DNA of 64,000 nt, taken from Myxococcales bacterium (lineage in GTDB: Bacteria; Myxococcota_A; Polyangia; Polyangiales; DASUME01). The position numbers and the translations under genes were made by a program. Positions 1 through 64,000 of this stretch are shown here, piece after piece (position 1 is the first letter of the stretch; the number at the start of each line of letters is the position of its first letter). A model generated the notes under the pieces. It was not told where the DNA came from. It made no database searches and was given only the letters and a program-made list of their open reading frames with translations. The stretch spans positions 3,040,001 to 3,104,000 of the forward strand of contig JASGJH010000001.1 in the NCBI GenBank assembly GCA_047601445.1, written 5' to 3'.

Positions 1-493
1 TCTTCTTGTAGTGCTCGCGCGAGGTATCGAGGTTGTGGTTGTAGGCGGTGAGTCCGGCCTCCGCGAGTCGTGCGGCCTGGTCCTCGGTGAGCATGCCCAG
101 TGTGGCGCAGGCTTCCATGCCCAGCTCGCGCACGCCGCGCACCATGGTGAGCACCTGCTCGAAGTCCTTGCCGCGCGGGTTGCGCCAGGCAGCGCCCATG
201 CAGAAGCGGGTGGAACCGTTGTCCTTGGCGATGCGAGCCTTGGCCAGCACGTCGTCGACGCTCATCAGACGCTCGGAGGCCACACCGGTCTCGTGGTGAC
301 CGCTCTGGGGGCAGTAGGCACAGTCCTCGGCGCAACCGCCGGTCTTGACCGAGAGCAGTGTGCACAGCTGGACGGCGCCGGCTTCGTGGTGCTGGCGGTG
401 CACCTCCTGGGCCCGGAAAACGAGCTCAACCAGGGGTAGATCGTGCAGCTCCCGCACTTCTTTTCGGGTCCAGTCGTGACGTACTGAAGGCAT
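1..493 (-). CDS. bioB: Biotin synthase, N-terminal part (runs off the window edge)
   Basis: Not in the ORF track; my translation from ATG at 493 gives [36 protein letters not shown]...[24 protein letters not shown], the BioB N-terminus with the radical-SAM CxxxCxxC motif. Confidence 0.95.
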
Positions 494-715
494 CGCCGCT
501 GATTAGCCAACTCCCCACTTCCGAGCAAGCCGGCAGGAGTACCCCCGAGGCCCGTCCACGTGCCTCGCTGCCGGCACGTTGGAGCCGCGCGCACACGCCG
601 CCTCTGTGGCCTGCCGAGCGATCCGGTCACTTCGCGCTGGTTTCGTGAAACGCCGCACGGTACAACCGACCGACACGGGCTTTTTGCGAGACAAGAGCGG
701 GCGCAGAGAAAAGAG

Positions 716-1792
716 ATGTCACGCGGCGACGCCGACCCATCCCCTCCTGACCCGCTTGCTCCTGGGCTCCCCGACGGCTCCGTCGGCGAGCGCAGTTCCC
801 TCATGGGGTACGGCACGCTCGGGAATGTTCCGCCCTTGGCTTTGCTGGCCGCAGGCGCGGCGGTGGCCAACGCCCTGGTTTACCGGCTCATCCTGCCCCT
901 GCTGGTGAGTCAGAAGCTGGTCTTGCCACCGCTCCTGCTCTGGCTCGCGCCCTTCTCTCTCAACCTCACGGCCGCGGCGGGCTTGGTTTCGCTGAGCGTG
1001 AGCGTCATCGACCTCACCCGAGCGCGCTCCCTGGCCGATACCAGCCGCCGGCTGCTGATCGCCTTCCTCGCCTGCATCGTGCTGTCGACCCTGGTGTTCG
1101 CGACCTTCCTGCCCGAGGGTCGGGTCAATCCCCAGCAGGTGCTGGTGGCGGCCGGCGCTTTACATACGCTCAACATCCAGCTCGCCATCACGGCGTTCCG
1201 TGCGGTGCCGTCCCTGGCCTGCCGCACCACGCTGGGGTTGATCGGGGCGAGCTCGGTGTTTCCGCTGGTGTCTTTGCTGCTGCGCAACCTGCCGAGTACC
1301 CAGGGCATGCCGCTCGATGGCTCGGCCAGCCTGCACGGCTTGGGTGAACTCGCCTACCTCCTGGTTCCCCTGGCGGCCGCCTTCGTCGTCGTTCCATGGG
1401 AAGACACCCAGGCCGAGCGCAGCGCCCGCCGCGCCGGCGCCGTGGCCGTGGCCGTCATGGCCCTCGCCTTCGCCGCCGCTGCCCGCCTCCCGGACGAGCT
1501 CTACGGGCACTTGCTCTACTCCACCCTGCGTCTCGAATGGGCCCTGGAGCGCGCCTCCATCGGCTACGTGGTGCCGGTCAGCCTCGCCGTGGGCGCCGCG
1601 ACCTCCGCCCTGGTGAGCCGCGATCAACGCCACCGCCAGGGCGGCGCCGGCCTTTGGTTGTGGCTCGCGGGAGGCTACAACCCGCTGACCCCCGCGCGCA
1701 TCCTGATGACCGCGCTGGCGGCGATGCTGCTGTGCCGTGCCGCGCTCACGCTCGGCCAGAACCGCAGCTCGAACCCACCGCCCGACCCCTGA
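716..1792 (+). CDS. Hypothetical polytopic membrane protein
   Basis: Part of ORF 560..1792 with about 9-10 hydrophobic segments; start uncertain (ATG 716 or 803); family not recognised. Confidence 0.7.
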   Translation: MSRGDADPSPPDPLAPGLPDGSVGERSSLMGYGTLGNVPPLALLAAGAAVANALVYRLILPLLVSQKLVLPPLLLWLAPFSLNLTAAAGLVSLSVSVIDLTRARSLADTSRRLLIAFLACIVLSTLVFATFLPEGRVNPQQVLVAAGALHTLNIQLAITAFRAVPSLACRTTLGLIGASSVFPLVSLLLRNLPSTQGMPLDGSASLHGLGELAYLLVPLAAAFVVVPWEDTQAERSARRAGAVAVAVMALAFAAAARLPDELYGHLLYSTLRLEWALERASIGYVVPVSLAVGAATSALVSRDQRHRQGGAGLWLWLAGGYNPLTPARILMTALAAMLLCRAALTLGQNRSSNPPPDP

Positions 1793-1876
1793 GGCTCAGC
1801 GCGGGAGGCTCAGCTGCCCACGCTCAGCTCGCGACACTCAGCTGCCCACGCTCGGCTCGCGACACTCAGCTGGCCA
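1793..1876. repeat. Degenerate 14-bp-period tandem array (6 units, core CTCAGC; higher-order 28-bp dimer)
   Basis: CTCAGC/CTCGGC at 1795, 1809, 1823, 1837, 1851, 1865; ctcagctgcccacgctc(a/g)gctcgcgaca at 1809-1836 and 1837-1864. Confidence 0.9.
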
Positions 1877-4529
1877 CCAACGCGTACACGCGTGCCACCG
1901 CGTCCTCGAGCTTGTCCGCGTCGGTGCCACCGGCCTGCGCAAAGTCCGGTCGACCGCCGCCGCTGCCGCCCACCAGGGCCGCGCACTCCTTCACGATGGA
2001 GCCCGCCGGGAAACGCTTGGTGAGCTCCTTCGAGACCGCGCATACGATGCTGACCTTGCCCTTCTGGGCCTTACTGCCGAGCACGATCACAGCCGGCTGG
2101 AGCTTGTCCTTGAGCTGGTCCGCGTACTGACGGATGGCGTCCTGATCCGGCAGATCGACCACCGCCCCCAGCACACGGAACTCCCCCATGTCCTTGGCCT
2201 TGGCCGTGAGATCGCCGCTGCCTCCGGACATCAGCTGCTGCTTCAGCTGGTCGATCTCCCGCTTGAGCTGCTTCTGCTGACCGAGCGCACGGTCGACCGC
2301 TTCGCTCACCTGCAGGGGCGAGGTCCGCAACTTCTCGCCGGCGCTCGTGAGCTCCGCCTCCAGCTTGCGCACGTGGCCCAACGCGTTGAGCCCGGTGCTG
2401 GCTTCGATGCGGCGCACGCCGGCAGCCAGGCCGCCCTCGCTCAAGATCTTGAACAGCCCGATGTCCCCGGTGCGTGAGACGTGGGTGCCGCCGCACAGCT
2501 CGATGGAGTCGGGCGAGATCGTCAGCATGCGCACCTCGGCGCCGTACTTCTCCTCGAAGATACCGATGGCTCCGCGCGCCTTGGCCTCGGCCATCGGCAG
2601 CACGTGGGTGGTGACCGCATGGTTGGCGAGCACGCGCTCGTTCACCATGTCCTCGATGCGCGAGAGCTCCTCGGCGCTGAGCGCACGCGTGCCCGCGTAG
2701 TCGAAGCGCAGGCGATCGGGGCCCACCAGCGAGCCCTTCTGCATGGCCTGCTCCCCCACCACGCTGCGCAGCGCGTAGTGCAGCAAGTGCGTGGCGCTGT
2801 GGTTGCGCCGGGTGGCCGCGCGCAGCGAACCATCGACCTTGAGCTTGAGCTTGGCGTTGGTCTTGAACTGACCACTCTTGACGCGCCCCCGATGCACGAT
2901 GAACCCGTCCACCGGCTTCACGGTGTCGAGCACCTCGAACACGCCGCCGTCGGACTCGATGAGGCCCCGGTCGCCCACCTGTCCGCCCGACTCCCCGTAG
3001 AAAGGCGTGAGGTCGCTGATGAGCTCGCCCTCTTCGCCCGCGCCGAGCGCGTCCACGCGCTGGCCACCACGGAGCAGCACGCGCAGCGTGCCCTCGCCTT
3101 GCTCGACGTCGTAGCCCACGAAGTTCGGCTTCCCGAGCTCCGTCGCGAGCTGGTGGTAGACCTTGCCCACCTGAACCTCGTCGTTGAGCTTGCCGCCCTG
3201 ACTGCGCTCGCGGGCGCTCTCCATGGCGCGCTCGAAGCCCGCCTGGTCGATCACGAAGTCCTGCTCCTGACCGATGACTTCCTGCAGATCGAGCGGGAAC
3301 CCGTAGGTGTCGTAGAGCTTGAAGGCCACCGAGCCCGGCAGCACGCGCTTGCCGTCGGCCGCTTTACCCCACTCCTTGTTCTCCGCGATCAAGTCGAGCC
3401 CGCGATCCAGCGTCTTGCGGAAGCGCTCCTCTTCCTGCTTCGTGATGTCCTCGATCAAGGCGCGGCGTTCGACCAACTCGGGGTAGGCCTTGCCCATGAT
3501 CTCCACGACCTTGAGCGCAGCCTTATGCAAGAAAAGCTCGCGGATGCCCAGCCGGTGCCCATGGCGAATGGCGCGGCGCATCACGCGCCGCAGCACGTAG
3601 GGACGGCCGTCACGGTCGGGGAAGATGCCCTCGGCGATCAAGAACGCCGTGGTGCGCGCGTGGTCGGCGATCACACGCATGGAGACGTCATCGGGCGCGA
3701 GGCTCGCGGTGTACTTCTTGTTGGCCAGCTCGCTGGCGAGGTTCACGATGGGCCGCAGTAGATCGGTGTCGTAGTTCGAGCGCACGCCCTGAATGGCGCA
3801 GGCGAGGCGCTCGAGGCCGGCACCCGTGTCGATGGAAGGCGCGGGCAGCTTCTCGAGCTTGCCGTCGGAAGAGCGGTCGAACTGCATGAACACGTGGTTC
3901 CACAGCTCCACCCACCCCTGGCCGTTTTGATCGGGCTCTTCGCCCATCTTGCTGGGGTCGGGCTTGTCGTCGCCGAACCAGAAGAAGATCTCGCTGCACG
4001 GGCCGCAGGGACCGGTGTCTCCCATCGACCAGAAGTTGTCCTTGGCGCCGAAGGGTACTACGCGCTCGTCGGCGAAACCGGTGAGCTTCTTCCAGATGTC
4101 GCGCGCCTCTTCGTCGGCCGGCAACGCGCCCTCGCCACCGAAGTACGTGACCAGCAGACGCTCCTTCGGGATCTGCAGCACCTCGGTGATGAACTCCCAA
4201 CCGAAGCGAATGGACTCGGCCTTGAAGTAGTCGCCGAACGAGAAGTTACCGAGCATCTCGAAGAAGGTGTGGTGACGCGCCGTGACACCCACGTTCTCGA
4301 GGTCGTTGTGCTTGCCGCTGATGCGGATGCACTTCTGCGCGGTGGTAGCGCGCTTGTAGCCGCGCGCCTCGCGCCCCGTGAACACATCCTTGAACTGAAC
4401 CATGCCGGCGTTGGCGAACATCAGGGTCGGGTCGTTGGCCGGAACGAGCGGCCCGGAGGCGACGACTTCGTGTCCCTGTCGCTGGAAGTAATCGAGAAAC
4501 GCTTGCCGGATGTCCTGAGAACTCTTCAT
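1866..4529 (-). CDS. alaS: Alanine--tRNA ligase
   Basis: DPTLMFANAGMVQFK, HHTFFEMLGNFSFGDYFK, editing motifs NHSATHLLH and ELCGGTHV, C-terminal GGGRPDFAQAGG; start set at MKSSQDIRQ (4529). Confidence 0.98.
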   Translation of the reverse strand: MKSSQDIRQAFLDYFQRQGHEVVASGPLVPANDPTLMFANAGMVQFKDVFTGREARGYKRATTAQKCIRISGKHNDLENVGVTARHHTFFEMLGNFSFGDYFKAESIRFGWEFITEVLQIPKERLLVTYFGGEGALPADEEARDIWKKLTGFADERVVPFGAKDNFWSMGDTGPCGPCSEIFFWFGDDKPDPSKMGEEPDQNGQGWVELWNHVFMQFDRSSDGKLEKLPAPSIDTGAGLERLACAIQGVRSNYDTDLLRPIVNLASELANKKYTASLAPDDVSMRVIADHARTTAFLIAEGIFPDRDGRPYVLRRVMRRAIRHGHRLGIRELFLHKAALKVVEIMGKAYPELVERRALIEDITKQEEERFRKTLDRGLDLIAENKEWGKAADGKRVLPGSVAFKLYDTYGFPLDLQEVIGQEQDFVIDQAGFERAMESARERSQGGKLNDEVQVGKVYHQLATELGKPNFVGYDVEQGEGTLRVLLRGGQRVDALGAGEEGELISDLTPFYGESGGQVGDRGLIESDGGVFEVLDTVKPVDGFIVHRGRVKSGQFKTNAKLKLKVDGSLRAATRRNHSATHLLHYALRSVVGEQAMQKGSLVGPDRLRFDYAGTRALSAEELSRIEDMVNERVLANHAVTTHVLPMAEAKARGAIGIFEEKYGAEVRMLTISPDSIELCGGTHVSRTGDIGLFKILSEGGLAAGVRRIEASTGLNALGHVRKLEAELTSAGEKLRTSPLQVSEAVDRALGQQKQLKREIDQLKQQLMSGGSGDLTAKAKDMGEFRVLGAVVDLPDQDAIRQYADQLKDKLQPAVIVLGSKAQKGKVSIVCAVSKELTKRFPAGSIVKECAALVGGSGGGRPDFAQAGGTDADKLEDAVARVYALVAS

Positions 4530-4786
4530 GGGTCCGGATTGAGTACCGCTCGAGACCCGGTTCGTCCACGCCGCTTCCACGCCCGGGCGCAGGTCCCGAA
4601 GCCGCACAATTTCCATCGCATAGCCCGCGGGAGCCGAGTGACGGCTGCACGCAACCAGTTGCCAAGCTCGGCCGATATACGCTACAAGAGGCGACACTGA
4701 TCGCAATGACAGTGCTTAGTGTTCAGTGTCCCGCCTAGTCCCCGCAGACGTTCCAACCTAAGCATCCGAAATCACGGACAAACACC

Positions 4787-6490
4787 ATGCTCACCTGCCT
4801 GCGCATCCGAGACCTCGCCATCATCGAACAGCTGGAAATCGAACTCGGACCGGGCCTGAACGTGCTCACCGGCGAGACGGGGGCTGGCAAGTCCATTCTG
4901 GTCGACGCCCTGGAGCTGGTGCTCGGTGGCAAGGGCAAAGCAGAGCTCGTGCGATCCGGTGCCGCCCAGGCCGAGGTCGAGGCCCTGTTCGATCTGGGCG
5001 ACGATCCCGAACTGCGAGAGAAGCTGCGGGCCCTCGAGGTCGAGTGTGAGGGGGAGCTCTTGATTCGGCGCGTGCTCCTGCCCAATGGTCGCACCCGGGC
5101 CTTCGTCAACGGTCGCATGGCCACGGCGCAGCAGCTGAGTGAGCTCTCACGGGGGTTGGCGGACATCTCGTCTCAGCACGAGCATCACACCCTCACCAAC
5201 GCGGCCACCCACCTGGGATATCTCGATGCGTTCGCCAGCCTTGCCTCCCGGCGCGAGCAGGTGGCGAGCGCTTACAGCGCACTGCGCGAGGCCCACGTGG
5301 CGCTCCAGGCCTTCGATCAGCGCGTGCAGGACCGCGCGCAGCGTGAGGACCTTCTGCGCTATCAGGTGCGTGAAATCGAGGAGGTCTCTCCCCGCGTCGG
5401 CGAAGAGGGCGAGCTGTCCGAACAGCGCGATCGCTTGAAGCACGCCGGCACGTTGATGCGCCTCTCCGCGGACGCAGCGGAGGCGCTCTACGAACGCGAT
5501 GGCTCGGTCAGCGAGGTGCTGGCCCAGGCGAGCTCGCACGTGTTGGAAGCGGCCACGCTCGACGCGTCGCTGCGAGAGCTGGCCCAGCAGCTGGAAAGCG
5601 TGCGTGCGCAGCTCGAAGACGCCGCGCGGGAACTGAGCCGCTACACGCGCAGCGTGCAGGCCGACCCGGACGCGCTGACGGATCTCGAAGAGCGTCTGCA
5701 CGCGCTGCAGAAGCTCAAGCGGAAATACGGCGGCACCCTGGAGAACGTGCTCGCGCACCTGGCCCAGAGTCAGGCGGAGCTCGCAGCCCTCGAAGATCAC
5801 GAAGGCACCAGCGAACGCTTGCGCAGCGAGTACCAGACCAAGCTCGGCGAAGCCCGCGGCGTGGCGCGCGAGCTCAGCAAGCAGCGCAGGCTGGCCGCCG
5901 GCAAGCTGGCCAGCGCCATCAGTGAAGAGCTGACCTCCCTCGGCATGGGGGGAGCGCGCATTCTCGTCGACGTCTCTCCGCTCGAAGGCAAGCTCGGTGA
6001 ACTCGAGGTCGATGGTGCACGGCTCTCGGCCCACGGCATCGATCGCGCCGAATTCCTCATCGCCCCCAATCGCGGCGAGCAGGCGCGGCCGCTCAGCAAA
6101 GTGGCGAGCGGCGGCGAGCTGAGTCGCGCCATGCTGGCGATCAAGCGCGTGCTGGCGGGCCTCGGCCCAGCGGGGATGTACGTATTCGACGAAGTCGACA
6201 GCGGCGTCGGCGGTGCGGTGGCCGAGGTTATCGGGCGGAAAATCGAAGAGGTCTCGGAGCACCGCCAGGTGCTCTGCATCACCCACCTGCCGCAGATCGC
6301 CGTGTTCGCCAAGAGTCACTTCAAGGTCGAGAAAGCCAGTCAGGGAGAGCGCACGGTCAGCACCGTGAAGAAGCTCAGCAAGCGCGAGCAAGAAGAGGAA
6401 ATCGCGCGCATGCTGGGCGGCCTGAAAATCACCGCAAAAACCAGGGCCGCCGCGGCGGAGATGCTGCGCGAGGCACGTGCTGTGGCCTAG
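4787..6490 (+). CDS. recN: DNA repair protein RecN
   Basis: Walker A LTGETGAGKSIL, coiled-coil middle, ASGGELSR signature, FDEVDSGVGG, QVLCITHLPQIA. Confidence 0.97.
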   Translation: MLTCLRIRDLAIIEQLEIELGPGLNVLTGETGAGKSILVDALELVLGGKGKAELVRSGAAQAEVEALFDLGDDPELREKLRALEVECEGELLIRRVLLPNGRTRAFVNGRMATAQQLSELSRGLADISSQHEHHTLTNAATHLGYLDAFASLASRREQVASAYSALREAHVALQAFDQRVQDRAQREDLLRYQVREIEEVSPRVGEEGELSEQRDRLKHAGTLMRLSADAAEALYERDGSVSEVLAQASSHVLEAATLDASLRELAQQLESVRAQLEDAARELSRYTRSVQADPDALTDLEERLHALQKLKRKYGGTLENVLAHLAQSQAELAALEDHEGTSERLRSEYQTKLGEARGVARELSKQRRLAAGKLASAISEELTSLGMGGARILVDVSPLEGKLGELEVDGARLSAHGIDRAEFLIAPNRGEQARPLSKVASGGELSRAMLAIKRVLAGLGPAGMYVFDEVDSGVGGAVAEVIGRKIEEVSEHRQVLCITHLPQIAVFAKSHFKVEKASQGERTVSTVKKLSKREQEEEIARMLGGLKITAKTRAAAAEMLREARAVA

Positions 6491-6672
6491 CGAGACCGCG
6501 GTAGACAGGGCGTGCGGAGCGTCACAACAGGTTTCGAATATACGTCTGCAAATCCACGACAAATCGCTCAAGTCGCCTGCCGGCTACATTCTTTTCAAAC
6601 CGGCCCGCAGCAGGAAACTGCGAAGAAACAAGCAGCGGATATGCACTGGTTGCAACTAACCAAGGAGCAACC

Positions 6673-8157
6673 ATGAGAGTGATGAGATCGCTGCGGGCCC
6701 ATGCGCTGGCCGCGCTAGCGCCGGCGGTAAGCGGACTTTTCGCACTGACTGCACATGCCGAAGATGCCGCCCCAGATCTCGCCGCGCGCGTTGCCGACCT
6801 CGAGGCGTACATGAACAACACCAAGCCTGCCGCGCTGACGGTGGCAGGTCCTGGTCACAACGCCTGGTTGATGACCAGCGCGGCCCTCGTGCTGTTCATG
6901 ACGCTGCCGGGCTTGGCCCTCTTCTACGGCGGCCTCGTGCGTCGCAAGAACATCCTGTCCGTGGTTGCCCAGTGCGGTGCGATGCTCGGCTTGGTCCCGC
7001 TGCTGTGGTGGGCCTTCGGTTACAGCATGGCGTTCGCGCCCGGCAATCCCTTCGTGGGCGGCTTCGACTTGGCCATGCTCAAGGGCGTGGGCGGCGGCAC
7101 GGGGATGCTGTTCTGGATCTCGGACATCGTCTTCTGCATGTTCCAGATGATGTTCGCCATCATCACGCCGGCACTCATCGTCGGCGCCATCGCCGAGCGC
7201 ATGAAGTTCTCGTCGATCGTGGTGTTCTTGCTGCTGTGGATGGTGGCTGTGTACTTCCCCATGGCGCACATGGTGTGGGGTCCCGGCGGCTTCATGAACG
7301 GCATCGGCAACGCCGAGGCGGGCATCAAGGCCATCGACTTCGCGGGCGGCACCGTGGTGCACATGACCTCGGGTTGGTCGGCGCTCATCCTCTGCCTGAT
7401 GCTCGGGCCGCGCGCGGGCTTCGGCAAGCGCCCCATGGCTCCGCATAGCCTCTCCTTCACCGCCATCGGCACCGGCATGCTCTGGGTCGGCTGGTACGGC
7501 TTCAACGCGGGTAGCGCCGGCGCTGCCGATGCGATCGCCGCCAACGCCTTCGCCACCACCACGCTCGCCGCCGCTGTCGCGGGCGCCACCTGGCCCGCCA
7601 TCGAGTATCTCACCCATGGCAAGCCCACCGTGCTCGGCTTCTGCTCGGGCGTCGTCGCGGGCCTCGTCGTCATCACGCCCGCTGCGGGCTTCGTCACGCC
7701 CTCCGCCTCCGTGGCCATGGGCGCCATCGCGGGCGTGGTCTGCTTCCTCGCCTGCACCAAGCTCAAGGCCGCCCTCAAGTACGACGACGCGCTCGACACC
7801 TTCGGCGTCCACGGCGTCGGCGGCACCCTCGGCGCAGTGCTAACGGGCGTGTTCGCGACCCCCGAGGTCAACTCGGCCATCGAGCCCCTGATGAACGGTC
7901 TGCTCACCGAGCAGCTCAAGTCCATCGGCTTCACGCTGGTCATCTCCGTGGTGTCCACGGTGGTGCTTGGCTACATCGTCAAGGCCGTGTTCGGACTGCG
8001 TCCGGCCGCCGACGACGAGGAGACCGGTCTCGACTACACCGACCACGGCGAGAGCGGCTACCACGACGAGACCGGCGGTGGTCACCTCGAGCTGCCGGTC
8101 GCTGCCATGTCCGAGATGGCGCCTGCTGCGACCACCTCGCCGGCAACCAGCACCTGA
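6673..8157 (+). CDS. amtB: Ammonium transporter (Amt family) with signal peptide
   Basis: LVLFMTLPGLALFYGGLVR, DFAGGTVVH, WVGWYGFNAGS, DDALDTFGVHG (twin His intact); AAGGAG RBS upstream. Confidence 0.97.
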   Translation: MRVMRSLRAHALAALAPAVSGLFALTAHAEDAAPDLAARVADLEAYMNNTKPAALTVAGPGHNAWLMTSAALVLFMTLPGLALFYGGLVRRKNILSVVAQCGAMLGLVPLLWWAFGYSMAFAPGNPFVGGFDLAMLKGVGGGTGMLFWISDIVFCMFQMMFAIITPALIVGAIAERMKFSSIVVFLLLWMVAVYFPMAHMVWGPGGFMNGIGNAEAGIKAIDFAGGTVVHMTSGWSALILCLMLGPRAGFGKRPMAPHSLSFTAIGTGMLWVGWYGFNAGSAGAADAIAANAFATTTLAAAVAGATWPAIEYLTHGKPTVLGFCSGVVAGLVVITPAAGFVTPSASVAMGAIAGVVCFLACTKLKAALKYDDALDTFGVHGVGGTLGAVLTGVFATPEVNSAIEPLMNGLLTEQLKSIGFTLVISVVSTVVLGYIVKAVFGLRPAADDEETGLDYTDHGESGYHDETGGGHLELPVAAMSEMAPAATTSPATST

Positions 8158-8202
8158 CATCCTCGAGGGCCGCGCTCCAGGGCTGGCTCGAGAACACAAA
8201 AC

Positions 8203-8237
8203 GGCGCGCTGGCATCTCGCCCAGCGCGCCCTTTTTT
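8203..8237 (+). terminator. Intrinsic terminator after amtB (possibly bidirectional with csbD-like gene)
   Basis: Perfect 10-bp stem ggcgcgctgg (8203-8212)/ccagcgcgcc (8221-8230) followed by T6; A-run on the other side. Confidence 0.85.
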
Positions 8238-8261
8238 ATGGGAGAACCCGAGGCGTCGCGC

Positions 8262-8456
8262 TCAAGGCAGCTTGATCTTGTCGAGACGCTTCTTGAGCAG
8301 TTCCTTGGTATCGCCGAACGTCTGCTGCACGAGCCCGTACAGCTTGTCGACCGAACCATCGGCCTTGATGTTCTCGTTGTTGGTGATCTCGCCCCAGATG
8401 ACCTTGGCCCGGCCCTTGAGCTGTCCCAGCACGCCCTTCACTTGATCCTGGTTCAT
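8262..8456 (-). CDS. CsbD/YjbJ-family general stress protein
   Basis: 64 aa MNQDQVKG...QLKGRAK..WGEIT...G...KLYGLVQQTFG pattern; AGGAG RBS upstream. Confidence 0.85.
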   Translation of the reverse strand: MNQDQVKGVLGQLKGRAKVIWGEITNNENIKADGSVDKLYGLVQQTFGDTKELLKKRLDKIKLP

Positions 8457-8639
8457 CGGTGTTCTCCTGGACTCGGCTGTCCGCTCCCGGACTCGCTGAC
8501 AACGTCATACAACGTCATCTCGACCAGAACAAGGACTTTGCCGGGAAATTCCGGCAGAATTCCGGCGTACCCCTGCCGCCTGCGCCCATGTCGAGCGCGG
8601 CCGGCCTCGCGCCCGCCCGTGCCGGAGCCAGGAGTCGTC

Positions 8640-9803
8640 GTGACCGAACGAGAAAGCAAGCCCTACGCCTATGGCGAGCGAGCCATCGAAGACATGTCGT
8701 CGCGCGCCTTTCACACTGGGCGCGGGCGCATCAGCGGCGTGTTGTCGCTCACCTTCGGCCTGCTGAGCCTCTTCGCCGTGCTGTGCTTTCGCTATCCGCG
8801 CTGGCTCACCACCGGCGAGCTGCGCGAGGTCTACGATGTCGACCTGCTGCGCAAGCTGCTCAGCGCGGCGATGACGATCTCGGTGGTGTCGGGGCTGGTG
8901 CCCTTCCTGCGCAATCAACATCGCCGCCTAGGCGCACTCGGTATCCTCGCCACCGCAGCCGCCTACGGACTCGGCGGTGCGAGCGTGCCCACCGGCTCGG
9001 TGAAGCCGAACCCCTACGCTGTGGGCCTCGACTGGTTCGTGCTCGATCTGTTGTTCTCGGCCGCGCTCTTCATCTTCATCGAGAAGGTGTTCCCGCGTTA
9101 CGTGGAACAGGCGATCCTGCGACCCGAGTGGCAGCTCGACCTGGTGTATTTCGCCGTGAATCACCTGGCCATCGGCCTCTTGCTGCTGGTGGGCAATCAC
9201 TTTGCGCCCTTGCTCTTCGATTGGGCGGTGAACGCGCAGCTGCAGAATTTCGTGCGAAGCATGCCGCTCGCGCTGCAGGTGCTCGCGCTCTTACTTTTCG
9301 CCGATCTCGTGCAGTACTGGGTGCACCGCGCCTACCACGAGGTGCCCTGGCTGTGGAAGATCCACGCCGTGCACCACTCGTCGGAGCACATGGATTGGCT
9401 GGCCGGTTCGCGCACTCATATCGTCGAGGTCTTACTCGATCGCTCGCTCGTCATGGTGCCGCTCTACCTTCTTGGGCCAGACAAGGCGGCGCTCGACATC
9501 TACGTGGTAATCGCGTCGCTACAGGCCGTCTTCGTCCACGCCAACGTAGGACTGCAACTCGGCGGGCTGAAGTACCTGCTCGTGACGCCTCAGTTCCATC
9601 ACTGGCACCACAGCAGCGACAAGCCTGCCATCGACACCAACTATGCAGTGCATCTGCCCTTGCTCGACGTGATCTTCGGGACTTATCACATGCCCGAAGC
9701 CCACTGGCCGATCCAGTACGGCACCCTCACCCGGCTACCTCGCACGCTGGGGGCCCAGCTCCGGTACCCCTTCGCAGGGGATCGTCCCGCCGCGGAGGAT
9801 TGA
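8640..9803 (+). CDS. Sterol desaturase / fatty acid hydroxylase family membrane di-iron enzyme
   Basis: His boxes HRAYH, HAVHHS, HAN, FHHWHH; multiple TM segments; GTG 8640 preceded by CAGGAG. Confidence 0.9.
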   Translation: MTERESKPYAYGERAIEDMSSRAFHTGRGRISGVLSLTFGLLSLFAVLCFRYPRWLTTGELREVYDVDLLRKLLSAAMTISVVSGLVPFLRNQHRRLGALGILATAAAYGLGGASVPTGSVKPNPYAVGLDWFVLDLLFSAALFIFIEKVFPRYVEQAILRPEWQLDLVYFAVNHLAIGLLLLVGNHFAPLLFDWAVNAQLQNFVRSMPLALQVLALLLFADLVQYWVHRAYHEVPWLWKIHAVHHSSEHMDWLAGSRTHIVEVLLDRSLVMVPLYLLGPDKAALDIYVVIASLQAVFVHANVGLQLGGLKYLLVTPQFHHWHHSSDKPAIDTNYAVHLPLLDVIFGTYHMPEAHWPIQYGTLTRLPRTLGAQLRYPFAGDRPAAED

Positions 9804-9922
9804 GGGGTGGCACACAGCTGTGAGCTGGCGCACCATTTGTTTCACTCCAGTAAACTTTCAGTGCAATTGCTCCCACAGAGGGACTAGCCAACGCCAGCCA
9901 ATGCAGGCTAACGCTAGTAGCC

Positions 9923-12487
9923 ATGCTGCTGAAGACTGGCTCATCGCACGTATGGACGACGACGCCGCTGTCGCGGCGGCTCCTTGCTCCGGCGAGTCTC
10001 GTGGCGCTGTTGGGACTCGCCGTAGCAGCCACCGCCTGGGCCTTCATGGCCGGCCCGCGCGTGGCCACCTTGTTGTGGGGCTTCACGCTCATCGCGCTGG
10101 CCGCGGTGTGCGTGGTCTGGCTGGCCCGCCGTGGCATGTCCACGGAACGCCGGCTGGCCGAGGAAGCCGCCCAAGAGCTCGAGATGATGCGCCGCACCGA
10201 CGCCGACCTGCGCGCGGCGATCGGTCGCCACCAGAGCATCCTGGAGAGCTTGAGCGGCGGCTTCGTCATCGTCGATCGCTTCGACCGCTACATCCACGTG
10301 AGCTCGGGGGCCGCGCGCGTGCTCGGCCGCTCGACCATGCGACTCGGCGATAGCCTCGCCAACAGCCTCGGCGAGATGGACACGCCCGGCTTCCACGATG
10401 CCTATAGGCGCGCCAAGGCCACGCGCACGCTCGAGGAGCTCGAGCTGCCCTGCGCTGGCAGTCAACGCTGGCTGGCCACGCGCATTCAGCCCTCCATCGA
10501 CACCACCACCATCTTCTTTCGCGACGTCACCGAGCAACGCCGCACGCTGCAGCGCGTGCAGGAGGCCGAAGAAGCGTTCCGCCTGTTCGCAGAGAACGTG
10601 CAGGACGTGTTCTGGGTCGTCGACATCCCCGAGCGTCGCCCCATCTACACGAGCCCGTCCTGGGAGCGCCTCACGGGCCTCTCCGTGGCCGAGCTGCACG
10701 AACGTCCGCGCAGCGCGCTCGAGCTCGTCCACAGGGACGACCGGCAGCGCGTCTGCGAGCACCTGCTGCGCTGCAGCACGGACGCCGAGAGTCAGCGTTG
10801 CGAGGTGGAGTTTCGCATCGTCCGACGCGACGGCGAGCAACGCTGGATCCACCAGAGCTCCGTGGCCCAGCACGATGCCAAGGGCCGCGTGATCCGCATC
10901 GCGGGCTTCGCCAGCGACGTCACGGCGCGCAAGCGCATGGAGGCCAGTCTGCGCGAGAGCGAAGCCCGCTTCCGCAGCCTCTCCGAGTCCTCACCGGTGG
11001 GCATCTTCCGCATCGACCTGCAACACCGCCTAATCGACGTGAACGCGCGTCTGCTCGAGATCTGCACGCGGTCGGAAGGGCCGTTGGCGGGCCGCTCGCT
11101 GCTCGCCCTGGTGCACGAGGAAGACCGCGAGCACGTGCTCGACCAGCTGCACAAGTTGGATAACGAGGGCAGCTGGGAGTGCCGTGTGGGACACGCCAGG
11201 CAGGCGGTGCGCACGGTGCTGATGCGGGTCGCGCGCGAGCGCAGCGCGGCCGGCGAACACGTGGGGTACATCGGGACCTTGTCCGATCTCACCGAGTATC
11301 GCGAGGTCCAGACCCGGCTCATGATGAGCGAGCGCATGGCGTCGCTGGGCACGCTGGCTGCCGGGGTGGGCCACGAGATCAACAACCCGCTGACCTACCT
11401 GATGTGCAACCTCGAGCTCGCCCGCCGCAACGTGGACAAGGTGTTCGCCAATATGGCGCCGGGGGACGAGCGGGTGGCCCGTACCTCGGACTTTCTGCGC
11501 ATCGCCTTCGAGGGCAGCTGCCGCATCCGCGACATCGTGCGCGAGCTGCGTGTCTTCGCGCGCGCGGAGAGCGAGCAGATCGGCGCCGTGGACGCGCTCA
11601 CCTGCGTGGAGGCGGCCCTCAACATCGCACAGAACCAGGTGCGCCACCGCGCGCGCATCGTGAAGAAGCTCAGCGCCGTGCCGAGAGTGCGCGCCGACGA
11701 AACCCGCCTCGGCCAGGTGTTCTTGAACCTGATCGTGAACGCGGCGCAGGCCATCCCGGAGGGCCACGCCGACGACAACGTGCTCACCATCGCCTCCTAC
11801 GTGGAGGCCGAGTCCGCGCGCGTGGTGGTGGAGATCTCCGACACGGGTTCGGGCATTGCCCCCGAGCTGCTCGGGCGCATCTTCGATCCGTTCTTCACCA
11901 CCAAGTCCGTGGGAGAAGGCACCGGTCTGGGCTTGTTTTTGGCGCAACAGGCAGTGCGCAGCTACGGCGGGTCCATCCAGGTGACGAGCGAGCTCGGTAA
12001 GGGCAGCACGTTCCGCGTCGTGCTGAGTGCCATGGAGCCCGTGCCCGCCAGCGCGCACAGCGTCGCCAGCACGAGCGCGGTCAAGGCTCGGCCGGCGCGC
12101 ATCCTCGTGATCGACGATGAACACGAGGTGGGTCAAGCGGTGGCCGCGATGCTCGAGACGGAACACGAGGTCTGCACGGCCGAGCACGGCGGGGACGCGC
12201 TGGCGCTGCTCAAGAACGCCCGCTTCGACCTGGTGCTGTGCGACTTGATGATGCCGACCATGAGCGCCAACGAGTTCTTCAACGAGCTCAAGCGCGTGTC
12301 CCCGGAGCACGTGCGCAAGGTCTGCTTCATGACGGGCGGCGTGTTCACGGACGCCACCCGTGCCTTCCTCGACGACGCCGGACGCCCGTTGATCAACAAG
12401 CCCTTCAGCCTGGCGGGACTCCGCGCGATGGTGGCTCAAACCATCGCCGAAGAGCTCGAGCGCAAAGCCACGCACCAGCTGGCGTGA
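9923..12487 (+). CDS. Hybrid sensor histidine kinase (2 TM, PAS domains, HisKA/HATPase, receiver)
   Basis: H-box GVGHEINNPL, N-box QVFLNLIVNA, DTGSGI, FDPFFTTK, GTGLGL; receiver ILVIDDE...DLVLCDLMMP...KPF. Confidence 0.95.
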   Translation: MLLKTGSSHVWTTTPLSRRLLAPASLVALLGLAVAATAWAFMAGPRVATLLWGFTLIALAAVCVVWLARRGMSTERRLAEEAAQELEMMRRTDADLRAAIGRHQSILESLSGGFVIVDRFDRYIHVSSGAARVLGRSTMRLGDSLANSLGEMDTPGFHDAYRRAKATRTLEELELPCAGSQRWLATRIQPSIDTTTIFFRDVTEQRRTLQRVQEAEEAFRLFAENVQDVFWVVDIPERRPIYTSPSWERLTGLSVAELHERPRSALELVHRDDRQRVCEHLLRCSTDAESQRCEVEFRIVRRDGEQRWIHQSSVAQHDAKGRVIRIAGFASDVTARKRMEASLRESEARFRSLSESSPVGIFRIDLQHRLIDVNARLLEICTRSEGPLAGRSLLALVHEEDREHVLDQLHKLDNEGSWECRVGHARQAVRTVLMRVARERSAAGEHVGYIGTLSDLTEYREVQTRLMMSERMASLGTLAAGVGHEINNPLTYLMCNLELARRNVDKVFANMAPGDERVARTSDFLRIAFEGSCRIRDIVRELRVFARAESEQIGAVDALTCVEAALNIAQNQVRHRARIVKKLSAVPRVRADETRLGQVFLNLIVNAAQAIPEGHADDNVLTIASYVEAESARVVVEISDTGSGIAPELLGRIFDPFFTTKSVGEGTGLGLFLAQQAVRSYGGSIQVTSELGKGSTFRVVLSAMEPVPASAHSVASTSAVKARPARILVIDDEHEVGQAVAAMLETEHEVCTAEHGGDALALLKNARFDLVLCDLMMPTMSANEFFNELKRVSPEHVRKVCFMTGGVFTDATRAFLDDAGRPLINKPFSLAGLRAMVAQTIAEELERKATHQLA

Positions 12488-12496
12488 CCCAAGAGA

Positions 12497-12530
12497 AAGC
12501 CGGCCTCGGTTTGACCCGAGACCGGCTTCT
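12497..12530. terminator. Hairpin between convergent genes, probable terminator
   Basis: aagccgg-c-ctcgg / ccgag-a-ccggctt stem 10 nt after the kinase stop; weak U-tract. Confidence 0.55.
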
Positions 12531-12695
12531 GTGGAGCGCCCACCACCATTGGTAGGCTCAAATAGCCTATGTAAAACCTGTTTCGTGCCCGTGTCCTCGG
12601 AGCGTCGCTCACGAAAAACCCGCCTGAGCCGACGATTGTGGCGCGCTTGAGGCGCAGCCCGACGGCCCAGCCAGCTCCCCTCGACCAGGTGCGCG

Positions 12696-13586
12696 TTACT
12701 CGCCCACCGCGAGCAGGGGCAGCTCCGCCTTGGGCTGCACGCGACGCTGCTGGGCGCTGTCGTAGAGGCGCATGCGACTGTCGACCGCCACCACGTCACC
12801 GGGCGCCATCGGTTGCCAGACGTTCTCGCCGCTCAAGGGTTGGCTCGAGAAGATCAGGTGATTTACCTGCCCATCCACCGTCGGCGCCTCGCAGGATGCC
12901 GACAAACTGGGGCACACCCCACGATCGCTGCAGCGTGTCTTGTAGGTGGAGAAGTGCAGCTCCTTGCCGCCCTGGACACCCACCATGGTGCCGCCGTCGG
13001 TGAGGATGCAGGTGAGCAGGCTCTTGGTGGCCTGGCCCACGTCTTCCTGCGGGCGATCGCAGATGGAGCGCACCAGGTCGAGCGCCGTGGTGAGCGACGA
13101 CACCACATCCGAGAGCTCGTAGCGCGAGGACAGCGCCCCGTAGCGGAGCAGTTGGGTGAGCACCAAGAAGAAGATCACCTCGCTGTCGGTCTCGCCCAGG
13201 ATGTAGCGCCGCAGTCGCGGTGAGACCTCCTGCACCAGAGCCTCGCGATACTCGGCGAAATTCGGCACGTCCCCGTTGTGTGCGAAGACCCAGCGCCCAT
13301 GCTGGAAGGGATGGCAGTTCAGCACGCTCAGCGTGCCCTGGGTGGCCTTCCGCACGTGGGCCAGCACGGTCTCGCTGGCCACGACACCGCTGACGCGCTG
13401 GAACACGCGATCGCTCAGGGCGGACATGGCGCTGCGCGTGAGGTGCGGCGTGCCCTCGACGTAGTAGGCCACGCCCCAGCCGTCGGGGTGCTGCTCGGAG
13501 AGCGTGCACAGGGCGTTATCGGCCTGCACCAGCGAACGGTGCACTTGGCTCTGAAGCACGCTGCGGAATCCGAACAGACGACACAT
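12696..13586 (-). CDS. Class II (Ntn) glutamine amidotransferase-like protein, YafJ/EgtC/Dug3 group
   Basis: N-terminal MCRLFG nucleophile, HPDGWGVAYY, AHVRKAT, NCHPF, FAHNG, GETDSE. Confidence 0.9.
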   Translation of the reverse strand: MCRLFGFRSVLQSQVHRSLVQADNALCTLSEQHPDGWGVAYYVEGTPHLTRSAMSALSDRVFQRVSGVVASETVLAHVRKATQGTLSVLNCHPFQHGRWVFAHNGDVPNFAEYREALVQEVSPRLRRYILGETDSEVIFFLVLTQLLRYGALSSRYELSDVVSSLTTALDLVRSICDRPQEDVGQATKSLLTCILTDGGTMVGVQGGKELHFSTYKTRCSDRGVCPSLSASCEAPTVDGQVNHLIFSSQPLSGENVWQPMAPGDVVAVDSRMRLYDSAQQRRVQPKAELPLLAVGE

Positions 13587-13707
13587 AGGGTTGACGATCC
13601 GGGTTTACGCCGGGCCCTCTGCTTCTCCATACGCTCAGAGAAGCCCGGCGTCTTCCGCAGGTTACACCTTTTCCTGCGCTGGGCGTGAGATCCACGCCCG
13701 GATTTTG

Positions 13708-15021
<1,314 letters not shown>

Positions 15022-15089
15022 TGTGTCTCTCCGTGTTTTGCTGGCGCGCTATCGCGCGTGTTCGCCGCTCGGCGGCCTGTGTCTGCCGC

Positions 15090-16112
15090 TCAGCGGCGCC
15101 TACCCGAACCGATGACGAGGTTTTTGGGTTCTCTTTTTTCTCGGCGTGCCACCAAGCACTGCCAGGAAACCACACTGTCGGGGCCGCTTCCGCAGCGCTC
15201 CCTCGGGATGCGACGCACGCTGACGTCGGTGAGCCCGGCTCGCTGCGCGAGCCCTTCGAGCTCGTTCGAGTCGAAGCCGAGCCACAGGTCCGCCTGCTCG
15301 TCGCGCAAGCTCTCGTCCTCGTGCGCCTCGTAGTCCAGCACGATCAGCGCGCCGCCCGGCCTGAGTAGATCCGTCAACGCAGCGAGCGCCAGCGAGGGCT
15401 TGGGCGCGTGGTGCAGCACGCGCGAGGCGAACACCACGTCTGCCCCGCCGAGCGCAGACACCGCCTGCGCTAGCTCGCGACCGTCGTAGGCGTCGCACAC
15501 GAACTGCACATTGTCGTAGCCGCGCAGACGCGCGCGTTGACGCGCGACCTCGAGCTGAATCGGCTCGCGATCTACCGCGATCACGCGCTCGAAGAGCGGC
15601 CCGAGGACCTCGAGCAAAAAGCCCCCACCGGTGCCCGCGTCCACCGCCAGGCGGCGCTCGGCGATCAGCGGCGCGAGCGCGGTCAGATAGGCGGGCAGTT
15701 CCTTGGGAAACAGCGAAGGGTCCATCTCGTCGGCGCCGCGCGCCGAGCCGAAGAACTCACGAGCCGATGCATCCCGCTGCGACACGACCTCGAGTACGCG
15801 CGCCAGACTGCCGTCTTCCTCGCACAGCGCGACCCCGGCAGCGAGCCCGTCGGCCACCACGGGATTGCTCTCGGCGCCCTCGGCCAGGCGCACGAGCACT
15901 CGCGTGCCGTGACGACGCACGCTGACGATGCCCGCCTTCTTGAGCGGAGCGACGTGGCGCGAGACGTTGGGTTGCCCCTCACGGAGGAGCTCGGCGAGCT
16001 CTCCGATGGCGAGCTCCTCTTCGGCTGCCAACGCCAGCAGGCGCAGGCGAACCGGCTCCGCCAAGAGGCGGTAGAGCTCCCAGCGCGCTGGGGGCGTGGG
16101 CACGGCGTCCAT
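15090..16112 (-). CDS. sahR: ArsR HTH-methyltransferase fusion regulator (SahR-like)
   Basis: N-terminal LAEPVRLRLL...ELAIGELAELL...QPNVSRHVAPLKKAG; C-terminal DAGTGGG, VLHHAPKP, LRPGG, DLWLGF; directly upstream of ahcY. Confidence 0.85.
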   Translation of the reverse strand: MDAVPTPPARWELYRLLAEPVRLRLLALAAEEELAIGELAELLREGQPNVSRHVAPLKKAGIVSVRRHGTRVLVRLAEGAESNPVVADGLAAGVALCEEDGSLARVLEVVSQRDASAREFFGSARGADEMDPSLFPKELPAYLTALAPLIAERRLAVDAGTGGGFLLEVLGPLFERVIAVDREPIQLEVARQRARLRGYDNVQFVCDAYDGRELAQAVSALGGADVVFASRVLHHAPKPSLALAALTDLLRPGGALIVLDYEAHEDESLRDEQADLWLGFDSNELEGLAQRAGLTDVSVRRIPRERCGSGPDSVVSWQCLVARREKREPKNLVIGSGRRR

Positions 16113-16130
16113 GGAGGCTATTTATGCCGA

Positions 16131-16150
16131 TATTCGCATGAATGCAAATA
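16131..16150. promoter_or_regulatory. Candidate SahR operator (20-bp imperfect palindrome)
   Basis: tattcgcat-ga-atgcaaata, AT-rich, 18 bp upstream of the sahR ATG, overlapping a possible TTGCAT -35 on the minus strand. Confidence 0.65.
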
Positions 16151-16193
16151 CGACGCTCACACGGTCGCGGAACGCATTCGTAACGCCAAGTAA

Positions 16194-17723
16194 TCAGTAG
16201 CTTTTTGCCCACACAACTCGCTGCTTACTGGGCTTGCCCGTGAAGGGGCATACGCCTGGCTCACTCGCTTCGAGGGGGATGCAGCGCACGGTCACAGCCA
16301 GCTCCTCCTTGATCTTGGCCTCGAGCTCGGTGTCGCCGCAGAAATGCGTGAGCGCGAAGCCGCCGTGGATGGGCGGCGGTGCGTTCTCGTCGTGACGCTC
16401 GGGTGTGAAGAACTTGTAGAACTCCTCCTTGGTGTCGATGCGATGGGTGTGCTTCTCGCGGTTGGCCTTGGCGCGCTCGAACAAACCATCCTGGATCTCG
16501 CCGAGGATCTTGGTGACGCTGGCGACGAACTCGGGACGCGCGATACCGCCCTTCTCTTTGGGGGACTTGTCGCGGCGCGCCATGAACACCGAGTCGCTCT
16601 GCATGTCGCGGGGACCAATCTCGAGACGGATCGGCACGCCCTTCTTGATCCACTGCCAAACCTTGTCGCCACCGCGCAGATCGCGGTCGTCGATTTCCAC
16701 GCGCACGGGGCGCCCGCCGTAGCTCTGTTGCTTGAGCTCCTGAGCCAGCGCCTTGCAGTAATCGAGCACCTTCTGGCGCTCTTCCGCCTTGTGCGTCACG
16801 GGCAGGATCACCACGTGCGTCGGCGCGAGCTTGGGCGGGCAAATCAGGCCGTCGTCGTCCGAGTGGGTCATGATGAGGCCACCGACGAGGCGCGTGGAGA
16901 CGCCCCAGCTGGTGGTCCAGGCATGGGAGAGTACTCCCTTGTCATCGAGGAACTTGATGTCGCTGGCCTTGGCGAAGTTTTGCCCGAGGAAGTGGCTGGT
17001 GCCGGCCTGCAACGCCTTGCGGTCCTGCATCATGGCCTCGATGCAGTAGGTGGACACGGCGCCGGGGAAGCGCTCGCTGGCCGTCTTCTCGCCCTGGATC
17101 ACCGGCATGGCCATCCACTGTTCTGCGAACTCGGCATAGACCTTGAGCATCTGCATGGTCTCGTCGGTGGCTTCCTGGGCCGTGGCGTGGGCGGTGTGTC
17201 CCTCCTGCCAGAGGAACTCGGTCGTGCGCAGGAAGAGACGCGTGCGCAGCTCCCAGCGCACCACGTTGGCCCACTGGTTCACCAGCAGCGGCAGGTCGCG
17301 ATAGCTCTGGACCCACTTGGCGAACATGGCACCGATGATGGTCTCCGAGGTGGGGCGCACCACGAGGGGCTCCTCGAGCTCGCCGGCGGGCACCAGCTTC
17401 CCATCCTTGCCTGCCTCGAGCCGGTGGTGGGTAACCACGGCGCACTCCTTGGCGAAGCCCTCCACGTGCTCGGCTTCCTTCTCGAGGAAAGAGAGCGGGA
17501 TGAACAGCGGGAAATAGGCGTTCTTGTGGCCGGTATCCTTGAACATGTCGTCAAGCTGACGCTGCATGTTCTCCCAGATCGCGTAGCCCCAGGGCTTGAT
17601 CACCATGCAGCCGCGCACGGGCGAGGTTTCGGCCAAGTCAGCGGCGCGTACCACCTGCTGGTACCACTCGGCGTAGTTCTCTTCTCGGGTGGGGGAAATC
17701 GCGGTCTTCACGGCTTGGTTCAT
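16194..17723 (-). CDS. proS: Proline--tRNA ligase (archaeal/eukaryote-like type)
   Basis: VRPTSET, QWANVVRWE, FLRTTEFLWQEGHT, QAGTSHFLGQNF, SWGVSTR, C-terminal AKSY. Confidence 0.98.
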   Translation of the reverse strand: MNQAVKTAISPTREENYAEWYQQVVRAADLAETSPVRGCMVIKPWGYAIWENMQRQLDDMFKDTGHKNAYFPLFIPLSFLEKEAEHVEGFAKECAVVTHHRLEAGKDGKLVPAGELEEPLVVRPTSETIIGAMFAKWVQSYRDLPLLVNQWANVVRWELRTRLFLRTTEFLWQEGHTAHATAQEATDETMQMLKVYAEFAEQWMAMPVIQGEKTASERFPGAVSTYCIEAMMQDRKALQAGTSHFLGQNFAKASDIKFLDDKGVLSHAWTTSWGVSTRLVGGLIMTHSDDDGLICPPKLAPTHVVILPVTHKAEERQKVLDYCKALAQELKQQSYGGRPVRVEIDDRDLRGGDKVWQWIKKGVPIRLEIGPRDMQSDSVFMARRDKSPKEKGGIARPEFVASVTKILGEIQDGLFERAKANREKHTHRIDTKEEFYKFFTPERHDENAPPPIHGGFALTHFCGDTELEAKIKEELAVTVRCIPLEASEPGVCPFTGKPSKQRVVWAKSY

Positions 17724-17878
17724 AGGTAGCCCCGTTCGTAGTGCTCGGACCGGCTGGTTTCAAGGAGCACGTCGAGGAGCGCCGCCGTAGGAGCACGCGT
17801 CCGCCGCGCTCCGTCGTGCGCTCCTGATCCCGCCCGGGCTTGCCGCTGCGCCCTGACCGCGAGCGCGCTTGGCCGACC

Positions 17879-19591
17879 TCAGAGCAGCGTGTCTTCGGGC
17901 ACGGCCGGGCGCCCCTCTTGGAGCTCCAGCATGCGCGCTTCGCGGCGCGGGCGGTCCCGCAACTGCTCGCGAGCGCGCGCGAGCTCGGCGGAGAGCGCAC
18001 TCTCGGAGCGCTCGAGCTCCCTGATGCGTTCCACCAGGGTACTGCGCTCGGCCTGGAGGCCCTGCAGCTCGTACTGCAGGCGGATCTGCTCCTGGCGTCC
18101 GCGCTCGGCCTCGGCGTTCAGCGAGCGCCGGTGGCTCTGGGCGCGCAGCAGCTCCTCGCCGATGTTCTCGCGCTCGTTGCGCAGCTGGGCGAGCTCCTGG
18201 TCGAGCCCCCGCAGCTCGCCCTCGAGCTGCAGTGTGCGCTCGTTGCCAGACTCCAGTGCACGCTTGAGCTCACGCGCGCTGCGCTGCTCCGTCTCGAGCG
18301 CCTTTTCGGTGGCCAGCTTGCGCGCTTGCTCACGCGAGAGCTTGGCCTCGAGCAGGCCGTTTTCCTGGCGCGTGGCCTCGACCTCCTGGGCCCGACTGCG
18401 CTGCTCGCCATTGAGGGCATCGATGGCGTCGCGCGCCGAGTCGATCTCCGCGGCCTGCTGTTCGATGCGCGCGTCCTTCACGCGCGAACGCACACGTTCG
18501 GTGCGCAGCTGAAAGGCCAGGGCCATGGCCAGCGCCCCCACCAAGCACAACACGGGCCCCACGCGCAGGAACAACCTGCGCCGCTCACGCTGGCGCTCCT
18601 CGCGCCGGGTGAGGACGGCCAGCTCGTTGGTGAGCTCGCGCGCGCTCGGACGCTGCGCCGGCACCACCGAGAGCCAGCGCGCCAGGGCCTGCTGGATGTC
18701 CGAGAGCTCGCGCAGCGGGGGCAGCGCCACGCCGACCTCGGCGCGCTGCGCCAGAGCGCCCTGACTGGCAGCCTCCGGGTTGAGCTCGCGGCCGTCGGGC
18801 GCCAAGGAGTCCACCAGCGTGAGGGCGAGCGCGAACACGTCGGCCTTGCCGTCGACCGGACTCGGCTTCTCACCGCTGCAGAGCGCGAGGTGCGCGCGGG
18901 CCATCTCGGGCGCGACGTAGTGGGCGGTGAACGCCGGCAAGTGCTCGTCGTTGAAGGCGCCGACTCCCAGGTCCAGCAGGACGGGATGATCCTCTTGGCC
19001 CTCGCCGAAGCGCGCCAGCAGGATGTTCTCGGGCTTCACGTCCTGATGGCGGATGCCGCGCTCGTGCATGGCCGAGAGCGCCGCCGCCAGGCGCTTGAAG
19101 ATGGCAGCCGCTTCCTGTCGCGTGAGAGCGCCGCGCGTCTTGAGCCGCTGGGCCAGGGTCTCCCCTTCGTACCAGGGCATCACGATGTACAGGCGACCGC
19201 GGTGCAGGCCGTGGTCCTTAAAGCTCACGACGGAGGGGTGCGAGACCGCCGCGATCAACTGCACCTCGCGCAGAAAGCGAGCGTGCTCGGCCTCGGACGC
19301 CGCCGGACGGTGCATGACCTTGAGGGCCACCACGTGACCCGGAACGTCGACATCATGGGCCCGATAGACCGCACCGAACGCGCCCTCTGCGACGAACTCG
19401 ACGAGCTCATAGCGGCCTCCGATCACGGTGCCGATATCGAGGCGCGCGGACGGCGCTTCCTTCTTGCTGCGCGCCGTGCCGACCTGCACGGTCTGCATGG
19501 CCTCGCTAGCGCTCCCGCGGGCCTTGGGCGGGCACGACAGCGAGGTGGGAGCGAGCGCCAGCGGTCCGTCGTTTGCGCGGTCAGTTACCAC
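17879..19591 (-). CDS. Ser/Thr protein kinase with TM helix and long C-terminal coiled coil
   Basis: EGAFGAVY, VALK, HQDVKPENILL, DLG, YVAPE, DVFAL; TM VGPVLCLVGALAMALAF; E/L/R/Q-rich heptad tail; start uncertain (19591 GTG or 19498 ATG). Confidence 0.9.
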   Translation of the reverse strand: MVTDRANDGPLALAPTSLSCPPKARGSASEAMQTVQVGTARSKKEAPSARLDIGTVIGGRYELVEFVAEGAFGAVYRAHDVDVPGHVVALKVMHRPAASEAEHARFLREVQLIAAVSHPSVVSFKDHGLHRGRLYIVMPWYEGETLAQRLKTRGALTRQEAAAIFKRLAAALSAMHERGIRHQDVKPENILLARFGEGQEDHPVLLDLGVGAFNDEHLPAFTAHYVAPEMARAHLALCSGEKPSPVDGKADVFALALTLVDSLAPDGRELNPEAASQGALAQRAEVGVALPPLRELSDIQQALARWLSVVPAQRPSARELTNELAVLTRREERQRERRRLFLRVGPVLCLVGALAMALAFQLRTERVRSRVKDARIEQQAAEIDSARDAIDALNGEQRSRAQEVEATRQENGLLEAKLSREQARKLATEKALETEQRSARELKRALESGNERTLQLEGELRGLDQELAQLRNERENIGEELLRAQSHRRSLNAEAERGRQEQIRLQYELQGLQAERSTLVERIRELERSESALSAELARAREQLRDRPRREARMLELQEGRPAVPEDTLL

Positions 19592-19894
19592 CGCGGACAA
19601 AACGCTCCAGGGGCCCCTCCTATTCGCTCGTTCGCACGTCATTAAGAACCACGTCACGCTCTCACCCCATACGCATGACCTCAAGAAAAGTGCCTAAATC
19701 TTGGAGGATTGAGCGAGTTTTGCGTGACCTCAGCCCGCACCTGCGCACATCGCAGCGGAAGGTGTCTGGCCCACGCCTGCAAGCGTGATTGGCCGAGATG
19801 GGTGTGGGCTACTGCGCCCTCGAAACCCTGACTCGGCGTGATGGGTGTGGAAGCAGCGCAGCCCGCCCGCGAGCAAAACGAGCGCGCAGCGTGT

Positions 19895-20917
19895 CTAGAG
19901 ACGCACGCGATCGGTGCGGCACTGCCACTCGGGAATGCGCGACGTGTCATCGCGCGAGGTGCCCGAAAAACGCGTGCCGTCGGCGCTGCGTCGGCGGATG
20001 GAGAGGCCCTCTTCGGCCCACCAGGCTTCGGCCTCGCGCATGCCCCAGGTGCGAGCGTCCAGGCAGTCGAGCATGGCTTCGCGCAGCTTGAGTGCGCTCT
20101 GCGGACGTTCGAGCGGCGACTTCGCGACACAGGCCATCACCAGGCGCTCGAAGTCCCGCGGCAGCTTTCGGCGCACGCGCTCGGAAGGGCTGAGCGGCTG
20201 GTCGTTGAGCTGCTTGTGGATGAGCTGCTCCATATCGCGCGCGTCGTCGAACAAGTCCTCGCCCGTAAGCATGAAGTAGGCGACTGCCCCCAGGGCGTAG
20301 AGGTCGGTGCGCGCGTCGATACGATGGGTCTCCACCAGCGCCTCCGGCGCCATGTACATGGGCGTACCGAGCAGCGTCCGAGGGCGGTTGTCGTTGGGAT
20401 CGATGGGGGCCTGCAGGTCCGCCACCAGGCCGAAGTCCACGAGCTTCGGGAAATCGACCACGCCGCCGCGGTCGCACAGGAGGATGTTGGCGGGCTTGAT
20501 GTCCCGGTGCACGAGCCCCATCTCGTGGGCCTCCGCCAGGGCGTGGGCAATCTGGGCCAGGATGTAGATCACGCGGCCCGGAGGCAGCGGTCCGTAGCGC
20601 ATCACGAGGTCATCGAGCGTGAGGCCGTCGATGTACTCCATGGCGTAGTAGTAGATGCCGTTCTGAGCGACGCCGAAGTCGTAGATCTGCACGGTACTCG
20701 GATGGGTCAGGCGGCTGGTCTGTTGGACCTCCCGCTCGAACAGCTCGAGGCTCTCGTCCCCGGCCACCCGGGTGCGCAGCAGCTTGACGGCGACGGACCG
20801 CGGAAGCCGGTCGTGGCGCGCTCGATACACTGCCCCCATGCCGCCCTGCCCCACCTTCTGTTCCAAGGTGTAGGGCCCCAGTTTGGTACCCATTCCAAGT
20901 GGGTCAGGTTTGCGCAC
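19895..20917 (-). CDS. Ser/Thr protein kinase (cytoplasmic, canonical motifs)
   Basis: GQGGMGAVY, VAVK, HRDIKPANILL, DFG, GTPMYMAPE, DLYALG; start uncertain (the ORF-track start overlaps mqnD). Confidence 0.93.
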   Translation of the reverse strand: MRKPDPLGMGTKLGPYTLEQKVGQGGMGAVYRARHDRLPRSVAVKLLRTRVAGDESLELFEREVQQTSRLTHPSTVQIYDFGVAQNGIYYYAMEYIDGLTLDDLVMRYGPLPPGRVIYILAQIAHALAEAHEMGLVHRDIKPANILLCDRGGVVDFPKLVDFGLVADLQAPIDPNDNRPRTLLGTPMYMAPEALVETHRIDARTDLYALGAVAYFMLTGEDLFDDARDMEQLIHKQLNDQPLSPSERVRRKLPRDFERLVMACVAKSPLERPQSALKLREAMLDCLDARTWGMREAEAWWAEEGLSIRRRSADGTRFSGTSRDDTSRIPEWQCRTDRVRL

Positions 20918-21182
20918 GTTGCTGTCTACTTCGCCGAGCGCGCGGCGCAAGACGTTGCTCCATGAACGCAGCAGTGGCTTGGGACGTTGATTCCCAAGCG
21001 ATTCCCCCAGACCCTCAGGCTTCACCCAAATAGGGTACCCGAGCTGGGGGTAGTCCAAGCCAGGGGTTTCTGAGTTCGCCTTGCTCGTCACCCGGAACGG
21101 GCGCACCGGTGATCCCCTGTCGGACCGTGGCGGCGGGGTGCGGGAAGCTGGACTCGGACGGCTGCCCGATCCAGGTTGGAGC

Positions 21183-22052
21183 GTGGCAACCCCCCCCGAT
21201 CGCACACTGGGTCTTGGTTTCTCTAGCTGCCCGAACGATACCTTCATGTTCCATGCCCTGGTTCATGGGTTGGTCTCCGTGCCCGGAACGCAGTTCCAGG
21301 TGCAGATGGCGGACATCGAAGCGCTCAACCACCGTGCCCTCGGGGAGAGCTCGGCTCCGCGTCTGCCGGTCACGAAGCTGAGCGCAAGCGCGCTTTCGTT
21401 CGTGGTGGAGGACTACGCGGTGTTGCGCGCTGGTGCGGCGCTGGGCCGAGGCGTGGGCCCGCTGGTGGTGGCGCGCCCCGACCGGGGATTCAGCTCACTC
21501 GCGGACCTGGCAGGCAAGCACATTGCGGTGCCGGGCCTGCGCACCACGGCCTATCTACTTTTGAGCCTGTTCGCGCCGAGCGACCTGCGAGTCACGGCGC
21601 TGCGCTTCGATCGCATCATGCCGGCCGTGGCGGCGGGGGAATTCGATGCCGGCCTGATCATCCACGAGAGCCGCTTCACGTACCCGGATCACGGGCTGAG
21701 CTCGTTGGCCGACGTGGGGAGCCTGTGGGAGAAGGAGACAGAGCTGCCGTTGCCGCTCGGTCTCATCGCGGCCCACCGCGACCTGGGCGCTCCCTTGCTG
21801 CGGGAGATCGAGACCGCCGTGAGCGACAGCGTGCGCTACGCGTTCGCGCACCCCGAGGCCAGCAAGGACTATATCCGCGAGCACGCGCAGGAGCTGAGCG
21901 AGGACGTGTGCAAGCGGCACATCGGCCTCTACGTGAACCAGCACTCCGTGGACATCGGCGAGCAGGGACGTAGAGCGGTGGAGCTGTTGCTCGAGCGCGG
22001 CGCCGAGGTCGGTCTGTTGCCGAAGCTCAAGCGCTCGCCCTGGCTCGAGTAA
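21183..22052 (+). CDS. mqnD: 1,4-dihydroxy-6-naphthoate synthase (futalosine menaquinone pathway)
   Basis: GFSSCPNDTFMF, ADIEALN, GAALGRGVGPL, TTAYLL, IIHESRFTY, LPLPLG, HIGLYVN. Confidence 0.93.
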   Translation: MATPPDRTLGLGFSSCPNDTFMFHALVHGLVSVPGTQFQVQMADIEALNHRALGESSAPRLPVTKLSASALSFVVEDYAVLRAGAALGRGVGPLVVARPDRGFSSLADLAGKHIAVPGLRTTAYLLLSLFAPSDLRVTALRFDRIMPAVAAGEFDAGLIIHESRFTYPDHGLSSLADVGSLWEKETELPLPLGLIAAHRDLGAPLLREIETAVSDSVRYAFAHPEASKDYIREHAQELSEDVCKRHIGLYVNQHSVDIGEQGRRAVELLLERGAEVGLLPKLKRSPWLE

Positions 22053-22061
22053 GCGCGCCCG

Positions 22062-22613
22062 TCAGGGGCGCAGCATGAAGTAGATAACGACGCCCGTGAC
22101 CGACACGTAGAGCCAGATCGGAAACAGCACGCGCGCCACCTTGGCGTGGGTCGCGAAGCGCTTGCGCCAGGCGAAATAGAAGGCCGTCAGGGCGAGCGGC
22201 ACCACGCCGATGGACAACAGCACGTGGCTGATGAGGATGGCGAAGTACACGGTGCGCATGGGCCCTTCGCCCGTGTACTTGGTGTCGCCGTGGACGTAGT
22301 GATAGATGACGTAGCCCACCAAGAACAGGCTCGAGGCCGCGAACGCGCTCACCATGAAGCGCTTGTGCAGGTCGACACGCCGTTGCTTGATGCTGATCAA
22401 ACCGGCCACAAGCAGGCTCGCGGCAAGCGCGTTGAAGGCCGCGTTGACGGCGGGCATGAAGGCGAGGTCCTGGCCGCCGGTGGCGCTGCCCGAGCGAATC
22501 AGGAGCAGCCACGCCAGGAGCGAGAGCGCAAGCGCCGAGACCACAGCGTTGAAGGCGAAGAACTTCTTGTCGGCGACGCGGATCGCCTCCGGGCTCGTGC
22601 TGCTACTGTTCAT
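22062..22613 (-). CDS. DUF420-family membrane protein
   Basis: PAVNA, HKRFM, SSLFLVGY, ILISHVLLS, PIWLYVSVTGVVIY. Confidence 0.9.
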   Translation of the reverse strand: MNSSSTSPEAIRVADKKFFAFNAVVSALALSLLAWLLLIRSGSATGGQDLAFMPAVNAAFNALAASLLVAGLISIKQRRVDLHKRFMVSAFAASSLFLVGYVIYHYVHGDTKYTGEGPMRTVYFAILISHVLLSIGVVPLALTAFYFAWRKRFATHAKVARVLFPIWLYVSVTGVVIYFMLRP

Positions 22614-22616
22614 GAT

Positions 22617-23453
22617 TCAAACCTCGTACTCGAACAAACAGTGGCCGATGGCGAGCTCGTCCGTCTCGCGCACGGCGACGGTGAGGGCCGCCTTGCCCGG
22701 CTCCAGGACGTAACCGTCCACGCGTAGGGTGTGGCCAGGCAAGACCGGACTCGTGAAGCGACCTTCGAGCGCCCGAAAGCGGCGCGGGTCGTCGCCCGCC
22801 AGGGCCTTGAGCGCGACCCGCCCAGCGAACCCGTAGCTACACAGGCCATGCAGGATCGGCCTGTCGAAGCCGGCCGCCTTGGCGACCTCGGGCTGCGAGT
22901 GGATGGGGTTGATGTCGCCCGTGAGCCGATAGAGCAAGGCCTGCGTCTCCTGGGTGCGCCATTCGGTGGAGAAATCGGGGGCGCGATCCTTGGGCACCCG
23001 GGTGCGCAGCAGCGAGGGCGCGCGCTCGCTTTCGAAGCCGCCTTCGCCACGTAAGAGCAGGGTCCAGACGGTGCGCATGTGGAGCTCGCCGGAGATCTGG
23101 GTCCGGGTTTCGATATTGACCAGGGCTCCGATGCGCAAATCCCAGATGCCGAGCACGTGACCGGTGGTGAGCATCACGCCTTCGCTGGGAAAAGGCTTGA
23201 GTAGCTCGATGCGTTGGGCGCTGTGGAGCAGCTGCACGCGATCCCCGCCGATGTGGTCGAGGGCCGCGAAGACCGGGACGAACCCGGGCACCACGCCCCA
23301 GGTGGGCAGCACGCGCGGTGCGGGGTCGAGCAGGTACGCGAGATCGCCCGTGTCTGCGCCGACGGCAAGCGCGTAGAGCGCCACGTCTTTCCAGCGGTAG
23401 GGGTGTTCGAAGGGGCCTACGGTGACGCCGACTGCGCCGAGATTCAGGGCCAT
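22617..23453 (-). CDS. MaoC-like double hot-dog (R)-enoyl-CoA hydratase 2
   Basis: DVALYALAVG, hydratase-2 motif YRLTGDINPIHS...AGFDRPILHGLCSYG. Confidence 0.92.
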   Translation of the reverse strand: MALNLGAVGVTVGPFEHPYRWKDVALYALAVGADTGDLAYLLDPAPRVLPTWGVVPGFVPVFAALDHIGGDRVQLLHSAQRIELLKPFPSEGVMLTTGHVLGIWDLRIGALVNIETRTQISGELHMRTVWTLLLRGEGGFESERAPSLLRTRVPKDRAPDFSTEWRTQETQALLYRLTGDINPIHSQPEVAKAAGFDRPILHGLCSYGFAGRVALKALAGDDPRRFRALEGRFTSPVLPGHTLRVDGYVLEPGKAALTVAVRETDELAIGHCLFEYEV

Positions 23454-23659
23454 GGGCGGGAGCTAGCGCATGGCCCCGGCGGGAACAAGCCAGGCGGCCC
23501 CGGACCACGCGCGATTCGGCGCGGAAAACCCACCAGGATTCGAGGTGAGCGTTGTTACACTGAATGCCGGCTCGGGGGCCGTCGTCGGCCGCCCTTGGAA
23601 ACACGACGGGCGACACACGATGCGCGACACACGGCGCGCGCCCCCAAACGAGGATCCAG

Positions 23660-24523
23660 ATGAACGCGCGATCGGGTATGGGAGTGGCTGCGAGGGTAAT
23701 CGGTCTCGCGCTGGGGTGGGCGGCGTTGGCCCCCGCCATGGTCCACGCGGACGCGGCGGAACAGGACTATCACAAGTGCCTGTCCCACAAGAAGGCGGGC
23801 AAGCTGGACGACGCCGAGCGCGAGTGCCGTAGCTCGCTCGCCAAGCGCCCGGATCACGCCGCGGCGCTTTACACACTCGGGACCCTGCAGCGCCAAAAGA
23901 ACAAGCTCGAGGACGCGTTGGCTTCCTTTCGCAAGGTGCGCGAGCTGGAGCCGCAGAACGCGATCGGCTGGGCCGGCGAGGGGTCGGTGCTCTTGCGTCT
24001 GAACCGCACGGACGAGGCGGTGGTGGCGCTCAAGCAGGCTCTGGCGCTCGATCCGGAGGACATGGCGAGCCTCAGCAACCTGGGCAATGCGCTGCGCAAG
24101 CAGGGCAAGCCCGACGAAGCCATCGCGATGTATCGTCGAGCGCTCGAAAAAGACAAGGACAACCCGGAGCTGCTCAACAATCTGGCGGTGGCGCTCCGCG
24201 CTCAAGACAGGAACGCGGAAGCCATCGACGTGCTGCAGCGGGCGCTCCGGGCGCGGCCGGACGATGCGGCACTCCAGGGCAACCTGGCCAAGACGCTACG
24301 TGCGGAGAAGCGCTATCAGGACGCCATCGGCTTCTACGTCAACGCGCTCAAGGGCAACGACAAGGACGCAGGCCTGTGGTTCGACCTGGGCTACTGCTAC
24401 GAGCAGACCGGGCAAAAGGACAAGGCCATCGACGCCTACAAGCACCACCTGGCGCTGATCCAGGGCAAGGACGAGCGCGCCGCAGCGCACATTCGCGAGG
24501 TCATCGCGAAGCTCGGAGGCTAG
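23660..24523 (+). CDS. Secreted tetratricopeptide-repeat protein
   Basis: Signal peptide (...PAMVHA) then about 6-7 TPR units (ALYTLG, SLSNLGNAL, LLNNLAVAL, LWFDLGYCY). Confidence 0.9.
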   Translation: MNARSGMGVAARVIGLALGWAALAPAMVHADAAEQDYHKCLSHKKAGKLDDAERECRSSLAKRPDHAAALYTLGTLQRQKNKLEDALASFRKVRELEPQNAIGWAGEGSVLLRLNRTDEAVVALKQALALDPEDMASLSNLGNALRKQGKPDEAIAMYRRALEKDKDNPELLNNLAVALRAQDRNAEAIDVLQRALRARPDDAALQGNLAKTLRAEKRYQDAIGFYVNALKGNDKDAGLWFDLGYCYEQTGQKDKAIDAYKHHLALIQGKDERAAAHIREVIAKLGG

Positions 24524-24546
24524 GGGGGTTCCGGGGTTCCCTAGGG

Positions 24547-24837
24547 CTAGCCGAGGCGCTCGAAGCTCCAGGCCTTGACGACCTGCGTTTGGGGGCCGAT
24601 GCGCGCCATGAGATCGGTGAAGCCCTGGCTGGCCATGGTGATGGCCTGGCTGGCTTCGCTCACGAAGAGCATCACCACGCTCACGTCCCAGCTCTTCGCG
24701 GATGCCGCATCCGCCGGCAGGCCCACCGAGACCTCATCCACGCCATCCAGCGCGATCAGCGCGTCGCGCACGGACTTGGCGAGCTCGGCACGCTCGGCTT
24801 CGGAGTTCAGCTTCAGCAACATGATGCGTTCGACCAT
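24547..24837 (-). CDS. Dabb (stress-responsive alpha/beta barrel)-like protein
   Basis: 96 aa MVERIMLLKL...GVDEVSVG...WDVSVVMLF; GAG-rich RBS; directly downstream of cyaY. Confidence 0.65.
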   Translation of the reverse strand: MVERIMLLKLNSEAERAELAKSVRDALIALDGVDEVSVGLPADAASAKSWDVSVVMLFVSEASQAITMASQGFTDLMARIGPQTQVVKAWSFERLG

Positions 24838-24855
24838 GACGAGGACTCGCTGGGC

Positions 24856-25179
24856 TTAGAAGTTGGGTACCTGGCCGATGGCGGCCTGCGACAGCGACGT
24901 CAGGCACGCGAACAGCTCGTCGCCGGTGCCCTTGTCGTGCAACCACTTGCCCGAGGCGTCGTCGAAGGAGAAATGCCAGGCGCTCTGCCCGCCCGCGAGC
25001 CAGATTTGATTCACCGCGGACTGCGTGTTCACCACGCAGCGCTGGCCGTTACGGAAGGTAATGTTGAGCGTGTTGCCGGCGGACTCCACGTCGGCGTCGT
25101 CGGCGTCGATGGCATCGAAGCCGTCGAGGATCGCCCGAAAAGTCTCGTCGGCCAGGTGTCGAAAGCGTTGGTCATCCAT
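24856..25179 (-). CDS. cyaY: Iron donor protein CyaY (frataxin)
   Basis: MDDQRFRHLADETF, acidic helix, LNITF, VVNTQSAVNQIWLA, HF...W. Confidence 0.93.
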   Translation of the reverse strand: MDDQRFRHLADETFRAILDGFDAIDADDADVESAGNTLNITFRNGQRCVVNTQSAVNQIWLAGGQSAWHFSFDDASGKWLHDKGTGDELFACLTSLSQAAIGQVPNF

Positions 25180-25212
25180 CACGGCGCCTCGGAGTGCTGG
25201 GGACAGCACGAT

Positions 25213-26373
25213 TTAGGTCCGCCCCTGGCTGCTTGCAAGGCTTTTGTCCGAGCCGAGCCGCAGCATGCGCACCGCGTACAGCAGCCCCGCCAACGCTGCC
25301 GTGAACGACGCTAGCTCGAACAAGACGCGGCTGCCGTGCCGCTCCAACACATAGCCTCCCAGCAAGGTCGCCGAGCTGGTGCCGAGCCCCAAACAGGCGG
25401 CCCCCAGCCCCTGCACCGTGGCGCGCGTCTCAGGGGTGGATCCGCTCTGATTCTCGTGGACGAACACCAGGTACCAGAGGCCGAACGTGATCGCGTGGAG
25501 TGGCGCCAAGAGCCCGACCTCCCAGGCCGTGTCCGCCCGCGCCAGGAGAAACCAACGGACGCATGCCACCGCTGCCGCGAACAGCAGCCAACGCCCGTTG
25601 GAGTCCGTGCGCAGGAAGCGCGGAAACACGAAGAATAGGGCCACTTCGAACACGACGCCGATGGACCAACACAAGCTCACGAAACCTGGGGTCACGCCGG
25701 GCACGCTGCGCGCGTGGGGACCGAAGTACATGTCGAAGGCTCCGTGGGCGCCGTAGTAGAGGGTGGAGGCGAGCCACAAGAGCAGGACGTCGGGCTTTCG
25801 CGCAAGCTGGGCGAGGGTGCCCCGCAAGCGCACGCGTCCCTGGGGTCGCTCGTCGTGCATGCGCCGCACCACCACACTGCCGAGCAGGTAGCCCGCGCTC
25901 GCGACGATGAAGGGCGAGCTGAACGCCGCGTCGACCCCGAACACGCCAAAGGCCGCGGCGCTGAGCGCGAAGCCGATGGAGCCGAAGACCCGCACGTAGC
26001 CGAAGTTGGAGGCGCGCTCACCGAGCAGCTGATAGGTGCCCGCTTCGGAGAGTGGAATCAGCGAGCTTCCGAACAAGGCCCAGAGGGCATAGGCGCACCA
26101 GGTAGTGGCGAAGCTGCGGCTCTGGCTCAGGGCCAACATCCCCAAGGCCGCGAGCACCGTGTTCAGGCGCAAGAGCCGGGTGGTGCCGAGCCACTTGTCC
26201 GAGAGCGCTCCCCACAGGGGCGGCGCCAACATGCGCGAGAGCGGCATCAAGGCCATCAGCCAGGCGTACTGGGTGGGCCGAAAGCCCCGCGCCTGCATCG
26301 AGAGCGCCATCAGCGGCAGCACTGCTCCCAGGCCAATATAGATGGCCAGGTAATAGAGGCGCAGCGCGTTCAC
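25213..26373 (-). CDS. MFS transporter (HcaT/MFS_1-like)
   Basis: About 12 TM; PPLWGALSD, YVRVFGSIGF, IGVVFEV, LHAITFGL. Confidence 0.9.
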   Translation of the reverse strand: MNALRLYYLAIYIGLGAVLPLMALSMQARGFRPTQYAWLMALMPLSRMLAPPLWGALSDKWLGTTRLLRLNTVLAALGMLALSQSRSFATTWCAYALWALFGSSLIPLSEAGTYQLLGERASNFGYVRVFGSIGFALSAAAFGVFGVDAAFSSPFIVASAGYLLGSVVVRRMHDERPQGRVRLRGTLAQLARKPDVLLLWLASTLYYGAHGAFDMYFGPHARSVPGVTPGFVSLCWSIGVVFEVALFFVFPRFLRTDSNGRWLLFAAAVACVRWFLLARADTAWEVGLLAPLHAITFGLWYLVFVHENQSGSTPETRATVQGLGAACLGLGTSSATLLGGYVLERHGSRVLFELASFTAALAGLLYAVRMLRLGSDKSLASSQGRT

Positions 26374-26488
26374 GGGCGCGCACTGTTGTCGAAGCGCCGG
26401 CCGACATCAAGCGGGATTGCGCTCCGGGTCCGGGACGGGTAGACGGAGCATCCAGCGCGCACGGAGCGCGCGGCAGGAAGCGGTTGCG

Positions 26489-27019
26489 ATGGACAAGCAG
26501 GAACTGGCTCGCAAGGTGGTTGAGATCGCGCTGCGCAGGGGAGAATTCAAGCTGCGCTCCGGACAGATCTCCAATGTGTACTTCGACAAGTATCAGTTCG
26601 AGAGCAGCCCCCGACTGCTGCAGGAGATCGCGCGGCACATGGTGGCCCTGGTTCCCCCCGGCACCGAAGTGCTGGCGGGGCTGGAGCTCGGCGGCGTGCC
26701 GATCGCGACCGCGCTCTCCTTCGAGACCGGCCTGCCAGTCGCCTTCGTGCGCAAGGAGCGCAAGAGCTACGGCACGTGCCTGATCGCCGAGGGTGCCGCG
26801 CTCAAGGGCAAGCGGGTATGCATCGTGGAGGACGTGATCACCACGGGCGGCGCGGTGATCGATAGCGCCAACGAGCTGCGCGCCGAGGGCGCGATGCTGG
26901 ACGTGGTGCTGAGCGTGATCTTCCGCGGCGATGCCGCCAAGGACAAGCTGGCCGAGGCTGGCCTGCGCCGTGTGTCCTTGCTGGGACTCGAGGATCTCGA
27001 GCCCCACATGGGCAAGTAG
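26489..27019 (+). CDS. pyrE: Orotate phosphoribosyltransferase
   Basis: GEFKLRSG..S..YFDKY, GLELGGVP, VRKERK.YG, PRPP motif VEDVITTGGA. Confidence 0.93.
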   Translation: MDKQELARKVVEIALRRGEFKLRSGQISNVYFDKYQFESSPRLLQEIARHMVALVPPGTEVLAGLELGGVPIATALSFETGLPVAFVRKERKSYGTCLIAEGAALKGKRVCIVEDVITTGGAVIDSANELRAEGAMLDVVLSVIFRGDAAKDKLAEAGLRRVSLLGLEDLEPHMGK

Positions 27020-27021
27020 AA

Positions 27022-27044
27022 CGCATCTCAGGGGACGAGATGCG
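27022..27044. terminator. Hairpin between convergent pyrE and pntA
   Basis: Perfect 8-bp stem cgcatctc/gagatgcg; no U-tract. Confidence 0.45.
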
Positions 27045-27059
27045 CGCTAGCGCGGAGGT

Positions 27060-28214
27060 TCAGGTCTTGGCGATGAGCTCGGCCGTGGGCGCGTGAATCA
27101 CGGCGCCGTCGTGCGTGAGCAGGGTGCCCTTCACGACCTCGTCGTTGAGGTCGAGCTTGAGCTCACCGCCCTTGGCGACGAGGGTCAACAGCGACTGCAC
27201 GTTGCGGCCGTAGAGCATGCTGGCGTCGTAGGGCAGCGTCGCAGGCAGGTTGGCCTCGCCGATGATCTTGACGCCGTGCTTGACCACGGTCTTGCCGAGC
27301 TCGCTGAGCTCGCAGTTGCCGCCCTGTTCGACCGCCATGTCGACGATCACGGAGCCGGGCTTCATGCCCTGCACCATGTCGGCCGTGACGAGCTTCGGAG
27401 CCGGCCTGCCGGGCACCAAGGCCGTGGTGATCACCACATCGGCGAGCACGATGCGCGCCTTGATGATCTCCTGCTGCTTCTGCAGGAACTCCTTGCTGAC
27501 TTCCTTCGCGTAACCGCCCTGCCCTTCGCCGCTCTCGAGGTTGGGCAACTCGATGAACTTGGCACCGAGCGACTGCACCTGCTCCTTGACGGCCGGGCGG
27601 ATGTCGCTCACCTCCACCACCGCGCCGAGGCGCTTGGCGGTGGCGATCGCCTGCAAGCCCGCGACGCCCGCGCCCATGATGACCACGCGCGAAGGCTGAA
27701 TGGTGCCGGCCGCCGTCATCAGTAGCGGGAAGTACTTGGGCAAGTTGGCGGCCGCGAGCAGGACCGCCTTGTAGCCGGCGATGTTGGCCTGCGACGACAG
27801 CACGTCCATGCTCTGGGCACGCGTGATGCGCGGCACGAGCTCCATGGCGAAGGTGCTGATCTTGTTGGCGACCAACTTCTTCACCATGGGCAGATTGCGG
27901 TGCGGGGACATCAGCCCCACCAGCAGCGCCCCTGGCTTCATGGCGTCGGCCTCGTGCTTACCTAGATCGGCGTTCTCGGCCGCTTCGGTGACCTTGAGCA
28001 CGATGTCTGCACTCGACCACGCCCCGGGGAGGTCTTTGGTGAGCGTCGCTCCAGCGGCTTCGTACGCCTTGTCGAGAAACGATGCCGCCTCGCCGGCTCC
28101 GGCTTCGACGACGATTTCGAGCTTCTCTTTGACGAGCTTTTTGACGGTGTCGGGCGTGACCGCGACGCGGGTTTCACCGGCGCGGCGTTCTTTCGGCACA
28201 AAGACCTTCAACAT
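27060..28214 (-). CDS. pntA: NAD(P) transhydrogenase subunit alpha part 1 (domain I only)
   Basis: VPKE...ETRVAVTP, PRITRAQSMDVLSSQANIAGYKAV, GAGVAGLQA, GGYAKE, TTALVPGRPAP; ends with no TM domain. Confidence 0.93.
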   Translation of the reverse strand: MLKVFVPKERRAGETRVAVTPDTVKKLVKEKLEIVVEAGAGEAASFLDKAYEAAGATLTKDLPGAWSSADIVLKVTEAAENADLGKHEADAMKPGALLVGLMSPHRNLPMVKKLVANKISTFAMELVPRITRAQSMDVLSSQANIAGYKAVLLAAANLPKYFPLLMTAAGTIQPSRVVIMGAGVAGLQAIATAKRLGAVVEVSDIRPAVKEQVQSLGAKFIELPNLESGEGQGGYAKEVSKEFLQKQQEIIKARIVLADVVITTALVPGRPAPKLVTADMVQGMKPGSVIVDMAVEQGGNCELSELGKTVVKHGVKIIGEANLPATLPYDASMLYGRNVQSLLTLVAKGGELKLDLNDEVVKGTLLTHDGAVIHAPTAELIAKT

Positions 28215-28396
28215 GGCGCGCCAATATAGCCGAACCCGGAGAGGGGGCATGCTACTTCGTAGTAGCCGTGAGGGTTTGTCGGAGACCCCGGCACGGGTCG
28301 CCACCAAACGACCCCGCCAAGGTTCCCTCCCCGCCCGCCGGTGGCTAGAGTTTAAGACCCCAGCAACGCCACGGAGCCAAGAGGAGCGCTCGAGAC

Positions 28397-29350
28397 ATGG
28401 GTAGTTTGCAGCCGCCTCCGAAACCGCGATTTTCGCAGTTCCCCGGGGCCCTTCCAGCGGCCAATCCACAACGCATTGAACTGCGCCGCTTCGCTGGCCA
28501 CGTGGACCACGAGGACCACCTCTCCCATCTCCGCATCGCGCACCTGACCGACCAGCACTTCGGGCGTGTGACCCCGCACCCGGTGCAGCAGGCCGCCATG
28601 TTGCTGGCGAACGAGCAAGAGCCTGACCTGGTGGTCATCACCGGTGACTTCGTGTGCCATAGCCAGGAGTACCTGGACGAGCTCGAGGAGGTCATCGCGG
28701 CCTTCCAGGCGCCGGTCCTGTGCGTACTCGGGAACCACGACCACTGGTCGGGCGCAGGGGCGGTTCGCCGCGCGCTGCGGAAGGCCGGGGCCGAGGTGCT
28801 CGACAACCAGCACACGGTGCTCACGCTGCGGAACCAACCGCTGCAAGTGGTGGGACTCGACGACGCCTATACGGGCCACGCCGACGTGGAGAAGGCCACC
28901 AAGGGCCTGCGCAACGACCTTCCCACCATCGGCCTCTCGCATATCGCAGAGGAGGCCGATGCCCTGTGGGAGCGCGGCGTGCCGCTGGTCTTCTCGGGGC
29001 ATACCCACGCTGGCCAGGTGACTTTGGCCAGCATGCACGAGCTGTTTTTGGGCCGCATCGTCGGCCACAAATACGTCCATGGGCTGTACGGCTGCCGCAA
29101 GCGGACCCAGGCCAAGGGCGCCGTGTACGTGGGTGCCGGCATCGGGGCCGCCGTGATGCCGATTCGACTGGGTGCACGCGGGCGGCGCGAGGTGGCGCTG
29201 TTCGAGCTGGGGGCCGCGGCCGGAGCCCACTGGGAACATCACGCGGAGCAGCGCGCGCTCAAGGGGCGCGCGCCCGACGCGCGCACCAAGGAAAGACGCC
29301 GGCAGCAGCTCGAGCGCAAGAAGCGCAAGCACCCTCCCTCAACGGAGTGA
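28397..29350 (+). CDS. Calcineurin-like metallophosphoesterase (YkuE/YaeI-like)
   Basis: TDQH, TGDFV, GNHD, LSH, SGHTH motifs. Confidence 0.92.
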   Translation: MGSLQPPPKPRFSQFPGALPAANPQRIELRRFAGHVDHEDHLSHLRIAHLTDQHFGRVTPHPVQQAAMLLANEQEPDLVVITGDFVCHSQEYLDELEEVIAAFQAPVLCVLGNHDHWSGAGAVRRALRKAGAEVLDNQHTVLTLRNQPLQVVGLDDAYTGHADVEKATKGLRNDLPTIGLSHIAEEADALWERGVPLVFSGHTHAGQVTLASMHELFLGRIVGHKYVHGLYGCRKRTQAKGAVYVGAGIGAAVMPIRLGARGRREVALFELGAAAGAHWEHHAEQRALKGRAPDARTKERRRQQLERKKRKHPPSTE

Positions 29351-30349
29351 TTCGAGCGCGTAGAAGTAAATGGGCTGCTCCTCGCCCTCCGAGATGGTGA
29401 AGTAGCCGAGGCCGTCGGCGCGGAAACCGAAGGACTCGCCTTGCTTCTTGGTGTCCGCGAGGGGCCAGGGGCATGGCGTGCCGGAGAGGGCCTCGACCAG
29501 GCTCTGCCCGGGTGCCCGCGGCCAGAAGAACAGCTGCCTGTAGTTGCGGATGGCCACGCCGGAGCCGTCGGGGACCAGGTCGGCGGCGGTCACCGGGCCG
29601 AGCGGCAGGTTGAGCACGAAATGGGCGAGGGCCTGAGGCTTGAGGAGTTCCTGCCGCGCGATGCGATAGAGCCCGATGGGGGCATCGTGGGAAGAAAAGA
29701 AGGATCCCTTGGCCACGATGAAGAGGTCGCCGCTCGCGGCATCCACCAGCAATGCCTCGGCGTCGCGTGGGCCGCCCTCGTAGGCGAGGTCGATGCGGGC
29801 CGCGTCCGCCGTGAGCTTGGTCGGACCGTCGGCGGCCAGACTGGGCTCCTCGAAGCGATAGATCTGGACGTGCTCGCGGCGCGCCAGGTTGTCGCCGATA
29901 TCGCCGACGTAGAGGTAGGTCTTGCCCTCGACGGGGCCGGGACCGATGGCGATGTCCTCGTAGTCCACGGCTTGCGCACCGCGCAGGGCCACCTCGTAGC
30001 GCACCTTGCCGTTGGTCTGGATGGCAAACACCCGGGGGCTGTCGCCCGAGTCGTTGTGCACCCAGAGCAGGCCCGGATTGGCGCGGCTCGCGATCAACCC
30101 CGAGACCTCGTCGAGCCCCGTCTCAGGCAGCTTCCCCACCACCTCCGGTGGCTTGACGCGTGGACAGGACGCAGAGGCGGGTCCCGCATCGAGGTCGGAC
30201 GTGGCCTCGGTGCGTCCCGCTGGAACCTGCGCCTGGGCTTCCTGGGTGGGCGCGACGGCGGCCGAGCCGTGGCACGCGGACGCCAGCAGCAGGCCGGCAC
30301 ATGCGAAGCGGACCGAGTGCCAGGCGCGGACACAGAGCTTGGGGGACAC
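29339..30349 (-). CDS. Putative lipoprotein with beta-propeller-like repeats
   Basis: Lipobox-like LLLASAC; EVSGL, WVHNDSGD, DYEDIA, YVGDIGDN, DAEALL, QGES motifs; start GTG 30349 just after the SLT stop; 12-bp 3' overlap with the phosphoesterase. Confidence 0.8.
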   Translation of the reverse strand: MSPKLCVRAWHSVRFACAGLLLASACHGSAAVAPTQEAQAQVPAGRTEATSDLDAGPASASCPRVKPPEVVGKLPETGLDEVSGLIASRANPGLLWVHNDSGDSPRVFAIQTNGKVRYEVALRGAQAVDYEDIAIGPGPVEGKTYLYVGDIGDNLARREHVQIYRFEEPSLAADGPTKLTADAARIDLAYEGGPRDAEALLVDAASGDLFIVAKGSFFSSHDAPIGLYRIARQELLKPQALAHFVLNLPLGPVTAADLVPDGSGVAIRNYRQLFFWPRAPGQSLVEALSGTPCPWPLADTKKQGESFGFRADGLGYFTISEGEEQPIYFYALESLR

Positions 30350-30354
30350 GTCCC

Positions 30355-32799
30355 CTAGAATGCGACCTGACTCGGCTTTTCTCCAGGCAACGTGACCGCC
30401 ATCAGGTCCATTTTCTGCCCGCGCAGCGCCTTGTAGCGCGCGTAATACCCGAGCACGCGCCGCACGTAGCGCTTGGTCTCGGCGAACGGGATGCGTTCGA
30501 GGAAGGCGTCGAGCGGCACGTGCGAACCGTACTCGCGGATCCAGCGCCGGACGTTGTGGGGCCCACCGTTGTAGCTGGCGATGGCGAGCGGCAGCCGGCC
30601 GTCCATGCGCTCCAGCAGCGAGCTCAAGTACCAGGCGGAGAACTCGAGGTTCGTGTGGGGATCGAGCAGATCCGTGGTGGTGGCTTCGTACTGTCCGAGC
30701 TTGTCGGCGATGAGGCGCCCGGTGCGGGGCATGATCTGCATCAAGCCGATGGCGCCCGCGTGAGAGATGATGCGGCGCTGATACACGCTCTCGACGCGCA
30801 TCACCGCGAACAGCAAGTCCGGATCGAGCCCGTACTTGCGCGCCACCTTGGCCACCGTGTTGGCGTAGGGCTCGGGATGAGTCTCGGCCCAACCAGGACC
30901 GCCGAACAGACCCGCCGTGCCCCAGTCGCCCATGCTGCTCGCCACCTTGGCGAGACTGTTGCGGGTGGCCATGTCGAGGCCCAAGCGCTGTCGCCGCACC
31001 TGGGGATCGACCGTGGGCAGCACCACGCCGGTGCCCCGATACACGGCCTCGCGGCCGGCGCGGAAGGCACCACGGCGCGCCACGAAGCGGAAGGCGAGAT
31101 AGGTCTCGTGGAGCTCGTCGCTGGCAGCCTCGACCTCACCTAGCTTCAGCAGATCGAGCGCGCGTCCGAGCCAAGGATAAGCCTCACCGTGGCTGGCCAC
31201 GATGGGCGTGAGCCCCGCGATGGCCGCGGGCACGTCGATGCCGGCCTGGGTCTCGAGGCTGGCGAGCACGCTCTCGATGCGCTGCTCGTTGCACTCGGCG
31301 CGACGTCCGGGCGCCGCGCAGGCGCGCTCGGTGCCGGCGTTCAGCACGCGCAGGCGCTGCTCGGCCCAGTTGGCGTAGAAGCGCATGGCGTTGGTGTCGG
31401 CGAGCTGAACCTGGGCCAGCTCCTGCTTGGCTTCGTCCAGCTTGCCCATGCGCTCGAGGGCGCGGGCGCGGTGATAGCGGGAGGCCGCGCCGAGGCTCGG
31501 GTGGTTCACCAGGGTGTCCGCCAGGGCCACGAGCTCGCTGTCGCTGGCCGTGCCCGCAGCCACGGTGAGGGCGTTGAAGCGCACCTCGGCGGGGGCCACT
31601 GCGGCCTTCTTGGTGAGCTCGGCCAGCAGCTCGTCGGCCACATCCGTCAAACGCATCTCGCAGCTGGGATAGAGCCACTGCAAGTAGAAGGCAGGGCGCT
31701 GCTTGGAGAGCTTCTTCTTGTCGATGAGCTGCAAGCGGATCTTGCGCTCCATGGCATCGCGCTCCGGGTTGACCGCGCTGGCCGAGAGCGCGCTCACGAA
31801 GGTGCGCTCGCTGGATACGGTCATGCGCCCGTCGAGCGACGCCATGTCGTTCACCAGGCCGTCGCGCTGGGCGAGCAGCGTCTTGGGCATGGGGCGGACG
31901 GCGATTTCGGCCACGGCCTCGCGCGCGAGCTCGATGGGGCCTGACTTGAGCAGGCGCTCCGTGCGAGCCAACGCTTCCTGGTCGCTGAAAGGGGCCACCA
32001 CCACGCCGCTCGTGGCGAGCTCGGCCAGGCGCTCACGCGCCTTTCGGGCCACCGGATAGCCGGGCATGGTGAGGTCGAGCATGCGGTAGGTGGCCGCGGC
32101 GGTGCGCACTTGCCCCGAGGCCTCTCGGAAGAGCGCGTGCTCGAGCGTGAGGTTGGGCGCCTCCGGCAGCTCCGGATAGCGACGCACCAGGCTCTGCAGC
32201 TCGGTCTCGGCGTGAGGGTCGTGGGACAGCAGCAGGTTGTGGACGAGGCCGACCTGGGCGCGCGCCTCGAGGTCGTTGTTTTCCCCGAGCCGCAGGGCAT
32301 CGCGATAGGCCGCCGCGGCGCGCGTCGGATCCCCCTGGCGCTCGTGGAGCTCCGCCCGCATCACGGCCACGTAGTCCGCGATACGCGGCATGGTGGCCTC
32401 GACGACCCGCAAGTTGAGCAAGGCGTCTTCATAGAGGCCGCGGGCCTCGAGCTCGCGCGCCCGCGCCAGCGCCCGGGAAGCCACGAGCGGAGCATCCTCG
32501 GCGCTCTCACGGCCCGACATGGGTGCGCAGGCGTCGAAGTTGGGGCTGGGCAGCACGTGCAGACGGGGCAGCTCGCAGAAGCCGAAGTTGCCGAAGTTGT
32601 CGTCGGAGGAGCTCGAGCTGTAGCCCGCGCCGTCCAGCATCACCTCGGGCAGCGCGCAGAGCGGCTCCCCGGACCAGGCCCGACCGGCCGCCGGCAGCAG
32701 CGTCAGCGCCGAAAGCAGAAGCGCTCCCTGTCGAAGAAGCCTGCGGTTCCGCGGGCGAGCGTGATTACGACGCAACGTGCAGCTCCCGTCCTTCCTCAT
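30355..32799 (-). CDS. Soluble lytic transglycosylase (Slt70-like, TPR-like helical N-terminus)
   Basis: AVMRVES, SHAGAIGLMQIMP, ASYNGGP, ETKRYV; signal peptide; start uncertain. Confidence 0.93.
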   Translation of the reverse strand: MRKDGSCTLRRNHARPRNRRLLRQGALLLSALTLLPAAGRAWSGEPLCALPEVMLDGAGYSSSSSDDNFGNFGFCELPRLHVLPSPNFDACAPMSGRESAEDAPLVASRALARARELEARGLYEDALLNLRVVEATMPRIADYVAVMRAELHERQGDPTRAAAAYRDALRLGENNDLEARAQVGLVHNLLLSHDPHAETELQSLVRRYPELPEAPNLTLEHALFREASGQVRTAAATYRMLDLTMPGYPVARKARERLAELATSGVVVAPFSDQEALARTERLLKSGPIELAREAVAEIAVRPMPKTLLAQRDGLVNDMASLDGRMTVSSERTFVSALSASAVNPERDAMERKIRLQLIDKKKLSKQRPAFYLQWLYPSCEMRLTDVADELLAELTKKAAVAPAEVRFNALTVAAGTASDSELVALADTLVNHPSLGAASRYHRARALERMGKLDEAKQELAQVQLADTNAMRFYANWAEQRLRVLNAGTERACAAPGRRAECNEQRIESVLASLETQAGIDVPAAIAGLTPIVASHGEAYPWLGRALDLLKLGEVEAASDELHETYLAFRFVARRGAFRAGREAVYRGTGVVLPTVDPQVRRQRLGLDMATRNSLAKVASSMGDWGTAGLFGGPGWAETHPEPYANTVAKVARKYGLDPDLLFAVMRVESVYQRRIISHAGAIGLMQIMPRTGRLIADKLGQYEATTTDLLDPHTNLEFSAWYLSSLLERMDGRLPLAIASYNGGPHNVRRWIREYGSHVPLDAFLERIPFAETKRYVRRVLGYYARYKALRGQKMDLMAVTLPGEKPSQVAF

Positions 32800-32950
32800 C
32801 CTGAGCAGAACTGAGCGCGATCGCAAAAAAATCCCGCGTCACCCGGCGCATTCCACGCGGGTACGTGTTCGGAGGGGGGAACACCACATGTGGCCGTTCG
32901 GAGAAGAAACCCGGCGCGCCGTTCCATGTCGGCCAGCGCGACCGCCCGGT

Positions 32951-33922
32951 TCAGCCCGAAATGCCCAGGTTCTTGCGCAAGCGCGGAAGCGGAGCCTCCG
33001 TGTTGGGCACGAACGCTTCGCCACGAATGGTCTCGCACGCCTGGATGTAACGCAACGCAGCTTCCACGCGCACCTCGTCCGGGATCGTGGGCACCGGGCC
33101 GTCGCCCTTGTAGCCCTGCGAACCGAGGTAGCGGCGCACGTAGTCCTTGTCGAAGCTCTTCGGATCCTGGCCGGCCTCGAAGGCGGCCTGGTACGTGTCC
33201 GCCAGCCAGAAGCGCGAGGAGTCGGCCGTGTGGATCTCGTCGATCACCACGATCTCGCCGCTCTTGGTGCGACCGAATTCGTACTTGGTGTCGACCAGGA
33301 TGAGTCCGCGCTTCCGGCACACTTCCTGGCCGTGCTTGAAGAGCGCCATGGCGTACTCGGCGGCGGCATCGAAATCACGGGCCGTCACCGCACCCATGGC
33401 GATGATCTCATCGCGCGACACGCTGACGTCGTGATCACCGTGTTCGGCCTTGGTGCTAGGGGTGAGAATCGCCTCGGGCAGCTTCTCGTGCTTGCGCAGC
33501 CCGTCGGGCAAACGGTGTCCGCAGAACACCCGCGTCCCCTTCTCGTAGTGGGTCCAAATGCTGGTGGAGGTGTTGCCGGTGACGTAGGAGCGCACGATCA
33601 TCTCGACCTTGAGCGGCTCGCACTCGACCCCGATCATCACGTTCGGATCTGGCACCGAGACCACATGATTCGGCGCGATGCCCTTGGTCTCCTCGAACCA
33701 CCAGGCCGCCAAGGAGTTGAGCACCTGTCCCTTGTAAGGGAGCGTACCGAGCACCCGGTCGAAAGCGCTGATGCGGTCGGTGACCACCAGGATGCGCTTG
33801 CCGTCGGTTGTGGAGTAGTTGTCGCGGACCTTGCCCTCGTAGCGCGATCCGAGTCCGGGGAAGTTGGTGCCGTCCAGGGTCTTTTGGAGGCCGTCGAAGA
33901 GTACCTGCTGGCTCACGGTCAT
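32951..33922 (-). CDS. purC: SAICAR synthase
   Basis: YEGKVRDNY, TDRISAFD, TPSTKAE.GDHD, LVDTKYEFG, DEIHTADSSRFW, FDKDYVR. Confidence 0.97.
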   Translation of the reverse strand: MTVSQQVLFDGLQKTLDGTNFPGLGSRYEGKVRDNYSTTDGKRILVVTDRISAFDRVLGTLPYKGQVLNSLAAWWFEETKGIAPNHVVSVPDPNVMIGVECEPLKVEMIVRSYVTGNTSTSIWTHYEKGTRVFCGHRLPDGLRKHEKLPEAILTPSTKAEHGDHDVSVSRDEIIAMGAVTARDFDAAAEYAMALFKHGQEVCRKRGLILVDTKYEFGRTKSGEIVVIDEIHTADSSRFWLADTYQAAFEAGQDPKSFDKDYVRRYLGSQGYKGDGPVPTIPDEVRVEAALRYIQACETIRGEAFVPNTEAPLPRLRKNLGISG

Positions 33923-33959
33923 GGCGGTCTTTGCCTTTCGCTATCGAAAGCGGCTGAAA

Positions 33960-35261
33960 TCAATAACTCGAAAGCGCCCGATCGATGATCGTGTCGGCGT
34001 GCTTGAGGGCGTGGTTGAGGTCGAACTGGGCGTCGATCTCCGCTTCGCTCAGGCGCGCCCGAATGTCGGCGTCAGCCTTGAGGAAAGCCCGGAAATCTCC
34101 CTCGCCCCGGAAGGCCTTCATGGCGTTGCGCTGGACCAGCACGTAGCCGTCCTGGCGCCCCATCCCGGTCTGCACGAGCGAGAGCAGGATGCCCTCGCTG
34201 GCCCACAAGCCGCCCGTGCGCTCCAGGTTCTGGCGCAGGCGCTCGGGATACACGACCAGCTTTTCGATCACCCCGCGCGTGCGGTCGAGCATGAAAGCCA
34301 GGGTGGCGCTGGCGTCGGGCAGCAGCATGCGCTCGACGGATGAATGGGAGATGTCGCGCTCGTGCCAGAGGGCGACGTTCTCCAGCATGGGGACCACGGC
34401 CGAACGCACCACGCGCGCGAGACCACACAGGTTCTCGGTGAGCACCGGGTTGCGCTTGTGGGGCATGGCGCTCGAGCCCTTCTGGCCCGGGTTGAAGAAT
34501 TCCTCGGCCTCGCCGACCTCGGTGCGCTGCCAGTGGCGGACGTTGGTGGCGAAGCGCTCGATGGCGGCGGCCATGCTGGCCATGGCCGAGGCGAAGACGG
34601 CGTGGCGATCGCGGGCGACCACCTGGGTGCTCACGGGCTCGGCGCGCAAGCCCAGCTGAGTGAGCGCCTCGAGCTCGATCTGGGGGGTTAGATGGGCGTA
34701 GGTGCCGACTGCGCCGGCAATCTTGCCCACTGCGACTTCTTCACGGGCGGCGGCGAGACGCGCGCGTGCCCGGGCGATTTCGGAGAAGTGCCCCGCCAGG
34801 GCGACGCCGAAGGTGGTCGGCTCGGCGTGGATGCCATGGGAGCGGCCCATCAGCGGAGTCTTGCGGTGCTCCTCGATGCGCACTCGGAACGCCGCCAGCA
34901 GCTTGTCGCTGCGCTCCACGAGGGAGTCGGCGGCGTCGCGCATGAGAATCGCGAGCGAGCTATCCAGCACGTCCGAGGAGGTCATCCCGCGGTGGAGCCA
35001 GCGCGCGGGGGCGCCCGCGAGCTCTTCCACGTGGGTCAGGAACGCGATCACGTCGTGGCGAGTGACCGCCTCGATCTCGTCGATGCGCGCCGGAATCAAC
35101 TTGGCTTTCGCGGGCCTGACTTCTTGCGCGGTGCCCACGGGTACGATGCCCGCACGCTCCATCGCTTCACAAGCAGCGAGCTCGACCTCGAACCAGGTCT
35201 CGAACTTGCGCTTTTCGGACCAGAGCTCAGCGAAATCTTTCGGCGTGTAGCGCGGGATCAT
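33960..35261 (-). CDS. purB: Adenylosuccinate lyase
   Basis: [62 protein letters not shown]. Confidence 0.98.
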
Positions 35262-35480
35262 GAGGAGGCCGAAACTAGCACCAGGCCTCGAAGATGCCAC
35301 GGAGGGCGCCGCTCCGAATTCGGGGCAAGCGCACGATTCCGCGCGCGGCTCGCACGGCCCCATGCAGATCGCCGGCAGATCGCCCTGATGGGTGCGGGAC
35401 AGCAGTTGACGCTGCGCCGAGCGGACACTACCCCTGAAGCTGTGAAGGGGCCATCGGTCGGAGCGAGTGTGGGCGTGAGC

Positions 35481-36089
35481 ATGCCTCTGATTCGAGAGCG
35501 GCTCGCACAACACGAACCCCGCGCAGGGGCCGACCGGCTCTGGCTCGCCGCCGGGGGCAGCGAAGATCCCCAGGCCTTGCCGGGCAAGCGCGCCGCGGTG
35601 GCCACCATCTTGCGCGAAGGCGGCGAAGGGCCCGAAGTGCTGCTGATCCGCCGGGCCGAGCACCCGCAGGATCCTTGGTCGGGCCACATGGCTTTTCCGG
35701 GGGGGCGCGAGTCTCCCGCCGATGCCGATCTGCTCGCCACGGCCGTCCGCGAAACCCAGGAGGAGCTCGGCCTCGACCTGGGGCAAGCGGCTCGCCTGTT
35801 GGGTCGCCTCGACGCGCTGCCGGCGGTGGCCCGCGGACGCCGCGTTGGGCTCACCATTGCTCCATTCGTGTTCGAGCTCACGGCCGAGGTCACGCTGACT
35901 CCGAATCACGAGGTCGCAGAGTGGCTGTGGGCGCCGATCACGCCGCTGCTGTCGGGCGCTCTCGCCACCACGATGCCCTATGAGTTCGAGGGACAGCGCA
36001 TCTCGCTGCCGGCCCATGACGTGCAGGGTCGCCTCGTCTGGGGCCTCACCTACCGCATGCTCGAAACGCTGTTCGCGCAGCTGCGTTGA
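35481..36089 (+). CDS. Nudix hydrolase, CoA pyrophosphatase (NudL-like)
   Basis: [16 protein letters not shown], Nudix box [16 protein letters not shown]. Confidence 0.9.
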
Positions 36090-36841
36090 TCGTGCCGCGC
36101 AAGCGCCTGCGAATGCTGCTCGGCTTGCTCGGTTGGCTCGCGCTGTCGGGCTGCAACTACCTGCGCGTCACGCGCGAGCCCATGGAGAAGACGATCTTCG
36201 TGGGGCGCGGTCCGGACAAAGCGCGCGGGGCCATCGTTCTCCTGCCGGGTTTCGGAGATCGGCCGGAGACCTTCCAAGAACAGGGCTTCGTACGCGGGCT
36301 CGTGCAGGTTGCCCCCGACTACGACGTGGTCGGAGCGGACGCCCATTTCGGCTACTACCGCAACCGCAACTTGCTCGCGCGTCTACAGAAGGACGTGATC
36401 GGCCCACTGGTGGCGCAGGGCTATCGCGAGCTGTGGCTGATCGGAGCGTCGATGGGTGGGCACGGCGCCGTAGCGTACGCCCGAGCGCATCCGGAAAAGA
36501 TCGCGGGCGTGATGTTGTTCGCGCCGTACATGGGTCCAGGCGAGGTCGTGGACGAGGTGAAGCGAGCCGGCGGGCTGTGCCAGTATCAGGTGCCTCCCTA
36601 CCAGGACACGCGCGAAGGCTTTGCCCGCGCGAACTTCGGCTGGCTCAAGCAGGCCGCTTGCAGCAGCGGCTCGCCCCAGATCTGGCTCGCAGTGGGCGAT
36701 CAAGATGGCTTGCTGGCCGCTGACCGCGTGCTCGCCGATGTCTTGCCGCGCGAGCGCGTGCTCATTCTGCCTGGAAAACACGGCTGGAAAGTCTGGACGC
36801 CCGCCGTGCGTCAGCTCGCAGCACGGGCGTTTGACAAGTGA
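36086..36841 (+). CDS. Alpha/beta hydrolase lipoprotein
   Basis: Lipobox LSGC, LLPGFGD, nucleophile GASMGG, HGW; overlaps the Nudix stop by 4 bp. Confidence 0.88.
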
Positions 36842-36860
36842 ACAGGTTCGCCGTGCCGAT

Positions 36861-36889
36861 TTGACAGGCGCGAGCCGTCGCACTAAGCG
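36861..36889 (+). promoter_or_regulatory. Candidate sigma70-type promoter of guaB (leaderless)
   Basis: TTGACA (36861-36866), 17-bp spacer, TAAGCG (36884-36889), ATG 5 nt later, no SD. Confidence 0.55.
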
Positions 36890-36894
36890 ACGCC

Positions 36895-38448
36895 ATGGCC
36901 TTCATTTATGATGAGCCGAGCAGGACCTTCGGCGAATACCTGCTCGTTCCCAATCTGACGACCAAGCAGTGCATACCTGCCAACGTCGACCTCAAAGCCC
37001 CTGTCGTGCGCTTCAAGGCGGATCCCAACGATCCCGACTTCGATCCGCGTAAGTCCCCGCTCACCATCAACGTGCCCATCACGAGCGCCCTGATGCAATC
37101 GGTGTCCGGCGCCGACCTGGCCATCGCGCTGGCGCGCTGCGGCGGGTTGTCGTTCGTCTTCGGCTCGCAAGCCATCGAAGACGAGGCGGCCATGGTGCGC
37201 CGCGTGAAGAACTACAAGGCCGGCTTCGTGGTGAGCGACTCGAACCTGCGCCCCGAGGCCACCCTGGCCGACGTACTGGTGCTCACCGAGCGCTCCGGCC
37301 ACTCCACCGTGGCCATCACCGAAGACGGCAGCCCGAGCGGCAAGTTCCTCGGCATCATCACGAGCCGCGATTACCGCGCCCACAAGACCCCGCTCACCAC
37401 GCCGGTGCGCGAGATCATGACGCCGTTCAAGTCCATCCAATCGGCGCGCGTCGGCATCGTGCTCGAAGAGGCCAACGAGCTCATCTGGAAGCACAAGCTC
37501 AACTGCCTGCCGGTGATCGACGAGCGTCAGCACCTGCAGTACCTGGTGTTCCGCAAGGACTACGAGTCCCACCAGGAGCATCCGCTCGAGAACGTCGACA
37601 AGGCCAAGCGCTTGATCGTCGGTGCGGGCATCAACTCGCGCGACTACCGCGAGCGCGTGCCGGCTCTGATCGAGGCGGGTGCCGACGTGCTCTGTATCGA
37701 CTCCTCCGACGGCTATTCGGAGTGGCAGCGCGACACCATCGAGTACGTGCGCAAGGAGCACCCGAACAGCTTCATCGGCGCGGGCAACGTGGTGGACCGC
37801 GAGGGCTTCTTGTACCTGGCCGAGGCCGGCGCGGACTTCGTGAAGGTCGGCATCGGCGGCGGCTCCATCTGCATCACGCGCGAGCAGAAGGGCATCGGTC
37901 GCGGTCAGGCTTCGGCGGTGATCGAAGTGGCCAAGGCGCGCGACGAGTACTTCCAGAAGACCGGCATCTATGTGCCGATCTGCTCCGACGGCGGCATCAG
38001 CCAGGACTACCACATCACCTTGGCGCTCGCGATGGGCGCCGATTTCATGATGATGGGCCGCTACTTCGCCCGGTTCGACGAGGCCCCTGGACGCAAGGTT
38101 CGCCTGAACAACCAGTTCATGAAGGAGTACTGGGGCGAGGGCAGCAACCGCGCGCGCAACTGGCAGCGCTACGACCACGGCGGCGAGAAGACCGACAAGA
38201 AGAAGAAGGACCAGATGGAGTTCGAGGAGGGCGTCGACAGCTACGTGCCGTACGCGGGCAAGCTGAAGGACAACCTCGACACCACCTTGGCCAAGGTGCG
38301 CTCCACCATGTGCAACTGCGGCTCGCTGAGCTTGCGCGAACTCTACAAGCGCTCACGCGTCACGGTGGCGAGCGCAGTGAGCATTCACGAGGGTGGTGTG
38401 CACGACGTGATGCTCAAGGACTCGCGCAGCAATCCCACCGAGGCTTGA
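36895..38448 (+). CDS. guaB: IMP dehydrogenase with CBS pair
   Basis: [57 protein letters not shown]. Confidence 0.96.
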
Positions 38449-38456
38449 TGGGGTTC

Positions 38457-38483
38457 GACGGGAGGGCACGCACCCTCCCCGTC
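38457..38483. terminator. Hairpin between convergent guaB and ECF sigma
   Basis: gacgggaggg / ccctccccgtc stem with one bulge; no U-tract. Confidence 0.45.
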
Positions 38484-38485
38484 CA

Positions 38486-39049
38486 CTAGCTCCCGCAGCT
38501 GCAATCCAGACAGCCCCGCGCTGCGCAGGCGCCACAGGTCTCGTGGACCCGCTTGCGCAGGGCTTCGCGTGCCCGGTGAGTTCGCACTGCGGCGTTGTTG
38601 GGTGTGATGCCGACCTGAGCGGCGAACTCGCTCACGCTCTCGCCGCCGAGGTCCACGCGCCGCACGGCTTCGGCGTATTCGGGTTTCAGGCCCTGCGCCA
38701 GCTGGCCCACGCATTGACACACGGCCTGGCGGGTCTCGCTGGGCCCCTCACCTTCCAGGGCCAACTCGTCGGCCAGGGCGCGCAGCTTGCGCTCCTCCGA
38801 GGAACGCCGACGCGCGTGGTCGATCACCGAATTGCGCAGCACCCGGTAGAACCAGGCCAGCGCTGTCTCTTCACTGCGCACGCCCGAGACCTTGTCCAGG
38901 CTGCGCTCGAAGGCGTCCTGCAGGATCTCCTGGGCGAGCGCGCGGTCGCCGGTTCTACGCTCCAGGAAGTCCAGGAATTTTCGGTAGTTGGCAGTTAGCT
39001 CCGCCAGGGTCTCTGCGCCTTCTCGGGGGCGCTCGGTAAGCTCGCTCAT
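38486..39049 (-). CDS. ECF sigma factor, CorE-like (CxC motif and C-terminal Cys-rich domain)
   Basis: sigma2 AQEILQDAF...AWFYRVLRNSVIDH; linker VCQCV; sigma4 NAAVRTHRAREALRK; tail CGACAARGCLDCSC. Confidence 0.9.
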   Translation of the reverse strand: MSELTERPREGAETLAELTANYRKFLDFLERRTGDRALAQEILQDAFERSLDKVSGVRSEETALAWFYRVLRNSVIDHARRRSSEERKLRALADELALEGEGPSETRQAVCQCVGQLAQGLKPEYAEAVRRVDLGGESVSEFAAQVGITPNNAAVRTHRAREALRKRVHETCGACAARGCLDCSCGS

Positions 39050-40254
39050 GGATTCTGCTCCGCCGTCGTCTCGTCCGAGCGCCCTGCGGCGCCCTTCCTT
39101 GGGGAAGACGCAGCAGGCGGGCCGGTCATTACAGTGATGGCCGCCGGCCCGCGGGTCGGGCCGAAGAACTGCTCACGGTACGAGCGCTCGTAGAGGTCGA
39201 TGACGGTCAGGAAGAAGGCGGCGATCAGGGGCCCATAGAGCAACCCGACCAACCCGAACGAGGCGATGCCTCCGAGCACGGCGAAGAAGATCAGCATGCT
39301 GTGCATCTGCATGCGACTACCCATCAAGCGCGGCTTCACCAGGTTCTCGATCAACACGCTCTCGACCAGGCAGAACACGAAGAAGCCGATGGCCAGGGGC
39401 ACGCGGCCCTTCATCAGCAGGTACAGCGTGGCCGGCAAGGACACCGCGTGGATGCCCAGGAGCGGCAAGAAGGCGAACACCGTCATCACGGCGCCCCAAA
39501 ACAGTGGCGAAGGCAACCCCACCGTCAACATCGCGAGCGCACCCAGCCCCCCCTGCAGCACGCTGCCCACGCCGTTGCCCAGCAAGATGGCGCCGCCCAC
39601 GTTGCGGAACGTGCGCACGATGCGCTCTTCCTCGGTGTCGGGCAGGGGCGAGAGGTCGAACACGCGGCGCTTGATGGCGGGGCCGTCGACCAGCCCGAAG
39701 AACACCACCACCAACATCAAAGCGAAGTGGTAGAGCGCCGAAAACACGTTGGCGACCACGCCGTTGAGTTGTTCGCTCAAGAAGCCCGCCACCGCTCCGG
39801 CCGCGGCGGCGCTGGACTTGCGAAACGCCTCGGGCGTGTATTCGAGGCCGACCAGGTTGCCGAACTGCTGGGCGTGGCGCCCTACCCAACCCTCCCCGCG
39901 CAGCGCCTCCTGCACGGTTGGATCGCCGAGCGACGCGCTGACCGCCTCGTAGGCGTGGGCCGCCTGTCGCGACAGGCTCGTCACCAACCACAGCGTGGGC
40001 AGCGCAATCACCACCGCGACCGCCACCGTCACCACCGCTCCCGCCAGCGCCTGGTTGCCCGATAGGCGCCGGACCAGGCGGAGGTAGTAGGTGCGACAGC
40101 CACCCGCGATCAGGAAGCCCAGCACCATGTCCGTGACGAAGTCCCACAGCAGATAGCCGAACCAGTACAGGGCGAACAGCAGCACCACGGCGAAGAACGC
40201 GAGCGTGCCGCGGCTGTGGGTCACTTGGACGTCGGGGCGGGCCGGTTCCTCCAT
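39046..40254 (-). CDS. AI-2E family transporter
   Basis: About 8 TM; SPLP, PLFWG, ENLVKPRLMG, FAVLGGIASFGLVGLLYGP. Confidence 0.92.
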   Translation of the reverse strand: MEEPARPDVQVTHSRGTLAFFAVVLLFALYWFGYLLWDFVTDMVLGFLIAGGCRTYYLRLVRRLSGNQALAGAVVTVAVAVVIALPTLWLVTSLSRQAAHAYEAVSASLGDPTVQEALRGEGWVGRHAQQFGNLVGLEYTPEAFRKSSAAAAGAVAGFLSEQLNGVVANVFSALYHFALMLVVVFFGLVDGPAIKRRVFDLSPLPDTEEERIVRTFRNVGGAILLGNGVGSVLQGGLGALAMLTVGLPSPLFWGAVMTVFAFLPLLGIHAVSLPATLYLLMKGRVPLAIGFFVFCLVESVLIENLVKPRLMGSRMQMHSMLIFFAVLGGIASFGLVGLLYGPLIAAFFLTVIDLYERSYREQFFGPTRGPAAITVMTGPPAASSPRKGAAGRSDETTAEQNP

Positions 40255-40492
40255 GGTGCGAGAGCGTATCACCGAGCGGCGTGAATGGGCCGCCGGAACC
40301 CTCGCTTTGACCGAGCGGACCAAGTTCGGGCAGTGGGCCCCGCAGCGCGTCTCGGAGCACACACGAAGTCGCGTCTCGGGGTGGGCGACTACTTGATCCT
40401 GCTGGCGAATTCGGGCGATACCTCGGCTGCTCGCCAGCGCCCCTCGAGGCACGCCCGTGCGCGGCGCGAGCAGACACCGCAGTCCAGCCCGT

Positions 40493-40521
40493 CGAAGCGG
40501 GCGGTCCGCCCACGAGCTCAC
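40493..40521. repeat. Dispersed palindromic element, copy 1
   Basis: cgaagcgggcggtccgcccacgagctcac; matches 58881-58910 with one substitution and one gap. Confidence 0.7.
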
Positions 40522-40523
40522 GC

Positions 40524-42695
40524 ATGGAATCGACCACCAAAGTCACCTTCTGTCGGATCTGCGAGGCGAGCTGCGGGCTCTTGGCTCAGGTCGAAGGGCA
40601 ACGCGTGCTCAAGCTCGCGCCCGATCCCGAGCACGTGGTGAGCCGTGGCTTCGTCTGCGTGAAGGGGGTCCGCTACACGGAGATCCACCACTCGCCCGAT
40701 CGCCTGAGCACGCCGCTCAAGCGCGTGGGCGGCCGCTACCAGGAGATTAGCTGGGAGCAGGCGTTCGAGGAGATCGGCGCCAAGGTCCGCTCGCTGCGCG
40801 CCCAACACGGCAACGACAGCGTCGGCATGTACGTGGGCAATCCGGCGCCCTTCAGTCCACCGCACATGGTGTTCGCCGGCGCCTTCAACACCGGGCTCAA
40901 GACGCGCCACCTGTACACGTCCGGCTCCCAGGACTGCAATAACAAGTTCGTGGTGGCGCAGGCCATGTTCGGCTCTCCGTTGCTGCAGGCCATCCCGGAC
41001 ATCGACCATGCACACTGCGTGATCATGGTGGGCACCAACCCGGCCATCTCGCAGCTGAGCATGGCCAACGCGCCGCGCGTGATCGAGCGCCTCAAGGGCG
41101 TGACCAAGCGCGAGGCAGGACGCGTGGTGTTCGTGAACCCGCGCCACACCGAGTCGTCGCAACAACTGGGGGAGCACTGGCCGATTCGTCCGGGCGCCGA
41201 CGTGTTCTTCTTTCTGGCCTTTCTGCACGTGCTCCTGGCCGAGCACCGGCCATCGAGCGCGCAGCGGGCCTTGGTTTCAGGCGTCGAGGAGCTCGAGAGG
41301 TTGGTCGCAGCATGGTCCCCCGAGCGGGTGGAGCCACTGACCGGCATCGGCGCGGCACCGCTGCGCGCCCTGGTGCGAGACTACGTGGGCGCCGAGAGCG
41401 CGGTGCTCTACGCGGGCACCGGCGTGAATCAGGGGCCGCACGGGACGCTCTCGTTCTGGTTGCTTACGTGCATTCAGATCTTGAGCGGACACTTCGACCA
41501 GCTGGGCAGCATGCTGATGACACGGCAGCAGCAGCGCACCGCGCGCCTGGGCTATCCCACTGGTGACGCCATTCCAGTGAAGCACTCGCGCTTCGGTGCG
41601 CACGCCTCGGTGATCGACAGCCTGCCGGCGGGAGTGATGGCCGATGAGATCCTCACGGCGGGTCCCGGCCAGCTACGCGCCATGTTCGTCACCGCAGGTA
41701 ATCCGCTGCTGAGCTGTCCGAACGAAGCGCGCATGCGAGAGGCTCTCGGCTCGCTCGAGCTCCTCGTCTGCATCGATCTGTTCCGCAACGAGACCGGCAA
41801 CCTGGCCCACTATCTGCTGCCGGCGACGTCCTTCCTCGAGCGCTCGGACATGCCCATGGGGATCTCGGGCTATCAGCCCGTGCCCTATGCCCAGGTGGTG
41901 GAGCCCGTGGTGGAGCCACTCGGTCAGGCCAAGGACGAGTGGTGGATCTTCGCGCAGCTGGGGCGCGTCTGTCGGGCCCCGTTCAACGGCGCGCCGCTGC
42001 TGCAATGGTGGCTGGATCGATCCGTCCAGGCCGACAGCTGGCTGCCGCGCCTCATGCGCTTCGCGCCGAGCCTCTTGTTCCTGGCCATTCTGCTGCTCGA
42101 ACGGCTGACTCCCAAGAGGCTGCGCAAGCACCCCCACGGCCTGCTGCTCAAGCCGCACCAACCGACCCAGTTCTTGCGCAAGGGGGTACTGAACGCAGAG
42201 AAGCGCGCGCGGCTCGCCCCGCCGGCGTTCTTGGCTGCCGCTCGTGAGCTCGACGCGCACTTCGACAAGCAGCTCGCCGAACGTGACAAGTTGCTGCTCA
42301 TCACCAAGCGCGAGAAGCGCAGCCACAACTCCTGGATGCACAACTCTCCCTCGTTGGGCGGGGACACGAAGCGCGGGGCCAATCATCTCAGCATGCACCC
42401 GGAGGACGCAGCGCGGCGGGGCATCACGGACGGCGATCTGTGCGAGTTGCGCGCGGCGGGAGCGGCGCTGCGCGTGGTGGTCCGCACCAGCGAGGACATG
42501 TTGCCCAACAGCGTGGCGCTTCCCCATGGCTGGGGGCACGCCCAGGCCGACGGCTTGCAGGTCGCGCGCCAGATCCCGGGCGTGAATCCGAACCTACTGG
42601 CCGCCGACGGAGCACCTGCGCTCGAGCCGTTGTCGGGGATGTCGCGCCTGACCGCCTTCGAGGTCGAGCTGCACAAGCTCTCCGACGCTGAATGA
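40524..42695 (+). CDS. Molybdopterin (bis-MGD) oxidoreductase with N-terminal 4Fe-4S site
   Basis: CRICEASCG...GFVCVKG, HSPDRL..PLKR, ISWEQA, GTNP, DLFRNET, LPATSFLER, MHPEDA..RGI.DGD, PHGWG; no Tat signal. Confidence 0.93.
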   Translation: MESTTKVTFCRICEASCGLLAQVEGQRVLKLAPDPEHVVSRGFVCVKGVRYTEIHHSPDRLSTPLKRVGGRYQEISWEQAFEEIGAKVRSLRAQHGNDSVGMYVGNPAPFSPPHMVFAGAFNTGLKTRHLYTSGSQDCNNKFVVAQAMFGSPLLQAIPDIDHAHCVIMVGTNPAISQLSMANAPRVIERLKGVTKREAGRVVFVNPRHTESSQQLGEHWPIRPGADVFFFLAFLHVLLAEHRPSSAQRALVSGVEELERLVAAWSPERVEPLTGIGAAPLRALVRDYVGAESAVLYAGTGVNQGPHGTLSFWLLTCIQILSGHFDQLGSMLMTRQQQRTARLGYPTGDAIPVKHSRFGAHASVIDSLPAGVMADEILTAGPGQLRAMFVTAGNPLLSCPNEARMREALGSLELLVCIDLFRNETGNLAHYLLPATSFLERSDMPMGISGYQPVPYAQVVEPVVEPLGQAKDEWWIFAQLGRVCRAPFNGAPLLQWWLDRSVQADSWLPRLMRFAPSLLFLAILLLERLTPKRLRKHPHGLLLKPHQPTQFLRKGVLNAEKRARLAPPAFLAAARELDAHFDKQLAERDKLLLITKREKRSHNSWMHNSPSLGGDTKRGANHLSMHPEDAARRGITDGDLCELRAAGAALRVVVRTSEDMLPNSVALPHGWGHAQADGLQVARQIPGVNPNLLAADGAPALEPLSGMSRLTAFEVELHKLSDAE

Positions 42696-42700
42696 GCTGG

Positions 42701-43297
42701 CTATTCCGGGACCCAGGCGGAGATCCGACCCGGTGGGCTGAGGTCGCCGTCGGTGACGGCCTTCAGCGGCAAGTCGCGGATCATGCTGGACTTGAGCCCT
42801 CCGCTAGGCCGTGAGGGAAAGTCGGCGCCGTGTAGGCGCAGCTCATAGACCACACACGAGACGCTGTCGCCGGTGAAGAAGTCCGTGCAAGCGTTCTCGT
42901 AGTAGGAATGCTCGAAGATGGGACTCACGTAATCCACCTGGGCGTGACCAGGCAGGGCGCGGGCCGGATAGACGACCACGTAATAGTCGCCCGAAGGTAA
43001 GGTGAGCCCTGCATTGAAGATCCCGGTGCCCTGGCTATCGCTCCCACTGGCAGCATGGGGATCCGACGCGAAGACCTGATAGCCGCTCCAGCTGCTGCTC
43101 GAGAAGAAGTAGTGCCGCAAGTACCCCGGAGATTCCTCGATGGGTTTGCCCGAGGCGTCCACGGGGACGAACGCAATCATGGTGTTCTCACCGGTATCGA
43201 GCGGGTTCCCCTGTGAGTCCGCGACGTATCCGCTCGTGCAACCGACTCCCAAAACGACGAACGCGATCCAAGCGACAGCCCGAATCAAGCTGGACAT
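42701..43297 (-). CDS. Hypothetical lipoprotein
   Basis: MSSLIRAVAWIAFVVLGVGC lipobox; no family recognised. Confidence 0.65.
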   Translation of the reverse strand: MSSLIRAVAWIAFVVLGVGCTSGYVADSQGNPLDTGENTMIAFVPVDASGKPIEESPGYLRHYFFSSSSWSGYQVFASDPHAASGSDSQGTGIFNAGLTLPSGDYYVVVYPARALPGHAQVDYVSPIFEHSYYENACTDFFTGDSVSCVVYELRLHGADFPSRPSGGLKSSMIRDLPLKAVTDGDLSPPGRISAWVPE

Positions 43298-43549
43298 GGT
43301 GCAGCACCCCTGGCTGAGGCACGTGACGAGGCGACGGCATCGAACTCGACGCGCCTCTCGCGCGGTTCGACGCCACCTGATGTAAGCGCGCCCGCAGCGA
43401 ACGGATTGCTGCTCACGCGTTTTTTTGCGCCCCGCGCCGATTCTCTCGGGCACCGACGGTGTGCACGCAGGCTTGCCCCACGCGTGTCGTTTGTGGGTGC
43501 GGATGGCCGTAGGCAGAGAGTGCGAAATGCTGACGTGGGCCCGCGCGGG

Positions 43550-44737
43550 TCAGATCACGTTGGCCGCGCGCAGCGCCGCTCGCTCCGCCTCCGAGATACC
43601 CAGCAGTTCGCCGTAGACCTCGTCGTTGTGCGCCCCCAGCGGCGGCCCGATCCATTCGGTGGCGCCCGGCGTGGCGCTCAGCTTGGGCACCACCGCCGGG
43701 ATCTTGAGCGGGCGACCATCGGGCAGCGTGACCTGCTCGAACATGTTGCGCGCCAGGTACTGAGGGTCCTGCGTGATATCGGCGATGCTGAGGATGGGCC
43801 CCGCCGGCACCTCCGCCACCTCCAGCACTCCGAACACATGCGCGTAGTCGTGCTGGCTGGTGAACGCTTCGATGGCAGCATCGATCTCCGCCTCGTGCGT
43901 GACGCGCCCCGGGTTGTGTGCGAGCCGTGGATCGCTGGCGAGATCGGCGCGCCCGATGGCCTGCATCAGACGCTGGAAGATGCTGTCACCGTTGCCGCCG
44001 ATGATCACGTACTTGCCGTCGCGGCAGCGATAGGTGCTACTCGGTACGATGCCCGCGAGCTTGGGCCCCGAGCGCTCGCGGACCTTGCCGTAGAAGTCGT
44101 ACTCCGGCAGCAGGCTCTCCAGCATGTTGAACACACTCTCGTAGATCGCCGTGTCCACCATCTGGCCGAGACCCGTGCGCTCGCGGTATTGCAGCGCCGT
44201 GAGGGCGCCGATCACCGCGTGCAACGCCGCGATGGAGTCCCCGATGCTGACCCCGGTGCGGACGGGCGGACGGTCTGGCTCCCCGATCAGATAGCGAAGG
44301 CCGCCGATACCCTCCGCGACGCTCGCGAACCCCGGACGCTCAGCGTAGGGCCCCGTCTGTCCCCAGCCCGACACGCGCACCATGATCAGGCTCGGTTGAA
44401 GCCGGGCGAGCTCCTCGTAGCCGAGCCCCCACTCCTCCATGCGTCCAGGCCGAAAGTTCTCGATCACGATGTCGCACTTGCGGATGAGGTCGCGCAGCAG
44501 ATCCTTGGCCTGAGGCTTGCGCAGGTCGAGCGTGACCGACTTCTTGTTGCGCGCGATGCCGTACCACCAGAGCGACGTGCCCTCGTGGAGCATGCGCCAG
44601 CTGCGCATGGGATCGCCCGTCACCGGCGGTTCGACCTTGATCACCTCGGCCCCGAAGCTCGCCAGCATGGAGCCAGCGAAGGGACCGGCGATGAGCTGCC
44701 CGAGTTCGAGCACGCGCACACCCTCGAGTGCTTTCAT
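43550..44737 (-). CDS. CaiB/BaiF family (class III) CoA transferase
   Basis: LEGVRVLELG..IAGP, GAEVIKVEPP..GD, RNKKSVTLDL, ENFRPG, SGWGQTGPY, catalytic SIGD. Confidence 0.95.
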   Translation of the reverse strand: MKALEGVRVLELGQLIAGPFAGSMLASFGAEVIKVEPPVTGDPMRSWRMLHEGTSLWWYGIARNKKSVTLDLRKPQAKDLLRDLIRKCDIVIENFRPGRMEEWGLGYEELARLQPSLIMVRVSGWGQTGPYAERPGFASVAEGIGGLRYLIGEPDRPPVRTGVSIGDSIAALHAVIGALTALQYRERTGLGQMVDTAIYESVFNMLESLLPEYDFYGKVRERSGPKLAGIVPSSTYRCRDGKYVIIGGNGDSIFQRLMQAIGRADLASDPRLAHNPGRVTHEAEIDAAIEAFTSQHDYAHVFGVLEVAEVPAGPILSIADITQDPQYLARNMFEQVTLPDGRPLKIPAVVPKLSATPGATEWIGPPLGAHNDEVYGELLGISEAERAALRAANVI

Positions 44738-44789
44738 AGCCCTTTCCTAGCGCGCGAGACGGCGTTATACGAGGGAAAGCGAGGCAAAC

Positions 44790-45911
44790 TTGGCGCATGG
44801 TTCTCGGAGCAAGCGCTCTCAAATCTCGGAAAAACGTCGACATCGACCGGGCACTGCGCCCGGTACCCTGGTGGCTCCCCCGGGCGCGCCAAAGCCCGTC
44901 GTTCGTGTGCTTTCCTACGGCAGCGACGACTGCCACGAGCAAGAGGTGAAGAGCGTCGAGCAACTCGCAGCCATGCGCACGGAAGGTCGCGGCCTGTGGG
45001 TGGATGTGCAGGGCGTGGGCGACGCCGAGATGATCGGCCAGATCGGGGACTTGTTCGGCTTCCACATGCTGTCCCTGGAGGACGTGCTCAACCTGCACCA
45101 GCGACCCAAGGTGGAGGCCTTCGACCACTACATCTACTGCGTGCTGCGCATGCCCGAGTTCGGCGTGCCGCTGCGGCTCGAGCAGATGAGCGTGTTCTTC
45201 GGCAAGGACTTCGTGGTCACCTTTCAGGAAGACCCGGGAGACCCGCTCGACCCGGTGCGCGAGCGCCTGCGCCACAACCGCGGGAAGATCCGCGGCTACG
45301 GCCCGGATTACCTGGCCTACGCCATCATCGACGCCATCGTCGACCACTATTTTCCAGTGCTCGAGTCCTTCGCCGATCGCATCGACGAGCTCGAAGAAGA
45401 CGTGCTGAGTGCGAGCACTCCGAACGTGCTCAGCATGCTGCAGGACATCCGCCGCGATCTCCTGCTGCTGCGCCGCGCAGTGTGGCCGCTGCGCGAGATG
45501 ATCGGCACCTTGGCGCGCGACGAGTGCGAGGTGCTGGTGTCCGACAAGATCCGCCCCTACCTGCGCGACTGTCAGGACCACGCGGCGCAGCTCACCGACG
45601 TGCTCGAGAACTGCCGCGAGCTCTCCACAGCGCTGATGGATGCCTATATCTCCAGCGTCGCGCTGCGCACCAACGAGGTCATGCGGGTACTCACCATCAT
45701 GTCCACCATCTTCATCCCGCTGACTTTCATCGCCGGCATCTACGGGATGAATTTCGATCCGAGCACGTCTCCGCTCAACATGCCGGAGCTGCAGTGGTAC
45801 CTCGGCTACCCGTTCGCGCTCGCCACCATGGCCATAACCGCAGTGGTCCTGGTGTTCTTCTTCCGGCGCAAGGGCTGGCTCGGCACCACCAAACCCCTCA
45901 CGCGGCGCTGA
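44790..45911 (+). CDS. corA: Magnesium/cobalt transporter CorA
   Basis: HQRPKVE, NEVMRVLTI, PLTFIAGIYGMNF (GMN signature), MPEL.W. Confidence 0.96.
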   Translation: MAHGSRSKRSQISEKRRHRPGTAPGTLVAPPGAPKPVVRVLSYGSDDCHEQEVKSVEQLAAMRTEGRGLWVDVQGVGDAEMIGQIGDLFGFHMLSLEDVLNLHQRPKVEAFDHYIYCVLRMPEFGVPLRLEQMSVFFGKDFVVTFQEDPGDPLDPVRERLRHNRGKIRGYGPDYLAYAIIDAIVDHYFPVLESFADRIDELEEDVLSASTPNVLSMLQDIRRDLLLLRRAVWPLREMIGTLARDECEVLVSDKIRPYLRDCQDHAAQLTDVLENCRELSTALMDAYISSVALRTNEVMRVLTIMSTIFIPLTFIAGIYGMNFDPSTSPLNMPELQWYLGYPFALATMAITAVVLVFFFRRKGWLGTTKPLTRR

Positions 45912-46043
45912 ATCGTTCGCCTCTCCTGGTCTGGGATGTGCGCCCGCGTGCCGGCGCAAACGCCCGCGACTTGTCGGCGAAACGGGCTCACTCTGAGGAT
46001 TGGGGGCGCCCGAAGTCCGGCGAGCCTCGCAGGAGGTCCACCA

Positions 46044-46670
46044 ATGAATGCGCTGAGGAGCTCGAGCTACATCTTCGCTCTTCTGATCACGGCTGGCGGG
46101 GCTGCCATCGGCTGCGGTAGCGACAACAACGACAACAACAACCCAGCCAACGGCGATGGTGACGCCGGCGGAGGCGACGGCGATGGCGCGGTACCGCCCA
46201 GCTACGAGCTCACGGGAACGGTGGCGCCGGTGCCAGGGACCGCGCCTGCCAACCAGTGCCAGGAGGGCGTGGACCATCGCGCCAGCGGCATGTGCTACGG
46301 CTTTTTCTGCGGCACCAACAGCAACTCCATCAAGGCGGGCCTGACGCCCGGCGCGGTGTGCGGCAGCGATCCCGAGGTGTGGATCGCCTGTGACGGTGAG
46401 GCCACCCGCACCGTGGCCACCTGCGCCCGAGAGAACGCCACCATGCCCGACTTCAACGCTTCGACCAAGGCCTGCGCCCGTCGCAACACCAAGCTCGACG
46501 TCGTCGATGACGCCTGCCTGGATTGCTACATCGCCTCGGCCCTGTGCGCGCGCGACAAGTGTCTCGTCGAGTGTCTCTCGGGCGACAGCGTGGAGTGCGA
46601 TACCTGCCGCGAAGATCAGGGCTGCACCCCCGGCTATTACACCTGCGGCGGCTTGCCGGATCCGCAGTAG
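46044..46670 (+). CDS. Cys-rich lipoprotein with Asp/Asn/Gly linker
   Basis: AGGAGG RBS; lipobox AIGC; DNNDNNN/GDGD linker; 16 further Cys. Confidence 0.85.
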   Translation: MNALRSSSYIFALLITAGGAAIGCGSDNNDNNNPANGDGDAGGGDGDGAVPPSYELTGTVAPVPGTAPANQCQEGVDHRASGMCYGFFCGTNSNSIKAGLTPGAVCGSDPEVWIACDGEATRTVATCARENATMPDFNASTKACARRNTKLDVVDDACLDCYIASALCARDKCLVECLSGDSVECDTCREDQGCTPGYYTCGGLPDPQ

Positions 46671-46785
46671 TCGCTCGGGCGCCCCGCGCCGCGGTCCAGG
46701 GCAGCGCAGAGGGTACCGTTCACATGACGACGCCGCCGGCCCCAGGGCTCGACGGCGTCGTTCAGTCGACCTGCTTGGCGCGCGC

Positions 46786-48360
46786 CTAGAACTTGACGTT
46801 GCCCTGCAGCGAGACGATGTCCTGTCGCGCGCGGAACGTCCCTTCGTTGACTGGCTGGGCCGGTACGTCGTTCGGCGGCTGCGCCGGGATGGCGGCGATC
46901 TCGGGGACCTTGCCACCGGCCACGGGCGCATTCACCTTGCCGTAGAACAGGTGGGCGTAGGCGAGCGTGAGCTTCACCATGCTGCCGACCATCACCGACG
47001 CGCCGAGGTGCAAGCCCACCTTCTGTTGGACGAAGTAGTCGAGGTTCATGTACGGCGAGCGCACGGCGCTCGACTCGTAGGAGAAGCCGGCGCGCAGCGA
47101 GAGCAGCGCCGGGATCACGTTGTAGTCACCGCCGACCCGGAAGCCGTAGACGTTGCGCCAGTTGTGGGGAATGTTGGCGTTGGCGGGCAAGGCCACCGCG
47201 GCTCCCGTAGGGTCCGAGGAGAAGTTGATCTTCGCCAGGTCGTTCGGGTTGCCCGCGTCGTAGAGCGTTAGCCGATAGTTGTTCACGTTGGCGGTGTTGA
47301 CGAAGTACGCGTCGAGCTCGACGTCGCCGACCTCGTCGCGCATCGGGTCGAACTTGGTGCCGTGGGTATGGCCGCGACGAACGATGCCATAGCGCCCACC
47401 GAGATAGACCTCCACGCGCTGGTACGGGACCTTGAGCGTGATGTCGTTCACGCGGCAATGGGGCCCGGGCATGGTGCTCTTGCAATCGCCTCGGGGCGCC
47501 CCCTGAATGCCGTTGGCCTGGGCGTCGAGGTGGCCGCTGGCGTTGATGTCCCCGTTGACGGTGACCTGGGCCATGATGTCCAGCGAGTCGATGGGCGAGC
47601 CGACGACGCTGAAGGTGGCGCGCGGTACGAACCAGTCCTTGACGTGAACCTGCGCCAACACTTCGGGATCGAGGAAGGTACTCCCTTGCACCGAGGACAC
47701 GTTCTTGAAGTTCACGTCGGCGAAGCCCGCGCCGAGGCTCACGCCCACGCGCAGCTCGGGCATGATCTGGTAGCCCACACCCGCCATCAAGAAGGCCGCC
47801 AACACGTTGCGTTCGAGCAAGAGCGCGCGGTTGGCCGACTCGGTGCCCGACGTCGTGATCGGGTATTGCTCGTTCGGCCGCGGATTCTGCGTGACGATGG
47901 TGTCGTCGCCGAACTTGAGCTTGGCCACGCCGGAGGGCGTGAAGAGACCGACGCCGAAGCCGAGCCCGTTATCGAAGGACATCGCGTAGCCGAGATTTCC
48001 GGTGGGAAAGACCTTGGTCTCGTTGCAGACCTTGTTGAAGGACTCGACGGCCTTGTACTCCTTGTCGGGATTCCGTGCGCGGTCGAAGCAAGCGTTCATG
48101 ATCGGCAGCCGCAGCTCGCCGCCCACGTCGCGCTTGTCGATCACGGCGAGGTTCGCGGGGTTCTGCCAGGTGGCCATGAAATCGCGCACGTTCACGTAGT
48201 TGGCGGCGCGTCCCAGCGCGATGCTGCCCGCAGGCGCGTCTTCCACACCGGCAGCCTGCGCTCGCGCGGCAAGCCCCAGCACGGCTGCAGACAACAGCGC
48301 GCCCCTCGCCCTGCGAGCGAAGCCGTGCTTCGCGCGCAGCGCCTTACGATCCCTCGCCAT
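46786..48360 (-). CDS. FadL/OmpP1-like outer membrane hydrophobic-compound transporter
   Basis: Signal peptide ...AQA-AG, ALGRA, hatch motif WQNPANL, beta-strands, LRAGFSYE, C-terminal Phe. Confidence 0.8.
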   Translation of the reverse strand: MARDRKALRAKHGFARRARGALLSAAVLGLAARAQAAGVEDAPAGSIALGRAANYVNVRDFMATWQNPANLAVIDKRDVGGELRLPIMNACFDRARNPDKEYKAVESFNKVCNETKVFPTGNLGYAMSFDNGLGFGVGLFTPSGVAKLKFGDDTIVTQNPRPNEQYPITTSGTESANRALLLERNVLAAFLMAGVGYQIMPELRVGVSLGAGFADVNFKNVSSVQGSTFLDPEVLAQVHVKDWFVPRATFSVVGSPIDSLDIMAQVTVNGDINASGHLDAQANGIQGAPRGDCKSTMPGPHCRVNDITLKVPYQRVEVYLGGRYGIVRRGHTHGTKFDPMRDEVGDVELDAYFVNTANVNNYRLTLYDAGNPNDLAKINFSSDPTGAAVALPANANIPHNWRNVYGFRVGGDYNVIPALLSLRAGFSYESSAVRSPYMNLDYFVQQKVGLHLGASVMVGSMVKLTLAYAHLFYGKVNAPVAGGKVPEIAAIPAQPPNDVPAQPVNEGTFRARQDIVSLQGNVKF

Positions 48361-48510
48361 GCGTTCCCCCCGTCGCAGTGATCCAGGAGGTCAACTACCC
48401 GACGCTCCTGATTCAATCACCATGACGTCACCCAGCACAGGATGCTAGCGACTGCGCACGCAGGCGACGCACTTCGCGCGGACACGAACTCCCGACGGGG
48501 GACGCCGCGA

Positions 48511-48912
48511 TCAGGCGTTGTCTTCGCTCGAGGAAGGGTCGATCTCGTGTTCGAGATCGAGGATGAGCTGCGCGATCGACGGCGCCAACAGCGCCTCCTC
48601 GGCAACCGGGGAAATGCTGGCTTTCAGCCCGTCGCGCGCCAGCTGTGGCAACAACTGGTCGAGCAGATCGTCGAGCGGGATCTCGGCGGCTTCGTAACCC
48701 TGCCAGGGACCCTTGGCGCTGCGCTCCGCGCCCTCGCGCTCCGCCCAAAGTGGAAAGGTCGTTAGACCTTTCTCATCCCGTGAGAGAGCCCACCCATCGC
48801 GATACAAGCCCCACACGAGCTTGTTCTCCACTGCCAACTTCAGGAACTGCCGGTAGCGCACTTTGGGATCTCGCTTGGTTGCCACCTTGGGCTCCTGCGT
48901 GCCGACTCTCAT
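48511..48912 (-). CDS. DUF2750-like small protein
   Basis: RYRQFL...VWGL..DGW...PLWAEREGAE...W.GYEA.EIPLDDL pattern. Confidence 0.75.
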   Translation of the reverse strand: MRVGTQEPKVATKRDPKVRYRQFLKLAVENKLVWGLYRDGWALSRDEKGLTTFPLWAEREGAERSAKGPWQGYEAAEIPLDDLLDQLLPQLARDGLKASISPVAEEALLAPSIAQLILDLEHEIDPSSSEDNA

Positions 48913-49093
48913 GTCGCCCCCTGGGGTAGTGATTGCGCCAAGCCTACACAGATCTGGTCGGCTTGCACGCACGCACTCGCACTGGCTCCGCGCTTGGTAA
49001 CAGAGCGGAGACGCCCACGTTGCAGGAAGTGCCGGCTGGCCTCATATCCCCCAAGGCACGCTCGACTAGCGAGCGATGAGGTGAGAAGGGCCA

Positions 49094-50704
49094 ATGACCA
49101 TCACGAGTTCGAGCCAATCGCCAGTTTCAGCAATGAACTACGTGGCCGAAGGTACGGTCGACGACTCCGAAACGACACGTGACTTTCGCGACAAAATCAC
49201 CGAGTTCGTGATTCGCCACCGCTGGGCCAGCGTGGTCCCCGTGGTGCTGCCGCTCTCCAAGGTCTACGACACGTACTGGCAGCTGCGGCACGTCACGATC
49301 CGCAATCTCACGCGCCAAGTGGAGAAGCACGACTCCCGCGTGGCCGAGGTGAGCGCGCAGATCAAGCGCTGGATCGCGGCCGGCAAGCCGGGGCTCCTGC
49401 ACACCTCGCGCAAGAGCTGGCAGAGCGTTTCGGTACGCGCCATCGAATACAAGAAGAATTCCCCGAGCGGCATCGACGTTGACCTGCACGACATCCTCGA
49501 GCTCGACACCGAGCGCCGAACGGTGCGTGTGGAGCCGCGGGTCAACATGGCCCAGCTGACGGCCTTCTTGGCGCCCCGTGGTTGGACCGTGCCGGTGGTC
49601 CCCGAGCTCGACGACCTCACGGTGGGCGGGCTCGTCCTCGGATACGGCATCGAATCCTCTTCCCACAAGTACGGCCTGTTCGCGGACACCGTGAGGGCCA
49701 TGGAAGTGGTGCTCGGCGATGGGCGCGTGGTGCGCGCCACGCCCCAAGAGCACGCGGACCTGTTCTACGCGCTGCCGTGGAGCTACGGCGGACTCGGCAT
49801 GCTCACCGCGGTCGAACTGCCCATCATCCCGTGCAAGCCCTACGTCAAGCTCACCTACGTCCCGGTCAAGAGCCAGGCGGAGGCGTGCAGCGTGTTCGGC
49901 GAACTGGTCTGCCGCGAGAACCCGCCCGAGTTCGTCGACGCCCTGCTGTACACCAAGGACACCGGCGTCATCGTGGTGGGTGATTTCGCGGACCTGCCGC
50001 CGGGCGAAAAGCCCAACCGCATCGGAAACTACTACAAGCCCTGGTTCTACAAGCACATGGAGAGCTTCCTCGAGAAGGGGGAGGCCACCGAGTACGTCCC
50101 GCTGCGAGACTACTACCACCGCTACACCCGCAGCCTGTACTGGCACGGTGAGCTCCTGGTCCCGATCGGGAATCACCCGCTCTTCCGCTACACGCTCGGT
50201 TGGTTGATGCCGCCCAAGGTGTCGCTGATGCGACTCACTCAGACCAAGCGCATGCGCAAGTTCCGCGACGAGCGCAACGTGGTGCAGGACGCCCTGCTGC
50301 CGCTGCGCTTCCTCTCGGAGTCCATCGACATGTTCCACCAGGAATTCGAGTGCTACCCGGTCTGGCTCTGCCCACACAAGGTCTTCAAGACCCAGCCCCA
50401 GGGCGCGCTCAAGCCCTCGCTCCCGGGCGGCGACGAGATGTTCGTCGACGTGGGCGTGTGGCAGGTGCCCGGCTTCGTGAAGCGCAAAGAAAAGTGGAAT
50501 GGCCGCGTGGCGGTGAAGCGCATGGAAGCCTGGCTACGCGCACACCATGGCTATCAGTGTCTGTACGCCGTGACCGAACAGACGCGAAAGCAGTTCTGGG
50601 AGATGTTCGACGGCACGCTCTATCACAAGGCGCGCAAGACCTACGGCGGCGAGGGTGCGTTCATGGACGTGTTCGACAAAGTGAAGCGCCCCGAACAGGC
50701 CTGA
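49094..50704 (+). CDS. FAD-linked delta(24)-sterol reductase homologue (DHCR24/DWF1 family)
   Basis: VRVEP, VPELDDLTVGGL, GIESSSHKYGLF, DLFYALPWSYG, IGNYYKPWF, PLRDYYHRYTRS, FRYTLGWLMPPKVSL, YPVWLCP, FWEMFDG match recalled DHCR24/DWF1 motifs in order. Confidence 0.9.
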   Translation: MTITSSSQSPVSAMNYVAEGTVDDSETTRDFRDKITEFVIRHRWASVVPVVLPLSKVYDTYWQLRHVTIRNLTRQVEKHDSRVAEVSAQIKRWIAAGKPGLLHTSRKSWQSVSVRAIEYKKNSPSGIDVDLHDILELDTERRTVRVEPRVNMAQLTAFLAPRGWTVPVVPELDDLTVGGLVLGYGIESSSHKYGLFADTVRAMEVVLGDGRVVRATPQEHADLFYALPWSYGGLGMLTAVELPIIPCKPYVKLTYVPVKSQAEACSVFGELVCRENPPEFVDALLYTKDTGVIVVGDFADLPPGEKPNRIGNYYKPWFYKHMESFLEKGEATEYVPLRDYYHRYTRSLYWHGELLVPIGNHPLFRYTLGWLMPPKVSLMRLTQTKRMRKFRDERNVVQDALLPLRFLSESIDMFHQEFECYPVWLCPHKVFKTQPQGALKPSLPGGDEMFVDVGVWQVPGFVKRKEKWNGRVAVKRMEAWLRAHHGYQCLYAVTEQTRKQFWEMFDGTLYHKARKTYGGEGAFMDVFDKVKRPEQA

Positions 50705-50913
50705 TTCGCGCCCTTTCACGGATCGCAAACAGCCCGCTCCTCCACGCGAGCGCACGCTCGCACACGTGCGCTCGCGCCGAGCACGCGAATCCGCCGCGGA
50801 GAAGCCGCCAAAGTTGCGAGTCCCTTCTTGCGAGTGGTCGCCTGGGTGGCACATGTGATGAGGCTCCCGGGAGTCCAGGCTTGGAGCGCTTTCAGCGCGG
50901 GCAAGGAGGCGCC

Positions 50914-51657
50914 ATGGCAAAGGTTCGCATCGAAGACGGTTGGTTGGACGTGCGAGTGAGCTGGCTCGAGCGCGTCCTGCTCTCCGAGAAGGCCCGCCAT
51001 GTTCCTCTTTCGAGCGTCGAATCCGTGAACCCGCACCCTGCCCTGCTCGACATGCTGCTGTACTGGACCGATCAGCGTGGTGTCTGGCTGGGCGGCGCCA
51101 CCAAGTACGAGGGCTACCTGGTTCCAAGCACGCGCAATCCCAACAACACCATGTCCATCCAGGTGGCCGGTGAACAACCCTGGTACGTGGAGCTCGACGA
51201 TCAAGAGCCCGTGGCAGTGGCCGCCGAGATCGAGCGCTGCCTCGGCCCGCGCGTGCGAGCGCCCACGCCGTCGCAAGCGACCCGGGTGCTGCAAGCCCAC
51301 GCGCGACGAACCCAGGGTGTGGTCGTGGCGACCGCGCAGAGCGAGCTCGAAGACGACGATTGGGACGAGGAGCTTCCGATGTCCCGGCAGGAGTCCTCGC
51401 GGCGCGACAGCGGCGCATCACCGCTCGAGACTCAAGGCGAGCCCAGCCCCTCGCGTCTGCGTCTACGGCTCCACGAGGATCGCGACGTGTCTCGCCTCGG
51501 TGGCTGGCTGCTGGCTACCGGCGCCTTCGGCGTGCTGGCGGGCACGACCATCGTGGCAGCCGGGCATTTGCCTGGTTTGTTGGCCGTGGGGGCCGGACTG
51601 GCCTGCGCCATCATGGGGGGCTTGGCGCTCGCTCTGGTGGCTCATCACCAGGGCTGA
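50914..51657 (+). CDS. Hypothetical protein (beta-rich PH-like N-terminus, acidic linker, 2 C-terminal TM)
   Basis: AAGGAGG RBS before ATG 50914; C-terminal hydrophobic hairpin. Confidence 0.75.
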   Translation: MAKVRIEDGWLDVRVSWLERVLLSEKARHVPLSSVESVNPHPALLDMLLYWTDQRGVWLGGATKYEGYLVPSTRNPNNTMSIQVAGEQPWYVELDDQEPVAVAAEIERCLGPRVRAPTPSQATRVLQAHARRTQGVVVATAQSELEDDDWDEELPMSRQESSRRDSGASPLETQGEPSPSRLRLRLHEDRDVSRLGGWLLATGAFGVLAGTTIVAAGHLPGLLAVGAGLACAIMGGLALALVAHHQG

Positions 51658-51688
51658 CACGCTTGCCCGAGCGGGTATGCTCGGAGCC

Positions 51689-52466
51689 ATGAAAGCTCCC
51701 TGGCGTCGAATCCCCGGTTTGGCTCAGCTGCGCGCTCGCCCTCGCCTGCAGCGCCTGTCGCTCGGACCCAACGCACACGCCGCCCCCACCGCCCCTGCCC
51801 GTGGCGCCACCGCCCTCGGTCCCCAGCCCGACGCCGGAACCCGCTTCGGAGACGCCTCAGGCGACCCGCACCACCGGCGGGTCCAACACGGTCGCGTCCG
51901 GGGACGGCAAGGGAGAGCCACACGCACCCAAGCACGAAGCCACCGCGGGAGCGAAGCACACGGGAAATTCCCTCTACGACCTGGCGAAGCGCGGCGAAGC
52001 GACGTTGCCTACGACCGCGCCTGCAGCATCGCCCACGCCCACGCCCACGCCGCCGCCCGTCGCCCCTCCGGCGCCCGTTCCAAGCGCGCCTGCGCCTGCG
52101 CCGAGCGCACCGAAGGGCAAGGTGACCATCCCGAGCACCGAGCACGTGCGGGTCGATGTGCCCGCGGGTTTGCAGGCCGCGCTCGACGCGGACCCACGCA
52201 TGCAGCCCTGGGCCAACAAGGTGATCAGCGTGATCGACGGCTGCTACGCGGGAGAGCGCAACAGCAACAAGAGCGCGGCTGGCACCATCAGCGTGCTCGT
52301 AACGATGCACTCCGAGAGCCGCCCCGACGCCGACATCAAGTCCTTGCCGTCTGCGCTCTCGGGCGTGGTGGCCTGCGCCACGGGTGGCCTCATGCGCACC
52401 AAGATGCCGCTGTTCACGGGCAAAGAAGGCGAGAAGCACACGCTGAACATCCGCTTCACGCAGTGA
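51689..52466 (+). pseudogene. Pro-rich lipoprotein with AgmX/PglI (TonB-C-like) C-terminal domain, apparently +1 frameshifted near 51718-51720
   Basis: ATG 51689 gives MKAPWRRIPG; signal continuation WLSCALALACSAC is in the +1 frame, which is open to 52466 but has TGA at 51690; could be a sequencing error. Confidence 0.6.
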
Positions 52467-52502
52467 GCCGAACGGCCGTCTCACGCCGTGAAGCGGTGGG
52501 GT

Positions 52503-55100
52503 TCAGTAGGGATTGTCGGGGATGGCCGAGCGCAGCGCGCTGCTGACCTTGGGCTTGGGATTCGCGGCCGGCGGCGCCTCCGAGCCCTCGGACTTCGGAC
52601 GAACGTCACGCCGCAACTTGGCGCGCTCCGCAGCCTGATCGGCTTGGGCCGCCGCGGTGGTGCCCTCGGCGACGGATGGGGCCGGTAGGACGGTGGGCGC
52701 CTTGCGAGCTGGCTTGGACGAAGCCGCGCCGGCCGAGTGCGCTGCAGTAGCAGGAGCGCTGGCGGAACGCGCGCCCGTCGCTGGCTCGAGCTGGGGCGCG
52801 ACGTCCCGTGCCTCGGTGCGGGCAGGTCCCTGCTGGAGCTCTTGCTTTTCGAGCGCCTTCGCCGTGTCGGGCGACATCGAGTCGACCTGAAGGGTGCTGG
52901 GACTCGCCGCGGTGCTCCGTGAACGCCCGACCGATTGCCGGACGTTGGCGCCGATGAAAGCCACCACGATGGCCGCCGCGGCAGCCATCGCCCACCAGCG
53001 CGCGTTGCCACGGGGGCGTGCATCGTCGTCGAGATCGGCCTGCGGCGGCAGCGTGCGCTCCGCTGTGTTAGGCGGCGTCAGGCTGCTCGGTGCGAGCGCG
53101 ACCGAGCTCGAAATGCTCACCAAGGAGGTTCCTGGGCCTGAATCGCCAGGAGTCGCGACGAACGGGGCCTCGCGCCGCGTGCTGGGTCGGGAGGCCGCGC
53201 TCTCGCTGGCTTCGCTCGCACGAATCGCCTCGAAGGTCTTCGGCAGCGCTTCGGCGGACGGGGTGGGTCGCGAGGCGAGCGGCGCGCCCACGGGCTCGGG
53301 TGGAATCGAAAGGCGCGCGGGGATGGAGTCCCTGCGTACCGCGGACACCGGCTCGGTCTCGATCACGGGAGATGATTTGCGCGGCAGTGGCGGCGGCAGC
53401 GTGGAGCGCGCCGCGGGCGGCTTCGAGGGCATGTAGGATGGACGCGCGGCTTGCGGAGCCGGCGGAGGGAGGCTCGTGATCCCGGCATAACGACCGGTGT
53501 CGACCTCGTCGAACATGTTGAGCTCACGCGCGGGCTGGGTCTTGCCCGGCGACTCCGGCTTGGGCTGGCGTGACACACGCTTGCTGCGCGCGGAGGGATC
53601 GATTTGGCTGTAGGCGCCCGGGCGCGGTGGCGGGGTTCCACCTGCAGGCCCCTGGGGCGCGGCGCTCACACGATTGGGCGTGGTACGCGCCGTGTCGATG
53701 ATCGACTCGAGCGCATCCGCCGCAGCGCTTGCGCCGAACGCGGCTGCTTCCGCCTCGGCGGACTCGAAGCTCGACTTCTCGATCACCGCGCTGGCATGGC
53801 TGTCGGTACCCGCTGCGCCGTCCGAGAATGCTCCGTAAGGAGGCGTGCTCACGCGCACACGTCGCGGCGGACGCGGCACCTCGTTCATGCTGTGGAACGC
53901 CAGGAAACGCGGCGCCGTGGGCTCATCGTCACGCTGAATGGGGAACAGACCGAGGCGATCGCGTTTGGCGTGCACCGGCGTCTTGTCCGGATCGCTACTG
54001 CCATCGGTGTCGCCCGAGGATCCGCCGTGAATTCTTCCGCTCAAGTAAGGATCCTCCTGCCGTGGGTCCAAGAAACCGTGGGTGCGTGCGCCGGGCAACG
54101 CGAACTCGCTGGCGAGGTCGCCCGACTTGCGGCGTCGCTCGATGAGCTCGCGGCCCATCACGCTGGTGACCCAGGCGCCGATCTCGCCCGGCGAGGCGAA
54201 CAGGGCCTGGTTGAGTGCGGCATCGCGTAGTTCGCGGGCCATCTCGTGGGCGCTCGAGAAACGTGCGGCCGGGTCGCGCTCGAGCGCGCGCATGCAGACC
54301 GCGTCCAGACTGCGCGGAGGGCAGGCCCCCACCTCGCTGGGCCGGGGAATCCGGCGGTGGAGCAGGTTCTGAAAGGTCCGCTCCTCGGTGTCGGCGGCGA
54401 ACAAGTGCTCGCCCGTGAGGGCCTCCCACAACGTGATGCCGACGATGAACAGGTCCGCGCGGTGGTCGACGTGCTCGGGGTCCAGCGCTTGCTCCGGCGC
54501 CATGTACGCGACCCGCAAACGCTCGCTGCGGGTCCGCGACGGCTCGATGCCGCGCGCGCTCATCTGGCTGAAGTCCGTGAGCCGGCCGACGCCATCGACA
54601 CCCACCAAGATGTGCCGCGCACAGGGCGCCTGGTGCACGATGCGCAGCGGCTGCTCGTCGTCGCCGAAGGCGTGGTGGACCGCGTGTAGACCGCTGAGCG
54701 CGTCCACCAGGAGCGGCAGCACGAAACGCGGTTGCGCCATCGCTCCCACGCGGACCAGCACCCGCTCGAGGTTCTCGCCCTCGATATAGTCGCTGACCAC
54801 GTAGCAGCCGCCTTCGCTGCCAACGTCGAGCACTCCCACGAGATTGGCGTGATGAAGCCCTGCCGTGAGCTGCGCCTCGTCGACCAGCAGCTTGATGTAG
54901 TTCTCCTGCCCGGCGTACTCGGGACGCAGCCGCTTGATGGTCAGGAGACGCTGAAAGCCGAGGGGGCCACGCTTCTTGGCAAGGTGGACGGTCGTCAGCT
55001 CACCGCGGGCCAACTCGGTAAGCAGGGTGTACGGGCCCAAGAGCTCACCGCTCGGCTCACGCACCTGGGCGGGCGACCTGTTTCCCTCGTCCCGCTCCAC
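52503..55100 (-). CDS. Ser/Thr pseudokinase with long disordered linker, TM helix and Pro/Ala-rich tail
   Basis: GPYTLL, GFQRLLTIKRL, DEA, YMAPEQ, ADLF present; Gly loop RGELTT, HRD->HQA and DFG->DFS degenerate; GGAGG RBS before GTG 55100. Confidence 0.88.
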   Translation of the reverse strand: MERDEGNRSPAQVREPSGELLGPYTLLTELARGELTTVHLAKKRGPLGFQRLLTIKRLRPEYAGQENYIKLLVDEAQLTAGLHHANLVGVLDVGSEGGCYVVSDYIEGENLERVLVRVGAMAQPRFVLPLLVDALSGLHAVHHAFGDDEQPLRIVHQAPCARHILVGVDGVGRLTDFSQMSARGIEPSRTRSERLRVAYMAPEQALDPEHVDHRADLFIVGITLWEALTGEHLFAADTEERTFQNLLHRRIPRPSEVGACPPRSLDAVCMRALERDPAARFSSAHEMARELRDAALNQALFASPGEIGAWVTSVMGRELIERRRKSGDLASEFALPGARTHGFLDPRQEDPYLSGRIHGGSSGDTDGSSDPDKTPVHAKRDRLGLFPIQRDDEPTAPRFLAFHSMNEVPRPPRRVRVSTPPYGAFSDGAAGTDSHASAVIEKSSFESAEAEAAAFGASAAADALESIIDTARTTPNRVSAAPQGPAGGTPPPRPGAYSQIDPSARSKRVSRQPKPESPGKTQPARELNMFDEVDTGRYAGITSLPPPAPQAARPSYMPSKPPAARSTLPPPLPRKSSPVIETEPVSAVRRDSIPARLSIPPEPVGAPLASRPTPSAEALPKTFEAIRASEASESAASRPSTRREAPFVATPGDSGPGTSLVSISSSVALAPSSLTPPNTAERTLPPQADLDDDARPRGNARWWAMAAAAAIVVAFIGANVRQSVGRSRSTAASPSTLQVDSMSPDTAKALEKQELQQGPARTEARDVAPQLEPATGARSASAPATAAHSAGAASSKPARKAPTVLPAPSVAEGTTAAAQADQAAERAKLRRDVRPKSEGSEAPPAANPKPKVSSALRSAIPDNPY

Positions 55101-55293
55101 ACTTCCTCCGTGCCACCGGTTCTCCGCCCGCGCGCCCGAGGGCGCGCTTCGACCCGAGTCGGCTAACGCTCTGTCGGCGCGATCACCCACCCTTATGAGC
55201 TTTACAAAACGCGCGCTGTGGGCACAAGCAAAGGTGCCTCAGCAGACACAGATGCTCCCGTTCCTGCGTTCTAATCGCAACGCAATTTTTCAT

Positions 55294-56268
55294 TCACACG
55301 GTGAGCACAATCTTGCCCTGTACCTTGCGAGTGGTGATCTGATCGAGCGCCTCTGCGGCCCGCTCGAGGGGATACGTGGCGCTGACTTCGATGGTCAGCT
55401 GACCCCGCTCGTACATGCCGAACAGGGCCCGCATCGCCTCGCCGATCTTGGCGGGATCCTTGTCCTGATAGGGGCCCCAGTGCAGCCCGACCAGCGAGAT
55501 GTTCTTGAGCAACACGCGGTTCATGGCGCAGGTCGGAATGCGGCCCGAGGCGAACCCGATTACATGGAGGTTGCCCGCGAACGCGATGCACTTGAGTGAC
55601 AAGTCGAAGACATCGCCGCCCACCGGGTCGTAAATGTGGTCCGCGCCGCGCCCCTGTGTTGCTTGCAACACTTCTTGTACCCAGCTCGGATCACGCGAGT
55701 CGTAGGCCGCCTCGGCTCCCTGAGACACCACGAACGCACGCTTCTCCGGGCTGCCTGCCGTCGCGAGCACCCGCGCGCCGAGAGCCTTGCCGATTTGCAC
55801 GGCGGCGAGCCCCACGCCGCCAGCCGCGCCGTGGACCAAGAGCGTCTGCCCGGGCTGCACCGGTGCGCGGTACACGAGCGCGAAGTACGAGGTGTGATAG
55901 ACGACGGTGAGCGCCGCGGCGTGCTCCCAGGTCATCTTTTCGGGCAGCACGTGGACGCGCTCGGCACTCACGGCTACCTGGCTCGCGTAGGCCCCGTAGG
56001 GCAAGAGGGCGAGCACCCGTTGACCAGGCTCGAGCCCGCGCACGTCCGGCGCCACCTCCCGAATCGACCCGGCCACCTCGGAGCCCGGAGCGAAGGGAAA
56101 CGGGGGACGGATCTGGTACTTGCCCTGCACCATCAGAATGTCCGCCAAGTTCACGCCGATGGTCTTCACGTCGATCAGGACTTGGCCCGGCTGCAGCGTG
56201 GGCGCGGGCAGCTCCACGAGCTGGAGATCGCGGGGCTCGCACCAACGGTCGACTTGCATGGCTTTCAT
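55294..56268 (-). CDS. NADPH:quinone oxidoreductase (zeta-crystallin/MDR family)
   Basis: GKYQIRPPFPFAPGSEVAG, HGAAGGVGLAAVQ, DPVGG, IGFASG, GKIVL. Confidence 0.93.
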   Translation of the reverse strand: MKAMQVDRWCEPRDLQLVELPAPTLQPGQVLIDVKTIGVNLADILMVQGKYQIRPPFPFAPGSEVAGSIREVAPDVRGLEPGQRVLALLPYGAYASQVAVSAERVHVLPEKMTWEHAAALTVVYHTSYFALVYRAPVQPGQTLLVHGAAGGVGLAAVQIGKALGARVLATAGSPEKRAFVVSQGAEAAYDSRDPSWVQEVLQATQGRGADHIYDPVGGDVFDLSLKCIAFAGNLHVIGFASGRIPTCAMNRVLLKNISLVGLHWGPYQDKDPAKIGEAMRALFGMYERGQLTIEVSATYPLERAAEALDQITTRKVQGKIVLTV

Positions 56269-56334
56269 GTCCTGGCTGCTACCGTGGACGAACCTCCGTG
56301 TCCAATGCGCAGCGACGCGCTATGTCGGGGCGCC

Positions 56335-57225
56335 GTGAACCTGCATCAGTCCTCCATCGCCATCACCGGAGCCACCGGCTTTCTCGGCGGCTTCCTGGTC
56401 CGAAAGCTGCTCGCGCGCGGCGCCAAGGTCGTCGCCGTGGTCCGCAATCCGAGCAAGGCTTCCGAGCTCTCCGCCTTGGGCGCCGAAGTCCGGCGGGCAG
56501 ACCTCGGTGAGCCCGAAGCGTTGAGCGCCGCGTTCCACGGCTGCGACGCGGTGATCTCGAACGCCGCGGTGGTTTCCTTCAGCGAGCCGCGCAAGACCCA
56601 CGCGACCAACGTGGAGGGCACCAAGAACGTATTCGGCGCCATCGCCACGCAAGGCATCAAGCGTGCGATCGCCATCTCCTCGGCGTCCGCCTACCGTGCG
56701 TCCCCCTTCGTACGCACGGAGCAGAGCCGCCTACGCGCAGGCGGTGCCCTGAATCCCCTGAGCGCCTACGGCTCGTCGAAGGCCGAGTCCGAGCGCCTGG
56801 CCTGGCAGCTCTCGCGTGAACACGGCGTTTGTCTCACTACGTTTCGGCCCTGTGGCATCAGCGGGCCCCGCGATCCTCTCCTGATGGGCGCGCTCGCGAA
56901 GCTGGGCAAACTGCCCTTCGCTCCACTCCCCGTGTTCACCGAGATCGGCGTGGTGCACGCCGAGGACGTGGCCGAAGCCGTGGCGCTGGCGCTGGAGAAG
57001 CCTCAAGTTGCCTGTGGCAAGGCCTACAATCTGCAGGGCGTGAGCATCTCCCTGTGGCGCATGGTGGAGGCCTATCGGCGCGCGGGCGGAAGTGCCCCGC
57101 GCTGGCTCTTGCCGGTGCCGTTTCCCTTCTTGCTGCGCTACGACGATCGCCTCGCACGCCACGACCTCGGCTGGCGCCCGCGCGACATCGACGCCGTCTG
57201 TCAGGACGCGCTGCGCGGAGTTTGA
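56335..57225 (+). CDS. NAD-dependent epimerase/dehydratase (extended SDR)
   Basis: ITGATGFLG, TNVEGT, ISS, YGSSK catalytic motif, RP...GP.D, VHAEDVA. Confidence 0.9.
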   Translation: MNLHQSSIAITGATGFLGGFLVRKLLARGAKVVAVVRNPSKASELSALGAEVRRADLGEPEALSAAFHGCDAVISNAAVVSFSEPRKTHATNVEGTKNVFGAIATQGIKRAIAISSASAYRASPFVRTEQSRLRAGGALNPLSAYGSSKAESERLAWQLSREHGVCLTTFRPCGISGPRDPLLMGALAKLGKLPFAPLPVFTEIGVVHAEDVAEAVALALEKPQVACGKAYNLQGVSISLWRMVEAYRRAGGSAPRWLLPVPFPFLLRYDDRLARHDLGWRPRDIDAVCQDALRGV

Positions 57226-57270
57226 CGCGGCGGAACAGGCGAGGCGGGCGCCTGTGTTAGCGTTCCGACC

Positions 57271-58179
57271 ATGCGACGCCTCCTCTCCACCTTCGCCATC
57301 GTCTGGGCTGCCCAACTCGCGCACGGCGCGGTCCACGCGCAAGCCTCGGGCTACGCCGCCCCTGCTCCCAACAGCCCGCCGACCGGCAGCCCCGCTCCGG
57401 CGCAGCCTGCCCCCACGGCGCCGCCCGCGGTGTACTACGCGCCGCCACAAAACTACGCGCCGGCTCCGTCGGCCCCCCAGGTGCAGCCATACGCGCAGCA
57501 ACCTGCCGCTCCAGTAGCCACCTACCCCGCGGCTCCCCCTCCCGCGCCGATGACCCCGACGCCGCCCGCGCAGCCTCAAGTGGACGCCGCTTACGGAGCA
57601 GCGCCCGCGCCCTCCACTCCGACCGGCGTGCTCTTGCCCGCACCGCCGCCTGGCTACGTGTACACCGCCACGCCAGCGGTCCCGGACGAGCAGCGCGCGG
57701 CCAACGCCAGCGAGCTGCAGCGCATCGAAGCGCGCCTCGATGCCCTCAAGGCCGAGCGCGCCCAGCACGGCATCGGAGGTCCCATCGCCCTGATGGCAGG
57801 CGGCTACGCCACGGCCCTAGGCTGCTCGCTGTTCGCGCTGGCGGCGTTCGGAACGGCCCAGGACATCGAGCACCTCGGCTTCTCGCGCGACCAGAAGCAG
57901 CTCGACAAGTACGACCTCAACCACGACGACGTCGTGAACCACGAGGACGAGGACTCCGCGCGCAGGGCCGCCCGGGTGATGGGCACGCTGAGCGTGATCG
58001 GCGCCGGCGTCGGCCTGTTCGGAACGCTCTTCTTCGCCCGTCGCAACGCCAAGCGCAACGCCAGCAAGGACGAGATCCTGGCGCTCAAGAACCGACGTCG
58101 CGAGCTGATTCACTCGCTGCAGTACGGGGCGAACGTCGGCACGAGCGACCTGGGCCTGAAGCTCTCCGGAAGGTTCTGA
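57271..58179 (+). CDS. Pro-rich exported/membrane protein
   Basis: Signal peptide, P/A/Y/Q-rich region, short coiled coil, two hydrophobic helices, C-terminal LKLSGRF. Confidence 0.8.
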   Translation: MRRLLSTFAIVWAAQLAHGAVHAQASGYAAPAPNSPPTGSPAPAQPAPTAPPAVYYAPPQNYAPAPSAPQVQPYAQQPAAPVATYPAAPPPAPMTPTPPAQPQVDAAYGAAPAPSTPTGVLLPAPPPGYVYTATPAVPDEQRAANASELQRIEARLDALKAERAQHGIGGPIALMAGGYATALGCSLFALAAFGTAQDIEHLGFSRDQKQLDKYDLNHDDVVNHEDEDSARRAARVMGTLSVIGAGVGLFGTLFFARRNAKRNASKDEILALKNRRRELIHSLQYGANVGTSDLGLKLSGRF

Positions 58180-58234
58180 CCCCTTCCGCATCGGCTCCCC
58201 CCGAGTCACCCGTGCAAGCGTGCGTGCGGGGGGC

Positions 58235-58858
58235 TCAGTTCTCTTCTTCGCTCGGCGTCGGGATGCCCAGCTCTTCTTCGCGCTCGCGGACCATCTGCTG
58301 GACCGCTTGCCGCGAGACGCTCAACAGGCGGGCCGCACCGCTACGGCTGCCCTCGGCCTTGGCGAGCGCTTGTTCGACCATCACGCGTCGAACCTCGGTT
58401 TGCAGCTCACGCATCGGCGTGCGCCCAACGCTCGCGGCCACGAGGGCCTCGATGCGAGGCGCCTCGCTCAGCGCTTTCTGCACGCGCTCCGCGAGCAGCT
58501 CCACCTGGAACGGCTTTTCGAGGAAGGCTCGGCAGCCGACCTGCGCCAGGCGGAACGCATCCTCGGTCGACGTCTGACCGCTCACCGCGATCGCCACGGG
58601 GGCCGGGCGCCGGGTCGAGGCCAGCTCGAGGAGCTGGAACGCGTCCCCATCGGGGAGCGCAACGTCCGTGATTAAAAGATCGGGATTCTCCTGAAGTAGT
58701 TCGATTCCCTCGTGAATTGATCCGGCTTCGCTGACTTGGGCTCCCCACTGCCGCACCACACGAGCCAACGAACGCCTCAGCGTTTCATCATCCTCGACGA
58801 TCAGCACTCTCTTGAGCTGAGCGAGAGAGTTTTTGCCGCCCTGCTTGGGCTCCTGCAT
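58235..58858 (-). CDS. Response regulator, receiver plus Fis-type HTH (RegA/ActR-like architecture)
   Basis: VLIVEDD, ITDVALPDG, VSG, LEKP; HTH SGAARLLSVSRQAV; no AAA+ domain. Confidence 0.92.
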   Translation of the reverse strand: MQEPKQGGKNSLAQLKRVLIVEDDETLRRSLARVVRQWGAQVSEAGSIHEGIELLQENPDLLITDVALPDGDAFQLLELASTRRPAPVAIAVSGQTSTEDAFRLAQVGCRAFLEKPFQVELLAERVQKALSEAPRIEALVAASVGRTPMRELQTEVRRVMVEQALAKAEGSRSGAARLLSVSRQAVQQMVREREEELGIPTPSEEEN

Positions 58859-58880
58859 ATCGCCCCCAGTTGTTTCCCGA

Positions 58881-58910
58881 CGAAGTGGGCGGGTCCGCCC
58901 ACGAGCTCAC
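58881..58910. repeat. Dispersed palindromic element, copy 2
   Basis: cgaagtgggcgggtccgcccacgagctcac with perfect 8-bp arms gtgggcgg/ccgcccac. Confidence 0.7.
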
Positions 58911-59209
58911 TCCAAACACATCGAAGCTCGCGCGACCGCGAGCGAGCAACACGCGGCAGAGAGGAGAAGCGCACCTCACTCCGCAGGTCCTCTATTCTCA
59001 AGAGAAAAGTCGGTTGCGGCAAGGTTGTTTGGACGACCACGCAAAATAGGGTGGCAGCCAGAACGACGTTGGCGCCGGTGAGCCACTTAACATCGATGCA
59101 AGATTTCGAGCACGTGAATTGGTGAACGTTAGTACCATTGCGGAGTCGAAGTCGAAGTCTGCGGTGTTCGGTCCGAAAGCAGTCGTAGTCCTTCACCGAC
59201 GGGGAGCTT

Positions 59210-59551
59210 ATGGCGTTTCGAGAAAACCTGGAGCGGATGGCCCGAATCTACGAAGGTGTTGCGATCTTCAGCGTGGAGCGCGGCAGCACCACCCACCGCG
59301 CGGGGATACGTGCGGGTGATATCCTGATGTCGGTCAATGGGCGTCGAATCCGACACCATTCGGAGTACAGTCAAGCGCGCCGTCTGCGTGCCGAGTGTAT
59401 CGAGCTGGTTGTCATGCGACAGGGACGGGAACTGCGCCTGTGGGCGGCGGGCGCTGCGAGCTCCGCCAAGACCGAAGAGACAGTGGTGGAGGCACCGACA
59501 GAGGTGCCCTCGACCACGATCGCCAGCGTCACCTGGCGCGGCGCGGCCTGA
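59210..59551 (+). CDS. Small stand-alone PDZ-domain protein
   Basis: GVAIFSVERGS...RAGIRAGDILMSVNG...ELVVMRQG; GGGGAG RBS. Confidence 0.8.
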   Translation: MAFRENLERMARIYEGVAIFSVERGSTTHRAGIRAGDILMSVNGRRIRHHSEYSQARRLRAECIELVVMRQGRELRLWAAGAASSAKTEETVVEAPTEVPSTTIASVTWRGAA

Positions 59552-59573
59552 GATTCGGGGTCCGAGCGCCCTG

Positions 59574-61271
59574 CTACTCGGGCCCGACGACCTGCGAAAG
59601 TACGCGTCCGGAGCTGCCGTTGGGCGGCTGAACGCGCGCCAGCCGGGCCAAAGTCGGCGCGATATCCCGCGGATCGGCCGGCTCCCCGATACGGCCCTGC
59701 GGCAGACCCAGGCCCCAGAACGCCACGGGTACGGCCCGATCGAAGAGGTAAGGCGTGCCGTGCATGGCGGCGAGGTCCGCGGGATCGGTGGCCTGGATCC
59801 ACCCCGGGTCCGGCACCAAGTACACATGACCGGTGCGCTCGGCGTCGAAACTCATGCGCACGCGCTGCTCGATCTCGTTGTCCGGTAGGCGATTGCGCAA
59901 CAGATCGGAGCGCGTGATGGCCCGCGCGATCCCCGGTCGGGCCAAAACGAGCTCCGCCACCATGCGCTCGGCATCCTCCATCGAGAGCCCCCGCGCCTTC
60001 ACCTTGGCCTCGTCGAGCCAAAGGCAAGGATTCGCGAACGCCGACACGAAGTCCCCGCTCGCGCCGAGCTGTGCCACGAGCTGAGAGTTGAGCTCCTGGA
60101 CCAGTTGTGTGCCAGCTGGATGACGCCCCGCCGGCAAGCCCAGGGAGAGGAGGTGTTCGGGGGTCTCCGAGATTCCGTGATCCGCGCTCAGGGCGACTAC
60201 CAGGCGCTGCTCCTCGACACGCTGCAACAAGAGATCGAACAGGCGCGCGATGACGCGATCGAGACGCACCAGGTTGTCTTCGGCCTCGAGGCTCTCCGGA
60301 CCGAAGGCGTGGCCGACGATGTCGGTGGAGGAAAAGCTAATCGCCAGGAGATCCGTTGCGTCGTCTCGCCCCAATGGCTCCGCTTCCAGCAGCGCGGTTA
60401 CCAGATCGAGCGTGAGCTCGTCGCCGAAGGGACTGTGCTTGATGGCCGAGTATCGCACGCGGGGTTCGGTGCCCGTGAGGGTGTGCGGGAAGGCGGTGCC
60501 ATCGGCTGCATGCAGAGCTTTCTCGAACGGACGCGCGTCGCGGGCGCGATTGCGGTAGGACTCGGGCGGCAGGAGCAAGCTCCATTGCAGGGGAAAGCGC
60601 GCGAGCGGGTCATGCGCGAGGAACGTGCCGAGCCATCCAGGCAACTCGGGGTAGTAGTAGCTGCTGGTGACATAGCGACCGCTGGCCTCCTCGTACCAGA
60701 AGGCCTTGCCCGCGTGGCCGGCAGGCAAGATCGCGGCGCGATCCTTGATGGACACGGAGAACACCAGGGCGGCTCCGTCACTGGCGAGCTCGAGCTGATC
60801 GCCCAACGTGCTCACGCGCAGCGCATCCGGTGAGGCCCCCGCTGCTGGCTTCGCGGCGCCCAGGAGAGGATAGCGGGCATCCTCGACCGACGTGCGCTTG
60901 TGTCCCGCCTCGAGCCACTCGTTGCCGACGATGCCGTGCATTGAGGGCAGCGCCCCCGTGAACAAGGTGGCGTGCCCAACCGCCGTCTCCGTGATGGCGT
61001 GAGCATAGTGTGCATTGTGGAAGAAGAGGCCGTCGTCGAGGAAGCGCCTGAGTCCCCCGGCCACGAACCGGTCGGCGTAGCGGGTCAACAGGTCCGTGCG
61101 CAGCTGATCCACCGTCACCTGCACGATCAGCTTGGGTGGCTCGGGAGGGCGTTGCTCGGAGACGGGCGCCTGCAGAACGCGCGGAACGGCCGCCGGCGTG
61201 GCACAACTCCCCAACATCGCGGCAAGCGCCGTCGTGATTGCGAGCCCCAGCACATCCGTGCGAGTTGCCAT
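59574..61271 (-). CDS. Alkaline phosphatase superfamily lipoprotein (PafA/PhoK-like)
   Basis: VTVDQLR, Thr nucleophile TETAVGHATL, HGIVGNEW, SIKDRAAIL, DIVGHAFGP, SADHG, HGTPY; lipobox LGSC. Confidence 0.92.
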   Translation of the reverse strand: MATRTDVLGLAITTALAAMLGSCATPAAVPRVLQAPVSEQRPPEPPKLIVQVTVDQLRTDLLTRYADRFVAGGLRRFLDDGLFFHNAHYAHAITETAVGHATLFTGALPSMHGIVGNEWLEAGHKRTSVEDARYPLLGAAKPAAGASPDALRVSTLGDQLELASDGAALVFSVSIKDRAAILPAGHAGKAFWYEEASGRYVTSSYYYPELPGWLGTFLAHDPLARFPLQWSLLLPPESYRNRARDARPFEKALHAADGTAFPHTLTGTEPRVRYSAIKHSPFGDELTLDLVTALLEAEPLGRDDATDLLAISFSSTDIVGHAFGPESLEAEDNLVRLDRVIARLFDLLLQRVEEQRLVVALSADHGISETPEHLLSLGLPAGRHPAGTQLVQELNSQLVAQLGASGDFVSAFANPCLWLDEAKVKARGLSMEDAERMVAELVLARPGIARAITRSDLLRNRLPDNEIEQRVRMSFDAERTGHVYLVPDPGWIQATDPADLAAMHGTPYLFDRAVPVAFWGLGLPQGRIGEPADPRDIAPTLARLARVQPPNGSSGRVLSQVVGPE

Positions 61272-61323
61272 GGTGGGTTGATATCACGGGCAGCGTGCGG
61301 CATCCCGTGACACCTCTTAGGCG

Positions 61324-62088
61324 GTGAGCGCATACGACGCGGCGATGCTGGTGGTGCTGGTGTTCGCGGGCATTGCGGCAGGCTGGATCAATACGGTGGC
61401 GGGCGGAGGCAGCATGCTCACGGTGCCCGCTTTGATGTGGTGCGGCCTCCCGGTGGACCTGGCCAACGGCACGAGCCGCATCGCGATCCTGGCCCAGGGC
61501 GTCACGGCCGTGGCCGGCTTCCGGCGCCACAACACCCTCGACGACACCAGACTGCTCACGGAGATCGCCGTCCCCAACGTGGTGGGCGCCGTCATCGGGG
61601 CCTTCGTGGCGACGCTGATTCCGAACGCGGTGTTCAAGCCGATTCTGATCGGAGCCCTGCTGCTGATGGCTTTCAGCCTGTTCCTGAAGCCCGAATCGTT
61701 CCTGCCTCCCGAGGGCAGCGTCCCGCTGCGCCCGAGCCAGCGCCCAAGCGCCGTGCTGGCGCTCCTGTTTAGCGGGTTCTACGGCGGGTTCCTGCAGGCG
61801 GGGGTGGGCTTCGTGTTGTTGGCCGTGTTCGCGGGGATGCTGCGCATCGACCTGGTGCGGGGCAACGGGCTCAAGGTCGCCGTGGTGTTCGTCTACAGCG
61901 TGGTGGTGGTGCTGGTCTTCGCGGCGCGGTCGCGGGTGGACTACGCCTACGGCGCGCTGCTCGCGCTGGGACAGGTGGTGGGCGCCGAGGCCGGCGTACG
62001 CTTCTCGGTCAAGCGTGGCCAAGGGGCCATCAAAAAAGTGGTGTTCGTCATGATCATCGTCAGTGGCGTATCGCTGTTCTTCCGTTAG
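61324..62088 (+). CDS. TauE/SafE family (TSUP) membrane transporter
   Basis: AGWINTVAGGGS, ANGT, GFYGGFLQAGVG, NGLK. Confidence 0.92.
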   Translation: MSAYDAAMLVVLVFAGIAAGWINTVAGGGSMLTVPALMWCGLPVDLANGTSRIAILAQGVTAVAGFRRHNTLDDTRLLTEIAVPNVVGAVIGAFVATLIPNAVFKPILIGALLLMAFSLFLKPESFLPPEGSVPLRPSQRPSAVLALLFSGFYGGFLQAGVGFVLLAVFAGMLRIDLVRGNGLKVAVVFVYSVVVVLVFAARSRVDYAYGALLALGQVVGAEAGVRFSVKRGQGAIKKVVFVMIIVSGVSLFFR

Positions 62089-62151
62089 CAACCATGGCAC
62101 CTCGAAACTTGACGCAGCGGGCCAGAGGTCCATGCTTCGGCCGAGTCGGAG

Positions 62152-63384
62152 GTGGGTGTGGTCCCCGTTCCGTTGATCATCGCCCTGGTCGGATCTGCCG
62201 CGGGGCTCCTGTTCGCAAGCGTCTCGACCTATGACTTCGTGGCCCATCTGGATCGCCAGGTGCACGGGCTGCATTGCTCGTTGTTGCCCGGTATCGGCAC
62301 CCCCGACGCCACGGGCACCAGCGGCTGCCATGTGACCCTGATGAGTCCGTACTCGTCGGTGCTACGCGAGTCCGTTTGGGGTGGAATCCCGATTTCCTTG
62401 CCGGCGATGGCGGTCTTCGCCTTCCTGCTCTTTTGGGGCGCCCTGTTGTGGCTCACCAACCGTACGCGGGACGAGCGGGCCACCGGCTTCTACGCGCTGG
62501 CGACGGGAGTCCCGGCGTTGACCTCTCTGGTGATGGCGATCATCTCGCTGAGCGCGCTCGATGCCGTGTGCAAGGTGTGCCTCGGCATCTACCTCTCGAG
62601 CATCCTCTGCGTGGTGGGCGCGGTCCTGACTTGGCTGCGAGCGCGCCGTGCAGCCGGGCAACCCGTGAGCATGCCTGGTGAAGAAGCCCAACGGATGTCC
62701 CTTGGCGCCCTCGGGGTCGCCTTCCTGGTGGGCTGCCTGTTCGTGACCGTGTCGGTGGTGGCCTACGCCGCAAGCGCGCCCAACTTCGAGAAATACGCGG
62801 GCACCTGCGGCAAGCTCGCCAAGCTCACCGATCCTTCGCGCGTGCTGGTCCCGCTGGGCGGCCAGGGCACGGGCCCCCAGGTGCTGGAGGTGCTCGACCC
62901 GCTGTGTCCGGCCTGTCGGGCCTTCGAGCGCCGCTTCTCGGGCCTGTCGATCAGCGAGACCGCCAACCGCCAGGCCATGCTCTTCCCCCTCGACAGCAGC
63001 TGCAACTGGATGGTGGAGAGCGCGGTGCACCCCGGAGCCTGCAGCGTCAGCGAGGCCATGCTGTGCGCCGGCGACAAGGCGCGCGACGTTTTGGAGTGGG
63101 CCTTCGAAGAGCAAGAGAACATCGTGGCCGCGGAGAAGGCTCAGGCAGGCAGCGCCGCCAAGCTAGCCGTGGCCAAGTTTCCCTCGCTGGCGGGCTGCGT
63201 CGGCTCCACCAAGATCAAGGCGCGCCTCAACAAGGCCCTGCGTTGGGCGGTGGACAACCAGCTGCCCGTGCTCACGCCTCAGCTCTACGTGAACGGCACG
63301 CGCCTGTGCGACGCCGACACGGACCTGGGACTCGACTACATGCTTGCCCGCCTGGCCGAGAAGCCCAGCGCAGGAACGCCATAG
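62152..63384 (+). CDS. VKOR - DsbA/thioredoxin fusion protein
   Basis: VKOR loop Cys pair (HCS...GCHV.LMSPYS), GIP, CKVC; thioredoxin DPLCPAC, FPLDSSCN, cis-Pro TPQLYVNG. Confidence 0.9.
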   Translation: MGVVPVPLIIALVGSAAGLLFASVSTYDFVAHLDRQVHGLHCSLLPGIGTPDATGTSGCHVTLMSPYSSVLRESVWGGIPISLPAMAVFAFLLFWGALLWLTNRTRDERATGFYALATGVPALTSLVMAIISLSALDAVCKVCLGIYLSSILCVVGAVLTWLRARRAAGQPVSMPGEEAQRMSLGALGVAFLVGCLFVTVSVVAYAASAPNFEKYAGTCGKLAKLTDPSRVLVPLGGQGTGPQVLEVLDPLCPACRAFERRFSGLSISETANRQAMLFPLDSSCNWMVESAVHPGACSVSEAMLCAGDKARDVLEWAFEEQENIVAAEKAQAGSAAKLAVAKFPSLAGCVGSTKIKARLNKALRWAVDNQLPVLTPQLYVNGTRLCDADTDLGLDYMLARLAEKPSAGTP

Positions 63385-63394
63385 GAGGCCGAAC

Positions 63395-64000
63395 GTGGGA
63401 CGCACCGTTGCCATCACTTTGGGCTTTCTGCTGCTCATCCTGCCGGCCGTCTTGGTGTCGAGCTGGGTGAGCAGTGCCGAGGGACGCCTTGCGGAGAGCG
63501 AAGCCGCCGAGAGCCAGAACCCGCAGGCCGTGGCCGTGGCCGCCGAAGCCAACGAGTCCTACTGCACGCCCGAGCTGAAGCAGATCCTGCGCCGCGTGCT
63601 GGCGAGCTGCGGGTTGATCGGTGCGTCCGGTGGCCGCGGCTGTCAGCCCCTCGAAGCCAAGAACGTGGCCACCATGGACGGCAACGACTTCAATGCCCTG
63701 TTCCTGCCCATGCAGAAGCGCGGAGGCATCGTGCAGTTCGACCTCAACTCGAGCGCGCTCGATCCCAGCGACACGGGGCTGGTCGACAAGGTCTTCGCGG
63801 ATCGCGGGGGCGCCAGCTACTTCTTCGTGGTCTCGCGCGCGTCCCAGGACGGCTCCACCGAGAAGAACCGCGAGCTCTCCAAGGAACGCGCGAACGCCGT
63901 GATGTCCCACCTGAGCACCACGTTCCAGGATCCCGATCTCGACAAGCAAGTGGGCCTGTTGTGGTTGGGCGAAGAGTACGCCCAGCTCGACCCGAGCTTC
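63395..64000 (+). CDS. Membrane-anchored OmpA-like domain protein (runs off the window edge)
   Basis: Not in the ORF track; my translation from GTG 63395 (GGAGG RBS) gives an N-terminal hydrophobic helix, YCTPELK...SCGL...GCQP, then VQFDLNSSAL...RASQDGSTEKNRELSKERANAV. Confidence 0.8.
   Translation, partial: MGRTVAITLGFLLLILPAVLVSSWVSSAEGRLAESEAAESQNPQAVAVAAEANESYCTPELKQILRRVLASCGLIGASGGRGCQPLEAKNVATMDGNDFNALFLPMQKRGGIVQFDLNSSALDPSDTGLVDKVFADRGGASYFFVVSRASQDGSTEKNRELSKERANAVMSHLSTTFQDPDLDKQVGLLWLGEEYAQLDPSF

Follow-up and report, generated by a model that had tools for sequence, protein, structure and literature searches.

A full-length DHCR24/DWF1-family flavoprotein from a Polyangiales genome belongs to the plant-DWF1 branch and may act after sterol C-24 methylation

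Plant DWF1 (DIMINUTO/SSR1) isomerizes the 24(28) double bond of the sterol side chain to 24(25) and then reduces it, and eukaryotes use either ERG4 or DWF1 (PMC6112714). These two enzymes yield opposite configurations at C-24 (PMC9883489). Specificity shifts easily within plants, as seen for SSR2 and 24ISO (PMC6112714, PMC8172173), and Capsaspora, which has ERG4 as well as a member of the subfamily described below, makes 7-dehydrocholesterol (PMC4967820). Bacterial homologues of DHCR24 appeared in print between 2009 and 2025 for M. capsulatus (PMC2817430), myxobacteria and methanotrophs (PMC4919349), Nannocystis (PMC10152446) and E. salina (PMC10202945), in a tree with many bacteria (PMC8237579) and in PMC12004948; the searched parts of the literature hold no assay of any bacterial DHCR24. 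According to the searched text of Wei et al., no C-24 methylation was seen (PMC4919349). In Fig. S18 of Hoshino and Gaucher, one Chromatiales and one deltaproteobacterial MAG protein are listed close to Capsaspora, a chytrid, red algae and DWF1 (PMC8237579). Brown et al. found bacterial SMTs to be active in vitro, and predicted C28 sterol synthesis for myxobacteria that they could not confirm in an isolate; in their lists, SMT adjoins ERG4 in two metagenomes and is two gene numbers away from DHCR24 in one MAG (PMC10070321). The roles of DWF1 and of a C-24 reductase are undiscussed in the searched text of that paper, and no tested bacterial DWF1 or SMT-DHCR24 link was found in the open-licence PMC and bioRxiv literature.

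We have analyzed a DHCR24/DWF1-family sterol side-chain reductase gene in a window of DNA, meaning here the whole stretch of 64,000 nucleotides under study, from a Polyangiales genome (G000) assembled as one contig of 9.5 Mb (98.7% complete, contamination 5.4%). The gene stands alone at window positions 49094..50704 on the + strand (start at G000:C1:3089094), as judged from its ORF, Pfam match, similarity and tree placement. It is a single uninterrupted frame of 536 codons plus stop, and its product is designated P0001. A GC3 of 0.885 (genome median 0.854) and a codon score above the 75th percentile of the genes called in G000 agree with the initial annotation, which had described a 536-aa ORF with host-like codons. 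A purine-rich stretch ahead of the start codon (49078..49090, +) is a likely ribosome-binding site, and the orthologue in G007 has the same MTITSS start and lacks the alternative Met14. The gene is single-copy in G000; two further matches are restricted to the FAD domain.

A scan of window positions 48700-51100 for sigma-70 promoters and terminators gave no match. The surrounding genes encode a DUF2750 protein, a FadL-like porin, a kinase, an SDR and a CoA transferase. None of these are sterol genes and they are common to genus members only, with the same neighbors in G007 and G004; an operon reading of the locus was dropped. The statement in the annotation that the window holds no cyclase or squalene epoxidase gene was correct, as both are 1.7 Mb distant. 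The FadL/TodX-type outer-membrane transporter gene (46786-48360, -) is divergent from the P0001 gene, past the DUF2750 gene, and is kept in G007 and G004; it could function in lipid transport. A fatty acid hydroxylase/sterol desaturase family gene of a common bacterial type is located at window positions 8640-9803 (+).

By its sequence, P0001 is a flavoprotein of the DHCR24/DWF1 family, complete in length and belonging to the branch of plant DWF1. A protein search with P0001 gave 1527 matches among 7999 scored. The best 78 after P0001 itself are 58-75% identical and, where named, are called 'delta24-sterol reductase' or FAD proteins, mostly from Polyangiales/Myxococcales MAGs; named eukaryotic family members come next at 46-51%. 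P0001 is collinear with eukaryotic members over ~93% of its length (about 500 residues) at 40-51% identity, with Mesostigma at 51%, Capsaspora at 48-50%, chytrids at 47-49%, a mollusc DHCR24 at 44% and seven land-plant DWF1-type proteins at 40-43%. Named DHCR24s match it full-length at E below 1e-159. Pfam/NCBIfam searches gave no match to any DHCR24 model; the Pfam PF01565 (FAD_binding_4) match at residues 127-215 (49472..49738, +) marks the FAD-binding part of a VAO/PCMH fold and contains GYGIESSSH. The AlphaFold model (pLDDT 82) has a VAO-type fold that matches DprE1, GALDH and CKX, and a PDB search found no solved DHCR24/DWF1-family member, giving weak FAD-domain matches only. N-terminal helices at residues 31-73 (49184..49312, +), with a conserved RW...LPLS segment, are a putative membrane contact on the basis of the model and alignment, while residues 1-28 are modeled with low confidence. 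The best 19-residue hydropathy mean of the N-terminus is 0.91 in P0001 versus 1.8-2.5 in eukaryotic members. Six proteins of ~900 aa (P0223, P0226, P0262, P0267, P0272 and P0323) are putative fusions whose C-terminal half contains a DHCR24-like domain.

Trees were constructed using FastTree (103 rows) and IQ-TREE with C20 (42 rows chosen from those 103). In the FastTree tree, P0001 groups with family members, apart from short bacterial relatives of 440-480 aa and from generic oxidases. The initial annotation had called P0001 a genuine full-length DHCR24/DWF1-family protein, a view that grouping with generic bacterial FAD oxidases would have overturned; P0001 falls with DHCR24/DWF1 instead, and full-length collinear similarity agrees with the tree. 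Both trees place it in a Polyangiales clade (100/100) inside a larger subfamily (100/100). This subfamily accounts for 26 of the 42 rows. Besides the DWF1-type proteins of land plants, it includes those of three chytrid-group fungi, Capsaspora, Mayorella and Mesostigma, together with gammaproteobacterial MAG proteins and proteins without a name. Outside it fall a red alga, the two animal proteins and two paralogue groups from marine myxobacteria. A 'deep-branching' position, as first suggested, thus gives way to nesting within the subfamily that holds plant DWF1. Forcing the P0001 clade together with the two animal DHCR24s was rejected (p-AU 2.5e-9), where the only two named animal rows are a mollusc and a copepod protein, one of them long-branched. 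Forcing the P0001 group as exclusive sister of land plants was weakly rejected (p-AU 0.020). The trees give no firm order inside the subfamily, and therefore no donor can be named. One outgroup row was misplaced in the 103-row tree and a further tree had an unclean root; the subfamily was unaffected by either. The Mesostigma protein (P0093) has its best matches among bacterial or unnamed proteins (56-62%) and lies apart from land plants in the tree, for which transfer, a paralogue or contamination are possible explanations.

All motifs quoted in the initial annotation are present in P0001. Three of them (ESSSHKYGLF, IGNYYKPWF and FWEMFDG.LYHK) had been taken as specifically animal-like, but they fit amoeba, chytrid, Capsaspora or plant proteins equally well or better, the animal side of this comparison being one mollusc protein. 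At 109 columns that are invariant in 8 plants and differ in the mollusc, the plant residue occurs 35 times and the animal residue 29 times in P0001, compared with 31 and 25 in Capsaspora and 33 and 32 in Mesostigma. The motif mix that had suggested an animal-plus-plant mosaic is thus common to other subfamily members, and a mosaic origin of P0001 was rejected. A long plant branch (about 1.0 change per column) accounts for the mix being general to the subfamily: it is the plants that have diverged, and the other members retain older residues. Two segments that may bear on substrate choice were followed individually. WHGELL (residues 350-355; 50141..50158, +) aligns with WEGKL in plants (117/120) and WEMEDI in the mollusc. 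YAVTE (residues 491-495; 50564..50578, +) is found in 78/78 closest relatives, in 118/120 plant proteins and also in chytrids; the mollusc has YADSY, and the segment is absent from Capsaspora and Mayorella too. A published residue rule for 24(28)->24(25) isomerization was not found in the literature searched, including the searched parts of PMC9883489.

The initial annotation had called for a genome search for oxidosqualene cyclase (OSC), squalene epoxidase (SE), CYP51 and sterol methyltransferase (SMT), and all four were found in G000. That the organism can supply sterols, as had been supposed, is supported by the presence of SE, OSC, CYP51, ERG24, SdmA-like, ERG2 and SMT genes, which are scattered, likewise in E. 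salina (PMC10202945). The OSC (E 8e-188 to human lanosterol synthase) has His232, Tyr381, Asn449 and Val453 in the alignment to human LSS, and Val453 points to lanosterol (PMC10152446). Directly ahead of it, G000:C1:4796802-4802260 (L011:8803-14261) encodes a 1138-aa fusion of squalene epoxidase, a cyclase-like barrel piece and squalene synthase (SQS); a similar SE-barrel-SQS protein occurs in G051 and G493. Clustered at G000:C1:9105517-9113122 (L093) are genes for an SdmA-like Rieske protein (E 6e-102, under the family cut-off), an adjoining SDR of 3-beta-HSD type, a 1091-aa aldehyde dehydrogenase-GMC oxidoreductase fusion, a TetR protein and CYP51. The single ERG4/ERG24-family gene (E 1e-111 to the solved delta14 reductase 4QUV) is ERG24-like and lies outside the branch whose cluster members bear the name delta24(24(1))-sterol reductase, and neither ERG4 nor DHCR7 was found in G000. 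Two ERG2 genes are present, and EBP was searched for and not found. Eight FA_hydroxylase genes are candidates for the C-5 desaturase, although the best-looking one (C1:9367898) drew only generic 'sterol desaturase family' names. In the SMT (340 aa, Sterol_MT_C), the Region I and Region II motifs that active SMTs share are intact. Its residue 81 is Tyr and not the Phe associated with repeated methylation (bioRxiv 10.64898/2025.12.19.695621, searched parts); therefore, it probably adds one methyl. Bsr had no real match in G000 (best tblastn E 2.6e-4), the query being a GGR gene from the sterol cluster in G051, regarded as Bsr because of its location and motif.

Further genes of possible sterol relevance were noted in G000. 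A CPI1-like cyclopropylsterol isomerase gene, identified from Atlas features only, occurs at G000:C1:7015864-7016745 (L116:1865-2746), even though the OSC has the lanosterol-type Val453; CPI1-like genes were found in 11/24 genomes searched. Two KshA_C-type Rieske oxygenase genes are located at G000:C1:8812006-8813034 and 2962449-2963528, and the Rieske gene from two metagenome sterol operons (L185/L186) has its best match in the former (34-36% identical).

Our reading of the sequence evidence, held with moderate confidence, is that P0001 would be a DWF1-like isomerase-reductase acting after SMT on 24-methylene sterols. G000 has SMT and one DWF1-subfamily protein, with neither ERG4 nor Bsr found, and the role of DWF1 is then most simply assigned to P0001; it is the SMT gene that makes this likely. 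The SE-SQS fusion would carry FPP through squalene to oxidosqualene, which OSC (Val at 453) would convert to lanosterol. C-14 and C-4 demethylation would follow by CYP51, ERG24 and the SdmA-like protein with the SDR, and delta8-7 isomerization by ERG2. SMT would then convert the 24(25) side chain to a 24(28) methylene, and P0001 would move the double bond from 24(28) to 24(25) and reduce it, giving a saturated 24-methyl sterol. Electrons would pass from NADPH through the FAD of P0001, with NADPH use and membrane attachment presumed from the family. P0001 probably also reduces unmethylated delta24(25) sterols. As no DHCR7 was found, we predict a final sterol that retains delta7 (24-methyl-cholest-7-enol or 5,7-dienol type) and is not campesterol itself.

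The main alternative, less likely but still strong, is plain delta24(25) reduction by P0001, as by animal DHCR24, SSR2 and the E. salina enzyme; P0001 would then compete with SMT and leave C27 sterols beside unreduced 24-methylene sterols. This activity is common to the family, and in the published accounts searched, the bacterial homologues of methanotrophs and Nannocystaceae accompany C-24-saturated C27 sterols. Plant specificity has flipped twice (SSR2, 24ISO), and therefore clade does not fix activity; the initial annotation was right to be cautious on this point. Capsaspora is also in keeping with a plain reductase, since an organism with a subfamily member and ERG4 that makes 7-dehydrocholesterol may use its copy as a 24(25) reductase (PMC4967820). 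The separation of the subfamily from animal DHCR24 in the trees argues against it.

The distribution of these genes was surveyed in 401 genomes of the order, many of them incomplete assemblies, by scoring the best 2-5 candidates per genome; DHCR24-like genes were found in at least 57, SMT in at least 79 and OSC in at least 129. The P0001 clade occurs in 11/401 (63-100% identity), comprising seven genomes of genus g1 together with G019, G493, G519 and G572. All 11 have SMT and 10 have a full OSC match, the eleventh having an OSC fragment beside SMT, and no ERG4 was placed in the 8 that were examined. The constant SMT partner and the lack of a placed ERG4 speak against a plain 24(25) reductase; the 11 genomes are not independent, because they are from three families and 7 are from one genus. 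DHCR24-like genes of any type occur in 29/55 genomes with OSC and SMT versus 2/74 OSC genomes without SMT (73 without the unpublished G478). This co-occurrence is a family-level pattern on few lineages: within family f8, SMT is present in 35/48 genomes with DHCR24 versus 27/40 without, which is no enrichment, and the eight SMT-positive genomes of f17, f16 and f13 gave no DHCR24 match. Bsr was detected in 19/57 hand-picked genomes, comprising 0/26 in f1 (the family of G000), f11 and f8, 10/10 in f22, where OSC is present with neither SMT nor DHCR24, and 9/21 others. That the P0001 clade occurs where Bsr, a proven 24(25) reductase, does not would fit simple replacement, which favors the plain 24(25) reductase. 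G001 has SMT and OSC, and no P0001 orthologue was found in its fragmented assembly. G019 has an OSC with Ile453 (cycloartenol-type), CYP51, CPI1 and SMT in a row, and SdmA beside its DWF1-type gene (L049, L110, L111), a sterol gene set that is plant-like for a bacterium.

Gene neighborhoods bear on the same question. In 4/79 metagenome loci (L185, L186, L197 and L201), the reductase TGA overlaps an in-frame SMT ATG (ATGA). These SMT-coupled reductases form a related bacterial subclade of the same subfamily (47-50% identity to P0001), and the coupling suits consecutive steps better than competing ones, which favors the DWF1-like role over plain 24(25) reduction. L185 additionally contains ERG24, OSC, SdmA, CYP51 and a KshA-type Rieske gene. 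The locus nearest outside the P0001 clade (L170) has its reductase among SE, OSC, SdmA and CYP51, with no SMT in 14 kb, while the L165 reductase adjoins OSC and that of L162 adjoins ERG2. In the remaining loci of the 79, many of them short or eukaryotic, no sterol gene was seen by the queries used. No SMT was found beside the P0001-clade gene in G000 or in the other P0001-clade loci examined, most of which are short contigs; the G019 copy follows SdmA. Chromatiales-type relatives (54-58%) had no SMT seen in their flanks. The published cases of ERG4 beside SMT in two metagenomes and of DHCR24 near SMT in a MAG (PMC10070321) are what mutual replacement of ERG4 and DHCR24 would predict.

Twelve genomes of genus g8 have a DHCR24 of another subfamily 0.1-1.2 kb from SMT (three loci inspected). 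G176 and G364 combine this SMT-linked gene with an ERG4-type gene, and therefore linkage to SMT is no proof of action on 24(28) bonds. The g8 operon was down-weighted as support for a DWF1-like role, given its different subfamily, the ERG4-type genes and the lack of enrichment in f8. ERG4-type delta24(28) reductase genes are present at L225-L228 in g8 myxobacteria (G036, G364, G016 and G176), and G016 and G036 have SMT and ERG4 with no DHCR24. On one low-GC contig, a stretch of 13 kb (L187:604-13110) contains a gene of the fatty acid hydroxylase family together with three of the DHCR24 family.

It is improbable that P0001 serves, with SMT, a KshA/Neverland-type Rieske protein and a CPI1-like isomerase, to remodel sterols taken from prey, possibly oxidizing its substrate to make the 24(25) bond for SMT. 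Most VAO-fold enzymes are oxidases, and SMT-Rieske-DHCR24(a) occurs in G176 and G216, which gave no cyclase family match and are 98% and 97% complete in 5-6 contigs; the CPI1-like gene of G000, despite its lanosterol-type OSC, and the resemblance of its KshA_C Rieske gene to that of the L185/L186 operons would also fit. However, the whole de novo route in G000 already yields 24(25) substrates, the gene in the genomes without a cyclase is of another subfamily, and no report of the reverse reaction was found in the literature searched, as far as its searched parts go. In the near-complete marine-type g8 genomes themselves (G176:C4 and G216:C4, at L133 and L135, and G558, none with a cyclase family match), remodelling of externally acquired sterols is likely. 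It is quite improbable that P0001 is a 24ISO-like isomerase that stops after moving 24(28) to 24(25), leaving 24-methyldesmosterol-type sterols: 24ISO arose in the same subfamily with the same cofactor need (PMC6112714) and SMT dependence would yield the same co-occurrence, but 24ISO is a late Solanaceae duplicate whose sister copies do the reduction, and G000 has one copy with no other reductase found. A generic FAD oxidase without a sterol link, or eukaryotic contamination, is highly improbable: in the libraries, DprE1, lactone oxidases and cytokinin dehydrogenases match P0001 over the FAD domain only, and the assembly has its 5.4% contamination, but those matches are at E 1e-14 or weaker, far under cut-offs (the best DprE1/lactone oxidase-type match at 53 bits versus a cut-off of 500), named DHCR24s match over the full length, and the gene has no introns, host-like codons and the same neighbors in G007 and G004.

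With the DWF1-like reading of P0001, we tentatively propose that an uncultured Polyangiales group may make side-chain-saturated 24-methyl sterols de novo with SMT and a bacterial DWF1, that Bsr may be used where there is no SMT and a DWF1-type enzyme where there is, and that DWF1 isomerase-reductase activity may be old in a bacteria-rich subfamily and possibly bacterial in origin. A bacterial copy of the family was already known; what looks unreported in the searched literature is that P0001 falls within the DWF1 branch, is tied to SMT and excludes Bsr, and a plant-style sterol ending (SMT plus DWF1) was not shown there for any bacterium. If true, the last side-chain step would be added to bacterial C28 sterol synthesis, in a genome of 9.5 Mb on one contig that has almost all of the pathway genes. 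Since DWF1 and ERG4 give opposite configurations, a bacterial DWF1 would end the use of plant-type C-24 stereochemistry as a eukaryote marker; that bacteria alkylate C-24, which matters more widely for biomarkers, is in print already. P0001 also bears on the origin of DHCR24/DWF1, for which a bacterial source is left possible in the searched text of PMC8237579. The less hydrophobic bacterial enzyme could suit structure work and yeast phytosterol engineering. If plain 24(25) reduction were instead its only activity, P0001 would be one more bacterial DHCR24.

Compared with animal DHCR24 (EC 1.3.1.72), P0001 has the same family and fold and 44% identity to the mollusc member, and databases give its relatives the DHCR24 name; it differs in its separate branch (p-AU 2.5e-9, two animal rows) and its lack of an N-terminal signal. 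To our knowledge, animals as a rule lack an SMT partner for DHCR24. The homologues of methanotrophs, Nannocystaceae (E. salina) and MAGs are likewise full-length bacterial members tied to sterol synthesis, but those cultured organisms make C27-type side chains (PMC4919349, searched parts); the methanotroph and Nannocystaceae proteins are tentatively placed relative to P0001 from a printed list. Bsr, a GGR-family C-24 reductase, also provides side-chain saturation in Polyangiales, but is an unrelated protein whose activity was shown on desmosterol and zymosterol (PMC12004948). The SMT-bearing bacterial sterol clusters of PMC10070321 are similar in that a myxobacterial genome combines a de novo pathway with SMT; they differ in that, in the parts searched, the Sandaracinus MAG sheet lists no C-24 reductase and DHCR24 appears once, in a Chromatiales MAG supplement sheet. 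Plant DWF1 differs in that P0001 is not its exclusive sister (p-AU 0.020), has a weaker N-terminal hydrophobic stretch and a shorter C-terminus, and has an activity that is predicted; the two are alike in their subfamily (100/100), their 40-43% full-length identity, the GYGIE and YAV[TS]E segments and the presence of SMT in the same organism.
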